A stretch of 64,000 nt of DNA from Rebecca billardiae RCC1528 (lineage: Eukaryota > Protista > Haptophyta). The DNA is taken from positions 2,852,001-2,916,000 of the forward strand of contig OZ251227.1 in NCBI GenBank assembly GCA_965240325.2, in the 5' to 3' direction. The notes under the pieces were generated by a model. It made no database searches, was not told where the DNA came from, and was given only the letters and a program-made list of their open reading frames with translations. Shown here piece by piece: positions 1 through 64,000 of the stretch (position 1 is the stretch's first letter; each line of letters begins with the position of its first letter). The position numbers were made by a program, and so were the translations under genes.

Positions 1-3000
1 GTTACGCCTTCGAGGGCGAGCCGTACAAGCTGTACGCCGCGATGCGCGTCGAGGTGTACGATGTGGCCGGCCCCGCGTTCTCGCGCGTCGTCGTCGGCGT
101 GCCCGAGACCGTGGCCTTCAGCGGCTACGGCGTGCGCGCGGGCGACCGCGCCAAGTGGGTGGGCGTGGCCGCGGCCGACTGCTCGAGCGTCGCGTTCGGT
201 GCGGCGCGCACGCTCGGCGCCGGCCTGAGCGCGAGCTTCACGCTGCCCGCGGGCGGGCTGGGCCTGGCGCTGTGCTTTGCGTTCGCGGGCGAGCCGTTCA
301 AGCGGTACCCGTCGCTCACGCTCGACGCGCTCGTCGTCAGCGCGCCTGTCTCGAGCCTGGCGGTGGTGGGCGTGCAGGAGTCGCTCGCCTTCTCAGGAGT
401 GGGCCTCGTGCCGGGCGACGGCGCGTACTGGCTGCCGTACAACGGCACGGCCGTCGACTGCGCCGACCCGGTGGACGGCGCGCCGCGCGCCGCGTACGGC
501 GGCGCGCAGACCCTCGACGCCGCCCTCGCCGCTTCCTTCACCTTCGACGTCGCCCACCCGGACCTGCGCCTGTGTTACACGCACGCGGACGAGCCCGTGC
601 GCTCGTACGGCGCGGCGATCACGCTGGTCGTGGCCGAGGTGCAGGGCCCGGCGTTCACCGTCGCGGTGGCGGGCGTGGAGGAGGCGCTGCCGTTCGAGGG
701 CGTCGGCCTCGCGGCGGGCGACCAGGCGTACTGGGTCGAGGACGCGTCCGCGTGCCCGCCGGCGGGCGGCGGCGCGCTCGACGAGTACGGCGGCGTGTTC
801 AACACGACCGGCCTCGGCGTGGGCGCCTTCACGCCGCTCGCGCCCAAGGCCGGCCTCTCGCTGTGCTACCGCTTCGCGGCCGAGCCGTGGGCGCACTACG
901 CGGGCGTGAGTCTCGACGTGTACCAGCTCGACGCGCTCGGCGGCGGCAGCCGCGCCGTCGTCGGCGAGGCGCACGCCGTCACCTTCTCGGGCTTCGGCGT
1001 GGCGGACGGCGACGCCGCGTACTGGGTGCCCGCGGGCACGGCCTCGTGCGCGGACGAGCCGCCGCTCGTGCAGTGGGGCGGGCAGAAGACGCTGGGCGCG
1101 GGCCTCGGCGCGAGCTTCACCTTCCTGCGCAAGTTTGGCGGCCTCGGGTACATGCTCTGCTACCGCTTCCGCGCCGAGCCGTTCGCGCTGTACGCCAGCC
1201 TGCAGCTGGACGTGCTCGAGGTGAGCGGGCCGTTCGTCGTGCTCGCGGTCGTCACGCTCGAGCGCACCTTCGCCTTCCAGGGCGTGGGCGTCGGCGCGGG
1301 CGACGAGGCGTACTTCGTGCCCGCGGCCGCGACGGCGTGCGACGAGGCGGCGAGCGTGAGCGGCGCCGCGGCCGTCGTCGCCGCCGACCGCACCGCCTCG
1401 TTCACGTTTGGCGCGGTCGCGACGGGCCACCGATTGTGTTACCGCTTTGGCGGCGCGTCCGGCGGCCTGCCGTGGCGCCGCTTCGCCGGCGTCACGCTCT
1501 CGGTCACCGTGCCCGGCGACCCGTTCGCGCTCGCCAACTTCGAGTCGCTCTCGCCGACGGGCGCGACGCTCGCCAACAGCGGCATCGCGACCAACGTGAC
1601 CATCGTCGGCACGCAGTTCGACCTGGGCGCGCAGAGCAAGGCGGACATCATCTACTGCGTGTTTGACGGCACGCGCGTGCGCGTCAGCTCGATCACGCCC
1701 ACCGAGATCTCGTGCACCGCGCCCGCCGCGAGCGCCGCGGGCGAGGTGACGCTCTCGCTCGTCGCGGACGAGGACGACGAGGACGGCGAGCCGCGCGAGC
1801 CCATCGCCATCACCAACGAGTTCGCCTACTTCGACATGGCGGGCGTGACGGTGGGCGCGCTCGCGCCGCCGGGCGCGCCGCAGGGCACGGCCAACGTGGA
1901 GGTCGCGGTCTCCGGCGCCAACTACGCCGACTACGGCGGCCTGCGCTGCGCGTTCATCGGGCCCAACTTCGCCGGCGGCCGCGTCGAGGTTGCGGCGACG
2001 CTGCCGGACGCGGGCACGAGCGAGGTGCTCTGCGCCGCGCCGTACGTGTCGCCCACCGTGTCGGCGGGAGCGATCGTGGTCGAGGTGTCGCTCAACGGCC
2101 AGGCCTTCAGCACCTCCGGCACGCAGTTCACGCTGTACACCGCGCTCGTCGAGTCGGGCGAGCCGCAGGGCGCGCCGGTCGACAGCGGCGACGGCACGCG
2201 CCGGCGCGCGCTCGCCGGCTCCACCGCGATCACGCTGAGCGGCTCGGGCTTTGTCGACCTCGGCGCGGGCGCGCCGCTCTGCTTCTTTGTCGGCGCGGCC
2301 GGCGGCGGCGCGGTCTTCCAGGCGCCCGCCACCGTGGTCGACGCGGCGACGGCGGAGTGCGACACGCCGGTGGGCGCGGGCGCGGGCGACTACACCGTCT
2401 CGCTCTCGCTCAACGGCGGCGTGCACCTCGCCCCGCTCTTCTTCGACGAGATCGACTTCGAGCTGTACGACGCCTCGAACGTGGGCGTGACGCGGCTCGT
2501 GCCGCCCGGCGGGCCGGTGGCGGGCGGCACGCTCGTCACCGTGTTCGGCACGGGGTTCAAGGAGTACGGCGACGACTCGAGCGACGCGAGCAAGCTGCTG
2601 TGCTGCGTGCTCGACCGCGCGGGCGAGTGCGCCGTCAAGGCGACGCTCCTCGCGCCCGCGGCCGACGGCACCGACCGCGCGCTGTGCACGATGCCCGCGG
2701 TCGACGCGTCGGGCAACCGCACGCTCGACGTCTCGCTCGGCGGCGGCAGCCTCGCGTCCACCACCGACGCGGGGCGGCCCTTTGTGTACTACGACGAGCC
2801 GAGCGTGCTCGAGGTCAGCCCGGCCGAGGGCGACGCGCTCGGCGGCACGCGCACCACCATCCTGGGCTCGGGCTTTGCCGCGCTCGCCGACGCGGCCGTC
2901 GGGTACGGCGCGGACCCGGCCTCCTTCTTGCGCGTCAAGTTTGGGCCGACGACCGCCGCGGCGCCGATCGAGTTCAGCGACACGCGCATCGTGCAGGTGG

Positions 3001-6000
3001 CGAGCTGGGGCGCGGAGGGCGGCGCCGCGGTGCGCGTCGCGCTCAACGGCCGCCAGTTCGCGCCCGCCGCCGCCGCCGACGCCGGCTCCTTCACCTTTGT
3101 CGGGCTGCACGCGCCCGAGATCGTATCTGCCGCGTTCAACTCGGAGGCGACCGCGCTGATCGTGCAGTTCGACGGCCAGCCGACCAACCGCGGCGGGATG
3201 GTGGGCTCGGGGCCGTGCGCGCGCGTGCTCGACGACGCGACGGTCGCGACGATCCGCGGCAGCTTCAGCGCCGAGCCCTCGTGCTACTGGGCCGACGACA
3301 GCACGCTGATCGCCGAGCTCAACTACCTGACGGCGATGGGCCCGGGCTCGAGCGTGGCGCTGCGCGAGAACACGATCTGGCCCAAGGCGTTTGGCGGCAG
3401 CTGCCCGAACGAGGTGTGCGCGAGCTCGAGCGCGACGATCGACGCGGACTTCCCGTGCATCGGCTCGTGCCCCACGCCCGTCGCCGCGCTCAACGGGCCC
3501 ACCCAGATCTCGTCGTGCCCGGGCGAGGTGCTCGTCCTTGACGCGAGCGGCTCGACTGGCGGCGGCATCAAGGACATCACGTACACGTGGCGCGTCGACC
3601 CGAGCGTCTCCGACTTCGCCGCGCAGATCAACGCGCGGCTGGCGGACACGACGGCGTACCCGCCCACGACGTCGGTGCTCACGATCGACGGGCTCGAGGG
3701 CTCGAACTTCGTCTTCCTGCTCCGCGTCTCGTCCTTTGTCGGCCGCACGTCCGCGCTCAAGCGCTGGGCGGTCACGCGCGCGGGCGGCGCCACGCCCTCG
3801 CTCTCGATCGATGGGCCGTTCGAGCTGCTCGCGCGGCCGTCGTCGAGCGTGCTGCTCAAGGGCGTGGCGGCGCTCGCCGACTGCTGGCCCGCCGACGACT
3901 CCGCGCAGATCGACTTCGCGTGGACGGTCACGTCGATCACGGACGCGGCGGGCGACGACGCGACCGCCGACACGTCGCTCGCGCTCGCCGAGCCGGAGCG
4001 CGCGTCGCTGCGCATCCCCGCCTTCTCGCTCGCGCCGTCGCGCACGTACACGCTGGCGCTCTCGGCGGCGATGGCCGCGGACCCGAGCTCGGCGACGAGC
4101 GCGTCCGTCCGCCTCGTCGTCGTCGCGCAGCCGCTGCAGGTGATCATCTCGGGCGGCGACCGCCGCGTGAGCACCACGGCCGATCTCGAGATTGACGCGT
4201 CCGCCTCGTACGACCCCAACGTGCCCGACGGCGACAGCGCCGGGCTCGACCCGGAGCTCTCGTTCGCGTGGTCGGTGGCGCGGCGGGTGAACACGACGTA
4301 CGGCACGCCCGCCGCCTTCGACGCGAGCGTCGCCGTCGACGGCCCGGTGCTCGCCGTGCCCGAGGCGGTGCAGCTCGCGGAGGGCAACTACACGATCCGC
4401 CTCACGCTCTCAAAGCCGGGGCTGTCCGACGCGAGCGCGTCCGTGGTGCTCGAGGTGGTGAACGGCGCGATCCCGGTGGTCTCGTTCGCGCCGCTCACCG
4501 CGCTCAAGTACAACCCCACCTGGTCGCTGCCCACGCAGCGCGTCTCGCTCTCCACCAGCCTCGACGCCGTCTCGGTCGCGCGCGAGGCGGCGGGTCTGGA
4601 CGCGTACTCCTACGAGTGGAGCGCGCGCGTGTCGGTCGCGGGCGAGCTCTCGGACGCGGGCCTCGACCTCGCGGACGCGGCGGGCGTGACGACGACGGGC
4701 GCGGACGGTCCGTCGCTCGCGTTCCGCTCGGGCGTGCTCACCGCGGGCGCGCTCTACGTCTTCGAGCTCCAGGTCTTTGGCGGCTCGCAGCCCGCGTTCG
4801 CGTCGGTGAGCGTGCAGATGAACCGACCGCCGTACGGCGGCGACCTGACGGTCTCGCCGATGAGCGGCGGCGTCGAGCTGGAGACCAAGTTCAAGCTGCG
4901 CGCGAACGGGTGGACGGACGACCCGGAGGACTCGCCGATCGAGTACGGCTACTCGTACCTGCCGAGCGGCGCCGACGCCGCGCAGTCGCTCGGCGAGCGC
5001 GTCAAGGCCAAGTCGTCCAACGCGTTCCTGCCCGCGGGCAACCTGACCGTGACCGTCTCGGTCTTCGACTACTACGGCGCGTCCGCGCGCGCGTCCGTGG
5101 CGGGCGTGCTCGTCGACGAGGCGCCGGCGCTGGACTGCGACGCGGTGGCCGCGGCGCTCGACGCGGCCAACACGGCGGCCGGCACCGGCTCGGGCGCCGC
5201 GGCGATGCAGCTGCTCAAATCGCTCTCGGGCGCGGCGGGCAAGGGCGCGGGTGACGCGCTGGCGTGCGACGCGAGCCAGCTGAGCCGACGGCGGCGCCGG
5301 CTGGACGAGGCCAACGCGACGGGCGCGGACGCGAGCACGTCGGTGTCGACGCTGATGCTGAGCACCGCGAGCAGCGTCGCCTCCTCCGCCGTCTCCACCT
5401 CCGACTCGACGCAGCAGACCGCCTCCGTCGTCGCGTCGATCGCGAGCGGCTCGGGCTGCGCGCTCGACGACAGCGGGCAGACGCTCGCCATCACGACGGT
5501 CGCCAACGCCGCGAGCGCCGCGTCGAGCGACGGCTCGTCGGACTCGTTCGCGGGCGACGTGGTGGGCACGATCAGCTGCGTGCTGCAGTCCGCCGACGCG
5601 TCCGCCAGCCGGCGCCGCCGCCTCGCCGAGGCGGGCAACGAGACCAACTGCACCGCGTCGGCGCTCGCGGCCGTGAACGCCGCGACCAAGCAGGCGGCGG
5701 CCGCGGTCGCGTCGACGATGACGGCGGGCGGCGTGCCCGGCGAGCCGGCGACGGAGGCGTCGACGGCCAAGGTGAACGTGACGGCCGTCGTCGCGACGAA
5801 GGGCGCGCTCGCCAACGGCACGATCGCCGGCCCCGGCGGGCAGGGCGCGCTCGACATCTCGACGGCCGCGCTCGCGAACGCGACGGGCGGCGGCGTCGTG
5901 CTGCACTCGTCCATCATCGCCGACAACATCTACGCCGATCTCGGCTGCCCCGAGCCGAACGGCACGAACGCGTCGGCGGGCTCGGCGGCGGACGCGCGGC

Positions 6001-8037
6001 GCCGCGCGCGCCGCCGGCTGCAGAGCGGCTCCTCCTCCACCGGCGCGCTGCAGACCGGCGTCTTCTCCGTCTCGCTCCTGGGCACGGACGGCGTCGCGCT
6101 GCAGGTGCAGAGCCTCGACGAGCCGATCGTGGTCGCCATCCCGATCACCGCGGGCTCGGAGCGCGTGGTGGGCGCGTCGGGGAGCTGCGCCGAGTTCGAC
6201 AACTGCAACGCGGCGAAGGGGCGCGGCGCGTGCGCGGCCGACGGCGCGTGCGACTGCGTCTCGCCGTACACGGGACCGTCGTGCGCGGAGGAGGCGCAGT
6301 GCTTCTACTGGGACGAGACGCTGGCGGAGTGGAGCCAGGACGGGTGCACGCGCATCGCGCCGCCCGACGGCGCCGACCCGAGCCTGCTGTACTGCAGCTG
6401 CACGCACCTCACCGACTTTGGCGGCATCGCCGTCGACGTGCCCACCTCGACCGACGACATCGCCGAGGACGCCTCCGCCATCCAGGTGAACACCTTCTCT
6501 GCGGACGACGCGAAGAGCGCGCTGAGCGCGGAGGGGCTCGCCGAGCGCGTGCAGAACAACCCGTACATCTTCGGGCTGGTGCTCGGCATGGCGGGCGGCT
6601 GCTTCCTCTCGCTGTGCCTCTTCTGCTACAAGGACCACACCGACACGGAGGCGAAGCGCGCCAAGCGCGCCGCCGCCGAGGAGGCCAAGCGCAAGAAGCA
6701 GGAGGCGCGCGCGCAGGCGCTCGAGGCGCGGCTCGACAAGTTCGACGACGCGCTCGCCGAGCAGACGGAGAAGGCGGCGCTGGCGATCCAGGCGGTGATG
6801 CGCGGCAAGATGGCGCGGAAGGAGGTGAAGGAGACGCAGATGCTCTTCAAGCGCGGCAACCGGAGCACGGACCACTCGTTCACGCGGCTGTACCGGCTGA
6901 TGGTCGACGCGCTCGAGACGGAGCACACCGTGCTCGGCCTCTGGTTTGGCGACCCGGAGACGGCCAAGCGCGCCGAGCTGTGCCAGTCGTTCTGGAACGT
7001 GTGCATGCTCGGCCTCGTGATCGAGTGCATGCTGTACAACACGGCGCCCTCGTCGGACGACGGCTCGTCGGGCGCGGCGATCTCGTTCAACCTCGTGCAG
7101 ATGGTCATCTTCGCCTCGATCACCGCCGGCCTCTCGCTGCCGGCGCTCTTCATCTTCAAGACGATCTTCCTCCTCGGGTACGGCCGCGACGTGCCGCTCG
7201 CGCGCCGCGTCTTCGTCGCGATCATCGACCCGAACGAGGCGGAGGACAAGATGATGGTGCGGCACCGCGCGAAGGGCACGCCGCCGCCCACGCCGCAGCA
7301 GGCGGCGATGACGACGGGCGTCGCGTCGATCTTCGCCAAGCGCTCCGCGGACGTGCCCATCTCGCCCGAGCCCGCGGCGCGGCTCGGCGGCGAGGGCGCG
7401 CGCGCGACATCGGGCCGAGGCGGGAAGCGGCTTGGATCGAACGTGCCCATCGAGCCCGAGCAGCCGGGCGACGAGACGGCGCGCTCGACGTCGAGCCAGA
7501 AGCGATTCGAGTCGAGCGTCACGCCCAGGGCGACGCCCGCGGCGGAGAGTCGGCTGTGCGCCGGGCTGGCGCCGGCCGGGCTGGAGGGCGGGCCGGGCGC
7601 GGCGAGCATGCCGCCGTCGCCCGCCCAGCCCTCGCCGCCGCCGAGGCAGCCCAGCCCGTCGCCGATCTGGCCCATGCGCCGCGCCGCGCAGCGGCCTCGA
7701 GTCGCGCAGATCGAGCCATCGCCGCCGCACTCGCCCGCGCCCGCGAGCCGGCGGCCTGCGTCGCTGGTCTCGCCGCCGTCCTCGCCGCCGCCGCCGCAGC
7801 CCGCCCCGGCGGCCGCGCCGCCGCAGCTGCCGCTGGACCCGCCGCGCATCGGCTCCGCCGACACGGAGACCAGCTCGACCGCGTCCGGCCGGCGCGCGCT
7901 CTCCTCGCGCGTCGCCCTGCCGCCGCCTCCGCGCAAGAACAGCCGCACAGGCGCGCCCGCGGCCGCCGCGATGCCGCCGCGCCCGCGCATGCCGCCGCGC
8001 CCGCCGCAGGCGCGCAAGGGCTCGACGGGCGTGCGCA

Positions 8038-8068
<31 letters not shown>

Positions 8069-9157
8069 CAACGAGCCCGCGGAGGATGGCTCCTTCGCCG
8101 AGGCCCGGGCCGCGCCACCCAAGCCGCCGCCACCGCCGCCGATCCCGCCGCCGCCAGCGGAGTCGCCCGGTGCGGGCAGCGGGCGAAGCCCCTCGTCGGC
8201 GGGCGGCGCCGGCGGCGCGGCGCCGAGCGCCGACGCGCCGGGCGGCGCAGACTACAAGTTTATCGAGGCGGCCGAGGTGACCGTGCAGCACTCGCTCTCC
8301 GACTCGGTCGTGCGCCTGCTCCGCGCCAAGTTCGTCAAGTTCGACTCGGACCACTCCGGGTACATGGACGTGCACGAGCTCAAGACGCTCCTCGCCGAGG
8401 TCGGCTTCAGGATGTCGCGCCGGCGCGTCGCCCAGCTCGCAAAGACGCTGGACAAGGACGGCAACGCTGAGATCTCGTTCAACGAGCTGATCGCGTGGTA
8501 CGACGCGATGACCACGGTGCGTGCGGCGCGCGCGCGCGCGTCCGAGCGCGCGAGCCCCGCGCGCGCCGCCGCGCGCGCCCGAGCGCTCACGGGCACCGCG
8601 CGCATTTTGCTCGCCGGCTCGGCGCGCCCGCTGCCGCCCCGCGCGCGCGCAGGAGGCCGCGGTGCGCGACGAGCAGCGCAGGCACGGCTGGCGCAAGTAC
8701 GCGTCGCGGCTCAAGCGCATGCTCACGCCGCACCCGTACGTGCGCGTCGCGCTCGCGTGGCTCGCCATGTGGGGCATCTTCACCGCGATGGCGATGATCG
8801 CCATCGTCTTCTCCGTCACGTTCGGCAACTCGACGACTCGCGAGCTGCTCGTCTCGTGGACGGTGGCGGAGACGCAGACGCTCTCGATCGAAGTGAGCGG
8901 CGAGCGGCCGGCGGCGCGCGAGCCGCGCGGCGGGCGCCTTCGCCGACCGCGCGCCTCTCATCGCCTCGCGCGCGCGCACGTGCCCGCGCGCGCCCGCGCC
9001 CTCGCAGGAGCCCATCATGATTGCGATCGGCGCCGCGCTGCCGTGGCTGATCGACCGGCTGACCGCCAACGAGGTGCTGGCCGAGATCATCAACGACGTC
9101 CTCGCGTCGAGCGTCGGCGCAGCCATCAACGCCGTCAAGTCGCTCTGCACCTCGTGA
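1..9157 (+). CDS. Giant polycystin-1/REJ-like membrane protein, 5' end outside the window: ~97-aa repeats, IPT/TIG domains, REJ, EGF-like, GPS, 5 TM, IQ, Pro-rich loop, EF-hand pair. Introns 8517-8652 and 8893-9007
   Basis: Frame is open from base 3. GPS motif CFYWD..W..DGC...CSCTHLTDF (6300-6423), IQ-like AIQAVMRGKMARK, EF-hands DSDHSGYMDVHE and DKDGNAEISFNE. Two GT..CAG introns join the last TM-coding exons in frame to TGA at 9155-9157. Confidence 0.85.
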
Positions 9158-9692
9158 TCGGTGCGACACTCGATGCGTGCATGGACAGTGCGCTCGTCAC
9201 TAGTGAGCAGGCGGCCACGGCGTCGTTGGTGAATCGGCGGTTGATGACGTCGTTGATGACATCGTCGACTCGTCCACGGCCATCAGGCATCAACGACCGG
9301 GCACCATCAGGCATCAACCGGGCAAGATCAAGATGACGACGGTGACACGGATTGGGATACAATCATCATATTCGGCAGTTGTCGTGCGCCGCGTAAGAAT
9401 TGATGCATAGCGCATGCGCTTATCAGCATATACATACACCACGCATCGTCATTTCGATGATGTACTAGTTACAACGGTGGTATTACTTGGCGGCGAGGCC
9501 GAGCCGCTGTGGGCGTCAGGCCAGAGGCGTGCCAACCAACGGAAAGCCCGCGCGAGACGATCGATAACGGCCGGATAAGATGACGCGAACAAATCAAGGC
9601 TGGAAATGCTCGACGACGAAAATAAGCGCGCGCTGCTCGAGCGCTGCCCGACCGTGCTGCGGGCCCCACTGGAATCCGAGAGCGACGAGGCG

Positions 9693-11759
9693 ATGGCGGC
9701 CTCTCGCCCTCTCTCGCGCCTCCTGCTCCTGTGCATCGCCACTGCGTGTGCCCTCGCGAGTGACGCGGCTCGCGATGCTGACGAGGCGCCGGCGTGGGCC
9801 TCCGACCTCGTCGCGAGTGAGAGCGCGCAGATCGACCTGCTCGCCGCGCTGGAGAAGCACGTGCGTGTGTGCGCGTATCGCATCGCCGCGCGGGTCAGCG
9901 TGCGCGAGGCCCAGGAGCTCATGAACCCGATGCTCGCGGCGACGCTGAAGGTGAGCGCGCAGTGCCGCGCAACGTCAAAGTGCCACCCGAACCTGCGCCT
10001 CTTCCTCTTCAAGGTGCTCTCAAGGACGATTCCCGCGCTCGCGCCGTTCGACGCGTGCTGCCCGCCGCCCTCGGCCGACCTGTGCAACAAGATGCCTTGG
10101 GCGGAGGGCCTGTGCGCCGACGACGCCGAGGACGGCGTGGGCGCCGATGGCGGCGTGGCGCAGCTGCCCTCCATCCGCATCGGCCAAGCCGTCTGGCGCG
10201 TGCCCGTCGCCATGGCCCAGCTCGCCATGCCCGGCATCGGCGGCGCGGACGCTCAGGAGGTGCTCAGGCTGGAAGCAACCGGCGCGTCCGCGCAGCTGCT
10301 CGAGCAGATGAGGGTGAGCTCGCGCACGTCGTTGTACGCGCACGAGTGCCCGCTCGTGAGCACGGAGGCCGCCGCGGCGCCACCTGCGCCGCCGCGCACC
10401 ACCGATGGCGCCTCGCTGAGCAACGCGCCTGTCTGGAGCGGCGGCGCGGACGGCAGCGGCGCCGTCGCCGCGCTCTCGGCGGCGTGCGCGCGCGCGCCGC
10501 TGCCGACCGCGGCAGCGGCCGTGCCTTCGGTACCGCTCGTCGGGCTGATGATCACCCGCGGCGACGAGGGCGTGCTCGGCGAGTGGCTGCGCGCCAACAT
10601 GCGCTTCCTCGACGCGCTCGTCATGCTCGACGGCTCGAGCCCGCCCGCGACCGACGGCGACGGCGAGGCGCCGCGGCCGACGCGCACGCGCGAGGTGCTC
10701 GGCGCCTTCCTCGCCGAGTGCCCCGAGCGCGCGGCCGACGTGCACTACTTGCACGAGTGGGACGAGGCGCTGCGCCCGCTGCTCGTCATGGCGGCGAACG
10801 ACCAGACCCTCCGCGCCATCGTGCACAGGCGCATCCGGGAGGTCTACCGCACCGACGAGCTGCGCGCGTGGGTTCTGATCGCGCACCCGGACGAGTTCTA
10901 CTACGACGACCCGCGCGCGGTCGCGGCGCACGCGGAGGCGGCGGGCGCGGACCACTCGTACTGGAACGCGCTGCACGTGCTGCCGCACCCGAGCGAGCGC
11001 GCGGCGTACGAGGCGCGCCGCGCGCCCCTCGTGCAGCGCCGCTTCCGCCACTTCCACCACGACCTCCGCGGGCTCGGCCAGCCGATGCTGGAGGGTCGGC
11101 TCTTCCGCGATGGGCCGGCGATCGCGTTCGGTGAGGAGCACTACGTCACACTGCCAGAGGTGGGGCTGCGCGCGCCGTGGCCGACGGCGGGGGGCTGGCA
11201 GGCCGAGCGGCTGCGCGCGCGGCGTGCGCGCGGCGAGCCGCTCGAGCGCGCGCCCTCGTACCTCCACTACAAGGTCGTCGACGCCGACCCGTCCGCGTAC
11301 ACGCCCGTCCAGTTCCCCAGCGCGAGGGGCGAGGGGCAGAACTTCACCATCTGGGCGCACCGCGAGCACTTCCTCGGCACGGCGCCGGTGGGCGTGTACC
11401 ACAACGTGAGCGACGTCGCGGGCTTCTTCGTGCACGAGTTCGAGGACTACACGGCAGTCGAGCGCTTCGACGGCTGCCTGGACGGCAGGCCGTGGGCTCT
11501 GGGCGCCAGCTTTCGCGCGCGCCGCCGGTGGGCGCTCGCCGAGCGCTCGGCGAGCGCCGACGACGACGCCACGGCCGCGGTGCGCGCCGGGAGCGAAGCC
11601 GTCTGGGAGGCCGAGGTCGGCGCCGACGGGAGCGTGAGCACCCCGCCTCGAGGCCCCGGCGACGGGCAGCGCGCACCGGGCGCCACGTCCCACGGCGCTG
11701 AGGACGCGGTGGACAGGCCGCTGGGGCTGTGCGCCCTCCACGACGACGACCCGGAGTGA
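9693..11759 (+). CDS. Secreted or Golgi protein with a C-terminal GT2-like (GT-A fold) glycosyltransferase domain
   Basis: Signal-peptide-like MAASRPLSRLLLLCIATACALA; LMITRGDEGVLGEWL...LVMLDGS and WVLIAHPDEF motifs. Alternative ATG at 9606. Confidence 0.55.
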   Translation: MAASRPLSRLLLLCIATACALASDAARDADEAPAWASDLVASESAQIDLLAALEKHVRVCAYRIAARVSVREAQELMNPMLAATLKVSAQCRATSKCHPNLRLFLFKVLSRTIPALAPFDACCPPPSADLCNKMPWAEGLCADDAEDGVGADGGVAQLPSIRIGQAVWRVPVAMAQLAMPGIGGADAQEVLRLEATGASAQLLEQMRVSSRTSLYAHECPLVSTEAAAAPPAPPRTTDGASLSNAPVWSGGADGSGAVAALSAACARAPLPTAAAAVPSVPLVGLMITRGDEGVLGEWLRANMRFLDALVMLDGSSPPATDGDGEAPRPTRTREVLGAFLAECPERAADVHYLHEWDEALRPLLVMAANDQTLRAIVHRRIREVYRTDELRAWVLIAHPDEFYYDDPRAVAAHAEAAGADHSYWNALHVLPHPSERAAYEARRAPLVQRRFRHFHHDLRGLGQPMLEGRLFRDGPAIAFGEEHYVTLPEVGLRAPWPTAGGWQAERLRARRARGEPLERAPSYLHYKVVDADPSAYTPVQFPSARGEGQNFTIWAHREHFLGTAPVGVYHNVSDVAGFFVHEFEDYTAVERFDGCLDGRPWALGASFRARRRWALAERSASADDDATAAVRAGSEAVWEAEVGADGSVSTPPRGPGDGQRAPGATSHGAEDAVDRPLGLCALHDDDPE

Positions 11760-11943
11760 TCAGATCACTATCAGCTGGCAGCGCAGCGCAGCCGCCGAGC
11801 TCAAGCTCGCGCGGCCTCGGACAGCTGCTCACGAATCATGGTTCTGGGACTGACGGACGACGGTACAGGGCCTGTAGGCTGTATAACCCGTGAGTCGGTG
11901 ATCAGCCGTCATCGTCAGCAATGTTATTAATTAAATAATTTGT

Positions 11944-11962
11944 TAAATATATATATATATAT
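11944..11962. repeat. (TA)n microsatellite between convergent genes
   Basis: Directly visible. Confidence 0.85.
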
Positions 11963-12009
11963 GATGTATATGCGCACGCGCGCGCAGTGTGGCGTAGCCG
12001 GCGCCGCCG

Positions 12010-13218
12010 CTACTTGGAGTTGGTACGGTGCAACCTGTAGTCTTCCGACTCCTCGGGCCCTCCGCCCTTCTTGCGGCGTGGCAGCAGCACCAGCACCGAG
12101 ACAGCGCGCTTGTACGCTTCGTACTCGGGGTCGCCGCCCCACTTCTCGTCGGCGCGCTTCTCGAGCATCGGGATGCCCGTCACCTTCGTGAGCAGCAGCG
12201 TGACGAACAGCGGGCTGAGCACCGCCGCCCACTGCCCACCGCGGTACACAGACGTGCCGACGATGAATTGACCCGTCCACAGCACAATCTCGCCAAAGTA
12301 GTTCGGGTCTGCCGGGGCACGCGGAGAAGGGTGCGCAGGCGGGAGGCGGCACCAGGGCGTTGGCGAGAGGCGTGCGCGCGCACGACGGTGGCGGCTGCGA
12401 CGGCCGCGCCGGGCGCGGCGCGAGGCGCAGCGCTCGCGCGCCGCGCCGTGCGCTCACGCCTGGAATATCTCCACAGCCCAACCTCCACCCACTTGCCCGT
12501 GCCCAGCTTGTTGAAGGCGGTCTTCTGCTCGTCTGAGACCACCTCGAGGCAGAAGCCGATGGCCCACACGCCCCAGCCGAGGTAGTCGGTCCAGACGAGT
12601 GCGCGCTCGACGGTCGTCGTGTTGATCACGAGCACCGCGAACAGCGTCAGAAAGACCCACAGCCCCTGCGGCAGGCGGGCGCATTGCGCGCGCGCCGCTG
12701 CTCAACGGCACGCAAGGCGAGCGGAGAACGTGCGCGTGCAGGACCGCGCTCGCGCTGCACACCTGAATGGTCCATGCGGCGAGGAAGCGGGCAAAGAACG
12801 GCTTCACCTCATCGAAGCGCCCATCTTTGCCGGCCTTCATGATGCGCTTCACGAGGAAGGAGCCGAGACGCAGCGCCCACAGCACCACCAGCACGGACGA
12901 GACCAGAGCGCGCACGTTCAGCGCGAGCGAGGGGTTGGAGTACGCGAGGCGGTAGGCGAGGGTGGCCAGGGTGACCGAGATGTACGTGACCGAGCCAGTG
13001 AGGTCGTAGTACTTCTCGGTCTGGAACGCGAAGGCCGGTATGAACGCCACCCACTGCAGCACAATCGCAACGGCCGCCGCGTACACGATCACGGGCCCCA
13101 CGTCTGCACGGCCAGCGACCTGGTTGCCGATGCCGGGGTAGCCGGCGGCATATGCAAGGCCAATCGAGACGGCCAGGCTGACGACCGAAGACGCGACGGC
13201 GATGATCGTCGCGCTCAT
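12010..13218 (-). CDS. DUF1295 / steroid 5-alpha-reductase-like membrane protein. Introns 12666-12762 and 12309-12457
   Basis: TEKYYDLTGS and GKDGRFDEVK motifs. Splicing at GT/AG restores WTIQ-GLWV and LWRYSR-HPNYFGE. Confidence 0.92.
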
Positions 13219-13443
13219 CTCTCCACTCTCGGCCAAACCCAGGCGGAAGATGGAGGCAGACGGAAGCACCCCGGACGCGGGATTCTTCGAGCGGCAACTT
13301 TCAACTTGCACAAGCGAGGTTTCATCTCCAACTCAGGGACGTGGATCTCTTGCTCGGAGATCGTATGTCGCGTGTTGTCGTTACTGTACCGTTGACAGTC
13401 GGAAACGGACGACGAGCCGGAGAAACACGAACCCGGCCGTGGG

Positions 13444-14301
13444 ATGGCGAACAGCGCGGGGTCAAAGACGGTAGCCGAGAATAGATCGACGACGCGGGGG
13501 ATCGGGACCACGCGCCGCGGTGACGGGCGCCTCGTACCCCAGCACGCGTCTGCAGCACCCCGTCGCGAGAGCACGTCGAGGCCGACACCCAAGGGGCATC
13601 CTACGCCCCAGCCCGTGCCTCGTGCATCCCGGGATGCGCGCAGCGTGGCCGAGCGCTCGCCAAGCGCCGCACGTCGACCCTCCGAGCCCGCAGCGCAGCA
13701 TGCTCCCGTGGTTCGCATGGGCGATGGCTCCTCCACTCGACCTGGCGCTCGCGCACTTCCCCAGACGAGTGCTCCGTCTGCACCACGCCGCGCAGGGAGT
13801 GCAGGCCGCCTCGTCCGCCCGACCAGCGCGCGCCGGCATGCCCCGCGCAGCACGGATACAACCGACGGCACGATCGACCGCCTGATCGCGGAGCACGACG
13901 TCGTGGTGTTTGCAAAGTCGCGTTGCCCACACAGCAAGCGCACGAAGGAGCTCTTCCGAGCCATGGGCGTGCAGGCCAAGGTGCTTGACCTGGACCGGCT
14001 CTTCAATGGCGATGCGCTGCAGGCCGCCCTCCTCCGCAAGACGAAGCAGCGCACGGTGCCGAATGTATTCGTGCGCGGTACGCACGTTGGTGGCAACGAC
14101 AACACGCAGGCAGATTTCCAGTCCGGACGATTGGCAGAATTGCTGGCAGGCGATCACGCCCAGGGGCGTGCAGTAGATGCAGCGACAATGTCACTCCAAC
14201 GTCAGCAGGCGGATGTCCACGGGCACGGTGTCGGCCTGGCCGCGCCGGCAGCCAATCTCATCAGCAACGATGGGCCCAGACCCGGAGGAGCACTTGTCTG
14301 A
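13444..14301 (+). CDS. Glutaredoxin-domain protein with monothiol CPHS site and low-complexity N-terminus (start uncertain)
   Basis: VVVFAKSRCPHSKRTKELF...QRTVPNVFVRGTHVGGND (about 13873-14148). Confidence 0.85.
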   Translation: MANSAGSKTVAENRSTTRGIGTTRRGDGRLVPQHASAAPRRESTSRPTPKGHPTPQPVPRASRDARSVAERSPSAARRPSEPAAQHAPVVRMGDGSSTRPGARALPQTSAPSAPRRAGSAGRLVRPTSARRHAPRSTDTTDGTIDRLIAEHDVVVFAKSRCPHSKRTKELFRAMGVQAKVLDLDRLFNGDALQAALLRKTKQRTVPNVFVRGTHVGGNDNTQADFQSGRLAELLAGDHAQGRAVDAATMSLQRQQADVHGHGVGLAAPAANLISNDGPRPGGALV

Positions 14302-14377
14302 CTCGTCTGTCTGTGAGCAGAATCGCAGTGGGCCGTGAGTGGCGCATGCGCACTTAATTTATATATATATATATCAT

Positions 14378-14591
14378 TGACGACGCGCGTGGCACCGCGA
14401 CCACCGCGGTGGCGCGCGCGCGTCGACGCCAGACGGTGCGTCGAGCTTCCGCTCGGCGATGGAGTGATGGGCGACTACGAGGGGGGGGGGACGACGGCGA
14501 GGAGCGCTGATCCTGGTGTTTGTCTCTGCTGCTCGATCTGCTGCTACAGCTTGCTGACTCTGACGCCTGCCCGTTGCATACCACGTCGTTA
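14378..14591 (+). mobile_element. Repeat copy 1, probable 3' end of a truncated non-LTR retroelement; left arm of an inverted pair
   Basis: Near-identical reverse complement of 14721-14932 (about 4 substitutions and a 2-bp indel); AT-rich flanks. Confidence 0.6.
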
Positions 14592-14675
14592 ATATATCAT
14601 TGGGGAGTCGTCGGCGGACGATTAGCATATCAGGATCAGCCATCAGGCGAATAATTTATTTATGGCGCGCCGCCG

Positions 14676-14677
<2 letters not shown>

Positions 14678-14718
<41 letters not shown>
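14678..14718. repeat. (TA)n microsatellite
   Basis: Directly visible. Confidence 0.95.
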
Positions 14719-14720
<2 letters not shown>

Positions 14721-14723
<3 letters not shown>

Positions 14724-15095
14724 CGACGTGGTATGCAACGGGCAGGCGTCAGAGTCAGCAAGCTGTAGCAGCAGATCGAGCAGCACAGACAAACACCAGG
14801 ATCAGCGCTCCTCGCCGTCGTCCCCCCCCCCTCGTAGCCGCCCATCACTGCATCGCCGAGCGGAAGCTCGACGCACCGTCTGCCGTCGACGCGCGCGCGC
14901 CACCGCGGTGGTCGCGGTGCCACGCGTCGTCAGCCGTCGTCTCGAAGTAGTCGTCGTACGCAGCGCCCCCGCGGGCGCGTGCCCCCGGGCGCACGTGCGC
15001 CATGCGCGCGCGGGCGATGAGCATCTTGGCCTGGCCACGCAGGCAGCGCATGCCCAGCTCGCGCCGCATGGTGCCGAGCAGCGCGCGCTCAGCGG
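14721..15095 (-). mobile_element. Repeat copy 2, longer truncated retroelement-like fragment with an ORF C-terminus, ending in (TA)n
   Basis: Minus-strand peptide LLGTMRRELGMRCLRGQAKMLIAR...SAMQ* followed by the shared 3' tail; AT-rich microsatellites on both sides. Confidence 0.5.
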
Positions 15096-15192
15096 TATAT
15101 TAATATTAATATATTAATATTAATACTAATACTAATACTAATACTAATACTAATACTAATACTAATATATATATTAATATATATATATATAA
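15096..15192. repeat. AT-rich compound microsatellite including about 7 copies of TAATAC
   Basis: Directly visible. Confidence 0.95.
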
Positions 15193-16046
15193 ACACTGAG
15201 TGTGGCACCATCCTCTGATTTCAAAGTCGTGGCGCAGATCAATTCAGATGCGAAACGTCCGAGTGGCATCCGTGCAGCGGCGGCGCACTACTACGACGCG
15301 CGGCTTATTAGTTATTACGCGGCGCACGAGTTAGTAGTTCAGTCGATCTTAGCTAAAAGTAAAGACCGATAGTCCGGCCTGGTCTCGGGTCTGTCGGTCA
15401 CGGCGGCCAGGGTGGCCCGGGGCGTGATCAGTACACGGGACCGGGTCATCACTGATCACACCGGGCCGGGGATCATCATCGACATTGTGATCGATTATAA
15501 TCACAATAGCATCGACATCGTCAGGTATATGTAATTTGACGACGTGGTATGCAACGGGCAAGCGTCAGGCTCAGAGTGCAGCAGACACACAGATCGGAAC
15601 TTACGGTGACGGTGTAGTGTCATTAAGTCAGCGCAGCACCCTCAGTTGTTGTTTCAAAGCAGCAGCTTTCTGTCGCATACTCCGTCTCTGACTACCCATC
15701 AGCCTGCCCGAATCTGCGCTGATATGCGAAGTCATCATCACAGCGCATCATGCGCATATTAATCATTGAGGCCTGCTGTCCAGATGTGTCACGTACACGC
15801 GTCGCAGCCGTATACCATAGTGATGATGACAAAGACAGTCATTCTGCAGTAGACAGACCGTACCGTAGTCACGGCCCTTGTTGGAGATGTCATCGTCGTC
15901 GAGTGTCAGAGGCACACTGACGTTACAATACTGGAGCGCTCAGCACGGCCAGTCTGCCTCACTGAAGTGACGACTCAGCCAGTGAGTCACTGGACAGCCT
16001 GCGACTCAGCGAGGCACGTACTGCAGCAGGACGACAGTGCTGCAGT

Positions 16047-17537
16047 ATGTCGGAGGCCGCGTCGTCGCTCGGCCGAGCGCTCGCCTCCTATGCCGTCGCG
16101 GCGGTGATGGCGGTGGCGACCGGGCACTACCTGGGCCGGCGACTGAGGCGGCGGCGCATCATCTACGGCCGTGAGCTCCCGCACGTCGCGACAGCCGTGC
16201 CCGGCCCGCGCTCACGCGCGCTGATCGACAGGCTCGCCGCGCACGAGTGCCCGGCCATCACCGCGCGGCGCGCGCGGCGCGCAGACGCGCTCGGCGTCGC
16301 CGACACGGACCCGATCGTGTGGGATGCGGCTGTCGGCGCGGTCGTGCGCGACGTCGACGGGAATGTCTTCATTGACGCCACGTCGGGCTTCGGTGTTGCG
16401 ACGTGCGGTCACTCCAGCGCACGCGTCTGCGCCGCGGCGCGCGCGCAGCTGGCGCGCCCGCTGCTGCACGCGATGGGCGACGCTTTCCCCGACGCGATGC
16501 GCATCGAGCTGCTCGAGGCACTCGCCGCCTTCTTCCCCGCCGGCGACGACGGCTCGCCCGCCCTCGACCGCGCCATCCTCGGCTGCTCGGGCGCGGACGC
16601 GGTGCAGGCAGCTCTGAAGACCGCTGCGCTCGCGAGCGGCCGCTGCGGCGTGCTCGCGTTCTCGGGTGGGTACCACGGGCTCGCGCACGGCGCGCTGGCG
16701 GTGAGCGACTACAAGGCGGACGCGTTCCGCGCGCCCTTCGCCGCGCAGCTCGGCGAGCACGTCCGGTACGCGCCGTTTGGCGCGCTGCCGCTGCCGCCGC
16801 TCGCCGCTGCCGGGATTGGCGCCGTGCTCGTGGAGCCCATCCAGGGGCGCGGCGGCGTGCGCGAGGCGCCGCCGGGCTGGCTCGAGGCGCTGCGCGCGCA
16901 CTGCGACGCGGAGGGCGCGCTGCTCATCTACGACGAGGTGTACTCCGGCTTCGGCCGCACGGGCGAGTGGTTCGCGTACCAGGCACTCGCGGCAGCCACC
17001 GATCGGAAGCCCGCGGCCGACGCTGTCGGCGGCGGCGCCGCGGCGGCGCCGCGGAATCGGGCGGCGCCGACGCCCGACCTGATCTGCCTGGGCAAGGCGA
17101 TGGGCGGTGGGTTCCCGATCTCGGCATGCCTCGGCACGCGCAAGGCCATGTCGGCGTGGGGCGCGTCCAAGGGCGAGGCGCTGCACACGCAGACTTTCCT
17201 GGGCAACCCGCTAGGCTGCGCGTGCGCGCTCGGCGCGCTGCGCGAGCTGCGACACCTTGACGCGCCCGCGCTCGCGCGGCGGAAGGGCCGCACGCTGCGG
17301 GCGGCGCTCGCGGGGGCGGGGTTCGAGCCCGCGGCCGTGCGCGGCCGCGGGCTTATGCTCGCTGTGAGCGTGCCCAACCCGCTGCGCGCGATGACGGGCC
17401 TGCTCCAGCGCGGCGTGATTGCGTTGCCGTGCGGCGACGGTCCGGATTTCGCGATGGCGCTCATCCCGCCGCTCACCGCGACCGACGAGCAGCTGCGCGC
17501 GATTGCGCGCGCGCTCGCTGACGCGGTGCGCGAGTAG
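16047..17537 (+). CDS. Class-III PLP-dependent aminotransferase (GABA / acetylornithine aminotransferase-like)
   Basis: DVDGNVFID..SGFGV..CGH, EPIQGRGG, LIYDEVYSGFGRTG, PDLICLGKAMGGG (PLP lysine), TFLGNP. Confidence 0.92.
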   Translation: MSEAASSLGRALASYAVAAVMAVATGHYLGRRLRRRRIIYGRELPHVATAVPGPRSRALIDRLAAHECPAITARRARRADALGVADTDPIVWDAAVGAVVRDVDGNVFIDATSGFGVATCGHSSARVCAAARAQLARPLLHAMGDAFPDAMRIELLEALAAFFPAGDDGSPALDRAILGCSGADAVQAALKTAALASGRCGVLAFSGGYHGLAHGALAVSDYKADAFRAPFAAQLGEHVRYAPFGALPLPPLAAAGIGAVLVEPIQGRGGVREAPPGWLEALRAHCDAEGALLIYDEVYSGFGRTGEWFAYQALAAATDRKPAADAVGGGAAAAPRNRAAPTPDLICLGKAMGGGFPISACLGTRKAMSAWGASKGEALHTQTFLGNPLGCACALGALRELRHLDAPALARRKGRTLRAALAGAGFEPAAVRGRGLMLAVSVPNPLRAMTGLLQRGVIALPCGDGPDFAMALIPPLTATDEQLRAIARALADAVRE

Positions 17538-17782
17538 TGGGCGGCTCGAGGGCTCGGCGCGGGTGCCATGCGCGTCCTGACGGACGATGAATCGGTGATT
17601 GATGACTCAGCAGCCTAGCTGCTGAGGCTGATGATGGATGACTCTGGGATGCTCCCCGTCAGCATTAGATGAATACCTTGAGTAAGCAGAAGAAGATGCG
17701 CTGGTCCGGGGAATCACTCACCGGCGGCTTCGTTTAGTGAGTCAGCATGGCAGCCGGCGCTCGCGGTGCACGAGTCAAAGAT

Positions 17783-19154
17783 GCATGATGATGCCCCCCG
17801 AGCGTGGCGTGCGTGCGCCCCACTCGTGCTCGCGCTGTGCCACACGGCGGCAGACAGCTCTCCCCCGATCTCGAGCTCGCCGAGCGCGCCCGTCAACGCC
17901 TCCGAGCTCGCGAGTGCGCGCGCCTACCTTGCCGAAGTGTACCCGTCAGCACAGCTGGACGGCGTGGCCGACGCGCAGATCGTGGAGTTCCTGGCCACGC
18001 GCGAGTACTTTTACACGCTGCCAAGCCTACCGCGCGGGCTCATTGGCACGCTGTCATGCTTCCGCGCGCAGCTCACGCAGCAGCGCCGCCCTTCTCGGCG
18101 CACGTGCTCGGGCGTGCAGGCGATGGTGCGTCGGCCGGAGCCAAATCGCTTCCCGTCGATCCGAGCGTGCACCACGGAGGCGGCGTGCATCGGCGCGATC
18201 AACGGCTGGGTGCCGCGCGGGTGGATCCACGCGGCTGAGCCCGTGTTCCGCACGCGCGACGCGCACCTCGAGGTGGTGCACACCAACAGCGCGAACGCCC
18301 CGCAGCGTCAGTACGACACCCGGGACTCGCGAGTCTTCTTCGAGCCCGGGCCCGCGCCGTTGCGGCTGGCAGTGGCACCTGGCTCGGGCGTGTGGTACCG
18401 CGCCGAGCGCGCGCTGTGCGCGCCGACCAAGACCGCCGTGCTGGCCGAGCTCCTGCGCGAGGCGCTCGCGCGCACGCCGCCTCCGCCGTGGCGCGCCCAG
18501 CTCGACGCACTCGTGTCGGCGCTGAGGCTCGGAGCGAACACTTCGGCAGCGCTCGCGCTCGTGCGGCACGCGGCGCGCGGCGACATGGGCGCGCTGCGCT
18601 CGGCGCCGCTGAGCACTGCGTTCGTCGCGTCGGGGCTCAGCCGGCTGCACCTCCTCGTGGGGCTGGGTGACCGGCACGACGGGCTGCTCGGCTGGCTCGG
18701 CCGCGCGCTCGGCTACACCGCGCTGCTGCTGAGCGCAAGCCCCAGCGGGCGCACGCTGACGCCGCCCACGCTCGCGCCCGAGGTGGTCCATATCGCGCTG
18801 CCGCGCACGCCGGCGTTTGGCGGGGTCGACGAGCCAAGCACCGTCCTCCGCTGGGCGGCCAGGTCGCGGCCGCCCTGGGCGTGGACTCGCGAGCAGGCCG
18901 CCGAGCTGATCGCCGCCCTGCGTGCCTCGCGCGCTCTCTCGCTGCGCGATCCGTTCGAGCGCATCGACGAGGGCCGCGCTCTCGAGTGCGCGTTCTGGGA
19001 GCTGCCGCCACGCGCAATGCTCGGCTGCCCTCTGCTCAGCCGGCTCCCCGCCCACGCCGCGCGTCCGCCCGGGGCGAACGAGTCCGGGGCGCCGCCCCCG
19101 GGCGCAAGGTACGTGTGCGGCCACCCGTCGTACCCGTGCGCTGCTCGAGGTTGA
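17783..19154 (+). CDS. Hypothetical protein, possibly secreted
   Basis: Long ORF with coding-like codon use, hydrophobic N-terminal segment, LEVVH and GSGVWY motifs. Confidence 0.55.
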
Positions 19155-19366
19155 GGCCATGAGGTGATGACTCATCAGATGAGGGCGCAGGCGACGCGAC
19201 TCACGGGTGCGGAGCCTGGTGAGGCGGCAGTACAACTACGTCCGACCCAGACGATGACGACGACGATGACGACGTCAGCGCAGCATCGTCAGACCGTCAG
19301 TCGAGTCAGTAGACGATAGTCCTCATCAGATGAGCATCGTCGATCTGCTAAGTACTATACGACTAG

Positions 19367-22300
19367 CTAGTGCGGCACTTCCATCGCGGACGCCATCGCC
19401 TTGAGCCACCGCAGCTGGGCCAGGACGGCGTGCGCGCGCTGGCACGTGGCACAGCCGCTGCTCGCGCTGTGCGCCGGCACGCGCTGAGTCGCGCGGGACG
19501 ACGGAGGAGCTCCCGGCGTGCGCCAATTCTCAGCGCCCGAGGCCGGCGACGAGGAGCTGCGCTCACCGTGCCGGCCCATCTTGGCATCGGCTGCGGCCTG
19601 GCAGGGCGCGCACGGCTCGGCGCCGTCGCGTGGCTCCGCACTCGAGCCCGCAGTCGCCCGGCCAGCAGCGGCGCGCCCGGTGGCGGCGGCATCCGCGGAT
19701 TCGGCCTCGGCGCCGGGAGCCTCGCCCTCGGGCGCGGGCGTTGACAGCTCGGCAGACCGGGCGGCGGCGCGCGTGCGTGGCGTGCCGCCCTCCGAGCGCC
19801 GCCGCTTCCGAGGGCCGTGCGAAGGGTGAGGCTGAGCGCCGCTTTGCCCGGTGCCGCGCGCGGCGGCCGAGCGCAGCCCCAGCGGCGCGGCGGCCGCAGC
19901 CGCATCCGGTGCGTCGGCCGCGCTCGGCGATGGCTGCGCGGGCGCGCAGGCGGCCGTGAGGCCGAGCAGGGCGGCCTCGCACGCGGCGATCGTCGCTTGG
20001 AGCTCGGCCCTCGCCTCGCGCACGGCGCTGCGCTTCGCCTTGGCATCCGCGCCGCCCTGCCGCTGGTCCCAGAGCAGTGCCCGCGCCATCAGCGGCGCCC
20101 ATGCTGACTCCGGGTCGTCGGCGGGAGGCTCGGCCCCCGGCCCGCCGCCCCAACGCACGCCGCCGGCGCGCGCGAGCTCGGCCCACCACGTGCGGAAGCG
20201 GCTGAGGCCGTCCTCCGCGCGTTGCCGTGCGCGCGGCGGCGCCGTGGCGAGCGCCTTGAGCAGCCGAAGCGCGTGGCTCTCGCGGCCGCCGAGGGCGCCC
20301 TCCGCCTGCACCGCGCGCACGGCAACGGCCGGCGGCGGCAGCGCAGCACTCAAGTCCGGCGAGAACAGCTCGTCCGGCCGGCAGCGGATGTCCTCACGCA
20401 GCACCCAGCCGCGCAGCTCGCGCGCGCCCCGAGGGGAGTCGGGCAGATCGTAGGGCTTCTTGCACCGCGAGCGCGCGCGCGCCTCGCCGAGCATGGTGGC
20501 CAGCGGCCGGAGCGGCACGCCGGGCAGCAGCGGCTCCGCGCCCGCGCGCAGCAAGTGCTCCACCATCATGTGCGCGGCGCCGGCGCGCGGCTGCGACATG
20601 GCCGCGATCAGCGGGGTCGGGCCGGCCTGCTGCTCGTAAGGCTCAGCCAGCTGGCTCAGGCGCACTGCCGGGAGCGCCTCCGCACCGCCCTCGCCGCCGC
20701 CGCCGCCTTCGCCGCCGACGTTGGGACTCGCGCCCGCGGCCAGCAGCGCGAGCGCCGCGCACGAGCTCTTGGCCATGCACGCCAGTGTGAGCGGCTCGGA
20801 CGCGACGCTCAGCCGCGGCTCCTCGTGAGCAGGCCCGCCGAAACGGACCAGAGCGGCGACGGGGAACGTCGCGTCGAGCACGACGACTCGAGCGTCCAGC
20901 GTGCGGCGGCTGGGCCGCGTCGCGCTGAGCACGGCGCGCGTCAGCGGCCCCGAGCCGCTCGCGGCCGCGAGCGCGAGCGCGCGCGGCCCAAGCCACGCGC
21001 GGCACAGCTCGGCGCTGCGCTCGGCCGCGTCGTCGCTCCGTCCGCTCTGGCGAGGCCCGGCGCGCTCGCTCGCGCCCAGCGCCACGCCCTCGACAACGCT
21101 GAGCGCGAGCTGCGCCCAGCAGAGCGAGGCGCGCGACTGCACCCGCTCCGCGCGCGTGCTGCACGCGCGCCCGTCGTCGTCGCCGTCGTCGGCTTCGTCG
21201 TCCGTGCCCGCGGGCCCAGGGCTCACCCCGGCGAGCCGCCCGGCGCGCTCTCGCTCGCGCCTGGCCTGCCACCGCTCGGCGCGGAGCGCCGCCTCCGCGG
21301 CCTCGTGCTCGGCAGACGCGGTGACGATGCTGCGCTCCGCAGCGTACTCGAAGACGCGCCGGATCACGAGCGCGCCCGCCTCGTCGCGGGAGACGTCGGG
21401 GGCGTCCAGCCGGGGCGGCCGCGTGATCGAGTCCCAGGGCTCGGCGGGCGCGTCGGCGGCGTCGGCGGCGTCGGCGGCCGCGGCCGCCGCCACGGCGCGC
21501 GTCTGGTGCGCGGACGGCGGCGACGGCGGCAGCGGTGGCGCGCAGCGCTCGACGGTGGCTTTCGCGAGCAGGCGCACCGTCCGCGATCGGGCGTCGATGT
21601 CCTTCTGCACTTCGGGCCCCTCCTGGCTCAGCACGCAGTCCTCGAGCCCGAACCTCGAGCGATGCAGCCCGCCGTCGCCCTCGGGCGCCGCGCGCTCGCA
21701 CGGGTGCGCACCGGCCTGCAGCAGCTCGGCGACCGCTCGATCGTCCGCGCTGCTCGCGGCGTGCGAGATGGGCGGCTCGGCGGTGGGGAAGGGCGTGGCG
21801 GACGGGTCGGCGCGCGCGTCGAGCAGCAGCCGCATCGCAAGCGCGCGCTCCTCGCCCTGCGCCCGCCCCGGCATGCGCGACGTCGGGAGCACAGCCGTCA
21901 TCACAGCCAGCGAGCGGGTCGACGGGTCGGGGCGGTTACTGGCGAGCACCTCACGGCACGGCTCCGAGCGCGCGAGCAGCGCGCCGAGGGCGAGCGGCGT
22001 GGCGAGCTCCAAGGCGAGGCACAGCGGCGACGTCGTGCTGCACCCACCGCTCGGGCGCAGCGGGTCCGCGCGGTGCTCGAGCAGCATCGTCACCAGCCCG
22101 CGCACCTGCGCGCGCGTGCGCGGCACGCGGAGCGCGCTCATCGCGCGCTCGTGCAGCACGGCGGCGTGCAGCGCGCTGAAGCCCTGCATCTCGAGCTCGA
22201 CGTCGCCCTGCTCCGCGTCGTCGGCCAGCGAGATGGACAGGCTCACGCTCTCCGTCCTCCCGCACGTGGCGTCCACCTCCACGCCCGCGCCGAGCAGCGC

Positions 22301-23650
22301 GCGCGCGAGCCGCCACCTTCCCCACAGCACGGCCGAGTGCAGCGCGGGCGGACGGCTCTCAGAGTGCTCCTCGAGCGCGCGCGGCGCGAGCTCGAAGATC
22401 ACGTGCACGAGCACCTCCTGCTCCGCGGCGAAGAGGTCGCCCGCCGCGGCGAGGCACCAGAACACCTCGCCCTCCTCCTCCTCCTCCAGCACGTTCTCGA
22501 GCAGCTGGACGATCCCGACCCCCGGGTGGCGCCCGGCTGCGCTCGACATGGCCGCGCAGCGCGCGCGCACGACCGCGAGCGACGCCGGGCACGAGAAGAG
22601 CGCCATCAAGTCGTTCAGGTCCCTGAGCCGCGTGAGCACGCCGGTGTGCTCGAGCAGCGCGTCCAGCACGCACGCGTGCGGGCAGTCCTCCATGCCGACG
22701 CTCGGCAGCTCGGCCTCGTTGGGCGCGTCCTCGGCCTCCGCGCCGGCCGCGCCGCCGCCGAGCGCGCGAGACGCGCGCTCCTCCGCGACGCTCCGGCAGC
22801 GGCAGCGCGATCGGTCCGTGCCGAGCACGTCCAGGTGCGCCTGGCACGCCTCAATCGCCGCCTGCAGCACCTCGGCGTCGAGCACGTCCTCGTCCTCGCC
22901 CTCCGCGTCGCTGCCGTCGCCGCCGGCGCGCTCGTGCGCGCGCGCGCGCCGCATCGCGCCAAACAGCAGCTGGATCATGTCCGGGCTGCGCGCGGCGCTG
23001 AGCGCGGTGCCGTCGTCGTCGTAGCGGGCGAGCGGGTCGGCGTGTCCGAGGTGCAGGAGCGCGCGCGCGACCGGCACGTCGTCGTTCAGCACCGCCTCGT
23101 GCAGCAGCGGCGGCTTGTGGCGCGTGTGCCGCTCGGTCGCGCTGAGCACCTCGCGCGCGCCGACGCCGCGCGCGCCGAGCAGGTCCTCGACGGCGGCGGC
23201 GTCGCCGGTGCACACGGCGGTGCAGAGCTCGGCCGCCATCTTGAGCTCCTCGCTCCGCTCGCGCAGGCGCCGGAGGTACGCGCACGGCGCGGCCAGCTTC
23301 AGCGCGGCGCCGAGCGCGTCGCATGCGCGCATCTCCTCGACGCCCTCGAGCGGCGCGCGGCACGTGGGGCAGGCGACGTCACGGCCCTGGGCCGCGGCCA
23401 CATCGTGCCAGCGCAGGATGCACTGCAGGTCGAACGCGTGCGCGCACGCCGCCACCACGGGCTCGAAGAGGAGGTCGCGGCAGATGGGGCACAGCAGCGC
23501 CGGCGGGACGTCCGGCTCGTCGTCGTCGCGCGCCGCAGTGGCGACGAGGGCGGTGGGGAGCGAAGGCGCAGGGCTCGCCGAGGGCGATGGCGTGTGCACC
23601 GGCTGCGCCAGCGCCGGCGCCCGCTCCGTCGACGGCGGCTGGTGGCTCAT
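19367..23650 (-). CDS. RING-finger plus degenerate ankyrin-repeat protein (putative E3 ligase)
   Basis: CPICRDLLFEPVVAACAHAFDLQC...CPTCR; LLHEAV, ALHSAV, SALHAAV, TPLIAA ankyrin-like motifs. Confidence 0.8.
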   Translation of the reverse strand: MSHQPPSTERAPALAQPVHTPSPSASPAPSLPTALVATAARDDDEPDVPPALLCPICRDLLFEPVVAACAHAFDLQCILRWHDVAAAQGRDVACPTCRAPLEGVEEMRACDALGAALKLAAPCAYLRRLRERSEELKMAAELCTAVCTGDAAAVEDLLGARGVGAREVLSATERHTRHKPPLLHEAVLNDDVPVARALLHLGHADPLARYDDDGTALSAARSPDMIQLLFGAMRRARAHERAGGDGSDAEGEDEDVLDAEVLQAAIEACQAHLDVLGTDRSRCRCRSVAEERASRALGGGAAGAEAEDAPNEAELPSVGMEDCPHACVLDALLEHTGVLTRLRDLNDLMALFSCPASLAVVRARCAAMSSAAGRHPGVGIVQLLENVLEEEEEGEVFWCLAAAGDLFAAEQEVLVHVIFELAPRALEEHSESRPPALHSAVLWGRWRLARALLGAGVEVDATCGRTESVSLSISLADDAEQGDVELEMQGFSALHAAVLHERAMSALRVPRTRAQVRGLVTMLLEHRADPLRPSGGCSTTSPLCLALELATPLALGALLARSEPCREVLASNRPDPSTRSLAVMTAVLPTSRMPGRAQGEERALAMRLLLDARADPSATPFPTAEPPISHAASSADDRAVAELLQAGAHPCERAAPEGDGGLHRSRFGLEDCVLSQEGPEVQKDIDARSRTVRLLAKATVERCAPPLPPSPPSAHQTRAVAAAAAADAADAADAPAEPWDSITRPPRLDAPDVSRDEAGALVIRRVFEYAAERSIVTASAEHEAAEAALRAERWQARRERERAGRLAGVSPGPAGTDDEADDGDDDGRACSTRAERVQSRASLCWAQLALSVVEGVALGASERAGPRQSGRSDDAAERSAELCRAWLGPRALALAAASGSGPLTRAVLSATRPSRRTLDARVVVLDATFPVAALVRFGGPAHEEPRLSVASEPLTLACMAKSSCAALALLAAGASPNVGGEGGGGGEGGAEALPAVRLSQLAEPYEQQAGPTPLIAAMSQPRAGAAHMMVEHLLRAGAEPLLPGVPLRPLATMLGEARARSRCKKPYDLPDSPRGARELRGWVLREDIRCRPDELFSPDLSAALPPPAVAVRAVQAEGALGGRESHALRLLKALATAPPRARQRAEDGLSRFRTWWAELARAGGVRWGGGPGAEPPADDPESAWAPLMARALLWDQRQGGADAKAKRSAVREARAELQATIAACEAALLGLTAACAPAQPSPSAADAPDAAAAAAPLGLRSAAARGTGQSGAQPHPSHGPRKRRRSEGGTPRTRAAARSAELSTPAPEGEAPGAEAESADAAATGRAAAGRATAGSSAEPRDGAEPCAPCQAAADAKMGRHGERSSSSPASGAENWRTPGAPPSSRATQRVPAHSASSGCATCQRAHAVLAQLRWLKAMASAMEVPH

Positions 23651-24016
23651 GGCGTTGAGCCCTCCGGTGTGACCGACAGCTGCGCGCCCGCGCTCGCGCT
23701 GCGCGAAGGCCGTTCGTTGTCCGTGCGACGTGCGCGCGCGCGGCGCGCCAGCTCCCGCGGCCGTGCTGTCCGGCGTTGGTGGCTCCCAGGCTCCGCACCG
23801 GCAGGTGTCCGGGCCACGAACCGCGCTCCGGACGGCGGTGCGCAGCTTCCTAGTTGGGCCTTACATAGTAGTAGCAGGACGTTATGTGCCGTCACAGCGT
23901 AGCTCGACAGCGTACAGTATCTACAACGGCAACCGTCGTCGAATTGTACTCAACTCACATCAGGGCATCGTCATCTGACACGGACGCGCCGCTGACAATG
24001 CAGATGGTGGCGGTGA

Positions 24017-25195
24017 TCATAATTCGATCCACGGTGGCACCAACGACGCGGCTGGACGATCTCTGAGCGCTGCCAACTGGGCTAGCGCCTCGGCGCGCAG
24101 CACGGCCGGGATGACGTGCGCGAGCCACACGTCTTCGATCTCGGACGTGTCGCTGCGCCCAAGCTGACGAGCTAGCGCGACGCCGACCAGGAGCAGCTGC
24201 ACGGCGCGCGCGCGCGTGCTCGTGCGCATCAGCCTGTGCGAGTGCGGGCTCCACGGGACGCCGTGCTGCACGATGGCGCGCGCGCGCTCGTCAGGGACGG
24301 CTTCCAGGGCGAGGCTGAGCGGCGTCGGCGCGTCGGGGGCGCCATCGCTCGCGCGCGGGTCCGCGCCGTCGGCGAGCAGCTCGAGGACCGAGTCCAGCGC
24401 CAGCAGCGAGAAGTGGTGCAGGGGACTCACCCAGCGGCGCGTCTGCTCGACCCACTGCACCAGCTCGGCCGGCCTGCGCGCGTCAGGGCCGGCGCGGGCA
24501 AGCGCGCCGCGGTCTGCGCCGTGCGCGCACAGCTGCTGCGCCACGTGCAGCCGTCGCGTGTGGCACAGCGGCGCGCCCGCCGCGCCCTGCTGGTTTGGGT
24601 CTGCCCTCGCACGAAGCAGGGCGACTGTCAGCCCGACGTGGTTGAGCGCGCTCGTGATGATGAGCGGCGTCATGTGATCGGCATGGCGGGCAAGCGATGG
24701 GTCGGCGCGGGCGGCGAGGAGCACGCGCACGAGGCGCTCGTCCGCATGGGCGCACGCATCGCACAGCGGCGTCCAGCCGTCGTGCAGCCGCTGGTTGGCG
24801 TCGGCACGCGCGTGGACGAGCTCGAGCGCGCACTCCGGCTGGCGCGCGCGGATGCTGGCGATCAGCGCGGTCCAGCCCTGCGAGTCGTGCGCGTCCACGG
24901 CCGCGTTGGCGCGCAGCAGCGCGCAGACGCACTCGACACTGCCTGCCGTCGCCGCACACATGAGCGGGCTGAAGCCGTCATGCCGCGCATGCGCGGCCGA
25001 AGCTCCGTGCCTGAGGAGCGCGCGCGCGGCGTCCGCCCATCCATTCTCGCACGCGCACATGAGCGCGGTCGTGCCGTCGGGTAGCTCGGACTCGACGTCA
25101 GCGCCGGCGGCGAGCACGAGCTCCAGCCCTGTCGCATGCCCGAACTGTGCCAGGTAGTGTATCGTGGTGGAGAGGCCGAGGACCATGGCTGCCAA
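24017..25195 (-). CDS. Ankyrin-repeat protein; the original ATG is probably at 26848, separated by a transposon; downstream ATG at 25186
   Basis: GTTALMCAC, GFSPLMCAA, GWTALIAS, GWTPLCDAC, MTPLIITS repeats. Confidence 0.85.
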   Translation of the reverse strand: MAAMVLGLSTTIHYLAQFGHATGLELVLAAGADVESELPDGTTALMCACENGWADAARALLRHGASAAHARHDGFSPLMCAATAGSVECVCALLRANAAVDAHDSQGWTALIASIRARQPECALELVHARADANQRLHDGWTPLCDACAHADERLVRVLLAARADPSLARHADHMTPLIITSALNHVGLTVALLRARADPNQQGAAGAPLCHTRRLHVAQQLCAHGADRGALARAGPDARRPAELVQWVEQTRRWVSPLHHFSLLALDSVLELLADGADPRASDGAPDAPTPLSLALEAVPDERARAIVQHGVPWSPHSHRLMRTSTRARAVQLLLVGVALARQLGRSDTSEIEDVWLAHVIPAVLRAEALAQLAALRDRPAASLVPPWIEL

Positions 25196-25216
25196 GGAGA
25201 GCCCGCCTTCGCCACA

Positions 25217-26833
25217 GGCTTATCCCACAAACCCACGGGCGGCGCCCCCAGCCGGGCAGCGACACGATGGCGGCCACGCGCGGCGCGCTCGTTCGCTCAC
25301 ATACGGCCGCTGCGGGTGCGCGCGCGCTGCGGGCGCGGGTCAGGACACCTACCGGCCTCATTCGCGCGCGCTCCCGCCCTCCCTCACCGCCCTCGCCGCG
25401 CGCAGGCACCATCTGCTTTGCGTGCAACGCATCACGCCCGCCCGCCCGCCGCGCCGCAACGCGCGCACGCGCGCGCAGGAGGGCTTTTAAGGGCGAGTTC
25501 TCGCGTCTGCCTGGTGCGCATGTGTTTGGCGTGGATGCGCAACGCCCGCTTGCTGGCGTGCGCGGACGTGCTCGGCGGCAAACGCGGGTTCGGCACCTGC
25601 AACAGGCTCGTTCTCCCACCGGTGTCAAGGTATGGATGTTTCGAGCAAAACCGGCCAAAATGGCGGATTCCGTAGGCTGCGGGCTGGTCAGAGATTGACG
25701 ATGTCTGATTGCTGATTGATGCTGACTGCTGGGCGCACATGGTGAGACTAAGTACTATGCTGCTGCTGTCAGACTTCGCCGCCGCGGCATACGACTACAC
25801 ACACCGCCGTGTTTGTATACACGCATCGTCAGCAACCTGTCGCGCTCACCCGTCATCACTCAGCGTCAGAATCAGCTATACGTCAGACATCGTCAGCGAC
25901 CGCGCCGCCGACTCACGTCCGACGGTCCGTCGCTCGCCACCGTCAGGTCAAGATCCACCGCCGCGTCGTCGTCGCGTGCGCGTTCAGCCTGGCCGAGACG
26001 GCCGTCGTGCCAACAGCTGTCCTGAGCCGGCACCATAGAGCGCCCGCGCGTCTCCGTCTTGACCGAGCACTTCATCGCCGACGCGAGCGCAGACTCGGTC
26101 TTCGGCGCGTCGACGGTGGGTGCCGGCCTCGCCCATCGCCGCGGCTGCTGGTCCGGGGGTGCTATGATGACTGATCGAGCAGTCATCATAGCACTGCGTA
26201 GCGGGCGGGAGAGTTGACTCACGTGCTGACTTGTTTATCGCCATGCCGCGCGGCGCTGACCATAGACGCATCAGGCAGCGCGCGCGTGTGAACGACAGAT
26301 CCGCCTTCGCTGATCATCAGACCAGCTGAGTGCCAAGGAACAAGTTGGGCTGCCCGTGTCAGGTGAGCCGCGTCGACGCGTTGCATGGCGCAGCAGATGG
26401 CAACATTATCAACAAGGACAGGCACACGCGCAGCATCAGTGCCGCTTCCTCCGTGCACGATGCCGATGTGCGCTTGCGGCAATCGGCCCGGCCAAGCTGA
26501 CATTCGGCTCGCACAGCGCCGCTCTGACCGATGACGCGAAGCGAGCGCCCAAGGAGCAGGCTTGGCGGACGAAGAGATGACGCATGCGGTAGTGATCTGT
26601 CACTAGCGCGTGCGTGACGAGCGCGCGAGGTGCCAAGATGCGCGTTCAGCGCGCGCAACCGCGGCGCACGTCGCTTCCCGCGGGCTCACCGCCGGTCCCG
26701 GTCGGCAGAGCGCCCACCCCGCGCACGCGCGAACAGTATGAAAGAGCTCCCGGACCACAGCGATCTCATGAGATCGCTGTGGTCCGGGAGCTCTTTCAAG
26801 CCGAGCGCCTCCCGTGGGTTTGTGGGATAAGCC
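25217..26833. mobile_element. Non-autonomous TIR DNA transposon, 1617 bp, 3-bp TSD ACA (PIF/Harbinger-like by TSD length)
   Basis: 29-bp TIR GGCTTATCCCACAAACCCACGGG(C/A)GGCGC at 25217-25245 and 26805-26833, one mismatch; ACA at 25214-25216 and 26834-26836. Confidence 0.88.
26739..26798. repeat. Perfect 60-bp palindrome with no spacer
   Basis: TGAAAGAGCTCCCGGACCACAGCGATCTCA|TGAGATCGCTGTGGTCCGGGAGCTCTTTCA. Confidence 0.97.
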
Positions 26834-27224
26834 ACAGGGACGGTCCATCCACCACGGAACAAGGTGTTCTTTGGAAATGTTTTGATGGTCATTTCACTCC
26901 TTTGCCAAAGCTTACATTCGTCATCCGCAAGGGGTGATCTGACTCGCAGTACGCCTACAGTCAGAGTACAGTAAGCTACTCGTCGCCTCTACTTGTGAAT
27001 CCAGTCTCAGCCTGCAAGGCCAGAGCCTGACTGAGCCTCGACCGCCAAGCCAAACCAAGTGCGCACGCTATTGTTGCCTGGCAGCATCACCAGTGATAGT
27101 CATGCATCAACTCATCTGTCATCATGTCGCGTCTCATTGTCATCGGAGAACTCTAGTCTCTACTCGCCAGCGTCGTCGGAGTCCTGTCCATTCGGACACC
27201 GACACGCGAGCTAGTCCACCGAGC

Positions 27225-28154
27225 TTACCCTGCAGCGCGTTCGGCACGATTCGCCGTACTCCCCGCCGCCGCTTTCGAGCCGGACTCCGCCTCGCTGCTC
27301 GCCACCGCAGCCTGCGCCTGCTGCCTCTTCGCACTGCCGGGCACCTCGTACATGGCGCGCGCGTCCGTGGAGACAATCTCGTGGGCGGGCAGCACGAGCG
27401 CGCTCAGCTGCTTGCCATAGCAGCAGCCCGAGTCGAGGCCCGTGGCGTGCACCTCGCGCTGCAGGCCGCGCTTCGCGTCGTGCCCGAACACGATGTGCCC
27501 GAGCTCGCCCCCGTACACCTTCGCCCACGGCTCCGCGCCCTCCGCCCCCTTCTCCAGCCCCTCGAGCCCGCCGCCCTCGGCCGCTGGGCGCACGTTGCGC
27601 ATTTTGAAGAGGTCGAGCGGGCGCTGCTCTGAGAGGGGTCGGCCCGGCACGATGCCGGCGTGCACGACGAGCACGTTGAGCCACGGGAGCGAGAGCGAGT
27701 ACGGCAGGCCCTCCAGGTACGCGACGTCCTCCGGCGAGAGGTCGCGAGCATAGTCGTACGATGGCGGAGGCGCGCTGTCAGCCCACTTGCCCGTGCGGCG
27801 CAGGACGCTCAGCAGGGCGTCGTCGTGGTTGCCACGCACGCACGGCACCTGGCGCTCGCGGGCCCACCGCACGACCTGCACCGATTTCGGCCCCTTGTTC
27901 ACCAGGTCGCCCACGAGGACGAGCACGTCCTCGCCCTCGCGGTAGTTGAGCTTGGCGAGCAGGTCGCACAGCTCGTCAAAGCAGCCGTGCACGTCGCCAA
28001 CGACGATGGTGCGTGCCGCTCGGGGCGGGGCGGCGAGGACGACGTGCATGGGGGAGGGAAGCGGGACGCCATTGGGCGAGCGCGTCGCCCCCGAGAAGGC
28101 GCGCACCGCCCAGGGAAGCGCGACGAGGGCGGCGAACGCGGCGACCGCCATCAT
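27225..28154 (-). CDS. ApaH/PrpE-like metallophosphoesterase (bis(5'-nucleosyl)-tetraphosphatase family) with N-terminal targeting peptide
   Basis: GDVHGC, GDLVNKGP, RGNHD, VHAG, FGHDA, GLDSGC motifs. Confidence 0.92.
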   Translation of the reverse strand: MMAVAAFAALVALPWAVRAFSGATRSPNGVPLPSPMHVVLAAPPRAARTIVVGDVHGCFDELCDLLAKLNYREGEDVLVLVGDLVNKGPKSVQVVRWARERQVPCVRGNHDDALLSVLRRTGKWADSAPPPSYDYARDLSPEDVAYLEGLPYSLSLPWLNVLVVHAGIVPGRPLSEQRPLDLFKMRNVRPAAEGGGLEGLEKGAEGAEPWAKVYGGELGHIVFGHDAKRGLQREVHATGLDSGCCYGKQLSALVLPAHEIVSTDARAMYEVPGSAKRQQAQAAVASSEAESGSKAAAGSTANRAERAAG

Positions 28155-28202
28155 CGAAGAACCTGGTCGTCCGGACGAATTCGCCGCGAACCCGATGCTC
28201 CG

Positions 28203-29192
28203 CAGGGATGGGCACAAGCGATTCGCCGAATCGCCAATTCGCCGAATTCGCCGATTCGCGAATTCGCGAACGCTCGGCGCGTTCGCCGAAAGTGGCGAAA
28301 TGCCCCGATCCGGGCGTTATTGCCCTTGCCGGACTCAGTATCTTCCCGGCCGGCGCGACGGCCGGCGGCCGCCGATCGGCGCATGCGACCTGCGCGCCGC
28401 CGCGTGCGCGCCCGCCGCGCCGAGGCGAGCGGCGTACGACGCGAACTCGCCAAGCGGGCTGCCGAACCTGATGCGCTTGGCGCTTGCATGCCTCCGCAGT
28501 GGCGGCAGCAGCCAGTCGTCCAGCGCGGAGAGGGCGCGTCCCCGCTCGGCGCCGCTGCGTTGAACGGCGGCTGCGAGCAGCTCTGCCTTGCACGCGTCGG
28601 TGACGCTCAGGGTAACGTAGCGCATGCCCACTACGAGTGCGCCGACGTGCACTCTGACGAGGCCTCAGGCGAGCGGCGAGACGACTTCTGGCGCGGGCGT
28701 TGCGTGCACACTCCCGGCGTGCCGAGCAGCGTCAGAATAGCTGCGCGCCGGCATTGGTGGTGGGTCGGCGAGGCTGGTGTTCGCCGGGGGGCGCGGCAGA
28801 CTCGAGCACATTGCTTCATGGCACGCATGCAGTGAGACACGCCGCAAACTTAGCGAAGACTAAGGAGCTGGCGGCTGAGGTCCGTCGGTCAGCCAGAGTC
28901 ACGCCTCACAGTCCACACGGCGGTGCGTCCGGCGCGCAACGGTCTGACCCAAGCCGCACGCGTCCCAGAGCTCGTAGGCTGCACAGAGGCGCCATCGCTT
29001 GGGCATGGCCCCTGGTAGTATACGGGCTGTGCCACACGTCATACTGACACTCGTAGCCTCTTGTTGGGGTGATACATGGCGCAAAAATGTTCGATTCCCG
29101 GAAATTCGCCATATTCGGCGAATTTCGGCGAATTCGGCGAATTCGGCGAATTCGCGAACGCTGAGGCCATTCGGCGAATCCGCCCATCCCTG
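28203..29192. mobile_element. Non-autonomous hAT element, 990 bp
   Basis: TIR CAGGGATGGGC...GCCCATCCCTG; 8-bp TSD ATGCTCCG (28195-28202, 29193-29200); subterminal TTCGCCGAA/TTCGGCGAA repeats at both ends. Confidence 0.95.
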
Positions 29193-29299
29193 ATGCTCCG
29201 TGTCCAAGGAGCGTGCTGACAACAATCATCCTTGGGCCTCGCCCCGATTGTCACCACGGAGGCACCGCGCCGCGCGCACGCGTGGAGCATACTCGCGTG

Positions 29300-31114
29300 A
29301 TGGAGGACAGCGCTGAGGTGAAGCTCCTTCGGCGCGCATCTACGCGGGGTGATGCGCGCGCCGCGCTCCGTCTAGCCGAGCGCCTCGCGCTCGGGGACGG
29401 TGTCGCCAAGAATGAGCGCGAGGCGGCCAGGCTGTACCACGTTGCCGCCGAGCGCGGGGTGGCGGATGCTCAAGTCAAGGTTGGCGACATGTATCGAGAT
29501 GGGGCGATGTCTCTGGCCCGAGATCTCGGCAAGGCAGTGCACTGGTACCGGCTGGCCGCCAGGCAGGGCCACGCAGCAGCGCAGGGCTCTCTGGGCTCGT
29601 GCTTCGCGCAAGGCGAGGGCGTGGCGCAGGATGTGGCCGAGGCGGCACGCTGGTACCGGCTGGCGGCCGAGCAGGGCTTTGCAAACGCGCAGTACAGCCT
29701 CGGCGTGTGCTGCCAGAGGGGCGAGGGCGTGTCGCAGGATATGGCCGAGGCGGCGCGCTGGTTCCGGCTGGCGGCCGAGCAGGGCTTTGCAAGCGCGCAG
29801 TGCAACCTGGGCATGTGCTGCCAGAAGGGCGAGGGTGTGCCGCAGGATCTGGCCGAGGCGGTGCGCTGGTACCGGCTGGCGGCCGAGCAGGGCTACGCAG
29901 CCGCGCAGTGCAACCTGGGCTCATGCTGCCAGAATGGCGAGGGCGTGGCGCAGGATCTGGCCAAGGCGGTGCGCTGGTACCGGCTGGCGGCCGAGCAGGG
30001 CTTTGCAAGCGCGCAGAACAACCTGGGCGCTTGCTTCCAGAAGGGCGAGGGTGTGACGCATGACATGGCCGAGGCGGCGCGCTGGTACCGGCTTGCGGCC
30101 GAGCAGGGCTACGCAGCCGCGCAGTGCAACCTGGGCATGTACTGCGAGAAGGGCGAGGGTGTGCCGCAGGATATGGCCGAGGCCGCGCGCTGGTACCGGC
30201 TGGCGGCCGAGCAGGGCTGTGCAGACGCGCAATTCAACCTGGGTGTGTGCTGCCTGAAGGGCGAGGGCGTGCCGCAGGAACTGGCTGAGGCTGCGCGTTG
30301 GTACCGACTGGCGGCCGAGCAGGGCTACGCAGCCGCGCAGTACAACCTGGGTGTGTGCTGCCAGAAGGGCGAGGGCGTGCCGCAGGATATGACCGAGGCC
30401 GCACGCTGGTACCGGCTTGCGGCCGAGCAGGGCCTTGCAGACGCGCAGTGCACCCTGGGCTTTTGCTGCAAGGCGGGTGAGGGTGTGCCGCAGGAGATGG
30501 CCGAGGCGGCGCGCTGGTACCGGCTGGCGGCCGAGCAGGGCCACGCACTCGCGCAATTCAACCTGGGCTTGTGTTGCAAGGAGGGTGAGGGCGTGCCGCA
30601 GGATCTGGCCGAGGCGGTGCGCTGGTACCGGCTGGCGGCCGAGCAGGGCTACGCAGCCGCGCAGTGCAACCTGGGCATGTGTTGCAAGAAGGGCGAGGGT
30701 GTGTCGCAGGACCTGGCCGAGGCGGCGCGCTGGTACCGGCTGGCGGTGGACGCTGGGCACGCTCCGGCCTTCTTTGGGCTTGGGCAGCTGCTGGTGGCGG
30801 GCAAAGGCGTGCAGCGCGATGTGAAGGAGGGCGCAGCATTGCTGCGCCGTGCGTACGAGCTCGAGAGCTTGTGTGAGCCAAGTCTGGCGCTCCTCGCGTT
30901 GGCTGGGGAGCGCGAGGTGGTGTCGAAGTGCTGCATCATGTGTGCACAGACGGGTCCTGGCCTGAAGAAGTGCGACCGGTGTCACGTGGCTGTCTTCTGC
31001 TCGCACGACCACCTGCGGTGCGCGTGGAAGGCGCACAAGCCGCACTGTCGCGCGTGGCGCACGACCTCAATCGAGTCCTCGACCGCGGACGTCGTCGCGG
31101 ACGTCTCATCCTAA
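29300..31114 (+). CDS. Sel1-like repeat protein (14 repeats) with C-terminal MYND finger, copy 1
   Basis: 36-aa AQxNLGxCxxxGEGVxQDxAEAxRWYRLAAEQG units; CIMC..CDRC....FCS.DH...AW..HK..C. Confidence 0.93.
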   Translation: MEDSAEVKLLRRASTRGDARAALRLAERLALGDGVAKNEREAARLYHVAAERGVADAQVKVGDMYRDGAMSLARDLGKAVHWYRLAARQGHAAAQGSLGSCFAQGEGVAQDVAEAARWYRLAAEQGFANAQYSLGVCCQRGEGVSQDMAEAARWFRLAAEQGFASAQCNLGMCCQKGEGVPQDLAEAVRWYRLAAEQGYAAAQCNLGSCCQNGEGVAQDLAKAVRWYRLAAEQGFASAQNNLGACFQKGEGVTHDMAEAARWYRLAAEQGYAAAQCNLGMYCEKGEGVPQDMAEAARWYRLAAEQGCADAQFNLGVCCLKGEGVPQELAEAARWYRLAAEQGYAAAQYNLGVCCQKGEGVPQDMTEAARWYRLAAEQGLADAQCTLGFCCKAGEGVPQEMAEAARWYRLAAEQGHALAQFNLGLCCKEGEGVPQDLAEAVRWYRLAAEQGYAAAQCNLGMCCKKGEGVSQDLAEAARWYRLAVDAGHAPAFFGLGQLLVAGKGVQRDVKEGAALLRRAYELESLCEPSLALLALAGEREVVSKCCIMCAQTGPGLKKCDRCHVAVFCSHDHLRCAWKAHKPHCRAWRTTSIESSTADVVADVSS

Positions 31115-31567
31115 TTCGTCAGCACATGCCGCCGCAGCGCACGCCTCACGAGTCACCGCGACTGATGGCTGTAAGCTACTGCGTAGTGCGTACAGCACGG
31201 CGCGGCATCGGCCCGACTGACGGCGACGTGCGCGACGTCGGCGGTCGGACCCTCGGACGACGCCGATGATCGACGGCAGCATCAATGTTAATGTAGCTAC
31301 GTGCACGGGCATCCTCATCAGCATTCAGCATTGTAACGCGACTACTGTACATACCATACTACGACGACTGCTGTCATTCGAATGCGTATTCGGCCATGTC
31401 CGACGGTGGCGTTGCGTGATGAATACTACGAGCAGACGAATTCGGGTGATACTGAATTTCGGTCGCGGGAGTCCGGTGATCGTGTCCGGATGGCACCGAC
31501 CAACCGTCAACCCCGCGCTCGCCTCGCCGCAGCGCGCCGCCCGCCACGCGTGGAGCGCACTCGCGTG

Positions 31568-32950
31568 ATGGAGGACAGCGCTGAGGTGAAGCTCCTTCGG
31601 CGCGCATCTGCGTGGGGCGATGCGCGCGCCGCGCTCCGTCTAGCCGAGCACCTCGCGCTCGGGGACGGTGTCGCCAAGAATGAGCACGAGGCGGCCAGGC
31701 TCTACCACGTTGCCGCCGAGCGCGGGTTGGCGGATGCTCAAGTCCAGGTTGGCGCCATGTATCGAGATGGGGCGATGTTTCTGGCCCAGGATCTCGGCAA
31801 GGCAGTGCACTGGTACCGGCTGGCCGCCAGGCAGGGCCACGCAGCAGCGCAGTGCTCTCTGGGCTCGTGCTTCGCGCAAGGCGAGGGCGTGCCGCAGGAT
31901 CTGGCCGAGGCGGTGCGCTGGTACCGGCTGGCGGCCGAGCAGGGCTTTGCAAGCGCGCAGTGCAATCTGGGCGTTTGCTGCAAGAAGGGCGAGGGCGTGG
32001 CGCAGGACATGGCCGAGGCGGCGCGCTGGTACCGACTGGCGGCCGAGCAGGGCTACGCAGGTGCGCAGTACAACCTGGGTGTGTGCTGCGGGAAGGGCAA
32101 GGGTGTGCCGCAGGATATGACCGAGGCGGCGCGGTGGTACCGGCTGGCGGCCGAGCAGGGCCACGCACTCGCGCAATTCAACCTTGGCTTGTGTTGCAAG
32201 GAGGGTGAGGGCGTGCTGCAGGATCTGGCCGAGGCGGTGCGCTGGTACCGGCTGGCGGCCGAGCAGGGCTACGCAGCCGCGCAGTGCAACCTGGGCATGT
32301 GTTGCAAGAAGGGCGAGGGTGTGTCGCAGGACCTGGCCGAGGCGGCGCGCTGGTACCGGCTGGCGGCCGAGCAGGGCTGTGCAGACGCGCAATTCAACCT
32401 GGGCGTGTGTTGCAAGAAGGGTGAGGGCGTGGCGCAGGATCTGGCCGAGGCGGCGCGCTGGTACCGGCTGGCGGCCGAGCAGGGCCGTGCAAACGCGCAG
32501 TTCATTCTGGGCTGGTGCTGCCTGAATGGCGAGGGCGTGCCGCAGGATATGGCCGAGGCGGCGCGCTGGTACCGGCTGGCGGCCGAGCAGGGCTATGCTA
32601 AGGCCCACTTTGGGCTCGGGTGGCTGCTGGTGGCTGGCAAAGGAGTGCAGCGCGATGTGAAGGAGGGCGCAGCATTGCTGCGCCGTGCGTACGAGCTCGA
32701 GAGCTTGTGTGAGCCAAATGTGGCGCTCATCGCATTGGCTGGGGAGCGCGAGGTGGTGTCGAAGTGCTGCATCGTGTGTGCACAGACGGGTCGTGGTCTG
32801 AAGAAGTGCGACCGGTGTCACGTGGCTGTCTTTTGCTCGCACGACCACCTGCGGTGCGCGTGGAAGGCGCACAAGCCGCACTGTCGCGCGTGGCGCACGA
32901 CCTCAATCAAGTCCTCGACCGCGGACGTCGTCGCGGACGTCTCATCCTAA
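31568..32950 (+). CDS. Sel1-like repeat protein (10 repeats) with MYND finger, copy 2
   Basis: Paralog of copy 1, 144 aa (4 repeats) shorter. Confidence 0.93.
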   Translation: MEDSAEVKLLRRASAWGDARAALRLAEHLALGDGVAKNEHEAARLYHVAAERGLADAQVQVGAMYRDGAMFLAQDLGKAVHWYRLAARQGHAAAQCSLGSCFAQGEGVPQDLAEAVRWYRLAAEQGFASAQCNLGVCCKKGEGVAQDMAEAARWYRLAAEQGYAGAQYNLGVCCGKGKGVPQDMTEAARWYRLAAEQGHALAQFNLGLCCKEGEGVLQDLAEAVRWYRLAAEQGYAAAQCNLGMCCKKGEGVSQDLAEAARWYRLAAEQGCADAQFNLGVCCKKGEGVAQDLAEAARWYRLAAEQGRANAQFILGWCCLNGEGVPQDMAEAARWYRLAAEQGYAKAHFGLGWLLVAGKGVQRDVKEGAALLRRAYELESLCEPNVALIALAGEREVVSKCCIVCAQTGRGLKKCDRCHVAVFCSHDHLRCAWKAHKPHCRAWRTTSIKSSTADVVADVSS

Positions 32951-33403
32951 TTCGTCAGCACATGCCGCCGCAGCGCACGCCTCACGAGTCACCGCGACTG
33001 ATGGCTGTAAGCTACTGCGTAGTGCGTACCGCACGGCGCGGCATCGGCCCGACTGACGGCGACGTGCGCGACGTCGGCGGTCGGACCCTCGGACGACGCC
33101 GATGATCGACGGCAGCATCAATGTTAATGTAGCTACGTGCACGGGCATCCTCATCAGCATTCAGCATTGTAACGCGACTACTGTACATACCATACTACGA
33201 CGACTGCTGTCATTCGAATGCGTATTCGGCCATGTCCGACGGTGGCGTTGCGTGATGAATACTACGAGCAGACGAATTCGGGTGATACTGAATTTCGGTC
33301 GCGGGAGTCCGGTGATCGTGTCCGGATGGCACCGACCAACCGTCAACCCCGCGCTCGCCTCGCCGCAGCGCGCCGCCCGCCACGCGTGGAGCGCACTCGC
33401 GTG

Positions 33404-35218
33404 ATGGAGGACAGCGCTGAGGTGAAGCTCCTTCGGCGCGCATCTGCGTGGGGCGATGCGCGCGCCGCGCTCCGTCTAGCCGAGCACCTCGCGCTCGGGG
33501 ACGGTGTCGCCAAGAATGAGCACGAGGCGGCCAGGCTCTACCACGTTGCCGCCGAGCGCGGGGTGGCGGATGCTCAAGTCCAGGTTGGCGCCATGTATCG
33601 AGATGGGGCGATGTTTCTGGCCCAGGATCTCGGCAAGGCAGTGCACTGGTACCGGCTGGCCGCCAGGCAGGGCCACGCAGCAGCGCAGTGCTCTCTGGGC
33701 TCGTGCTTCGCGCAAGGCGAGGGCGTGCCGCAGGATCTGGCCGAGGCGGTGCGCTGGTACCGACTGGCGGCCGAGCAGGGCTTTGCAAGCGCGCAGTACA
33801 ACCTGGGCGTGTGCTGCCAGAAGGGCGAGGGCGTGTCGCAGGATATGGCCGAGGCGGCGCGCTGGTTCCGGCTGGCGGCCGAGCAGGGCTTTGCAAGCGC
33901 GCAGTGCAACGTGGGCATGTGCTGCCAGAAGGGCGAGGGTGTGCCGCATGATCTGGCTGAGGCTGCGCGCTGGTTCCGGCTGGCGGCCGAGCAGGGCGAC
34001 GCAGTTGCGCAGTGCAACCTGGGCTCATGCTGCCAGAATGGCGAGGGCGTGGCGCAGGATCTGGCCAAGGCGGTGCGCTGGTACCGGCTGGCGGCCGAGC
34101 AGGGCTTTGCAAGCGCGCAAAACAACCTGGGCGTTTGCTTCCAGAAGGGCGAGGGTGTGACGCATGACATGGCCGAGGCGGCGCGCTGGTACCGGCTTGC
34201 GGCCGAGCAGGGCTACGCAGCCGCGCAGTGCAACCTGGGCATGTACTGCGAGAAGGGCGAGGGTGTGCCGCAGGATATGGCCGAGGCCGCGCGCTGGTAC
34301 CGGCTGGCGGCCGAGCAGGGCTGTGCAGACGCGCAATTCAACCTGGGTGTGTGCTGCAAGAAGGGCGAGGGCGTGCCGCAGGAACTGGCTGAGGCTGCGC
34401 GTTGGTACCGACTGGCGGCCGAGCAGGGCTACGCAGGCGCGCAGTTCAACCTGGGTGTGTGCTGCCAGAAGGGCGAGGGCGTGCCGCAGGATATGACCGA
34501 GGCGGCACGCTGGTACCGGCTGGCGGCCGAGCAGGGCCTTGCAGACGCGCAGTGCACCCTGGGCTTTTGCTGCAAGGCGGGTGAGGGTGTGCCGCAGGAT
34601 ATGGCCGAGGCGGCGCGCTGGTACCGGCTGGCGGCCGAGCAGGGCCACGCACTCGCGCAGTACAACCTGGGCTTGTGTTGCAAGGAGGGTGAGGGCGTGC
34701 CGCAGGATCTGGCCGAGGCGGTGCGCTGGTACCGGCTGGCGGCCGAGCAGGGCTACGCAGCCGCGCAGTGCAACCTGGGCATGTGTTGCAAGAAGGGCGA
34801 GGGTGTGTCGCAGGACCTGGCCGAGGCGGCGCGCTGGTACCGGCTGGCGGTGGACGCTGGGCACGCTCCGGCCTTCTTTGGGCTTGGGCAGCTGCTGGTG
34901 GCGGGCAAAGGCGTGCAGCGCGATGTGAAGGAGGGCGCAGCATTGCTGCGCCGTGCGTACGAGCTCGAGAGCTTGTGTGAGCCAAGTCTGGCGCTCCTCG
35001 CATTGGCTGGGGAGCGCGAGGTGGTGTCGAAGTGCTGCATCATGTGTGCACAGACGGGTCGTGGTCTGAAGAAGTGCGACCGGTGCCACGTGGCTGTCTT
35101 CTGCTCGCACGACCACCTGCGGTGCGCGTGGAAGGAGCACAAGCCCCACTGTCGCGCGTGGCGCACGATCTCAATCGAGTCCTCGACCGCGGACGTCGTC
35201 GCGGACGTCTCATCCTAA
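33404..35218 (+). CDS. Sel1-like repeat protein (14 repeats) with MYND finger, copy 3
   Basis: Paralog; 5' part matches copy 2 and 3' part matches copy 1. Confidence 0.93.
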   Translation: MEDSAEVKLLRRASAWGDARAALRLAEHLALGDGVAKNEHEAARLYHVAAERGVADAQVQVGAMYRDGAMFLAQDLGKAVHWYRLAARQGHAAAQCSLGSCFAQGEGVPQDLAEAVRWYRLAAEQGFASAQYNLGVCCQKGEGVSQDMAEAARWFRLAAEQGFASAQCNVGMCCQKGEGVPHDLAEAARWFRLAAEQGDAVAQCNLGSCCQNGEGVAQDLAKAVRWYRLAAEQGFASAQNNLGVCFQKGEGVTHDMAEAARWYRLAAEQGYAAAQCNLGMYCEKGEGVPQDMAEAARWYRLAAEQGCADAQFNLGVCCKKGEGVPQELAEAARWYRLAAEQGYAGAQFNLGVCCQKGEGVPQDMTEAARWYRLAAEQGLADAQCTLGFCCKAGEGVPQDMAEAARWYRLAAEQGHALAQYNLGLCCKEGEGVPQDLAEAVRWYRLAAEQGYAAAQCNLGMCCKKGEGVSQDLAEAARWYRLAVDAGHAPAFFGLGQLLVAGKGVQRDVKEGAALLRRAYELESLCEPSLALLALAGEREVVSKCCIMCAQTGRGLKKCDRCHVAVFCSHDHLRCAWKEHKPHCRAWRTISIESSTADVVADVSS

Positions 35219-35390
35219 TTTGTCAGCACATGCCGCCGCAGCGCACGCCTCACGAGTCACCGCTACTGATGGCTGTAAGCTACTGCATAGTGCGTACAGC
35301 ACGGTGCGGCATCGGCCCGACTGACGGCGACGTGCGCGACGTCGGCGGTCAGACCGGACGACTCATGTCATGATCGACGGCAGCATCAAT

Positions 35391-36502
35391 CGGATATCCC
35401 ACTGCGATCCTATCCCATAGGATTCAATCCTACTATGGCATAGGATTAGGATGGCCCCAGGGACGACTCAGCAGACGACATTTTCTCATGTTGCCGAATG
35501 GTACGACTGCACCTAGGGGTCGGTAGCAGTGTCGCCACCATCCGCCAGAGCGAGCTTGTTGTGATTTTCGACCACCACCGCATGTTTTGGGCTCCACGGA
35601 TGGAGCGCGTGACTAGCCGTCGCGGTCGTTGCCGCCTTGCGACTCCACGGTGGCAACGCCGACCAACATGTGGCACTTGTGATGACACCCAGCTTGATGC
35701 TCACACATCGTGGTTCACTGTGTTCGACCGGAGCCGTACGAGGTTCAATCACAATGCGTTTTGGTCCTCGCCAAGCATGGCATTGTACGTCACGCCGGGG
35801 CTGCGCGCACAAGCCGCTGCGGGTCGCTCGCGTCGTCAGGTGGTTGCGATCGAGCATCGGCACGCATGTAGAGCAAGCCTCGGAGGTAGCCGGAACATCT
35901 TGCCATGTCGCGTGCGTGGATGGTATCGCACCTGTAGACACGCCATGCGTGTGCCGCAGTCGATTTGCGCGACGCTCGACCCGCACGCTCTTGGATTCGT
36001 GGGCTAGTGGTCCACAAGGACGGCCGCCACCATCGTGGGAGGTCCGTGGCCGCACGCACGATGGCGGTTGCCCTCTCTTCGCCCCGCCCCAGAATCGGTG
36101 TGCCACGGGCAGCAACGCGCCTGGCGGCGTGGGCGGCGGTGCGGGCGGCAGCGCGGGCATCCGGTGCGAGCACTCGCCTGCGCCGTCCGTGCCCAGGGTC
36201 GCCGCTCGGCTGCCAGGGGCGAGCAACTAACACTGTCATGCCGATCCTATGTAGCCGTCCCTGGCGCGGATCCTATGGCATAGGATCGCGCGCGCGCGCG
36301 GGGTCACGCGCGCGCGCGCGCGACCGCCGTGGCAGTGGCGGCAGGCGGAGATGGTGTGTGTCGACAGCCGGTAGAGTTGTGTGTACGATATAGCAACACT
36401 GATGATCGTATGCGCAGAACTGAGCCGCTGGCGCTCTGGTGAACTCATCCTATGCCATAGGTCTGATAGGATCAGATCCTATCTGTTGCAGTGGGATATC
36501 CG
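35391..36502. mobile_element. Non-autonomous TIR DNA transposon, 1112 bp, 4-bp TSD CAAT (superfamily unassigned)
   Basis: 15-bp perfect TIR CGGATATCCCACTGC; CAAT at 35387-35390 and 36503-36506; ATCCTAT..ATAGGAT subterminal hairpins; absent from the two paralogous spacers. Confidence 0.93.
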
Positions 36503-36781
36503 CAATGTAGCTACGTGCACGGGCATCCTCATCAGCATTCAGCATTGTAACGCGACTACTGTACATACCATACTACGACGACTGCTGTCATTCGAATGCG
36601 TATTCGGCCATGTCCGACGGTGGCGTTGCGTGATGAATACTACGAGCAGACGAATTCGGGTGATACTGAATTTCGGTCGCGGGAGTCCGGTGATCGTGTC
36701 CGGATGGCACCGACCACCCGTCAACCCCGCGCTCGCCTCGCCACAACGCGCCGCCCGCCACGCGTGGAGCGCACTCGCGTG

Positions 36782-38711
36782 ATGGAGGACAGCGCTGAGG
36801 TGAAGCTCCTTCGGCGCGCATCTGCGTGGGGCGATGCGCGCGCCGCGCTCCGTCTAGCCGGGCGCCTCGCGCTCGGGGACGGTGTCGCCAAGAATGAGCA
36901 CGAGGCGGCCAGGCTGTACCGCGTTGCCGCCGAGCGCGGGGTGGCGGATGCTCAAGTCAAGGTTGGCGACATGTATCGAGATGGGGCGATGTCTCTAGCC
37001 CGAGATCTCGGCAAGGCAGTGCACTGGTACCGGCTGGCCGCCAGGCAGGGCCACGCAGCAGCGCAGTGCTCTCTGGGCTTGTGCTTCGCGCAAGGCGAGG
37101 GTGTACCGCAGGATCTGGCCGAGGCGGCGCGCTGGTACCGGCTGGCGGCCGAGCAGGGCTTTGCAGGCGCGCAGTTCAACCTGGGCGTGTGCTGCGAGAA
37201 GGGCGAGGGCGTGGCGCAGGACATGGCCGAGGCGGCGCGCTGGTACCGACTGGCGGCGGAGCAGGGCTTTGCAAACGCGCAATTCAACCTGGGCGTGTGC
37301 TGCGAGAAGGGCGAGGGCGTGCCGCAGGATGTGGCCGAGGCGTTGCGCTGGTACCGGCTGGCGGCCGAGCAGGGCTTTGCAGGCGCGCAGTACAACCTGG
37401 GCTCATGCTGCCAGAATGGCGAGGGCGTGGCGCAGGATCTGGCCAAGGCGGTGCGCTGGTACCGGCTGGCGGCCGAGCAGGGCTTTGCAAGCGCGCAAAA
37501 CAACCTGGGCGTTTGCTTCCAGAAGGGCGAGGGTGTGACGCATGACATGGCCGAGGCGGCGCGCTGGTACCGGCTTGCGGCCGAGCAGGGCTACGCAGCC
37601 GCGCAGTTCAACCTGGGCGTGTGCTGCGAGAAGGGCGAGGGCGTGGCGCAGGACATGGCCGAGGCGGCGCGCTGGTACCGACTGGCGGCGGAGCAGGGCT
37701 TTGCAAACGCGCAATTCAACCTGGGCGTGTGCTGCGAGAAGGGCGAGGGCGTGCCGCAGGATGTGGCCGAGGCGTTGCGCTGGTACCGGCTGGCGGCTGA
37801 GCAGGGCTTTGCAGGCGCGCAGTACAACCTGGGCGTGTGCTGTCAGAAGGGCGTGGGTGTGCCGCTGGATATGGCCAAGGCGGCGCGCTGGTACCGGCTT
37901 GCGGCCGAGCAGGGCTACGCAGCCGCGCAGAACAACCTGGGCTTGTGCTGCCAGAAGGGCGAGGGCGTGCCGCAGGATGTGGCCGAGGCGGCGCGCTGGT
38001 ACCGGCCGGCGGCCGAGCAGGGCTACGCAGCCGCGCAGAACAACTTGGGCTCGTGCTGCAAGAAGGGCGAGGGCGTGCCGCAGGATGTGGCCGAGGCGGC
38101 GCGCTGGTACCGACTGGCGGCCGAGCAGGGCTTTGCAGGCGCGCAGTTCAACCTGGGCGTGTGCTGCCAGAAGGGCGAGGGCGTGTCGCAGGATATGGCC
38201 GAGGCGTTGCGCTGGTTCCGGCTGGCGGCCGAGCAGGGCCTTGCAAACGCGCAATTCATTCTGGGCTGGTGCTGCCTGAATGGCGAGGGCGTGCCCGCAA
38301 GATACGGCAGAGGCGGCGCGCTGGTACCGGCTGGCGGTGGACGCTGGGCACGCTCCGGCCAATTTCTGGCTTGGGCGGCTGCTGGTGGCGGGCAAAGGAG
38401 AGCAGCGCGATGTGAAGGAGGGCGCAGCATTGCTGCGCCGTGCGCACGAGCTCAACAGCTCGTTGGATCCAAGTAAGGCGCTCCTCGCGTTGGCTGGGGA
38501 GCGCGAGGTGGCGTCGAAGTGCTGCATCATGTGTGCACAGACGGGTCGTGGTCTGAAGAAGTGCGACCGGTGTCACGTGGCTGTCTTCTGCTCGCACGAC
38601 CACCTGCGGTGCGCGTGGAAGGCGCACAAGCCGCACTGTCGCGCGTGGCACGCGGCCCCAACTACCAAGTCCTCGACCGCGGACGTCGTCGCGGACGTCT
38701 CATCACCATAA
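36782..38711 (+). pseudogene. Sel1-like repeat (15 repeats) plus MYND, copy 4, with a +1 frameshift near 38294-38296 (or a sequencing error)
   Basis: GTGCCCGCAAGAT versus GTGCCGCAGGAT in other repeats; the last repeat and MYND continue in another frame to 38711. Confidence 0.75.
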
Positions 38712-39011
38712 TGACCGCGTTCCGCGGTCCTTTTCTGCATAGAATCAACGCAGTTGGGGGCCCGCCGTGGCCGTGCAATCGCGGCTCTCCGCCGCGCGTA
38801 GTCGTGGCAGTTCGCCAGTTGAAGTCGGTTCTGACTTCTGTGAGATCAGACTGACAAAGCTATTAGACATCAATAATTAGTCCGACCGTCGCCCTGCCTG
38901 CGACCGCGAGACTCATAATTCACACTTCACACAATCACAGCAGCGGCCCCTGAGACCGCACCCGGCACCGGTCAAATCGGAAGTCCGTCTCGGACAACTA
39001 GCAGCTGCCAA

Positions 39012-39157
39012 ATGTCCAACTGGCTGATCAGCTCGGATCCGACCCGTCCGCGATCGTGCCATCGGCATCGGACGTCCGTCTGACAACTATTACTAGCTGC
39101 CTGAAACTGTCCAACTCTGGCTGATCAGCTCGGATCCGACCCGTCCGCGATCGTGCC
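39012..39157 (+). repeat. Direct repeat of about 48 bp, 2 copies
   Basis: TGTCCAACT(CT)GGCTGATCAGCTCGGATCCGACCCGTCCGCGATCGTGCC at about 39013 and 39108. Confidence 0.9.
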
Positions 39158-39803
39158 GAGTGAATCGTGCCGCGGAGCTCGGAGTACTGAAGGAGTCGGG
39201 TGTGACAGCAGGGTGCTTTAGCGCTGCGGCCCGTGCCAGCCAACGACCAGACGTACTCTGGCCACTTGACCCGTTGCACGGGTGAGTGCCGTGAGTGACC
39301 GTACGCCCTGCTACCGCGCGCACCGCGCGACTCGGGGTGATGGAGAGCGGATGGCGACAGCAGCAGCAGTCCTCATGAAGACGATGAAGCTGGCGGCACG
39401 GGGCTAGGGGTTGGTCCCATCCGCCACTCGTGCGGGGCACCGGTCACCTCCGATCCGGATGTGGCCCAGTCCGGACGTCACGCGATCCGGGACGACGAAT
39501 ACGATTCGCTCGTAACGAACCGTTACGCTAAAGTCACGTCCGGCTCACGTCCAGATCGCACTTTACTTAGGGAATATCGTGGGCGCGCCAATTTCTCGCG
39601 CCGAATGAACGTCTCTATATGCGGTCTCAAAAAATCGAAACTCGGTCTCCACCTCCCTGAAAATCGCTCCGGCCACGTCCCTTTTTTCTTTGATCAAAGA
39701 TCTTATTTTTGAAACGTGGTAGTTAGGGCCCGCACTGCGGGCTCCACGCTGCGCGCTCCGCCCTGCACCGCGGGCCCGATTATTAATTCGCGCGTCGATC
39801 GCA

Positions 39804-42436
39804 CACAGTGCCGGAAAACTGCTCAGGGTGACGTTTTAAGTTGTCCGCACCACTAGTCGAATCATCGGACAATTCTGAAGCGGTGCGCCTAAATTCGGCG
39901 CACCATAGGCGCGTCGAATCGTGGCACAGACCTTGGTAGCAGGCCACACCTGAGCGCGCTGCGCGCGCCGACGCGCGCTCGGCGCGGGCAAAAAATCATG
40001 CGCCGTTGGCATTACGCAGCCCCGCGCAGCGCTGTGCTCGAGCTCGGCGGCGGCGAAAGCGGGCGGGCGCACACGGCGGTGCGCGTGCGCGCTGCTCCGA
40101 GCGCAGCTGCGGCCACCCCGGCGGCATACCGCCGGTCGAGGGCACGAAAACCGATTTTTCGGGAAAATGCAGAGCAGCGGCGCCCGAGCGCGCCCGAGCT
40201 CGTCGCAGCACAGTCTCCTGGTGGCTGCGCCCCGTGAAGCCACGCCACGCGGGGCGCTGGCGTGCGCGTGGCCTGCGCCCACCGTGCGCTGCCCGATCAT
40301 GGCCGTCGACCGCTCCGAGCGCCTCACCACGCGTGCTCGAGCCCACCGATACTGACGCCCGAGCACGGTGCCGGCAGCGCTCGCAGGTGGGCGTCGGAGA
40401 AAACACGCCGGCCGAACGAGCTTGAAGCGTCCGCCGCGATGCCAACGGCAGCGGACGACGTGCGCGCCACCTCGGCGCCAGTCACCCAGCCCTTGCGCGG
40501 CGGTGCGGGCTCGCTCGTTCGCCGCCATCAGCTGCGCGCGCGCAGCCCGATCACTGCCCGCTGGTTCTGTTGTCGAGCAGCTGCGGCCTGCCACGCGCAC
40601 TGCCGGACATTGAGCCACAGCGCGAGCACGCGCCTCGTCTGGCACGCGCGAGCACTCAGCATCGTGCGTGGCCACCATGACGCGCCCATCTGCGCCAGCA
40701 GCGATGAGCACGCCGCCGTTCAGCTCGCATCGGGCTCGCTCGCGACGCAGCAACGCGCGGCCGTAGCGGCAGCAGCGGCGCCGTCGAGCACGCGCAGCAA
40801 ACAAATATGCAGCGCGGGCGAGTCGACGGTCTGGAAAATGCGCGATCACGCCACAGCAGGCTGGCAGAGCCCGCCCGAGCTGCAGCATGCCGTAGGTGCT
40901 GCCCCAAGCTCTCGACTGCCCGTAAGCGGCGGCATGTGCGGCGGCGCCGGCGGCGGCCATGCTGCCACGCCGTTGCGCGCCGCGGGGCGCCGTCGGCACC
41001 TCCGTGGTGAAGCGCACAGAGCTCGAGCCCACGGGGGCTGGCGACCGTCAAACCGACACCCCATGACGCGGGGCTGCGTGCGCCAGCTGCGCGCACTCCG
41101 TGGGCCCACCTAGCCCGCTCGAGCAGCTCGCCTTGGGTGCGCGCAGCGGCTCGAGCACACTGGTATGGGACGCCTGCCTGCGGTGCCGCCGAGCACATGC
41201 GGCCGACGGTCACTCAGCACGGGCGACTCGACGGCGGCGAGCAGGCGCGACGGCCTCGCCGCGCCGCGGAAAAGCCTGCCCGGGCTGCAGCACGCCGTAG
41301 GAGCAGCCCAGCGCCCTCCTCCGCCCTCCAGCTTCGGCGCGCGCAGCAGGCCCGGCGGCGGCCATGCTGGCGTGCCCAAGCATGAAGATGGGCGCGGCCG
41401 GCCGCGCCGTCGCAAAGCGCGCAGAACTCGAGCTCGGGGGGGCGGACGGCCGCCAAACTGGCGCGGCAGGACGTGGCACTGCGTGCGCCAGCTGCGCGCA
41501 CCCGCTGCGCCCGCGTGGCCCGTGCGAGCGCCGCGCCTCGAGCACACGCAGCTGCTCGACACAGCCACGGCAGTGTGGCTTGTGCGCGTGCACGTGATCA
41601 GTCTCAGCTCTGAGGCGCGCGCTCAGGAGGGCTGCGGCCGGGCCGAGCGCGATCTGCGCGGACGGTACAGCCTGGCGGCTCATGCCAGCCAGCCCAAAGC
41701 CCGCTCCGCCATCCGCGTCATGGCGCTCCAGCCTCTCGCGTGCTGCGCTGCAGCCGCGCTCGGCAAAGACGTCGCCCAGCCCGCCTTGCACGCGGCTGAG
41801 CAGTGGCAGCCAGGCGAAGCGTCGTCGCGGGCGAGGCTGCGCTGGGTGATGCGGCTCGGGTCGGTGGGCAAGTCGCACCCCGCCGTCGGTCGCCTCCACG
41901 CCTCAGGCTCGCTCGAGGTCAAAGACAACTGCGCGGCGCGGCGTTTGCGCGGGCGGGCCGCGGGCGTGGCGGGGTGTACGCGTGCAATGTCACAGCCTCC
42001 CACACAATTTCAGGAGGGTGAGACGCACCGCCAGCGGCACCCGCACACAATCCCACCCTGCGCGAGCCACCTGCCGTGTCGACTGAAGCATCAGGCTCGG
42101 GCGCAACCGCGGGCGGCGCATGCAAGAAGCTCGCGAAACGCACCGCGCGCGCCGTGAGGGCGAAAGGAGAGCACCCGTCAGGGCGGCGAGGAACTTGCCC
42201 AGCGCCACGCGGAAGACGACCCCAGCCCGCCTCGACGCATAGTCGGGCCCGCGAGCAGCCTCGTCGGTCTTCGCCGAGTAGATCGCGCCGCGAGCCGAGG
42301 CACCGCTCGTTTGAGGCTCCGTCCGCCGCGAAGTCGCGGCTTCCACCCGAGTTCCACTGTCCGGCCGAGACCGGATTCGCTGACTCGAGCTGCGGACCGT
42401 CCGAAGCGTCACGGAAAATTCCAATCCTGCACTGTG
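39804..42436. mobile_element. Putative non-autonomous Transib/CMC-type element with bipartite CACAGTG termini, 2633 bp
   Basis: Both ends read CACAGTGC(C/A)GGA-N12-GTGACG(T/C)TT inward. Only a 2-bp flank match (CA). No convincing protein inside. Confidence 0.55.
40870..41505 (+). repeat. Degenerate internal duplication, offset about 405 bp
   Basis: GCTGCAGCAYGCCGTAGG, CCGGCGGCGGCCATGCTG and CTGCGTGCGCCAGCTGCGCGCAC each recur about 405 bp apart. Confidence 0.75.
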
Positions 42437-42641
42437 CAGGCTTGATGCGATATATGCCGCCGCATCATATCACGATTCACGGCACACGACTCAGTACCGA
42501 GTACGAGTCACCGCGACTACTGTCACGGATCATGGCAGCTAGTATGTTACAGCACGGCTACGGCGCGGCATGCCCGACGTGAGGCGCAGTGTCACTACAC
42601 GACTGTCAAACTGTGTCAGTGTCAGCATCACGTTGATGCCA

Positions 42642-43865
42642 TCATACGTCATAGCCAGAGCCGCAGGAGCCGTCAAGCGTGCATGCGCTGCACGCCGGCT
42701 GCCTGCTGCGGCCGGCAGCGGCGTGGCTCTCCTCGGCCACACCCTTACACTGCCGCAGCCCCTGCAAAAACGTGCCGAGCTGGGCAGACGAGAGGCGCGC
42801 TACTGGAGTGCGCCCTTGCGCGGCGTCGGCGCGGGCGGCCGGGAGCGCAGCGCTGCTGTTGGCTATGCCGCACGAATCGTCGAGCATGCACGCGCGGCAC
42901 ACGGGGCGTAGGCTGAGGCAGCGCCTGAGCACTCGCATCTGGTCCGCCGGCTCGGCAAGGTAGGCCCACGGCGGCTGCGTGTGGTGCTTCGTGCCGAAGC
43001 TCACGCTCGCGCGCCGCGCGCCGCACCGCACCGTCGTGCCGTCCTCCACGGCCACGTGTGCGCTCTCGTCCAGCAGGAAGCGGAGCAGCCGCGCGAGCTC
43101 TTGCGCCGGCCGCTCGAGCAGCGCCTCGTACACGAGCAGGTGCGCGCGCACGCCCGCCGCGAGCAGCTGTGCGCGCGCCGGCGCGAACCGCGCGGCCTTG
43201 CGCGCCAGCACGTGCATCATCCCCGTCACACGCTGCACGGGCGGCACGCGTGCGCGCGCGCGCGTGCTGTTGGCACCCTTGGCGACACTCGAGGACGCCA
43301 TGGCGTGCGCGACGATGTTTGCACGCGCGAGCAGCACGACCCGCACGTTGCGCTCGCGCAGCAGCGGCACCCAGCGCTCGATTGGCCACCAGCCCTGGTT
43401 CATCTGCCACTGGAAGCCGCACGCGCGCGCAGCGCGCACGGCTGCATCCGCGTCTGCGAGCGTGGCAAAGCGCGGGCCGTACCCGCGAACGAGGCAGCCG
43501 AGATGCGCCTTGCCAGCACGCGGCGTTCGGGCTGGGGTGTCGAATGGCTGCCTTCCCCAGAAGCGGTCCATCACGTCCAGCCGGCTCGTGCCGAAAGAGA
43601 CGGACGAGCCGTTGAACCCCTGGCGAACGCAGTGCGGCACCTTCAGCCCGTTCAGCACCTCGCCGCTCGTGGTGAGGATGTCGCACTGGCCGAGCAGGCC
43701 GCCGACGAAGTGGGTGCCGCTATGCTGCTGCGAGAGGACCGTGAAGCTCGCCGGCGCCCGCCGCACGTCCGCGCCGCAGAGGCCGGCACACGCCACGAGC
43801 AGCGCGGCGCACGCCGAGCGCCATCGTTTGTGTGCCGCCATACCCATTATGGAAAGCGCCGCCAT
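42642..43865 (-). CDS. Sulfotransferase-like protein (Stf0/P-loop type) with signal or anchor
   Basis: FTVLSQQHSGTHF (5'-PSB-loop-like), GEVL, VVLLARAN..A..S, LLVYEALL. Confidence 0.6.
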   Translation of the reverse strand: MAALSIMGMAAHKRWRSACAALLVACAGLCGADVRRAPASFTVLSQQHSGTHFVGGLLGQCDILTTSGEVLNGLKVPHCVRQGFNGSSVSFGTSRLDVMDRFWGRQPFDTPARTPRAGKAHLGCLVRGYGPRFATLADADAAVRAARACGFQWQMNQGWWPIERWVPLLRERNVRVVLLARANIVAHAMASSSVAKGANSTRARARVPPVQRVTGMMHVLARKAARFAPARAQLLAAGVRAHLLVYEALLERPAQELARLLRFLLDESAHVAVEDGTTVRCGARRASVSFGTKHHTQPPWAYLAEPADQMRVLRRCLSLRPVCRACMLDDSCGIANSSAALPAARADAAQGRTPVARLSSAQLGTFLQGLRQCKGVAEESHAAAGRSRQPACSACTLDGSCGSGYDV

Positions 43866-43946
43866 CGTGCTGGACCGGCTGGTGAGCTGGACGTACGATC
43901 CTCCATTCCGCTGCGGCCGTCGGCGGCGTGGGGCCAGGTTGGCACC

Positions 43947-45368
43947 ATGCTCGCGTCGGCAGGTGCATTGGCGGCCGTCGTCATCATCCTCGTCATGACG
44001 AAAGAAACGCGCGCTGGTACGCCGGTGACCTTGGCCGGGGAGGCCGCTGAGGTGGGCGGGAACAGCTCAGCGCTCCCAGCTGCCCTGTCGGATCCTGCGC
44101 GGCGTATCGACACGGTGATCGCCGCCAACCACGTGTCATGCGTGCTAGATATGGTCCTCGCAGGCGTGCGCACGTACCTCCAGCCGCGGGTGCGTGACGT
44201 CCACCTGCTCGTGCCCAGCCGGCTGCGCACCGCGTGCAACGATGCACACGGTCAGTCGCACGTGCACTGCCATGACGAGCGAGTCCTGCTCAACATCTCA
44301 GACAGCGAGCTGGGCGCGGTGCTCGCGAGGAAGGGCGGCGACTGGCTCGAGGTCGCCGCGAGCAGCCGCCGGCTGTGGTACTTCGCGCAGCTCCTGAAGC
44401 TCACAGCTGCTCTCACCTTGCCCACCCTCTCGGACGAGTTCCTCGTGCTGGACAGCGACTACGTGTTGCTGCGCCCGTTCTCGCTCTTCGTCGGGAGGCG
44501 ACAAGGCGTCAAGCGCGTGCGGCTTGAGTTTGTGAGCCCCGCTGCGTACGCCAAGCCCTACGCCGCTGCGACGCAAGCGCTGCTCGGCGTCTCGCCGCCG
44601 CGGTCCTCCAACGTCGTGTCGCACAAGGCGTACGTCATCAAATCAGAGCATTTGAAAATGCTCGGCGTCGTGTGCGGCACGTCGTTGGACGCGCGCACGT
44701 GTGCCCTCGCATTCCTGGATGCCGTTCCAGCATCGAGCTACGCTCACCAGGGCATGGCAGAGTGCGTGTGCTGCGCAGGCCGCGCGCGCGCGCGTCGCGG
44801 CGATGGGGAGGAATGCTGGCTCTCGCGCGCGGCCGCTCATCGACCCAGCCCGTGCAGAGCCGCCCCCTGCAGCGCCCACGCACGCGCGCCCCTGTTGCGA
44901 TCGACGATGTTCAGCTCATCAGTGCCGTCCCGTTGCGCTCTGCGCCGCGCCGCGGCGATCTGGCGCAGGTACGAGATGATGTGGACATGGCTTCTCCGTA
45001 CGCGCCCCGGATGGGTCACGAGGGCACAGTTCTCCTTCGTGCGCACGCCCCCCAGGGAAAAGCTCCCGGCGGCGCCTGCCGGCTGCAACGTGAGCGAGGG
45101 CATGGCAGCGCTCGACGCGAAGATGTCTCAGATGGTCAGCAGCAACAAGTACCTGCGCAGACCCGTACAACAGAAAGAGATACGTGCGCTCGTGGTGGAG
45201 ACACTGCCTGCCAGTGCCAACGAGACGACGCGAAAGTCGTCCGTCTCGTCTCTCGCTCGCACAAGGCGCAGCCTGGCCGCTGCCGCTGTGGCGGACCGTG
45301 TGCGGCACTCGCGCCCGCGCGGGCGCGGGCACGGCAGGCCGCAGCGACTAGGTCTACGTGGCGGATGA
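43947..45368 (+). CDS. DUF6492-like nucleotide-sugar transferase, type II membrane; intron 44762-44968
   Basis: N-terminal anchor; WYFAQLLKL and FLVLDSDYVLLRP (DxD); splicing restores MAEYE. Confidence 0.7.
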   Translation: MLASAGALAAVVIILVMTKETRAGTPVTLAGEAAEVGGNSSALPAALSDPARRIDTVIAANHVSCVLDMVLAGVRTYLQPRVRDVHLLVPSRLRTACNDAHGQSHVHCHDERVLLNISDSELGAVLARKGGDWLEVAASSRRLWYFAQLLKLTAALTLPTLSDEFLVLDSDYVLLRPFSLFVGRRQGVKRVRLEFVSPAAYAKPYAAATQALLGVSPPRSSNVVSHKAYVIKSEHLKMLGVVCGTSLDARTCALAFLDAVPASSYAHQGMAECVCCAGRARARRGDGEECWLSRAAAHRPSPCRAAPCSAHARAPLLRSTMFSSSVPSRCALRRAAAIWRRYEMMWTWLLRTRPGWVTRAQFSFVRTPPREKLPAAPAGCNVSEGMAALDAKMSQMVSSNKYLRRPVQQKEIRALVVETLPASANETTRKSSVSSLARTRRSLAAAAVADRVRHSRPRGRGHGRPQRLGLRGG

Positions 45369-45652
45369 CGTCTCAGTCGTAGTACTGCTATACGATGATA
45401 TGGCAGCAGCGCGCGCTGGCGGCAACGCCACCGGTCCGGTTACGTATGCCCGGCCGAGTCGTCACGTATATGATGCGCTGACTATCGTCAGCAGTAGTAT
45501 CACGAGACACGACTGACACGTATATACCGCGCTATATATATATACCATATTACGCTAGTTATACTACTGCTACAGACAGGCAGACAGCAGGCTACAGCGC
45601 AACTGATGATGAGTGCCAGTGCTGTAACGCCCGCCCGATTACTATCGATCTA

Positions 45653-46993
45653 GGGTGGAATTCCCATTTTCTGGCGCACTTCTGCACTGGGGAGGCGGAA
45701 AAGCGGCATTTAATACGCGAATAAGGAATAAAATAATAATGGGAATAAAGCGCACGCAGTGCGAAGAAATTTTTCCGGGTAATGTATCAGCGTAGTTATT
45801 ATGCGAAGCACCATTTGCTGCGAGGCGGCCTGCTTGCGCACGCGGCGTCCCGAGCACCCTCGGGGCTCAGCTGCGGCTCGGCCTGCGCGCGCTCAGCAAG
45901 CTCGCGTGCGGCCTGCACCTTGCCCGCCGCCTCGACTCTCGAGCAAGAGGATCGACGTATGAGTCGGAGCGTGTGCCACCGAGCTGCTGTCCGGCCGCCA
46001 CCCGCTACTGCAGCCGCTGGCCGCGGTGCCTGGCCTCGGCGCGGCCCCACAGGCTCAGCGTTGGGATCTCCTCCTCCTCCTGCGCTCCTCCTCCAGCCGT
46101 TTGAGCCGCCGCCGTCGTGGCCGCCTCGTCCTCGTCGATCAGCTGAACGGCGGGAGTGATGTCTCTGCTCAGCTGAGTGTGACGTGACAAGCGAAGCGAC
46201 GAGCGACGGCAGCCCGGTGACCAAGCCGACGAGCTCATCGTACGAGCCATCATGCGTGCGCTCGTGCCGTGTCTGAGCTGACTCGCGCTCGTACGCCGAC
46301 CAGGCTTTGCTCGGACTGAACGCGTCTGCTCAGGCGTCCTTGCGTGTGCGCTTGGACGGCCGCGGGCCGTCATCTGGTCCGACCGCGCGCAGCTCGATCT
46401 CGGAAGCGTTGAGCTGCTCCGCGGTTGACTCACCCTCTGCCTCAGGCTCGACCACGGCAGCAGGCTCCGCAGCAGCCGCCAGGTAGCATCGGCAGGAGCC
46501 CCTGCGCCACGCGACGCCGTCCGCACATCGGCCAGCTTGCCGCACACGCGCTGGACCACGGCCTCGCCGCGCTTTGACGCGGATGTGGTGCCAGGTCGTC
46601 GTGCCAATCGTTTGGCTATCGACAACGGGCACGGGCACCTCGATCACGACAACGCCTGTCGCGTAGGCTGTGTAGCGATGTCCGTCCACGACCCCGTCGT
46701 GGGTGGACGGCGCACGCCATCGCGGCCGACCGGCCGTGGGCGCAAGTGTCTCGTGAATTGTTTTTTTATTTCACTAATTCGCCCAGCCGCTACATCGAAC
46801 TCGACAACGGTTGCTTTTACACCCGCGGTCTTTTGACTGTGCAAATGGGGCGCCGCCCCATGCTCAAATCCGAAGAGAACGAAGATGTAAAAGTGTCTGG
46901 TCCCTAGATACTGTGCTGTCCGGGTCCCGGTCCGGTCAAATCTGAGCAGCCGGATTTTCCGCCCGGACAGGCCAGAAAATGGGATTTTCACCC
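45653..46993. mobile_element. Non-autonomous TIR DNA transposon, 1341 bp, 4-bp TSD TCTA (Sola2-like GGG..CCC ends)
   Basis: 23-bp TIR GGGTG(G/A)AA(T/A)TCCCATTTTCTGGC; TCTA at 45649-45652 and 46994-46997. Confidence 0.88.
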
Positions 46994-47047
46994 TCTATGT
47001 CGTACGTTTCGTCAGCATCATCATCAGCACGGCTAGATCTTCCTGCT

Positions 47048-49170
47048 CTAGGACGGGGCAGCGCGGACTCCTCGGAGGACGGCCTTGACGAGCTCCGGCA
47101 CACGCTCGCGCAGGACCGGCACGCCGGCCGACAGCATGAGCGCGAGCAGGCTGAGAACGCCTGCGACGAGGCCGGCAGACCACGTGACGTCTGAGGGACC
47201 GGGCAGCGACGGCGCCGAGAGCTGCAGCTGCACCGGCCGGAGCAGTCGCCACTGCTTGCGCAGTTCGCCGAGTGTCGACGGCGCCGCCGCCCACATCGCC
47301 TTGGCCCCGAGCCCGGCGGGCAGCCCGGCGACGCGCGCGGTGGCGTCCATGTACGCGGAGGTGGCGTGGTCACTCACCGCCGTCGGGGCGAGCACGATGA
47401 AGTCGAGCAGCTGCGGGGAGACCGCCTCGACCGTCATGTGCTTCTGCTTGGGAGGCGGCTTGCGCTTCGACTTGAAGAGGTCAAGCACGCTCGGCTTTGT
47501 CGAAGAGCCGCCGGCCGGTGCGCCCTCGGCGGCGGCCGGTGCGCCGGCCGCCACAGCCACGGCCGCGGCGGTGGCCGCGGCGGCGGCTTCCACGCTCACC
47601 ACGCCCGTGCGGACGCCGAGCGAGACGGTGCCGAGCGTCGCGATCGAGAGCGCGCGCCCGAGCCACGTCTTGCGCACATGCGGGGGCCCGTCCTTCTCGG
47701 TGAGCAGCAGCAGCGTGCCGATGCCGAGCATCGAGCCCCACTTGGCCTTGGTCTCCGCGGACGTCTCGATGTGGTCGCGCAGGTGCGGCAGCGTCGGCCG
47801 CAGGCCCTCGGGCGCGAGCAGGTAGGCGACGCGGTCGGACGACGAGATCTGCTCCATGCCGTCCACCTCCTTCACCGCGAGCAGCAGCTTCATCATCGAG
47901 TTGAGCGTCGTCCGCGGAATCATGTCGTAGCGGTGGATGAAGCAGTATGTGTTCGCGTGCACCCACCGCGGCACCTTGTGCGCGGGCTCGAACGGCGGGG
48001 ACGGCGCGTACGCGTAGCACTTGACGGCGCCGGTGCGGGAGAAGGTGTGCAGCGGGCCGCCCTCGCCGCACAGGCAGATCATCGCGAGAATCGCCGTGCT
48101 CGCACCCAGGCTGCACGGACGCCGGTCGGCGCGGCCGCGCCGACGGCCGGGCGGCGCGGAGGCGGGCGCGCGCGCGTGAGCGTGCGGCGTGGCGCGCGGT
48201 GCGGCGCGCGCGCGGTGCGGCGCGCGCGCGCGCGCGCGTGCCTGTGGCCGGTGATGACGAGCTGCGAGGGCGGCCTCTCCCCGTCGAAGAAGCGCAGCAG
48301 CTTCTCGAAGAAGAGCGACTGGATGATCGGGAACGCAATCTCGGCGACCTGGCGCGCGGCCTTCAAGATACCCGCGTGCGCGTGCCCTCCGAGGAAGGGC
48401 TCGCTCTTGGCGGTGGCGTCGGTGAGCGCGTCGGCGAGCGAGGCGGAGCCGCGGATCGAGACGACCAGCGCGCACGCCACCGGGTCCGTCGCGATCACGA
48501 AGTTCGGACAGCCCACGCCGGACGACTTGTGCACAAAGTGGATGTGCTGCTCTTCGAGCCCGAGCTCGTGCGCGATCTTCTCCTTGCCGTCCGAGTACGC
48601 GGCGTGGGCGAAGCAGGCGTAGCGCGCGCCGGCATGCAGCACCGACGCGTCGGTGAACGCCACGCCCGAGCTCGGCGGGTGCGGGTAGCGCTTCTCGCGC
48701 GACACCTGCGTGGCGATCAGGGCCGCGTTCATCGTGATCGAATAGTTCAGGGCGTCGTACGCGCCGGGGCCGAAGAGGTCGACAAAGACCTCCTTCGACA
48801 GGCTGCTGAGTCGGCGGAGCGCGTCGTCCGCGCCCTCGCCGATCATGTCGTCCGCGATCTTCGCGAAGAAGGTGTCCGTCTGCGAAGCGCCGCCTGACGC
48901 GACGCCAGACGTCTCGACGGCCTCTGCCTCGGCCGCGCTCGGCTGCTCCTTCGCCGTGGAGGGCGACATGAACGCCGGGAGCTTGAAGCCACTCTTTGCC
49001 TCTTCAGTCTGCTCGCTCGCCGCCCCTCCGAGGAACGCGGGCATCTTGAACCCGGACCCTGACTCCGCCTCGGCGGGCGCTTCAGTCTGCTCGCTCGCCG
49101 CCCCTCGGAGGAACGCGGGCATCTTGAACCCGGACCCTGACTCCGCCTCGGCGGGCGCGGCCTCCGACAT
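47048..49170 (-). CDS. Class 3 lipase (DAG-lipase-like); GC-AG intron 48111-48241
   Basis: VSIRGSASLADALTD, HAGIL, spliced GHSLGA nucleophile elbow, YAPSP, DMIPR, C-terminal DH. Confidence 0.88.
49003..49158 (-). repeat. Coding tandem repeat, 2 x 78 bp, in the lipase N-terminus
   Basis: APAEAESGSGFKMPAFL(R/G)GAASEQTE twice, one nucleotide mismatch. Confidence 0.95.
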
Positions 49171-50442
49171 TTCGCAGGGAGGCTTTCTCCCCGGCCTCCT
49201 CGTCGGGCCGAAGCAGAAAGAAATATCCTCGGATTCCTCGCGCAATAATTAATTTGGATCGCGTCTGAGAGCAGGCGGCGGCGGCGGCGGCGGCATCGGC
49301 AGGGGTTCGCGAGATGGTGGGCGTGAACGCCGCCTGGCCGTGTTGTTCCTGACGGGCGGATGGGCGCGGCCAGGCGGTAGCGTACAACTGAAACAAGCTG
49401 TCTGAAGCAGCACTCTTGCCAGCCTGTGTGGGCATCGGGCCAGAGAGCCTGCTTCCCCGCGAGGCCGCAAGGCATGAGGCATCGCCAGCTCCGGGAGCCG
49501 TGAGGCCACCCGTCCCAGCCCCCTACGTCAAGGTCCCTGGTATTGAAAAGTACCCGCAGCTATTCGTTACCAGCCCATTTCATAGTCACTGAGCTCATGA
49601 CCGTCCATGGACGGTCATGAGCGCGCTGAGCCGAAGACGGGCTCACGGGCTTTCTGGGATGGGTGGCCGAGTGCCGCCGTCGGGATCCGCGGAGTATCGC
49701 AGCTTGCTCCATGAGGCTGAATGAGGCGCCAATTCAGTAGGCAATTCCGTCGCATCTGGCTGGAGACCAGGCTGGTCAGCAAGCCACGCTCTGTCGCGAG
49801 GGTTCGGCTGGTAGTGGTACTACGTCTCGTGGCGTTACACCAGCTCCCGAGACAGACGGTATAATGATAATCCCGACGGGACTCGGGAGTTGCCCTGATG
49901 ACGGCAAGGCTGGTGTAGCTGTCGTGTGGATTGAATAGGCGGGAGCTGCTGCGACGCGCAAGGCCGTGCGTTCGATTGAACGCCACGGGTTGATGTGGCG
50001 AGGGCGCGCCACGCCCACCCACGCTCTGACCTCGAGCGCGGTGGGTGTGCCGACAGGCGGTTCGTGAATCGTGTCGGAGTCTCGGCGAGCGGGCGCGGCG
50101 GGGGCAGTCCGGGAACGCGTCCACTAATACCGGACTCTGGCAAAATTTGGCGGGAGGGCAGGTCAGTATCTCGGCTCGGGGGTGGTACCGCGAGATGAAT
50201 AGATGATGATACAGGGAGGGGGTACTCCGGTACTTTCCTCAGAGAGTTCTCGCACCTGATTGGCTGAGCCCAGTTCGGGGCGCATACTCCACGGCCGCCG
50301 ATTAGACTTGCCCCGTTCCCGCGCTTTTGAGCCCGAACAGACGGGTCCTGTGCGTTTGCGCGGGAAAGTTGCACCAGGGCTGGCGACGCTTCCCGAGCGG
50401 ACTAAGCGGAGGAGGGAGGACACTCGTGAACTCCTCGGCGGC

Positions 50443-51468
50443 ATGCGCAGCGACAGCGAGAGCGCGACGACGACGGCGGCGACGACGAGCGCGGGGGACG
50501 GCGACGAGCCTCAGTCCTGCGCGATGTCCCCGGTCTCCCCCCGACACCCTGACGACGTCGCCTCGGCGCCGCCACACCCAACAACGCCTGCGACGCCCAT
50601 CGCGCGCCCCCCTTCGGCGGCGAGCGGCGACGCATCGCGCGCGGGCGTCGAGGAGGCGGGGCAGCACGCGTTCTCGACGCCGAAGGAGAAGAGGCAGAAG
50701 CAGCTCCCGGCCGACCACTTCGAGCGCGTCGCCATGTGGCACACCGTCGAGCTGCGCAAAATCTCGGGCAACGCCGCGCCTTCGAAGAAGAACCTCAAGA
50801 ACTGGCTCCGAAAGAACCCGGCATGCGAGATCTACGCCGGCCAGGACCTGGGGCAGAAGCGGGCGCTGCGCGAGCGGCGGCGCGAGCGGGCGCGCGAGGT
50901 GCAGGCGAAGGAGAACCTCCAGACCATCGCCCAGGCGCTCTGCACCGGCGGCGAGCGCGCGCGTGGCGGCGCGCGCATGCAGCTGCCCTCGGCCGCCGCC
51001 GCGCATGAGCACCGGCACTTCCCGTTCATGCGCAGCCGCAGCCCCTCGCCCGAGCGCACGCGGTGCGACGGCGCGTGGGGAAGCTGCGACTCGCCCTCAT
51101 CCGCGTACGAGCCCGTCGCCGTGGCCAGCACCGCGTGCGGCGAGGACGGCCTGCTCGTCGACATCTGCTTTGAGCCCACGCACGCCGACAGCGGGCGTGA
51201 CGCCGGCAGCGCCTCGCTCATCGCGCCCTTCTCGCCGAGCCACTTCTTCGCGGACGACGAGATCGAGCAGCTCGCAGGCCTCGGCCCGCTCCCCTCGCCA
51301 GCGGCCGCCGCCGCGCAGATCGACGGCGCATGCGACGCGCGCGAGCTCGGCGTCGACAGCGGCGACGAATGGTGGGAGACGTGCGCTGCCAAGCCGATGG
51401 CGCTCGACTCACCGTGCGGCGTGACGGAGATGGACGAGCACGTGCTCTTCGGCTCGGCGCTCGCGTGA
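50443..51468 (+). CDS. BRK-domain protein, otherwise low complexity
   Basis: ERVAMWHTVELRKISGNAAPSKKNLKNWLRKNP resembles the BRK motif of CHD7/BRM-type proteins. Confidence 0.65.
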   Translation: MRSDSESATTTAATTSAGDGDEPQSCAMSPVSPRHPDDVASAPPHPTTPATPIARPPSAASGDASRAGVEEAGQHAFSTPKEKRQKQLPADHFERVAMWHTVELRKISGNAAPSKKNLKNWLRKNPACEIYAGQDLGQKRALRERRRERAREVQAKENLQTIAQALCTGGERARGGARMQLPSAAAAHEHRHFPFMRSRSPSPERTRCDGAWGSCDSPSSAYEPVAVASTACGEDGLLVDICFEPTHADSGRDAGSASLIAPFSPSHFFADDEIEQLAGLGPLPSPAAAAAQIDGACDARELGVDSGDEWWETCAAKPMALDSPCGVTEMDEHVLFGSALA

Positions 51469-52328
51469 GCGGCTCGCGCACGCGCATCCGGCCAAGTCGT
51501 TGGCGGCACGCTCCGGGGCCTCGAGCCCCCCCCCTCCATCCCGCCGCTCCGCTCCACGGGCTGTCCCCTACGCGAGGGCGCAGCCTCCGGCCGCGAGGTG
51601 CACGTGATCGAGCTGTGCACGATCAAGTCAGGCGTGGCCCGCGGGCGGGCACGTCGCACAGGTTGATGCAAGCAGTGTTTTGTGTGTGTCCCAGGGGCTG
51701 CGGCCATGGCGAGGGACTCTCAGACGCGCACCAGAGGCTCCGAAGTACCAGCGTCATTGGCGGCATCGCTCAGTCGGGCAGGCGGACCACCGTGGATGGC
51801 GCGGGATTGGCGTCGACTGTCGAGCTCTGCCGCGCCCATGCGTCGGGCGCAGGCGGTTATTGGGCTGAGTCTGCTTGAATCTGCAGTGGATTTACAGTAG
51901 CTGAAGCTAAAGCTGTCCGGCATGTTGCCACCCTCACACGTCGTCTCTGTGACATGGTGCGACGGCTGTCTGGATCGATCGGGTGCCGTGAGAAGCCGGC
52001 GCGCTGGCAAGGTCGGGTAGGCGCGGCCACGCCGAGCCAGGACCCCAGCACGCGCAACCAGTCAATTGAGATTTGACTATTTTGAGACTGAGACTTGACT
52101 GTTGGTCGTAAGAACCTCATCACACATTCAATGTGCCCAGGGCCAGGATGCACCGATGCGGCGATGCACGGAAGGGCGCGCAACATTCGATTTTAGATTC
52201 CCGAAGCGGAACAAATATTCCGGCAGTCTCTCGCAGGCTCCGCGCGAATGCACGTAATTGGCACCTCGTGAGGCCGGATTCTGACGCCCGTCCGGCGAAA
52301 GACGAAAAGCCGAGGCCAAGGAACGACC

Positions 52329-53663
52329 ATGGCGACAGGCACGTCGACCCGCACGCGCGGCGATCTGGTGTGCACGACGTCTGTGACCGACCTGGGCAAG
52401 CGCATGCCCATCGCTACGGGCATCTGCTTTCTCGACCACATGGTCGACCAGCTCGTCTCCCACGGCCAGCTCGGCATCTCTGTGCAGGTGTCGCTCGGTG
52501 GCAAGCCGTTCTCCGCGGACGCAGACTATGCTGTCCTCGCAGCGGGCAAGGCCACGAGTCCAGGCGATCCATCCGTCCTCATCAGCGAGCGGCCGCATGA
52601 CGAAGCGATCTTCGAGCTCGTTGGCGCCTCACTCGGCGCCGCGCTGGCCGAGATGGCGCGCGAAGTGCAGGGCACCGGCTCCGCGCCGCCCGCGGCGCCG
52701 TCTGCCGATGCGATGCGATTCTGTGCGCCGCTGGACGAGGCAGTGAGCGAGGCGGTGGTCTCCCTCGGCGGCGAAGGCTTCGCGTTCGCGCTCGCGCCGT
52801 ACGGAACCATCCCCCCGGGCGGGCGCACCTGGATCGGCACGTACCGCACGGCCCTCACCGAGCCGCTCTGGCGCGCGCTGGGCGCGGAGCTCGGCGGCCG
52901 CGTCGAGCTGCGCAAGCTGCGCGGCGCCAACGCGCACCATATCGTCGAGGCGAGCTTCAAGGCGTTCGCGCGCGCGTTCCGCGCGCACATCGATGTGCTC
53001 AGCGGCGCGTGGGACGCGCGCTCCGCCGCGCTGCTGCCCGAGCCCAGCGCGGCCGCGCGGCGCGCGAGCCACTCGCGCTCGACCAAGGAAACAGCCATCG
53101 AGGTCGAGGTGGCGCTCGACGGCGCCGGCGGCGGCGGCGCGGTGAGCACGGGGATCCGCACGCTCGACGGGCTGGTGGAGGCGCTGCGCGAGGCATCGAC
53201 GGCCTCCGTCAGCGTGCGCTGCGCGGGAGACCTCCACATCGACGACCACCACTCCATCGAGGACGTCGGCATCGCCCTCGGCCAGTGCCTCGGCGCAGCG
53301 CTCGGCGACAAGGCCGGCTGCAACCGGATGGGCTGCGCCGCCGCGGCTGAGGGCGGCGCGCAGGTCGAAGTGGTGGTCGACCTGTCGAACAGGCCGCACT
53401 ACGAGTCTGACCTCGTGCTCGACGCGGAGTACACGGGTGACATGGCCAGCGAGATGGTGGAGCACTTCTTCGACTCGCTCGCGACGAGCGCTCGCTCGAC
53501 GGTGCACGTGCGGCAGCTGGCGCGCGGCCGGGGACCGTCTGCGTGCGCGGAGCTGGCCACGGCCACGGCGCGCGCGCTCGGTCTCGCGCTGCGCCAGTGC
53601 GCCGCTATTGACCCCCGCCGCGCCGGCATGACGGCGAGCTCGAAGGGCACGCTCAGCAAGTGA
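52329..53663 (+). CDS. HIS3: Imidazoleglycerol-phosphate dehydratase, internally duplicated (two IGPD units)
   Basis: TGICFLDHM, PLDEA, NAHHIVEASFKAF in unit 1; RSTKET, GDLHIDDHHSIED, DLSNRP, EHFF, SSKG in unit 2. Confidence 0.92.
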   Translation: MATGTSTRTRGDLVCTTSVTDLGKRMPIATGICFLDHMVDQLVSHGQLGISVQVSLGGKPFSADADYAVLAAGKATSPGDPSVLISERPHDEAIFELVGASLGAALAEMAREVQGTGSAPPAAPSADAMRFCAPLDEAVSEAVVSLGGEGFAFALAPYGTIPPGGRTWIGTYRTALTEPLWRALGAELGGRVELRKLRGANAHHIVEASFKAFARAFRAHIDVLSGAWDARSAALLPEPSAAARRASHSRSTKETAIEVEVALDGAGGGGAVSTGIRTLDGLVEALREASTASVSVRCAGDLHIDDHHSIEDVGIALGQCLGAALGDKAGCNRMGCAAAAEGGAQVEVVVDLSNRPHYESDLVLDAEYTGDMASEMVEHFFDSLATSARSTVHVRQLARGRGPSACAELATATARALGLALRQCAAIDPRRAGMTASSKGTLSK

Positions 53664-54454
53664 CGTGACGGCACACGCTGCCACGCAACGTCTGCCCTAC
53701 TGCTGACGGAGTCGTCCGAGCGCGCCCGACCGTCGCCAAGGGCGAGAGACTCGGACCGTGTGAGACCATCGATTGGCTCGGCGCCGCTCGAGGCGCACCC
53801 ACCCCCTGGACGTCTGCGTGGCCGGCCTGTTGTCGGAGTGTCGGACGACTCGCGAGTTGCGTGGCCGAACCGTCACGTTCCGGCAGGGACTACGGCCGTA
53901 TAGTAATAGTTGCGTGCAGGGCGGAGGCCCTACCGCTGGCTGGGCCGCGCCGCCCCTGTACTGTACTCTGATGCGTAGTCGCGGGCTGTACTCTCTCGTC
54001 ACTCAAACACTTAATATATATACTCGCTATATACTGCTCTGTATAGCCGTCGTCGCGGATGACCGATGCGGGCGATGACGCACGACGCGGCGCGAGCCCT
54101 CGTCCGCCTTGATGAACTAGCAGTAGTAATGAATCGCATGGCAGCGTGGCGGGCTCTTCGACACCGCCTGTCGCCCGCCGCACTCTCGGACTCGGGCCCT
54201 CGAGGCTCGACTCTCGACTCGCGAGCGCGAGGCCCACATGGCACATGGCACCCATCTGCTGCCACACCATTATTCGTCATTGGACATCAGTATAGCTGCT
54301 TAGTAGCGCAGTATCACGTATATACAGGAAATGTGCGCCGCCTGCGGCCCGGCGCTGACTGCCTGCGCGCCGGCCGCTGTCGCGTGTTACGTGACACTTA
54401 CGTGTTACCCCCATCAATCTGAGTGCGCCCTAACGGCGTCCTGCGGGCTCGCGC

Positions 54455-55138
54455 TCACACAACCGACTGCTTGGTGGTGCCTGTCCCGGGGACCTTGGTG
54501 CCCTGCTCCTCCTCGATCTTGCGCGCCTCCTCCTTGGCGCGCTTCAGCTCTGCGAGCGAGCGACCGTGCAGCGCTTCGCGGTAGTAGAGCAGCCAGTTGG
54601 TCACCTGCGCGCGGCGCGTCATGTTCGGCGTGAGGCCCTCGAGCTTGTACCCCGTGAATCCATGCGGGCGGAGCTGCTCCTTGAGCTGCTGCTTGTACGC
54701 CATGGGGATCGACCGGTGGATCGCCTGGTTGGCGCGCATCACCGGCTCGTCCACATCCTTGGTGTATGTGCGAGTCACGCCGATCAGGTCCGGAGGCGAG
54801 GGGTACTTCTCGCGCCACTTGGCAAAGGCCCTGCTCGCGTCCCAGCTGCCGTCTTTGCGTTGGACATAGCCCAGACAGCGCCAAATAAGCTCGTTCGTCT
54901 CCTCGTCCGTCGTCTCGAGCTTCACGATGCGCACGAGCCGCTCGTTTGCCAGCTCGCTGATGTCGACGTGCTCGCCGACGATGTAGTCGTCATCAGCGGC
55001 ACCGCTTGCCGCGGCGCACATTCGCACGGGTGCGGCAGAGCTCGCGCGCGCCATAGCGCGAGGCGACCACACGCGCGAGGGAGCGTGAAGCCCTCCGAGC
55101 GCGACCACCATCAGCGCAGAGGCGCCGGCCGCCATCAT
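54455..55138 (-). CDS. DUF1823-family protein (cyanobacterial/plastid type) with bipartite-like presequence
   Basis: NELIWRCLGY, WREKYPSPPDLIG, KQQLKEQL, GYKLEGLTPNMTRRA..NWLL. Confidence 0.8.
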   Translation of the reverse strand: MMAAGASALMVVALGGLHAPSRVWSPRAMARASSAAPVRMCAAASGAADDDYIVGEHVDISELANERLVRIVKLETTDEETNELIWRCLGYVQRKDGSWDASRAFAKWREKYPSPPDLIGVTRTYTKDVDEPVMRANQAIHRSIPMAYKQQLKEQLRPHGFTGYKLEGLTPNMTRRAQVTNWLLYYREALHGRSLAELKRAKEEARKIEEEQGTKVPGTGTTKQSVV

Positions 55139-55262
55139 CGTCGAGGACTCGAGATGAGTAAATGACCGCGCTCAGGTCCACCGTGCGTCCGCAAGCAGAC
55201 TGGCATCGCAATCACGGCCGCGCGACGCCGCTGAGGTCCTGCGCCGCGTCGACACCTCGGCG

Positions 55263-56876
55263 ATGCACGTGGCGAAGGCGCCCAAGCTGGCCCAGTCGGC
55301 CTTTCAGATGGGCCGCGAGACGTACCGCGTGCCGATGAGCCTTCACGCCGCGAACCGCGCCAAGGTGGCTGCGCTGATCGTCGCGGCGACGAGCAAGGAC
55401 GCCGCGCGCAGCGTGGCGCGCGACGTTGTGCTGCTCAAGGGCGGCGAGCAGCCCGAGCGGTACGACACGGACAACGAGCCGCTTTTCCGGCAGGAGTCCA
55501 GCTTCCACTACCTCTTCGGCGTCTCCGAAGCGGGCTGCCTCGGCGCGCTCGAGCTGCCCAACGGCCGCTCGACCCTCTTCGTGCCGCGGCTCGCGGGCAA
55601 CGCGCAGTACGAGATCTTCTGCGGCAAGTTTCCCACGCCGGACGAGTTCCGCTCCAAGTACGAGGTCGACGAGGTCAAGTACGTCGACGAGCTCGACGGA
55701 TGGCTCGACGACCGCCTCGGCGCGGACGGGAGCGCGCGCGTGCACGTGCTGGACGGGGTCAACTCCGACTCGGGCGCGCGCCCCGTGCTCGTGCCGACGC
55801 TCGGCGGCGCGGCCGCGGCGCGCGCCGAGCGCGGGGTGCTGTACAACGTGCTCGCCGAGGCGCGCGTGCGCAAGAGCGAGGCGGAGATCGAGCTCATGCG
55901 CTACACGTACCACATCGCCTCCGCGGCGCACGTCGCCGCGCTGCGCGTCGTCCGCGCCGGCCGCATGGAGTACGAGGTCGAGGCGGCGTTCCTGCACGAG
56001 GGGTACGCGCGCGGTGGCTGCCGGCTGCCCGCGTACACGTGCATCTGCGCGTCCGGCCCGAACGCGGCGGTGCTGCACTACGGCCACGCGGGCGCGCCCA
56101 ACGCGCGCGAGCTGCGCGGCGGCGAGCTGCTCCTGCTCGACATGGGCGTCGAGTACCACTGCTACGCGTCCGACATCACCAACACCGTGCCGGTCTCGGG
56201 CGTGTACACGGCGGAGCAGGCGGCGGTGTACGACGCGGTGCTCGCGGCGCAGCGCGCCGTGGTGGGCGCCATCCGGCCGGGCGTGCCGTGGACCGAGATG
56301 CACCGCCTCGCCGAGCGCACGATCCTCGAGGGGCTGCGCGCCGCCGGGCTGCTCAGCGGCGACGTCGCCGACATGATCGACGCGGACGTGGGCGCGGTCT
56401 TCATGCCGCACGGGCTGGGGCACCTGATCGGCGTGGACACGCACGACGTGGGCGGGTACCTGCCCGGCTGCCCGCCGCGCTCGGACCGCCCCGGCCTCAG
56501 CCGGCTGCGCACCGCGCGCGTGCTCGAGCCGGGCATGGTGATCACGGTCGAGCCCGGCTGCTACTTCATCGACGCGCTGCTGGACGGCGCGCTCGCTGAC
56601 CCGGCGCGCGCGCGCTTCCTCGTGCGCGAGCGGGTCGAGGCGTTCCGCGGGTTTGGCGGCGTGCGCATCGAGGACGGCGTGGTGGTCACCGAGGGCGGCG
56701 CCGAGAGCCTCGCCGCGTGCCCGCGCACCCGCGCCGAGGTCGAGGCTGTGCTCGCGGGCGGCGAGTGGCCGCCCGCCAAGGACGACCTGCCCGAGCTCCG
56801 CCGTTCGTGGTGCCGGCTGGGCGCGCACGGCCAGGGGCTGCAGCCCATCGCCATGCCCGGCGCGGCGGCGGCGTAG
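55263..56876 (+). CDS. PEPD: Xaa-Pro dipeptidase (prolidase, M24B)
   Basis: FRQES.FHYLFGV, YTCICASG.NAAVLHYGHAGAPN, DMG.EY.CYASDIT, MPHGLGH, TVEPGCYF, GGVRIED. Confidence 0.95.
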   Translation: MHVAKAPKLAQSAFQMGRETYRVPMSLHAANRAKVAALIVAATSKDAARSVARDVVLLKGGEQPERYDTDNEPLFRQESSFHYLFGVSEAGCLGALELPNGRSTLFVPRLAGNAQYEIFCGKFPTPDEFRSKYEVDEVKYVDELDGWLDDRLGADGSARVHVLDGVNSDSGARPVLVPTLGGAAAARAERGVLYNVLAEARVRKSEAEIELMRYTYHIASAAHVAALRVVRAGRMEYEVEAAFLHEGYARGGCRLPAYTCICASGPNAAVLHYGHAGAPNARELRGGELLLLDMGVEYHCYASDITNTVPVSGVYTAEQAAVYDAVLAAQRAVVGAIRPGVPWTEMHRLAERTILEGLRAAGLLSGDVADMIDADVGAVFMPHGLGHLIGVDTHDVGGYLPGCPPRSDRPGLSRLRTARVLEPGMVITVEPGCYFIDALLDGALADPARARFLVRERVEAFRGFGGVRIEDGVVVTEGGAESLAACPRTRAEVEAVLAGGEWPPAKDDLPELRRSWCRLGAHGQGLQPIAMPGAAAA

Positions 56877-57164
56877 CGTGTGCCCGCCCCTCAGTCGCCT
56901 CGTCGTCGGCGTGGCGCGGGGCTGGCTTCGCACCGCGCCATCCGATCGAGCTCGGGCCGAAGTTGTCAAGTCGACGAACGTCACGAACGGCTGAGCATCA
57001 GCCTTCGGGTGCCACTGTGAGCCCTTGTCCTAGAAATCGATGAGTGCCTGAGCCCTGAGACGCGAATAAAAACAAATCAGGGAGGAAAATCCAGCTCCGC
57101 TCGCGCTCAGCCTCGCGACAAGCCGACAACGAGTGCCGGCTCGCTGCCGAGGTCGTCGCGAGCA

Positions 57165-57629
57165 ATGCCGTCGCTGTACCCACCGCCGTATCCTGTCATC
57201 AACCGGCACCCGACTGTCGGCGCTGCGTTCGCGAACTTCAACCTGTCTGACATCGGCAAGATCACCGGTGCCACCGTCTTCTCGGCCGCGTTCGGCTTCA
57301 TGACCGGTACGCACGTCTGCGCACACACGTTGCGTGCCGCGAGTTGGAGCCATCTCCCGCTCAGTTGCTCGCGTTGTGCCTGGCGCCTTTTGCGCGCACG
57401 CGTGCTGCGCGCAGGTGCTCCGATTCGGCGACCGCAGATGTGGTTTTGTGGCAGCCTCGGCCTCTTCGCCGGCCTGCTCACCGCACACCAGTGCTCGTCT
57501 GCACGGCTGATGGGGTACCAGGCGAACCCGGGCGAGTGCGCGCGATACGGCTTGACATTCCCCGCCAAGGAAGACATTCCTGCGCGCAACTGGGTGGTGA
57601 CGAATGACTCGTGGTACCGCAAGGAGTGA
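57165..57629 (+). CDS. Mitochondrial complex I NUXM / 20.9-kDa-type accessory subunit; intron 57307-57414
   Basis: YPVINRHPT....NF..SD and SSARLMG..N..E..RY; GTACGC..GCAG intron. Confidence 0.8.
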   Translation: MPSLYPPPYPVINRHPTVGAAFANFNLSDIGKITGATVFSAAFGFMTGTHVCAHTLRAASWSHLPLSCSRCAWRLLRARVLRAGAPIRRPQMWFCGSLGLFAGLLTAHQCSSARLMGYQANPGECARYGLTFPAKEDIPARNWVVTNDSWYRKE

Positions 57630-58590
57630 GCGAGCCGCGTCGCAGCTGGCTGAACCCCAGCTGTGATTGCGGGGCAGAGGTGCGCTCCCCGGACTCCCAC
57701 GAGTTGAGCCGAGCCCGACGGGGCGAATGAGGGAACGCCAAAACGGTCAGCACGCGTGCCAGGCCTTCAATCGATGGATATCTTCACTGGTGCAGCACGC
57801 GTGCATTTGACCGCGGTGGTGCGATGACGGATGGCGGAAGGGCGGCTGCCTCCCCGTGTCCGCCAACACGCACCGCCGCCGCTCGGCCATCGGCGCTCCG
57901 CGGCCGCTCGGGCTGCGGGCGTCGTCGACGGCCCAGGCGACGCAGCGTCGCAGCGTGACTAGAGCGCTAAGCGCTCCGGCGGTACTCACTCAGAGTCGTC
58001 ACTCAGCCCGCGGCGACTGCAAAGTGCAAGCGAGGCACGCCCCGGATATTGATCGGCCATCGGGCGATGCCGATTGGCGGCGCTCAGTGACAACTGTGAC
58101 ACAGACACAGTGCGGGCGAGTGCCGGCCAGCAACCGGCCAACCGTTATGTACTTAGTCTTATAGTAATATTATACCGCTACAGACTGTCTACAGAGTACA
58201 GTACAGACTCTACAGTCGATCTACTATTAGTCATTCCGATTGGCATTCGGACGACCTTAGGCCTGACACTAGTTATAGGCCGGCGTCGGTACTCGGTGGC
58301 GCCTTGTCTGCTCACTTCTGACGCTGTTGTCAGAACCACTACTCTGTGCCCTGTCGCCTCTGTGCCCTCTGTCGCCCTCGGTCGTGCCGCGTGCGGTCCG
58401 AGCCCCCGCCCCGAGGCCCGACCCCCCGCTGGGCGTGTCCGGGGGCGAACAGCGGCGTGTCGGAGCGAGCGTCCGCCGAGCTCAATCATGAGCACTGCTC
58501 GGGTGTCGGCGACCGAGCAGCACCGTGCGCACTGCACTGGCCACAAGCCCACAAGTCCAGCAGCGCTCCTGCAGGCCGCGAGCCGACGCC

Positions 58591-59610
58591 TCACTTCGGC
58601 GGCGCGTCCCACACGTCCACCTTCTCCACTCGGCGGCGCGCCACGATGAAGGCCGTGCCCTGCTCGTAGTAGGCCGCCTCGTTGACGAACATTGGGTACA
58701 GCGGGTCCGCCTTGCCCGGCGCGCCGTCGAGCGCGCCGGCCGGCGCGACGTCTGCGAGCGTGAGCGCAGACGCGTCGCTGAGCATCTGGAAGACAGGCGT
58801 GGAGCGCGAGAGCGGCGTCGTCAGCTCCTGCACGCCCTGCAGCTCGGGGTGGATGAAGCCGACGATCCTGCTGCTATCCGCCTCGTCGCGAGGGTAGTCG
58901 ACGGTGAACACGCGCTCGTGGCACGGCAGCTCGTGCGGCCTCGCCGCCGCGCCCTCCCGGCCACCGACGCACGCGTTGTGCCGGTCGACGTAAGCGAGCG
59001 CGTCGCGCAGCAGCTGCAGGGTGCGCTGCAGGAGCGCCGAGCTGACGGTGGAGTGCGCGCACGGGCCCACCTCGACGGTGAGGCCGGAGCGCGCGATCGT
59101 GGGCAGCAGCGCGACGTCGTCCTTGTCCGGCCAGAGGACGATCACGATCGACGGGTCGAGCGAGCGCAGGTGCGCCGCCAGCTGCATGGCAAACAGATCG
59201 CGCGGGTGCAGGCACAGCATCACGCCCGTGTTGGCGGTCGTGGAGTGGAGGTCGAGGATGAGGTCGCACTTGGGATGCGTGGCGGACTTAGGGCCGAGCA
59301 TGCCGTCGATCTCGCGCGCGCGGCGCATCTCGGCCGCCTGCGGCTCGTCCTTCGCCTCGAGGTCGCGCATGGAGAAGCAGCGGTTCAGATCTGCGTCCAC
59401 GTACCGCCGCCCGGCTCCCGTGCCTTTGGCCGCGGCGGCGAGCGGGTTCGAGACGAGCGTGGTGAGCTCGAAGGACTTGCACGCGGGCGGCGCGCGCTGC
59501 AGCTCGCCCACGATGGAGAGGCCCATCCGCTCGTTGCCGTGCGTGCCACCCACGATGGCGACTCCCTGCACCGGGTGCGTCGGGTTGCGCCGGCGCTCGT
59601 CGAAGTTCAT
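58591..59610 (-). CDS. ASPA: Aspartoacylase (AstE/AspA family); start could lie upstream, up to 59706
   Basis: GGTHGNE, RYVDADLNRCF, DLHSTTAN, VEVGP, FVNEAAYYE. Confidence 0.93.
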   Translation of the reverse strand: MNFDERRRNPTHPVQGVAIVGGTHGNERMGLSIVGELQRAPPACKSFELTTLVSNPLAAAAKGTGAGRRYVDADLNRCFSMRDLEAKDEPQAAEMRRAREIDGMLGPKSATHPKCDLILDLHSTTANTGVMLCLHPRDLFAMQLAAHLRSLDPSIVIVLWPDKDDVALLPTIARSGLTVEVGPCAHSTVSSALLQRTLQLLRDALAYVDRHNACVGGREGAAARPHELPCHERVFTVDYPRDEADSSRIVGFIHPELQGVQELTTPLSRSTPVFQMLSDASALTLADVAPAGALDGAPGKADPLYPMFVNEAAYYEQGTAFIVARRRVEKVDVWDAPPK

Positions 59611-59936
59611 CGCAAGCCGCTGATCAGTGCTCAGGAGCAGGACGCAAGAAGTGAAGACCAGGGCGTGCATGGACTTGCTGCCGCACGCCAACGCCTCCAA
59701 GCCCACTCGCGCTTGACGGCAGGGCGGCTCCGGCGTGCGCCGACGAGACGCCTCTCGGCTTTTTTCGGCACGTCGATGACGAACGGCGACGGTTCGCTTT
59801 GGTGCGCGCGGGCCGTTTTCAAAGGGCCTTTATTGCGCGGACGAAATGACGACGACGATTATTGACCGGCGCGCTGAAAATCGCGATGGCGATTTGGCGG
59901 AGCGGACTACGCTACGGTGTCCGCTCAGGCGGATTT

Positions 59937-61661
59937 TCAGCCATCCGCGGCCTCGTCCGCGCCCCCTCCTACGGCCGTGCCCGCCGCCGCCCCCTCGGGC
60001 CCGTCCGCCTCCAGTGATGGCGCCGAGTCCGTTCTGCCGGCTCCGTGCCCGTCGCGTCGCTCCGCCCCGGCCGCCTCCGCCTCGCGCCCGCGGCCCGCGG
60101 CGGCGCGATCATCGGCGGCGGCGGCGCCGAGGTCGGCGCGCGCGCTCCCCTCGGCTGCCTCGTCGTCCTCGCCCTCGTCCGAGCCCTCGCCCACCGCGCC
60201 AAGCGGGTCGTCCAGCTCGAGCCGCGCGAGCTGCGCCCCCGGCTCCAGCACCTCCGCGCCCTCCGCCGCGCGCTTGTCCAGCTCCTCCATGAGGCCGTCG
60301 AGCTCGGCCGCGAGCTCCGAGTCCGTGGCGCTGATCACGCTCGCCGTCTCCGAGCCGGCGGTCGAGTCGCCGTCGGCGGCGCGCCGGCGGCCGCGCGTGT
60401 GCGTGCCGCGGCGCTTGCGGTGCTTCCGCCGCCCCGCGTGCACCTTGCCGATCAGCACCACGTCGGGCAGCTCCGACCCCGCCGGCAGCTGCGCCAGCAT
60501 CTCCTCCGCCATGCTGGACGTGCCCAGGTCGTACCCGAGCGCGGTGTCGCCCGCGCCGAGCACGCGCCCGAGGTGGGTGAGCACGCTGAGCACGCGCTCG
60601 TAGTCGGAGCCGCGCACGACCTGCGCGTCGCCGACGGCGAAGCGCGCCGCGCTCGGCTCGGCCGCGCCGCGCGCCGCGCCGCCGCGCCCCGCCGCCTCGA
60701 GCTCGCAGTCGAGCACCTCGAAGGCGCGCGCCGCCGGGCGCGAGAAGGCCGCGCCAAACGGGTGGCGCCAGTACTGGTCTGCGGAGCAGAGGGCGACGGC
60801 GGCGGTGCTGGGGTGGACGAGGTGGATGGTGCGCCCGGCCTTGGCGACGACGCACAGCCGGGTGGGCATCCCCAGGCTCGCCGCCGTCGGCCTCGGCAGC
60901 AGCACCAGGTCGTCCTTGCACAGCGGCGCGACGTCGAGCGCCCACGTGTGCCGCACGTTGGCCGTGCCCGCCTTCTCGTTGTGCGTCACGAGCTGCTTGG
61001 ACTGCTTGGAGCGGGTCATGGCGTACTGCCCGACGAAGTGGACGAGGCGCTCGGCGTGCTGCCGCGTGTCGAAGAAGAAGTCGATGCCCTCCTTCACCGG
61101 CTTGATCTCCACCGCGCCCTTCGCGGCGCCGTCGGCGAGGATGAGCTGCTCGAGCAGGTGCAGCACGCGCGGCGTGGCGGCGCCCTTCTGCCGCAGCTGC
61201 ACGCACGCCTGCCAGGTCTGCTTCGCCGCGGCGCGCTCGCACTCGCGGCACTGCCCGCCGCGCAGCACGTACTCCACCACGCACTGCTGCTGCAGCGCCA
61301 GCCCGCCCGTCACCTCCGCGCGCACGGTCACCTTGATCTTGAGCCGCTTCGAGTGCGGCTCGGTCCACACCCAGCTCGCGTCGATGAGCTTGAGGCGGTG
61401 CGCGTCGTCGCCGTCGTGGAGGTGGCCGGTGAGCCCGCGCGTCTTCTTCAGGCACAGCGCGAGCAGCTGCGGCGACTCGAGCTCCATCTGCGCCCACTGC
61501 GGGTTGCGGTGGAACGCGCCGCACACCGAGCAGCGGTCGATCGCGACCGAGTGCGGGATGTTGGCGGTGAGGTCGACCTCGGCGCGGATGCAGTCGACGC
61601 ACTGGCCGCGCGAGTTGGGCTCGACCAGCGCGCCGCACGTGCAGCACGGGATCTTGCTCAT
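59937..61661 (-). CDS. NMD3: 60S ribosomal export adaptor NMD3
   Basis: CC.CG....N....C..C zinc motifs, ELES..LL..CLKK, WTEPHSKRLK, QLRQK, GIDFFF, P+CKDDLV, DVVLI.K. Confidence 0.96.
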   Translation of the reverse strand: MSKIPCCTCGALVEPNSRGQCVDCIRAEVDLTANIPHSVAIDRCSVCGAFHRNPQWAQMELESPQLLALCLKKTRGLTGHLHDGDDAHRLKLIDASWVWTEPHSKRLKIKVTVRAEVTGGLALQQQCVVEYVLRGGQCRECERAAAKQTWQACVQLRQKGAATPRVLHLLEQLILADGAAKGAVEIKPVKEGIDFFFDTRQHAERLVHFVGQYAMTRSKQSKQLVTHNEKAGTANVRHTWALDVAPLCKDDLVLLPRPTAASLGMPTRLCVVAKAGRTIHLVHPSTAAVALCSADQYWRHPFGAAFSRPAARAFEVLDCELEAAGRGGAARGAAEPSAARFAVGDAQVVRGSDYERVLSVLTHLGRVLGAGDTALGYDLGTSSMAEEMLAQLPAGSELPDVVLIGKVHAGRRKHRKRRGTHTRGRRRAADGDSTAGSETASVISATDSELAAELDGLMEELDKRAAEGAEVLEPGAQLARLELDDPLGAVGEGSDEGEDDEAAEGSARADLGAAAADDRAAAGRGREAEAAGAERRDGHGAGRTDSAPSLEADGPEGAAAGTAVGGGADEAADG

Positions 61662-61867
61662 CGCGCGAGGCCCCTGCATCGCGACGCGCTGAGCAGCGGA
61701 GAGCGGCGGCGGGCGCGGAAGCTGATGGCGGAAGGGCGGCGTGGCGTGGAGGCCGCGCTTCAGTGTCGGCCCAGCTTTCAGCTTGCGAGTTGAGAGTGCG
61801 GGCCGGGCTCAGCAGCACCATGGCGCCGCGATTGCGCGCGTGAAGTCGCCTCCGCCGTGCGCACGAC

Positions 61868-62819
61868 ATGCTCGCGCCCGCCGCCGTGATCTGGGCGGTG
61901 TGCGCCGAGGCGCTGCTCGCCGCCATCGCCGAGCGCACGCTCACCGTCTCGCACGTCGCCGTCGGCCTCGGCGCGGACGCGCTCGCGTACGCATGCATGC
62001 GGCTACTGGGCGCGCTGCAGCCGTACTCGCTCGCGTGGACGGCCTTCTCGTGGGGCGTGGGCGCGGCCGCCGCGCAGCTCGCGTGCGGCCCGGCGCCCGC
62101 GCTGCGCGACGCCCTCCTCGGGCCGAGCGCCGCGCCCCGCCGCGCCCTCGCCGACCTCTGCGTCGCCGGCGCGCTCGCGTGCGCGCTCGGCACGCTCGTG
62201 CTCACGCGCGAGGTCGGGGAGAAGGGCGTGCGCGCGCACACGGCGCTGTACGCGTTCCACGTGGCGGTGTGGACGGCGGGCGTGTGCGTCGCCTCCCGCC
62301 TCGACTGCGCGGGCGCGCCGCCGCCCGAGCAGCACGCCGAGCTGCCCACGTGCGCGCCGAGCCGCGAGCACGGCGCGCCCGACGCGCCGCGCGCGCCGCA
62401 CCCGCTCGGGTCCCTGCCAGCGGCGGCGGCGCGCGCGCTGATCGGCAGGTCGGCGCTGATGCAGGTGGCGCAGGTGTGGCTGCGCCGGCTCTCGCGCTGC
62501 ACGCGCGCGCCGCGCTCGCCGGCCGCCGCGCCCCGCCGCGCCGCCCACGGCCGGTGCTGCGGCGCGCCGGTACCGCTGAGCGCGCTGTGCGCGGCCGCTC
62601 TGTGCTTGTACGGCTGCGCCGTGCGGCTTGTCGCGGGCGCGCCGGCGGTGCTGTGCTCGGCGGTGGCGTCGGAGGGCGACGCGGCCTGCGCGGCGGGGCG
62701 CCCGCTCCACGCCATCCGCCTTGCCGACCCCAGCCTCCTCGGCGGCGCGCACCGCTGGCTGTACGGCGCGCCCGCCGTCGACGCGCCGCCGTGGTCCGCG
62801 TGGCGGCCGCGCGCCGAGG

Positions 62820-62858
<39 letters not shown>

Positions 62859-64000
62859 GCGGGCGCGCGGGCGCGGGCGCGCCGTCGCGCGGCGTGGTGA
62901 TCGCGGCGCGCGGCGACGCGTGGAAGTACGCGCAGCCCGTCATCGCGTGCGTCCACGTCCTCCGCGCCTCGCTCGGCTCCGCGCTGCCCGTCGAGGTGCT
63001 GCACGTGGGACAGCGTGAGGCGTTCACGCCGGGCGCGGCCGCGCTGCTCCGGGGCTACGGCGGGGTGAGCGTGGCGGACATGCTGCCGAGGCTGCGGCTG
63101 CCGGCGGGCGTGGACGAGCGCACGCTGCGCTCGTTCGCCGCGAAGCCCTTCGCGCTGCTCGCCGCCTCGTGCGAGCTCTGCGTCCTCGTCGATGCGAATG
63201 TGCTCTTCTTCGCTCCGCCCGAGCGGCTGCTTGCGAGGCTGGCGCCCGCGGCCGCGCCGGAGGAGCGCGCGGCCGCGGCCGGCGCGGAGGGTGGGGCGGC
63301 GGCCGACGACGGGGGGGAGGGCCCGGCGCCGCTGCAGCTCGTGCGCGACTACGTCGAGCCCTTCCGCACGACGGACCCCCTCTACGTCCACGGCTACCTC
63401 CGGCTGGACGCGGACGCGCACGCGCGCGCGCTCGGCGACGCGGAGTGTGACTCGAGTGTGGTGGTGGTGGACCGGAGGCGCGCCGCGCGCGCGCTGGCCG
63501 TGGTCGCGGCGCTCAACGCGCTCAAGCCCGCGACGTACCGGCACATGCACGGGGACAAGGACACGTGGTGGCTCGGCGCGGCGCTCGCGGGCGTGCGCGC
63601 CTCCGCCGCGGGCACGGAGGTCGGCTGGCTCGTGCGGGCGGACGAGGGCGGGCTGAGCGGCGGCGGCGACGGCGGCGGCGGAAGCGGCGGCGGCGCGCCG
63701 CACGGCCAGAGCGTGTGGGGGCACGTGCAGTTCGTCGGCGGCGAGGCGGCGACGTTCAACTGGCAGCCGCACTACCCGCGCGGCCACGTGCCCTTCGACG
63801 CGGCGGCGGGCGAGGCCGACGCCGCAGCCGGCGCGGAGCTGCGCTGCTGCGCCATGTGGGCAGAGCACCACAGCGGTGCGCGCCCGCTCGGCGCGCGCCC
63901 CGGCGGAGCGCCGTGCCGCGCCGCCCAGCGCCACCGGCCGCGCCGCGCGGGTGCGCGCGCGCGCTCACCGTGCCCCGCGGCGCGAACTCGCACCGCCGCG
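61868..64000 (+). CDS. GT71 (MNN-type mannosyltransferase-like) protein with multi-TM N-terminus; runs off the window end
   Basis: Frame from ATG 61868, absent from the ORF track (no stop seen): RGVVI, LPVEV, KPFALL, VLVDANVLF..PP, DSSVVVVD, HMHGDKDTWW. Confidence 0.78.

What the first reader, a model, noticed from the sequence alone, without database searches (positions are those of the whole stretch)
29300..38711. Tandem Sel1-MYND gene cluster with shuffled, hypervariable repeat arrays: candidate diversifying receptor system
Seen: four head-to-tail intronless paralogs with fixed N-cap and MYND C-terminus but 14, 10, 14 and 15 Sel1 repeats. The 108-bp units share an almost invariant scaffold (GEGV.QD.AEA.RWYRLAAEQG). 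Variation clusters at positions 1, 3, 6, 7, 10 and 12-14 (FAS/YAA/FAN/FAG/CAD/HAL x QCN/QFN/QYN/QNN x V/M/S/L/W x QK/EK/KK/QN/LN), and these cassettes recombine combinatorially. Known: helix A of TPR/Sel1 solenoids lines the ligand groove, and highly conserved repeats with hypervariable sites underlie fungal NLR specificity and TALE-type codes. Inference: a recombination-driven specificity repertoire coupled to a MYND protein-interaction output, possibly for non-self or virus recognition.
Basis: partly seen in the sequence, partly recalled or inferred. Interest (0 to 1): 0.82.

Follow-up and report, generated by a model that had tools for sequence, protein, structure and literature searches.

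The report
Tandem Sel1-repeat/MYND adaptor gene cluster
Four neighbouring genes of a GC-rich haptophyte alga encode coils of near-identical 36-residue Sel1 units ending in a zinc finger; the units are reshuffled by recombination and vary mainly on the predicted binding groove, but that pattern is largely generic to Sel1 repeats and nothing here shows an immune role.

Summary
Four head-to-tail + strand genes carry 14, 10, 14 and 15 Sel1 units (108 bp, no indels) and a C-terminal MYND-like finger. The fourth gene is split by a one-base insertion at 38294-38296.

- **Binding face:** the variable positions (2, 5, 9, 12, 13, 36 of the unit) lie on helix A. They match the published concave-face positions of TPR/SLR solenoids.
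- **Recombination:** a chimeric unit, a duplicated two-unit block and mosaic caps show unequal crossing-over and gene conversion.
- **Selection:** face codons evolve at or modestly above the synonymous rate (omega about 1.8, tree-based p about 0.001; two sites about 5). The one tree-free comparison (gene 1 vs gene 3) is not significant, and recombination inflates such tests.

Three points deflate the reading:
- The "invariant scaffold" is essentially the general Sel1 consensus, and the same positions vary in bacterial Sel1 proteins (rho 0.76).
- Internal amino-acid identity (75-80%) is below the 85% used to define fungal highly-conserved NLR repeats.
- There is no NOD domain, signal peptide, expression data or strain data.

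The immune or virus-recognition idea is untested. This scan has already noted the same family on other DNA of this genome (35 notes).

The parts
29300..31114 (+). Gene 1: Sel1-MYND CDS, 14 units (11 canonical 108-bp units at 29573-30760). MYND coding at 30917-31057.
31568..32950 (+). Gene 2: Sel1-MYND CDS, 10 units (7 canonical at 31841-32596). MYND coding at 32753-32893. Structure modelled.
32273..32380 (+). Chimeric unit (gene 2, unit r6). Nt 1-94 are identical to unit r12 of gene 1 and nt 73-108 to unit r7 of gene 1, which marks an unequal crossover within a unit.
33404..35218 (+). Gene 3: Sel1-MYND CDS, 14 units, collinear with gene 1 unit for unit. MYND coding at 35021-35161.
36782..38296 (+). 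Gene 4, piece a: N-cap plus units r1-r12 and the first half of r13. The ORF runs on out of frame to 38476. Units r3-r4 and r7-r8 are near-identical (1 mismatch each).
38294..38296 (+). Frameshift site: a CCC run where the paralogous unit of gene 2 has CC. One extra base. This is either a real inactivation or a homopolymer assembly error.
38297..38711 (+). Gene 4, piece b (frame of ORF 38280-38711): rest of unit r13, C-terminal cap unit and MYND finger (38508-38648).
31115..31567 (+). Spacer between genes 1 and 2. It is 99.7% identical to spacer 32951-33403, and its last 278 nt are 98.9% identical to the sequence upstream of gene 4, so it is part of the duplicated unit.
32951..33403 (+). Spacer between genes 2 and 3, a duplicate of 31115-31567.
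35391..36502 (.). 1,112-bp element with perfect 15-bp terminal inverted repeats and subterminal palindromic motifs, flanked by CAAT on both sides. It is inserted in the gene 3-gene 4 spacer; the other two spacers lack it.

Best explanation
This is a lineage-specific tandem cluster of cytosolic Sel1-repeat/MYND adaptor genes in a haptophyte.

Shown:
- Each product is a right-handed Sel1-like superhelix.
- The arrays evolve in the germline by tandem gene duplication, unequal crossing-over between 108-bp units (which changes unit number, 10 to 15) and gene conversion within and between paralogs.
- Purifying selection holds the scaffold (omega about 0.1-0.25). Face codons change at or somewhat above the synonymous rate.

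Inferred:
- The first helices line a concave groove. Groove residues (unit positions 2, 5, 9, 12, 13 and the preceding loop residue 36) differ from unit to unit around a conserved Asn at position 6, so the groove probably binds an extended peptide or protein surface.
- The constant C-terminal MYND-like zinc finger docks the protein to a constant partner, as MYND fingers do elsewhere.
- Paralogs therefore offer different groove surfaces.

Unknown: ligand, partner and biological role.
For: - Domains: Sel1 E 1e-90 to 1e-137 plus zf-MYND near its cut-off.
- Fold: AF2 pLDDT 87.9 with alternating 13-residue helices. Best solved match is 6ok3_A (TM 0.76, 40% identity), followed by other Sel1-repeat structures.
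- Unit geometry 13/7/13/3 equals that of solved SLR c5321, where first helices form the concave, less conserved face and a conserved Asn anchors a bound peptide (PMC3851747).
- Variable positions equal the TPR concave-face positions (PMC1261162).
- Recombination: chimeric unit, duplicated two-unit block, g1/g3 collinear while g1 shares its cap type with g4, spacers 99.7% identical. Incompatibility rises with distance (PHI-type test p<0.0002 at window 5, 0.02 at window 10).
- Selection: M0 omega 0.46. M2a beats M1a by 18.7 lnL units, with omega 4.9 at positions 2 and 36. For face classes defined beforehand from the TPR literature, omega is 1.76-1.86 against 0.22-0.27 for the rest, p about 0.001-0.002.
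- Localisation: the N-terminal sequence shows no long hydrophobic stretch by eye; no signal-peptide or membrane predictor was run.
- Distribution: the Sel1+MYND architecture recurs in many eukaryotic clusters, including haptophyte and diatom ones.
Against: - No expression, ligand or partner data.
- The MYND match is borderline: two copies fall below Pfam's cut-off, the sixth zinc ligand is out of register, and the tail is modelled at pLDDT <50.
- Gene 4 is frameshifted as assembled.
- The N-cap between g1 and g3 shows pN/pS about 1, and the tree-free g1-g3 face ratio of 1.7 is not significant (p 0.19).
- The codon models used a fixed tree on recombining sequences, which inflates false positives.
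Confidence: 0.6

Rival explanations
1. Dedicated diversifying recognition system. The family would be an immune-like intracellular repertoire in which recombination of units generates new specificities against viruses or other non-self, with MYND as the signalling output.
For: - Face positions have omega above 1 in tree-based tests.
- There are 32 distinct six-residue face words among 40 units.
- Unit shuffling and copy-number change are visible.
- The family is large and dispersed in this genome according to other notes of this scan (unchecked by me).
- The pattern resembles fungal NLR repeats, where variable sites map to the concave TPR face (PMC4986451).
Against: - No NOD, TIR, death-fold or other immune signalling domain.
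- Internal amino-acid identity of 75-80% is below the 85% criterion.
- The same positions vary in ordinary bacterial Sel1 proteins.
- The tree-free test is not significant.
- No strain, infection or expression data.
- No relative in viral contigs.
Confidence: 0.17
2. Neutral tolerance. The variable positions are simply the solvent-exposed helix-A positions that any Sel1 repeat tolerates. Concerted evolution keeps the rest uniform, with no selection for diversity and possibly redundant function.
For: - Per-position entropy correlates with that of bacterial Sel1 units (rho 0.76).
- Eight of the ten variable sites fall in the omega = 1 class of M2a.
- At the face codons themselves, pooled pairwise pN/pS is about 1.0.
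- The g1-g3 face ratio is not significantly above 1, and the cap is at 1.0.
- One copy is frameshifted.
Against: - Exposed helix-B and loop positions that vary in bacteria (15, 22, 26, 30) are almost invariant here. Synonymous differences still accumulate in the scaffold (pS 0.19, pN 0.03), which points to selection rather than mere homogenisation.
- LRTs reject omega = 1 for the predefined face class and for positions 2 and 36.
Confidence: 0.25
3. Assembly artefact or decaying pseudogene array. The unit orders, copy number or the frameshift would reflect mis-assembly of a 108-bp repeat, or the genes would be non-functional.
For: - Highly repetitive 108-bp arrays and 99.7%-identical spacers are hard to assemble.
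- The frameshift lies in a homopolymer.
- No full-length product of these genes appeared among the database proteins, although the window's own IGPD is there on short Logan contigs.
Against: - Each copy has its own consistent set of differences spread over caps, units and tails.
- One spacer carries a private TIR insertion.
- Three copies keep 1.4-1.8 kb reading frames with scaffold omega of 0.1-0.25.
Confidence: 0.08

Closest known systems
Bacterial and eukaryotic Sel1-like repeat (SLR) adaptor proteins (c5321/EsiB 4bwr, HcpC 1ouv, LpnE 6deh, LceB 8sxq, O. formigenes 6ok3, SEL1L/Hrd3)
   Same: - 36-residue unit with 13/7/13/3 helix-loop geometry.
- The same consensus (A-x-A-Q-x-N-L-G ... G-x-G-V ... 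W-Y-R-x-A-A-x-Q-G).
- Superhelix with first helices on the concave face.
- 40% identity and TM 0.76 to 6ok3_A.
   Different: - A C-terminal MYND-like finger instead of secretion signals or membrane anchors.
- A eukaryotic tandem gene cluster.
- Units somewhat more alike: 75-80% identity against a median of 68% in the bacterial hits.
Highly internally conserved ANK/TPR/WD repeats of fungal NLRs (Dyrka et al. 2014, PMC4986451; nwd/het-e family)
   Same: - Near-identical solenoid units.
- Unit-number differences between paralogs.
- Concerted evolution by unit exchange.
- Variable sites on the concave face with signs of omega above 1.
   Different: - No NACHT/NB-ARC or N-terminal effector domain.
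- Amino-acid identity below the 85% threshold.
- Repeat type is Sel1.
- No strain polymorphism data.
- The output domain is a MYND finger.
Solenoid-plus-MYND proteins of animals (ZMYND12 TPR+MYND, ANKMY1/2, SMYD4 TPR+SET/MYND); named from my own knowledge, not tested
   Same: A repeat solenoid combined with a MYND protein-interaction finger. The best solved MYND matches here are SMYD2, SMYD3 and DEAF1.
   Different: - Those are single-copy conserved genes with degenerate repeats.
- Here the genes form a multi-copy cluster with near-identical units.
- The MYND match is weak (E 0.02-0.7).
Sel1 repeat/MYND finger clusters of the ESM Atlas (eukaryotic; haptophyte and diatom members)
   Same: The same two-domain architecture. 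23-24 of the 30 nearest clusters carry Sel1 and zf-MYND, with feature scores of 0.94-0.95.
   Different: - Atlas hits are leads without alignment.
- Most representatives are short (110-334 aa).
- No close relative of the C-terminal tail was found by word search or in viral or metagenome contigs.

Membership tests
Sel1-like repeat (Pfam PF08238, SLR) | Profile score above the curated cut-off | tested here: met
   295-443 bits against a cut-off of 30.7, with 9-13 stretches per protein
Sel1-like repeat (Pfam PF08238, SLR) | 36-residue unit of two 13-residue antiparallel helices with 7- and 3-residue loops, forming a superhelix like solved SLR proteins | tested here: met
   AF2 helices H92-104, H112-124 and so on at pLDDT >90. 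Foldseek best match 6ok3_A at TM 0.76, also 4bwr, 8sxq, 6deh, 1ouv. Geometry as in the table of PMC3851747.
zf-MYND (Pfam PF01753) | Profile score above the curated cut-off (22.7 bits) | tested here: inconclusive
   Gene 2 scores 22.8 and gene 4 piece b 24.4 (above). Gene 1 scores 21.0 and gene 3 20.8 (below). The best solved match is the SMYD2 MYND at E 0.023.
zf-MYND (Pfam PF01753) | Eight zinc ligands in the C4-C2HC spacing | tested here: inconclusive
   In the alignment to SMYD2, seven ligands are in register. At the sixth position there is a His, with a Cys three residues later (sequence). The fold was not modelled with confidence (pLDDT <50).
Highly internally conserved NLR repeats (fungal type, Dyrka 2014) | Over 85% identity between units over at least 100 residues | tested here: not met
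   Mean pairwise amino-acid identity within genes is 74.7-79.5% and nucleotide identity 84-87.5%. The criterion is quoted from PMC4986451.
Highly internally conserved NLR repeats (fungal type, Dyrka 2014) | Central NOD (NACHT or NB-ARC) domain | tested here: not met
   Pfam finds only Sel1 and zf-MYND
Highly internally conserved NLR repeats (fungal type, Dyrka 2014) | Unit-number variation and unit exchange | tested here: met
   10 to 15 units among paralogs, a chimeric unit and a duplicated two-unit block. Variation among strains could not be tested.
Highly internally conserved NLR repeats (fungal type, Dyrka 2014) | Positive selection at concave-face codons | tested here: inconclusive
   M2a vs M1a 2*deltalnL = 37.5, with positions 2 and 36 at omega 4.9. 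The predefined face class has omega 1.76-1.86, p 0.001-0.002. The g1-g3 pair gives a ratio of 1.7, p 0.19, and recombination is present.
TALE-type repeat code | 33-35-residue TAL repeats with a two-residue specificity code that reads nucleic-acid bases | tested here: not met
   No TAL-effector family hit; the units are Sel1 units of 36 residues. Variation is spread over at least six positions per unit. Nucleic-acid binding cannot be tested here.

The most novel reading that the evidence does not exclude
The Sel1-MYND family would be a haptophyte intracellular variable-recognition system without a NOD domain. Germline shuffling of Sel1 units would create a repertoire of groove specificities for viral or other foreign proteins, and the constant MYND finger would couple recognition to a common downstream partner.
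Probability: 0.13. Interest if true: 0.8.

Novelty: new variant of a known kind. Interest (0 to 1): 0.45.

Why it matters
Marine haptophytes are under heavy viral pressure, yet their recognition and defence proteins are almost unknown. A large family of solenoid adaptors whose groove residues turn over quickly is a concrete candidate set to test for that role. It also gives a natural series of near-consensus Sel1 scaffolds with varied groove residues, which is useful for studying how Sel1 repeats bind ligands.

The controls run here also carry a warning. A pattern of conserved scaffold plus variable helix-A positions is generic to Sel1/TPR repeats, so it is not by itself evidence of an immune-like system.

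Tried and rejected
- **Single-sequence AF2 of gene 2:** pLDDT 47 with spurious strands, discarded. It was replaced by the run with alignment A1.
- **Whole-protein word search:** swamped by bacterial Sel1 proteins, with no MYND-bearing hit in the top 120.
- **Search restricted to the C-terminal 122 residues:** nothing found.
- **Scans of viral and metagenome contigs with the C-terminal tail:** no relative.
- **Literature:** no paper describing Sel1-MYND families in algae. The Seminavis and ER-calcium papers mention Sel1 only in other contexts.
- **Reads:** Assembly correctness, the frameshift, expression and strain variation remain untested.
- **Structure mapping:** model coordinates are not exposed to scripts. 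Burial and concavity were inferred from helix register and published SLR/TPR structures, not measured.
- **Intron as an explanation for the gene 4 frame change:** rejected as unlikely. The break is a single extra base inside an otherwise collinear unit.
- **Link to other elements:** I found no link between the cluster and the element noted at 39804-42436; only weak 76% inverted repeats lie there. The subterminal motif of the spacer TIR element occurs nowhere else in the window.
- **Gene 4 handling:** gene 4 was always handled as two pieces, and its broken unit r13 was left out of all codon analyses.
Full report
**What is there**

The window is 65-80% G+C throughout. Between 29.3 and 38.7 kb four + strand reading frames lie head to tail.
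- They share the start MEDSAEV (ATG at 29300, 31568, 33404, 36782) and stop at 31114, 32950, 35218 and 38711.
- Pfam finds Sel1 repeats (E 1e-90 to 1e-137; 9-13 stretches each).
- Pfam also finds a C-terminal zf-MYND match that straddles its cut-off: 20.8-24.4 bits against 22.7.
- Tandem Repeats Finder reports four arrays of period 108 with 84-86% matches and no indels.
- No further copy is in the window.
- Genes 2-4 also have an in-frame upstream ATG inside the duplicated spacer. Gene 1 does not, so MEDSAEV is the likely common start.

**Gene 4 is broken as assembled**

In its thirteenth unit a run CCC (38294-38296) stands where the paralogous unit of gene 2 has CC. The Sel1 frame then runs out of register to a stop at 38476. 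The rest of the unit, the cap and the MYND finger continue in the frame of ORF 38280-38711. This is either a very recent inactivation or a homopolymer error. I handled the two pieces apart and left the broken unit out of all codon statistics.

**Architecture of the cluster**

- The spacers between genes 1-2 and 2-3 are 99.7% identical. The last 278 nt upstream of gene 4 are 98.9% identical to them.
- The gene 3-gene 4 spacer carries a private 1,112-bp insertion (35391-36502). It has perfect 15-bp terminal inverted repeats and CAAT on both sides.
- Genes 1 and 3 are collinear unit for unit, with 0-7 mismatches per 108 nt.
- Gene 1 nevertheless shares its N-cap variant with gene 4, while genes 2 and 3 share the other variant. 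The paralogs are therefore mosaics.
- Unit r6 of gene 2 is identical to unit r12 of gene 1 over nt 1-94 and to unit r7 over nt 73-108. That is a crossover inside a unit.
- In gene 4, units r3-r4 recur as r7-r8 with one mismatch each.
- Across 37 distinct units, 49% of informative site pairs are incompatible. Incompatibility rises with distance: the PHI-type permutation test gives p<0.0002 for a window of 5 informative sites, 0.02 for 10 and 0.08 for 15, with Spearman 0.11 (p 0.001).
- The smallest window is partly inflated by within-codon coupling.
- Unequal crossing-over and gene conversion are thus shown. A "combinatorial cassette" process within units is plausible but cannot be separated cleanly from recurrent mutation at fast sites.

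**Where the variation lies**

I numbered the unit from the Ala that starts helix A (A-x-A-Q-x-N-L-G...).
- Among 40 canonical units the high-entropy positions are 2, 5, 9, 12, 13 and 36 (1.7-2.5 bits).
- Positions 6, 11, 18, 21 and 25 are intermediate, and 14 positions are invariant.

**Structure**

- A single-sequence AF2 run failed (pLDDT 47).
- With an alignment of the paralogs and 57 bacterial Sel1 hits (A1), gene 2 folds at pLDDT 87.9, with residues 1-383 mostly above 90. It forms alternating 13-residue helices: helix A covers unit positions 1-13, a loop 14-20, helix B 21-33 and a loop 34-36.
- The MYND tail stays below pLDDT 50.
- Foldseek puts the model among solved Sel1-repeat proteins: 6ok3_A (TM 0.76, 40% identity), then 4bwr, 8sxq, 6deh and 1ouv.
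- The paper on c5321 (4bwr) gives the same 13/7/13/3 geometry. It states that the first helices form the concave face, that this face is the less conserved one, and that a conserved Asn anchors a bound peptide backbone (PMC3851747).
- Magliery and Regan found TPR positions 2, 5, 9, 12, 13, 33 and 34 to be the most variable and to line the concave ligand face (PMC1261162).
- With L7, G8 and residue 11 in the same register, the variable positions here are the same set. Position 36 corresponds to TPR 34, because the SLR loops are two residues longer.
- Position 6 is Asn in 32 of 40 units.
I could not measure it on coordinates.

**Is the pattern special?**

Two controls say: less than it looks.
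- *Consensus.* The consensus of the bacterial hits is almost the same scaffold. In 533 regular units from 116 of these proteins the most variable positions are again 2, 5, 9, 12, 13, 15, 21, 22, 18 and 36. Per-position entropy correlates with that of the algal units (Spearman 0.76, p 6e-8). The bacterial set was selected by shared words with the query, which lowers its helix-B entropy somewhat.
- *Internal identity.* Pairwise amino-acid identity between units within a gene is 75-80%, and nucleotide identity 84-87.5%. The bacterial hits have a median of 68% and reach up to 89%. Dyrka et al. define highly internally conserved repeats as more than 85% identity over at least 100 residues (PMC4986451). 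That criterion is not met here.

What is distinctive is this. Exposed positions that vary in bacteria (15, 22, 26, 30) are nearly fixed here, while synonymous differences still accumulate in the scaffold (pS 0.19, pN 0.03). The scaffold is therefore under purifying selection and not merely homogenised.

**Selection**

| Test | Result |
|---|---|
| Pooled pairwise, six face codons | pN 0.40; global pS 0.21; pS at those codons 0.39 |
| M0 (own codon-model script, fixed ML tree of 37 distinct units) | omega 0.46 |
| M1a vs M2a | lnL -1078.43 vs -1059.69 (2*delta 37.5, 2 d.f.) |
| M2a site classes | 5.6% of sites at omega 4.9 (positions 2 and 36); the other eight variable sites in the omega = 1 class; 71% at omega 0.08 |
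| Face class fixed beforehand from the TPR literature | omega 1.76-1.86 vs 0.22-0.27 for the rest; omega = 1 rejected at p 0.001-0.002 |
| Face class fixed beforehand from bacterial entropy | omega 1.42, p 0.04 |
| Tree-free collinear pair g1-g3 | face pN 0.066 vs gene-wide pS 0.039 (ratio 1.7, Fisher p 0.19); other repeat sites 0.31 (p 0.003); N-cap 1.0; C-terminus 0.29 |

Fixing the face class beforehand avoids choosing sites after seeing the data. Because recombination is present, the tree-based p-values are optimistic. GC3 is 0.82-0.84, so synonymous sites may be constrained. My reading is that face sites evolve at least neutrally and probably somewhat faster. This cluster alone gives suggestive evidence for diversifying selection, not proof.

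**Organism and relatives**

- The window's IGPD protein is closest, among named proteins, to Diacronema lutheri (59%) and Prymnesium parvum (46%). The genome is therefore a haptophyte, probably nearer the Pavlovophyceae.
- The IGPD's exact sequence sits on short Logan contigs of two runs.
- No full-length Sel1-MYND product of this window is in the protein collection. That would be expected if short-read assemblies break in the arrays.
- The ESM Atlas holds many eukaryotic clusters automatically named Sel1 repeat/MYND finger, some with haptophyte or diatom members. The architecture is therefore not new to databases.
- I found no paper describing it in algae.
- Close relatives of the C-terminal tail were not found by word search or in viral or metagenome contigs.

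**Function**

*Shown:* domain content, fold, unit shuffling and the selective contrast between scaffold and face.

*Inferred from established knowledge of SLR/TPR and MYND domains:*
- The groove binds an extended peptide or protein surface.
- The MYND finger binds a constant partner.
- The proteins are cytosolic or nuclear, because by eye the N-terminus has no long hydrophobic stretch. No signal-peptide or membrane predictor was run.

*Not shown:* any immune, non-self or antiviral role.

**Relation to earlier notes of this scan**

The same family has been noted 35 times on other pieces of this genome. Four follow-ups called it fast-diversifying, and another note covers recombination on this same stretch. 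My results agree on anatomy and recombination. On selection they are more cautious, and they add two things: the bacterial-consensus control and the failed 85% identity criterion.

**Verdict**

This is a real, well-described tandem cluster of Sel1-MYND adaptor genes evolving by unequal recombination, with a variable predicted binding groove. It is a new variant of a known kind (solenoid repeat families with concerted evolution and variable binding faces). It is moderately interesting, and the immune-like reading remains a minority possibility to be tested.

Noticed in passing
window 35391-36502: 1,112-bp non-coding element with perfect 15-bp terminal inverted repeats (CGGATATCCCACTGC), several subterminal copies of a 13-bp palindromic motif (CCTATGGCATAGG) and an internal (CG)n palindrome. 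It is flanked by CAAT on both sides and is absent from the two paralogous spacers. It looks like a non-autonomous DNA transposon. Its ORFs have no Pfam match, and the motif occurs nowhere else in the window.
   Followed up: partly
window 29101-29158: Short tandem repeat (period 9/19, ATTCGGCGA-like, 3-5 copies) just upstream of gene 1, at the left edge of the cluster.
   Followed up: no
window 38976-39157: 97-bp tandem duplication (1.9 copies, with a 41-nt core 100% identical) immediately downstream of gene 4, at the right edge of the cluster.
   Followed up: no
window 28000-38000: Sustained positive GC skew (+0.09 to +0.15) over the cluster, against about 0 elsewhere. It probably reflects the G-rich coding strand of the repeated unit. 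Long spurious ORFs (up to 413 aa) also run antisense through the arrays.
   Followed up: no
proteins P0002-P0120, alignment A1: Bacterial Sel1 proteins fused to trypsin-like proteases, caspase-like domains, kinases or AAA ATPases share 50-66% identity with the algal arrays over many units. This is unusually high for a eukaryote-bacterium pair. It could reflect convergence on the consensus or an old transfer.
   Followed up: no
window 31382-31567, 33218-33403, 36596-36781: Genes 2-4 have an in-frame upstream ATG giving a 62-residue Arg/Pro-rich extension encoded in the duplicated spacer. Gene 1 lacks it. Which start is used is unknown.
   Followed up: no
window 24017-25195 (-) and 27225-28217 (-): The genes on the left of the cluster are an ankyrin-repeat protein and a calcineurin-like metallophosphoesterase. 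ORFs to the right (39.8-45.4 kb) have no Pfam match.
   Followed up: partly

Follow-up and report, generated by a model that had tools for sequence, protein, structure and literature searches.

Tandem-fused IGPD with reciprocally retained half active sites in a haptophyte and other algae

Imidazoleglycerol-phosphate dehydratase (IGPD), a validated herbicide target, is known from textbooks as a homo-24-mer whose active sites are assembled where subunits meet. The canonical Mn-dependent enzymes (HisB/HISN5/His3; PDB 4MU0, 2F1D, 7OJ5, 6EZM) have subunits of about 200 amino acids, each carrying both half-sites, with 24 sites per 24 subunits. In the numbering of Arabidopsis IGPD2 (At), used throughout, Mn1 is bound by His47, His169, Glu173, and His74, and Mn2 by His73, Glu77, His145, and His170 (Bisson 2015, PMC4509728). 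Each site lies between three chains, termed A, A', and C: Gln51, His55, and Lys177 are contributed by A and Arg99 by C, and in the closed form the phosphate is also bound by Arg121 and by Ser199 and Lys201 of the C-loop, deletion of which leaves the enzyme inactive (PMC4509728). The same study proposed Glu21 as the acid-base catalyst and described a water on Mn2 held by Asp108 and Glu77 (PMC4509728). For Medicago HISN5, a second paper (PMC10978614) assigns His73, Glu77, and His145, in Arabidopsis numbering, to one subunit, His170 to its neighbor, and both arginines (Arg99 and Arg121) to a third subunit. The two DxHHxxE-type motifs of the canonical subunit go back to an ancient duplication of an IGPD half-domain (gene elongation; PMC7284861).

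The stretch of DNA analyzed here (the window, 64 kb) comes from the haptophyte Rebecca billardiae. Positions 52329..53663 of its forward strand form a single uninterrupted ORF that starts with ATG and encodes a 444-aa protein with two IGPD (PF00475) units in tandem. A stop codon lies in frame 20 codons 5' of the start, the GC3 of the ORF is 0.90, and a scan of the 64-kb window revealed no second IGPD-like frame beside this one. The Pfam model PF00475 matches the protein with 204.6 bits (cut-off 27) in three stretches that span both units. The stretch from residue 237 to 444 can be aligned over its full length with Arabidopsis IGPD2 (PDB 4mu0/4mu1), at an E value of about 1e-39, and a second match, at residues 22-54 and 131-223, comes from a profile of 96 canonical IGPDs (about 195 aa each). 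To call individual residues, we aligned each unit to the canonical-IGPD HMM and read positions in Arabidopsis IGPD2 numbering. The features of the gene are as follows.

52329..53663, + strand: whole gene, the 444-aa tandem IGPD-IGPD ORF with its stop codon (ORF, Pfam, PDB alignment)
52329..53003, + strand: unit 1 (aa 1-225), IGPD fold with the alpha1/alpha4 half-site kept and no C-loop (profile and AlphaFold)
52431 (start), + strand: LDHM motif of unit 1, L35-M38
52437..52463, + strand: unit 1 H37, Q41, and H45, equivalent to At His47 (Mn1 ligand), Gln51, and His55 (phosphate site)
52728..52739, + strand: unit 1 P134-L135-D136-E137 (PLDE), equivalent to At Pro106 to Glu109
52929..52961, + strand: NAHHIVE..FK motif of unit 1, N201-K211
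53004..53060, + strand: linker (aa 226-244) that replaces the C-loop of unit 1 (pLDDT about 60-83)
53061..53660, + strand: unit 2 (aa 245-444), IGPD fold in which the alpha2/alpha3 half-site, the two arginines, and a C-loop are retained
53076..53093, + strand: unit 2 RSTKET, R250-T255 (RxTxET), in which E254 is equivalent to At Glu21
53241..53264, + strand: unit 2 DDHHSIED, D305-D312, in which H307, H308, and E311 are equivalent to At His73, His74, and Glu77
53325..53327, + strand: unit 2 R333 (NRM), equivalent to At Arg99, phosphate binding
53391..53393, + strand: unit 2 R355 (NRP), equivalent to At Arg121, phosphate binding
53460 (start), + strand: EHFF motif of unit 2, E378-F381
53463..53465, + strand: unit 2 H379, equivalent to At His145, Mn2 ligand
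53616..53648, + strand: C-loop of unit 2, from R430 and R431 (At Arg193 region) to S437-S438-K439-G440 (SSKG)

In unit 1, D136 aligns with Asp108, a member of the proton relay on Mn2, and N201, H203, H204, E207, and K211 align with Asn167, His169, His170, Glu173, and Lys177; H37, Q41, and H45 are invariant among 104 sequences. The rest of the site is gone from this unit: E and A stand in for His73 and His74, D for Arg99, E for Arg121, and P for His145, there is no conserved acidic residue at the Glu21 position, and the place of the C-loop is taken by the linker. Unit 1 also carries a variable insert at residues 57-90 that differs by lineage. Unit 2 is its complement. The SSKG of its C-loop carries the equivalents of Ser199 and Lys201, and its own losses are at His47 (G), Gln51 and His55 (both A), Asp108 (G), His169, His170, and Glu173 (A, E, and T), and Lys177 (R). 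The first-pass annotation had described the protein as two IGPD units, lacking DxHHxxE and EHF in unit 1 and DHM, PMDE, and NxHHxxE in unit 2. The ORF, PF00475, and two canonical-profile matches confirm the first point and the substitutions just listed the second, and its motif positions (LDHM, PLDE, NAHHIVE..FK, RSTKET, DDHHSIED, NRM, NRP, EHFF, SSKG) were all exact.

Across the alignment of the query, no functional residue is retained in both units and none is missing from both. The eight Mn ligands divide four and four, so neither unit holds all eight, as each canonical subunit does, and the complete set occurs once per polypeptide. The nine substrate and catalytic residues (Glu21, Gln51, His55, Arg99, Asp108, Arg121, Lys177, Ser199, and Lys201) are likewise present once each: Gln51, His55, Asp108, and Lys177 in unit 1 and the other five in unit 2. 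When the residues were compared with the chains to which PMC4509728 and PMC10978614 assign them, 13 of 13 fell on the expected side; by our own arithmetic, the odds of this under random assignment of residues to units are roughly 1 in 4000. Unit 1 carries exactly what chain A supplies; unit 2 combines the contributions of chain A' and of the third subunit and has the C-loop as well. The structural premise of the first-pass annotation, a di-Mn site between subunits, is borne out by PMC4509728 and PMC10978614, and its proposal that the losses follow the subunit partition agrees with all 13 residues and with the pattern in 171 of 172 fused homologs. Its stronger statement, that each unit provides one face of a single site, is supported by the reciprocal retention, with the qualification that the pseudo-dimer is not a complete site in itself: in canonical IGPD, Arg99 and Arg121 are given by a third subunit, and since unit 2 alone retains them here, at least one further unit 2, from another chain, would be needed.

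One residue fits less comfortably. A figure legend of PMC4509728, in its text copy, has "Glu21A and Glu173A," which puts the two on the same chain, yet the query retains Glu21 in unit 2 alone and Glu173 in unit 1 alone. The text copy may have dropped a prime from the legend; otherwise, our assignment of Glu21 is wrong. Asp108 is similarly confined to unit 1 and its partner Glu77 to unit 2. In the secondary structure of the AlphaFold model, Glu21 and Asp108 occupy equivalent hairpin turns of the two half-domains, and their retention is therefore self-consistent under the internal pseudo-twofold axis of the subunit: the alpha2/alpha3 face is accompanied by Glu21 and the alpha1/alpha4 face by Asp108.

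A full-length search identified 444 relatives of 340-670 aa. The residue table was made on 115 and later on 172 fused proteins, and its counts refer to the sequences aligned at each column. The same partition was found in 171 of the 172; the sole outlier, P0370, is degenerate at all positions. In unit 1, His47, Gln51, and His55 are kept in 146 of 147 aligned sequences, His169, His170, Glu173, and Lys177 in 168-169 of 169, and Asp108 in 146 of 160. In unit 2, His73, His74, Glu77, Arg99, Arg121, and His145 are each kept in 171 of 172 sequences, Lys201 in all 169 aligned, and Glu21 in 144 of 145. Overall, the retained metal-binding and substrate or catalytic residues are present in 91-100% of aligned sequences from four algal phyla. 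The lost positions drift: A (38 sequences), E (35), R (27), and G (25) all occur at the His47 position of unit 2, and P (43), T (28), and V (25) at the His145 position of unit 1. This variability indicates that those half-sites are truly dead, and the fixation of the complementary pattern in 171 of 172 fused homologs puts it far beyond chance. The reciprocal retention is under strong purifying selection across phyla. No intermediate with full ligand sets in both units was seen among the 172 fused proteins. Split ligands, with Arg99, Arg121, and the C-loop confined to unit 2, define a tandem subfamily that comprises the query and 171 of the 172 fused homologs.

The phylogenetic spread of the fusion, a check that the first-pass annotation had suggested, extends to haptophytes (Diacronema lutheri and Prymnesium parvum), dinoflagellates (Effrenium voratum, Yihiella yeosuensis, and Biecheleria cincta), diatoms (Corethron hystrix), and mamiellophyte green algae (Ostreococcus lucimarinus and Bathycoccus prasinos). 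Most labels on the ESM Atlas clusters of fused length are Bacillariophyta and Chlorophyta. Far from being peculiar to this genome, the tandem IGPD is the form that several large groups of algae carry as standard. In the maximum-likelihood tree, all unit 1 sequences form one clade and all unit 2 sequences another (SH-aLRT 100 each), and the subclades within the two match; the units of the query fall within their respective clades, where the query groups with pavlovophyte sequences (support 99). One clade per unit with matching subclades indicates that the units fused once and were then inherited together, or that the fused gene was transferred whole, and the tree points to a single ancient fusion. 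The backbone of the tree has a support of only 13, and the canonical sequences nearest to either unit include cyanobacteria.

Apparent exceptions to the fusion bear on whether the gene is real at all, that is, whether two adjacent IGPD genes have been read as one through an error of gene modeling or assembly. Some public records would fit such an error. Prokaryote-style gene callers split relatives of the query in two, as at locus L001, where P0129 (210 aa, 23 contigs) first looked like a free unit 2, and in O. lucimarinus the GenBank annotation is limited to the second half, with a model (XP_001420174, 220 aa) that begins at an internal Met and contains unit 2 alone. However, the frame is open from end to end in the window, and the finished O. 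lucimarinus chromosome also has a continuous ORF through both units. At L001, unit 1 lies directly upstream of P0129 in the same frame, and the lone stop between them belongs to a frame-preserving GT..AG intron of 120 nt that interrupts the linker. We therefore consider this split an artifact of gene calling and rejected P0129 as a free unit 2. Complete fused transcripts are present in the MMETSP and EukProt assemblies of relatives (Corethron hystrix, Yihiella, and Biecheleria). With this evidence, the idea of an artifact can practically be set aside. A search with unit 1 against 1.84 billion cluster representatives retrieved 135 clusters at E < 1e-10 and no convincing free unit 1; the shorter matches continue into the beginning of unit 2 or break off at a likely intron or contig end. 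Three candidates for longer fusions, P0274, P0280, and P0281 (810-1206 aa), were also rejected: they contain no other histidine-pathway domain and are probably merged gene models, one of which (P0281) includes nucleoporin FG repeats.

We consider it probable, from the residue pattern and its conservation, that the protein is a working IGPD (EC 4.2.1.19) that arose by an ancient tandem duplication and fusion of IGPD followed by reciprocal decay. A protein in which neither unit has the full ligand set might also be read as a pseudoenzyme without catalytic activity that serves as a scaffold or regulator, the chemistry being left to a canonical IGPD encoded elsewhere in the genome. Consistent with that, every score against the NCBIfam HisB equivalogs (NF002108, NF002109, NF002111, and others) is under its cut-off: the top score is 233.7 against a cut-off of 328, and the one nearest to passing is 221.6 against 231; these models derive from bacterial single-unit HisB. 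Canonical single-unit IGPDs also occur in some MMETSP algae (e.g., P0474), and our search of this genome covered the 64-kb window. However, each of the eight metal ligands and nine substrate or catalytic residues is kept exactly once while the dead positions drift freely, the mark that selection for catalysis leaves, which makes a pseudoenzyme very improbable. Moreover, the only O. lucimarinus IGPD among the entries retrieved is the unit-2 half of the fused gene. A diatom review (PMC3901274) also reports one IGPD gene, of either form, in Thalassiosira pseudonana and two ORFs in P. tricornutum. A new function on another substrate might be imagined from the lineage-variable insert in unit 1 and from the remodeling of half of the sites. 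Here, too, the residues speak against it: all those known to bind the imidazole, hydroxyl, and phosphate groups of IGP persist in the live half-sites, and the lost ones have not been replaced by anything conserved. We rate this reading marginally below even the pseudoenzyme.

The predicted structure is in keeping with a working enzyme of the IGPD type. AlphaFold2, run with the 104-sequence alignment, gave a model of the 444-aa protein with a mean pLDDT of 92.1 and a pTM of 0.92; for a chain of two units, such a pTM implies a confident, fixed mutual orientation, and the two units are predicted to pack rigidly as a pseudo-dimer. Confidence is low in part of the unit 1 insert (aa 70-90), a loop at about aa 120-130, the linker (aa 226-244), and the last few residues. 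The model has the four-helix bundle between two four-stranded sheets that characterizes the IGPD fold, and a reading of its secondary structure shows the same order of strands and helices in unit 1, with pLDDT above 90. Foldseek matched only single-unit IGPDs in the PDB, with TM scores of 0.93-0.96 (normalized to the solved chain), rmsd of 1.2-1.6 A, and about 40% identity, a level at which the alignments evidently lie on unit 2. An independently predicted ESM Atlas model of a chlorophyte homolog shows the same two-unit arrangement (TM 0.88, rmsd 2.7 A over 422 residues).

Where exactly the live site forms is a separate matter. Unit 1 of one polypeptide might pair with unit 2 of another, in which case the enzyme would be active, the linked pair would span a dead interface or some other contact of the shell, and a "built-in heterodimer" would be true of the stoichiometry only. 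Arg99 and Arg121 must in any case come from unit 2 of another chain, and a linker of about 19 residues could span several neighbor relations in a shell of 24 positions. However, AlphaFold and ESMFold both give one tight, confident packing within the chain, and the simplest source of so strong a packing signal is a conserved, ligand-bearing interface. We regard a site between chains as unlikely, although it is the most credible of the alternatives considered here.

In the reading that we favor, unit 1 would act as chain A, with His47, His169, and Glu173 bound to Mn1 and His170 to Mn2, and would also supply the phosphate site of Gln51, His55, and Lys177 as well as Asp108. Unit 2 would act as chain A', with His73, Glu77, and His145 on Mn2, His74 on Mn1, and Glu21; it would also take the third-subunit role (Arg99 and Arg121) and provide the only C-loop (Ser199 and Lys201). 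Together, the two faces would build one di-Mn site of the normal type. The reciprocal interface would be dead, so that each polypeptide would contribute to one complete di-Mn site instead of two and half of the ancestral sites would be lost. Arg99 and Arg121 would reach the site from unit 2 of another chain and the C-loop could come only from a unit 2; with the arginines drawn from a third subunit, catalysis would need a higher oligomer.

Of the subgroups of the octahedral group, only the tetrahedral group has index 2. On geometric grounds, the 24 positions of the canonical octahedral shell could be taken up by 12 chains arranged with tetrahedral symmetry, giving 12 live sites. Unit 1 and unit 2 would each form homotypic trimers, unlike units would meet across the lost fourfold and twofold operations, and the third subunit would be found among the units 2, as the retention pattern requires. 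This 12-chain tetrahedral assembly is our best guess. The full picture, in which the tandem protein is the sole IGPD of several dominant marine phytoplankton groups and forms a tetrahedral 12-mer in the 24-position shell with 12 live di-Mn sites, is put forward tentatively and may well not hold in all its parts. If it does, it would represent a natural symmetry reduction through tandem fusion and reciprocal decay of active sites, and the dead interfaces and missing C-loops would create inhibitor-binding surfaces unlike those of plant IGPD.

Several consequences follow from the tandem design. It is a clean record of subfunctionalization at the level of half an active site, and it reads as intragenic complementation frozen into one gene. 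It opens to direct test which chain provides Glu21 and Asp108, whether an IGPD needs as many as 24 sites, and how the octahedral shell tolerates a two-color pattern of subunits. Public annotation can be corrected: the O. lucimarinus "IGPD" entry is a second half, which alone would look like a dead enzyme. The IGPD of diatoms, haptophytes, dinoflagellates, and mamiellophyte green algae is structurally unlike the plant enzyme, which matters for the selectivity of herbicides or algicides directed at IGPD. Tandem IGPDs are already in public databases under the automatic name IGPD, and their design has apparently gone unrecognized. The literature that we searched on IGPD duplication or fusion and on algae contained no description of a tandem split-site architecture; neither the accessible portion of a review of histidine-gene fusion and elongation (PMC7284861) nor that of a survey of 12,710 IGPD sequences (PMC10978614) mentions a tandem IGPD.

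How does this protein compare with known systems? With canonical IGPD it shares the Pfam family and the fold, the same eight metal ligands, and the substrate and catalytic residues, and presumably the same chemistry. It differs in that its units are fused and have one half-site each, giving at most one site per two units, and in that Arg99, Arg121, Glu21, and the C-loop are restricted to unit 2. Bifunctional HisB (histidinol-phosphatase plus IGPD), found in gamma-proteobacteria and other bacteria, is also an IGPD fusion in histidine biosynthesis, as described in NF003937 and in PMC10978614. However, the partners in that fusion are two different enzymes, and the IGPD part is intact, whereas the tandem protein joins IGPD to IGPD with complementary decay. 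The half-domain duplication also involved duplication and fusion in the same fold lineage; it predates LUCA and produced the subunit of about 200 aa (PMC7284861), whereas the tandem IGPD is a second, eukaryote-specific round that acted on the whole subunit.

Parallels in principle also lie outside histidine biosynthesis. Trypanosomatid deoxyhypusine synthase and the AdoMetDC/prozyme pair are shared-site enzymes in which a subunit is paired with a degenerate paralog, and hybrids of aspartate transcarbamoylase are the classic case of intragenic complementation. As in the tandem IGPD, the sites of these enzymes lie at interfaces, and two defective partners rebuild a subset of working sites. Those partners, however, are separate polypeptides or laboratory mutants, whereas the two halves of the tandem IGPD are fused in one gene and have been fixed across several algal phyla.

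The 220-residue IGPD model of Ostreococcus lucimarinus in GenBank/RefSeq, XP_001420174, corresponds to unit 2 alone and starts at an internal methionine; unit 1 is encoded by the open frame upstream of it. Because this public entry covers only unit 2, it resembles an IGPD without His47, His170, and Glu173 (Arabidopsis IGPD2 numbering). On L001, a picoeukaryote contig whose unit 1 is similar to suspected green-algal clusters, an intron in the linker contains an in-frame stop, and prokaryote-style gene callers thus cut the gene into two "IGPD" products of 314 and 210 residues.

L005 (O. lucimarinus, CP000590.1), 2056..3663: fused IGPD locus, open frame plus XP_001420174
L001, 5894..6013: intron between unit 1 and unit 2, 120 nt, GT..AG

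Three long homologues found with unit 1 (P0274, P0280, and P0281) are gene models of 810-1206 residues with both units at the C-terminus, and P0281 additionally contains nucleoporin FG repeats. These models probably represent merged neighboring genes and not true longer fusions.

In the window, the following genes and open frames lie near the fused IGPD gene:

50260..51468 (+): low-complexity open frame, weak BRK domain match (E = 4.7e-6); frame and gene model uncertain
54455..55138 (-): DUF1823 protein, neighbor of the IGPD gene (Pfam E = 1.5e-36)
55263..56876 (+): Xaa-Pro aminopeptidase/prolidase-type gene, Peptidase_M24 and AMP_N in a single open frame

In the haptophyte fused proteins, no signal or transit peptide precedes the opening strand of unit 1, with which the protein begins, whereas those of diatoms and green algae carry 40-110 additional N-terminal residues (window 52329..52440; homologues P0002, P0003, and P0018). 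The fused IGPD may thus be cytosolic in haptophytes and plastid-localized elsewhere.

Dinoflagellates are split between two places in the maximum-likelihood tree: Effrenium and Yihiella group together, and Biecheleria is nested within haptophyte-like sequences. The pattern is identical for unit 1 and unit 2, which hints that the whole fused gene was transferred between algal lineages.

The His145 position, a ligand of Mn2 (window 53463..53465), is occupied by histidine in unit 2 of all but one of the 172 fused proteins (171/172). Plant IGPD likewise has histidine here, and glutamate is found in 90 of the 107 single-unit IGPDs collected, a canonical set that is mostly bacterial.
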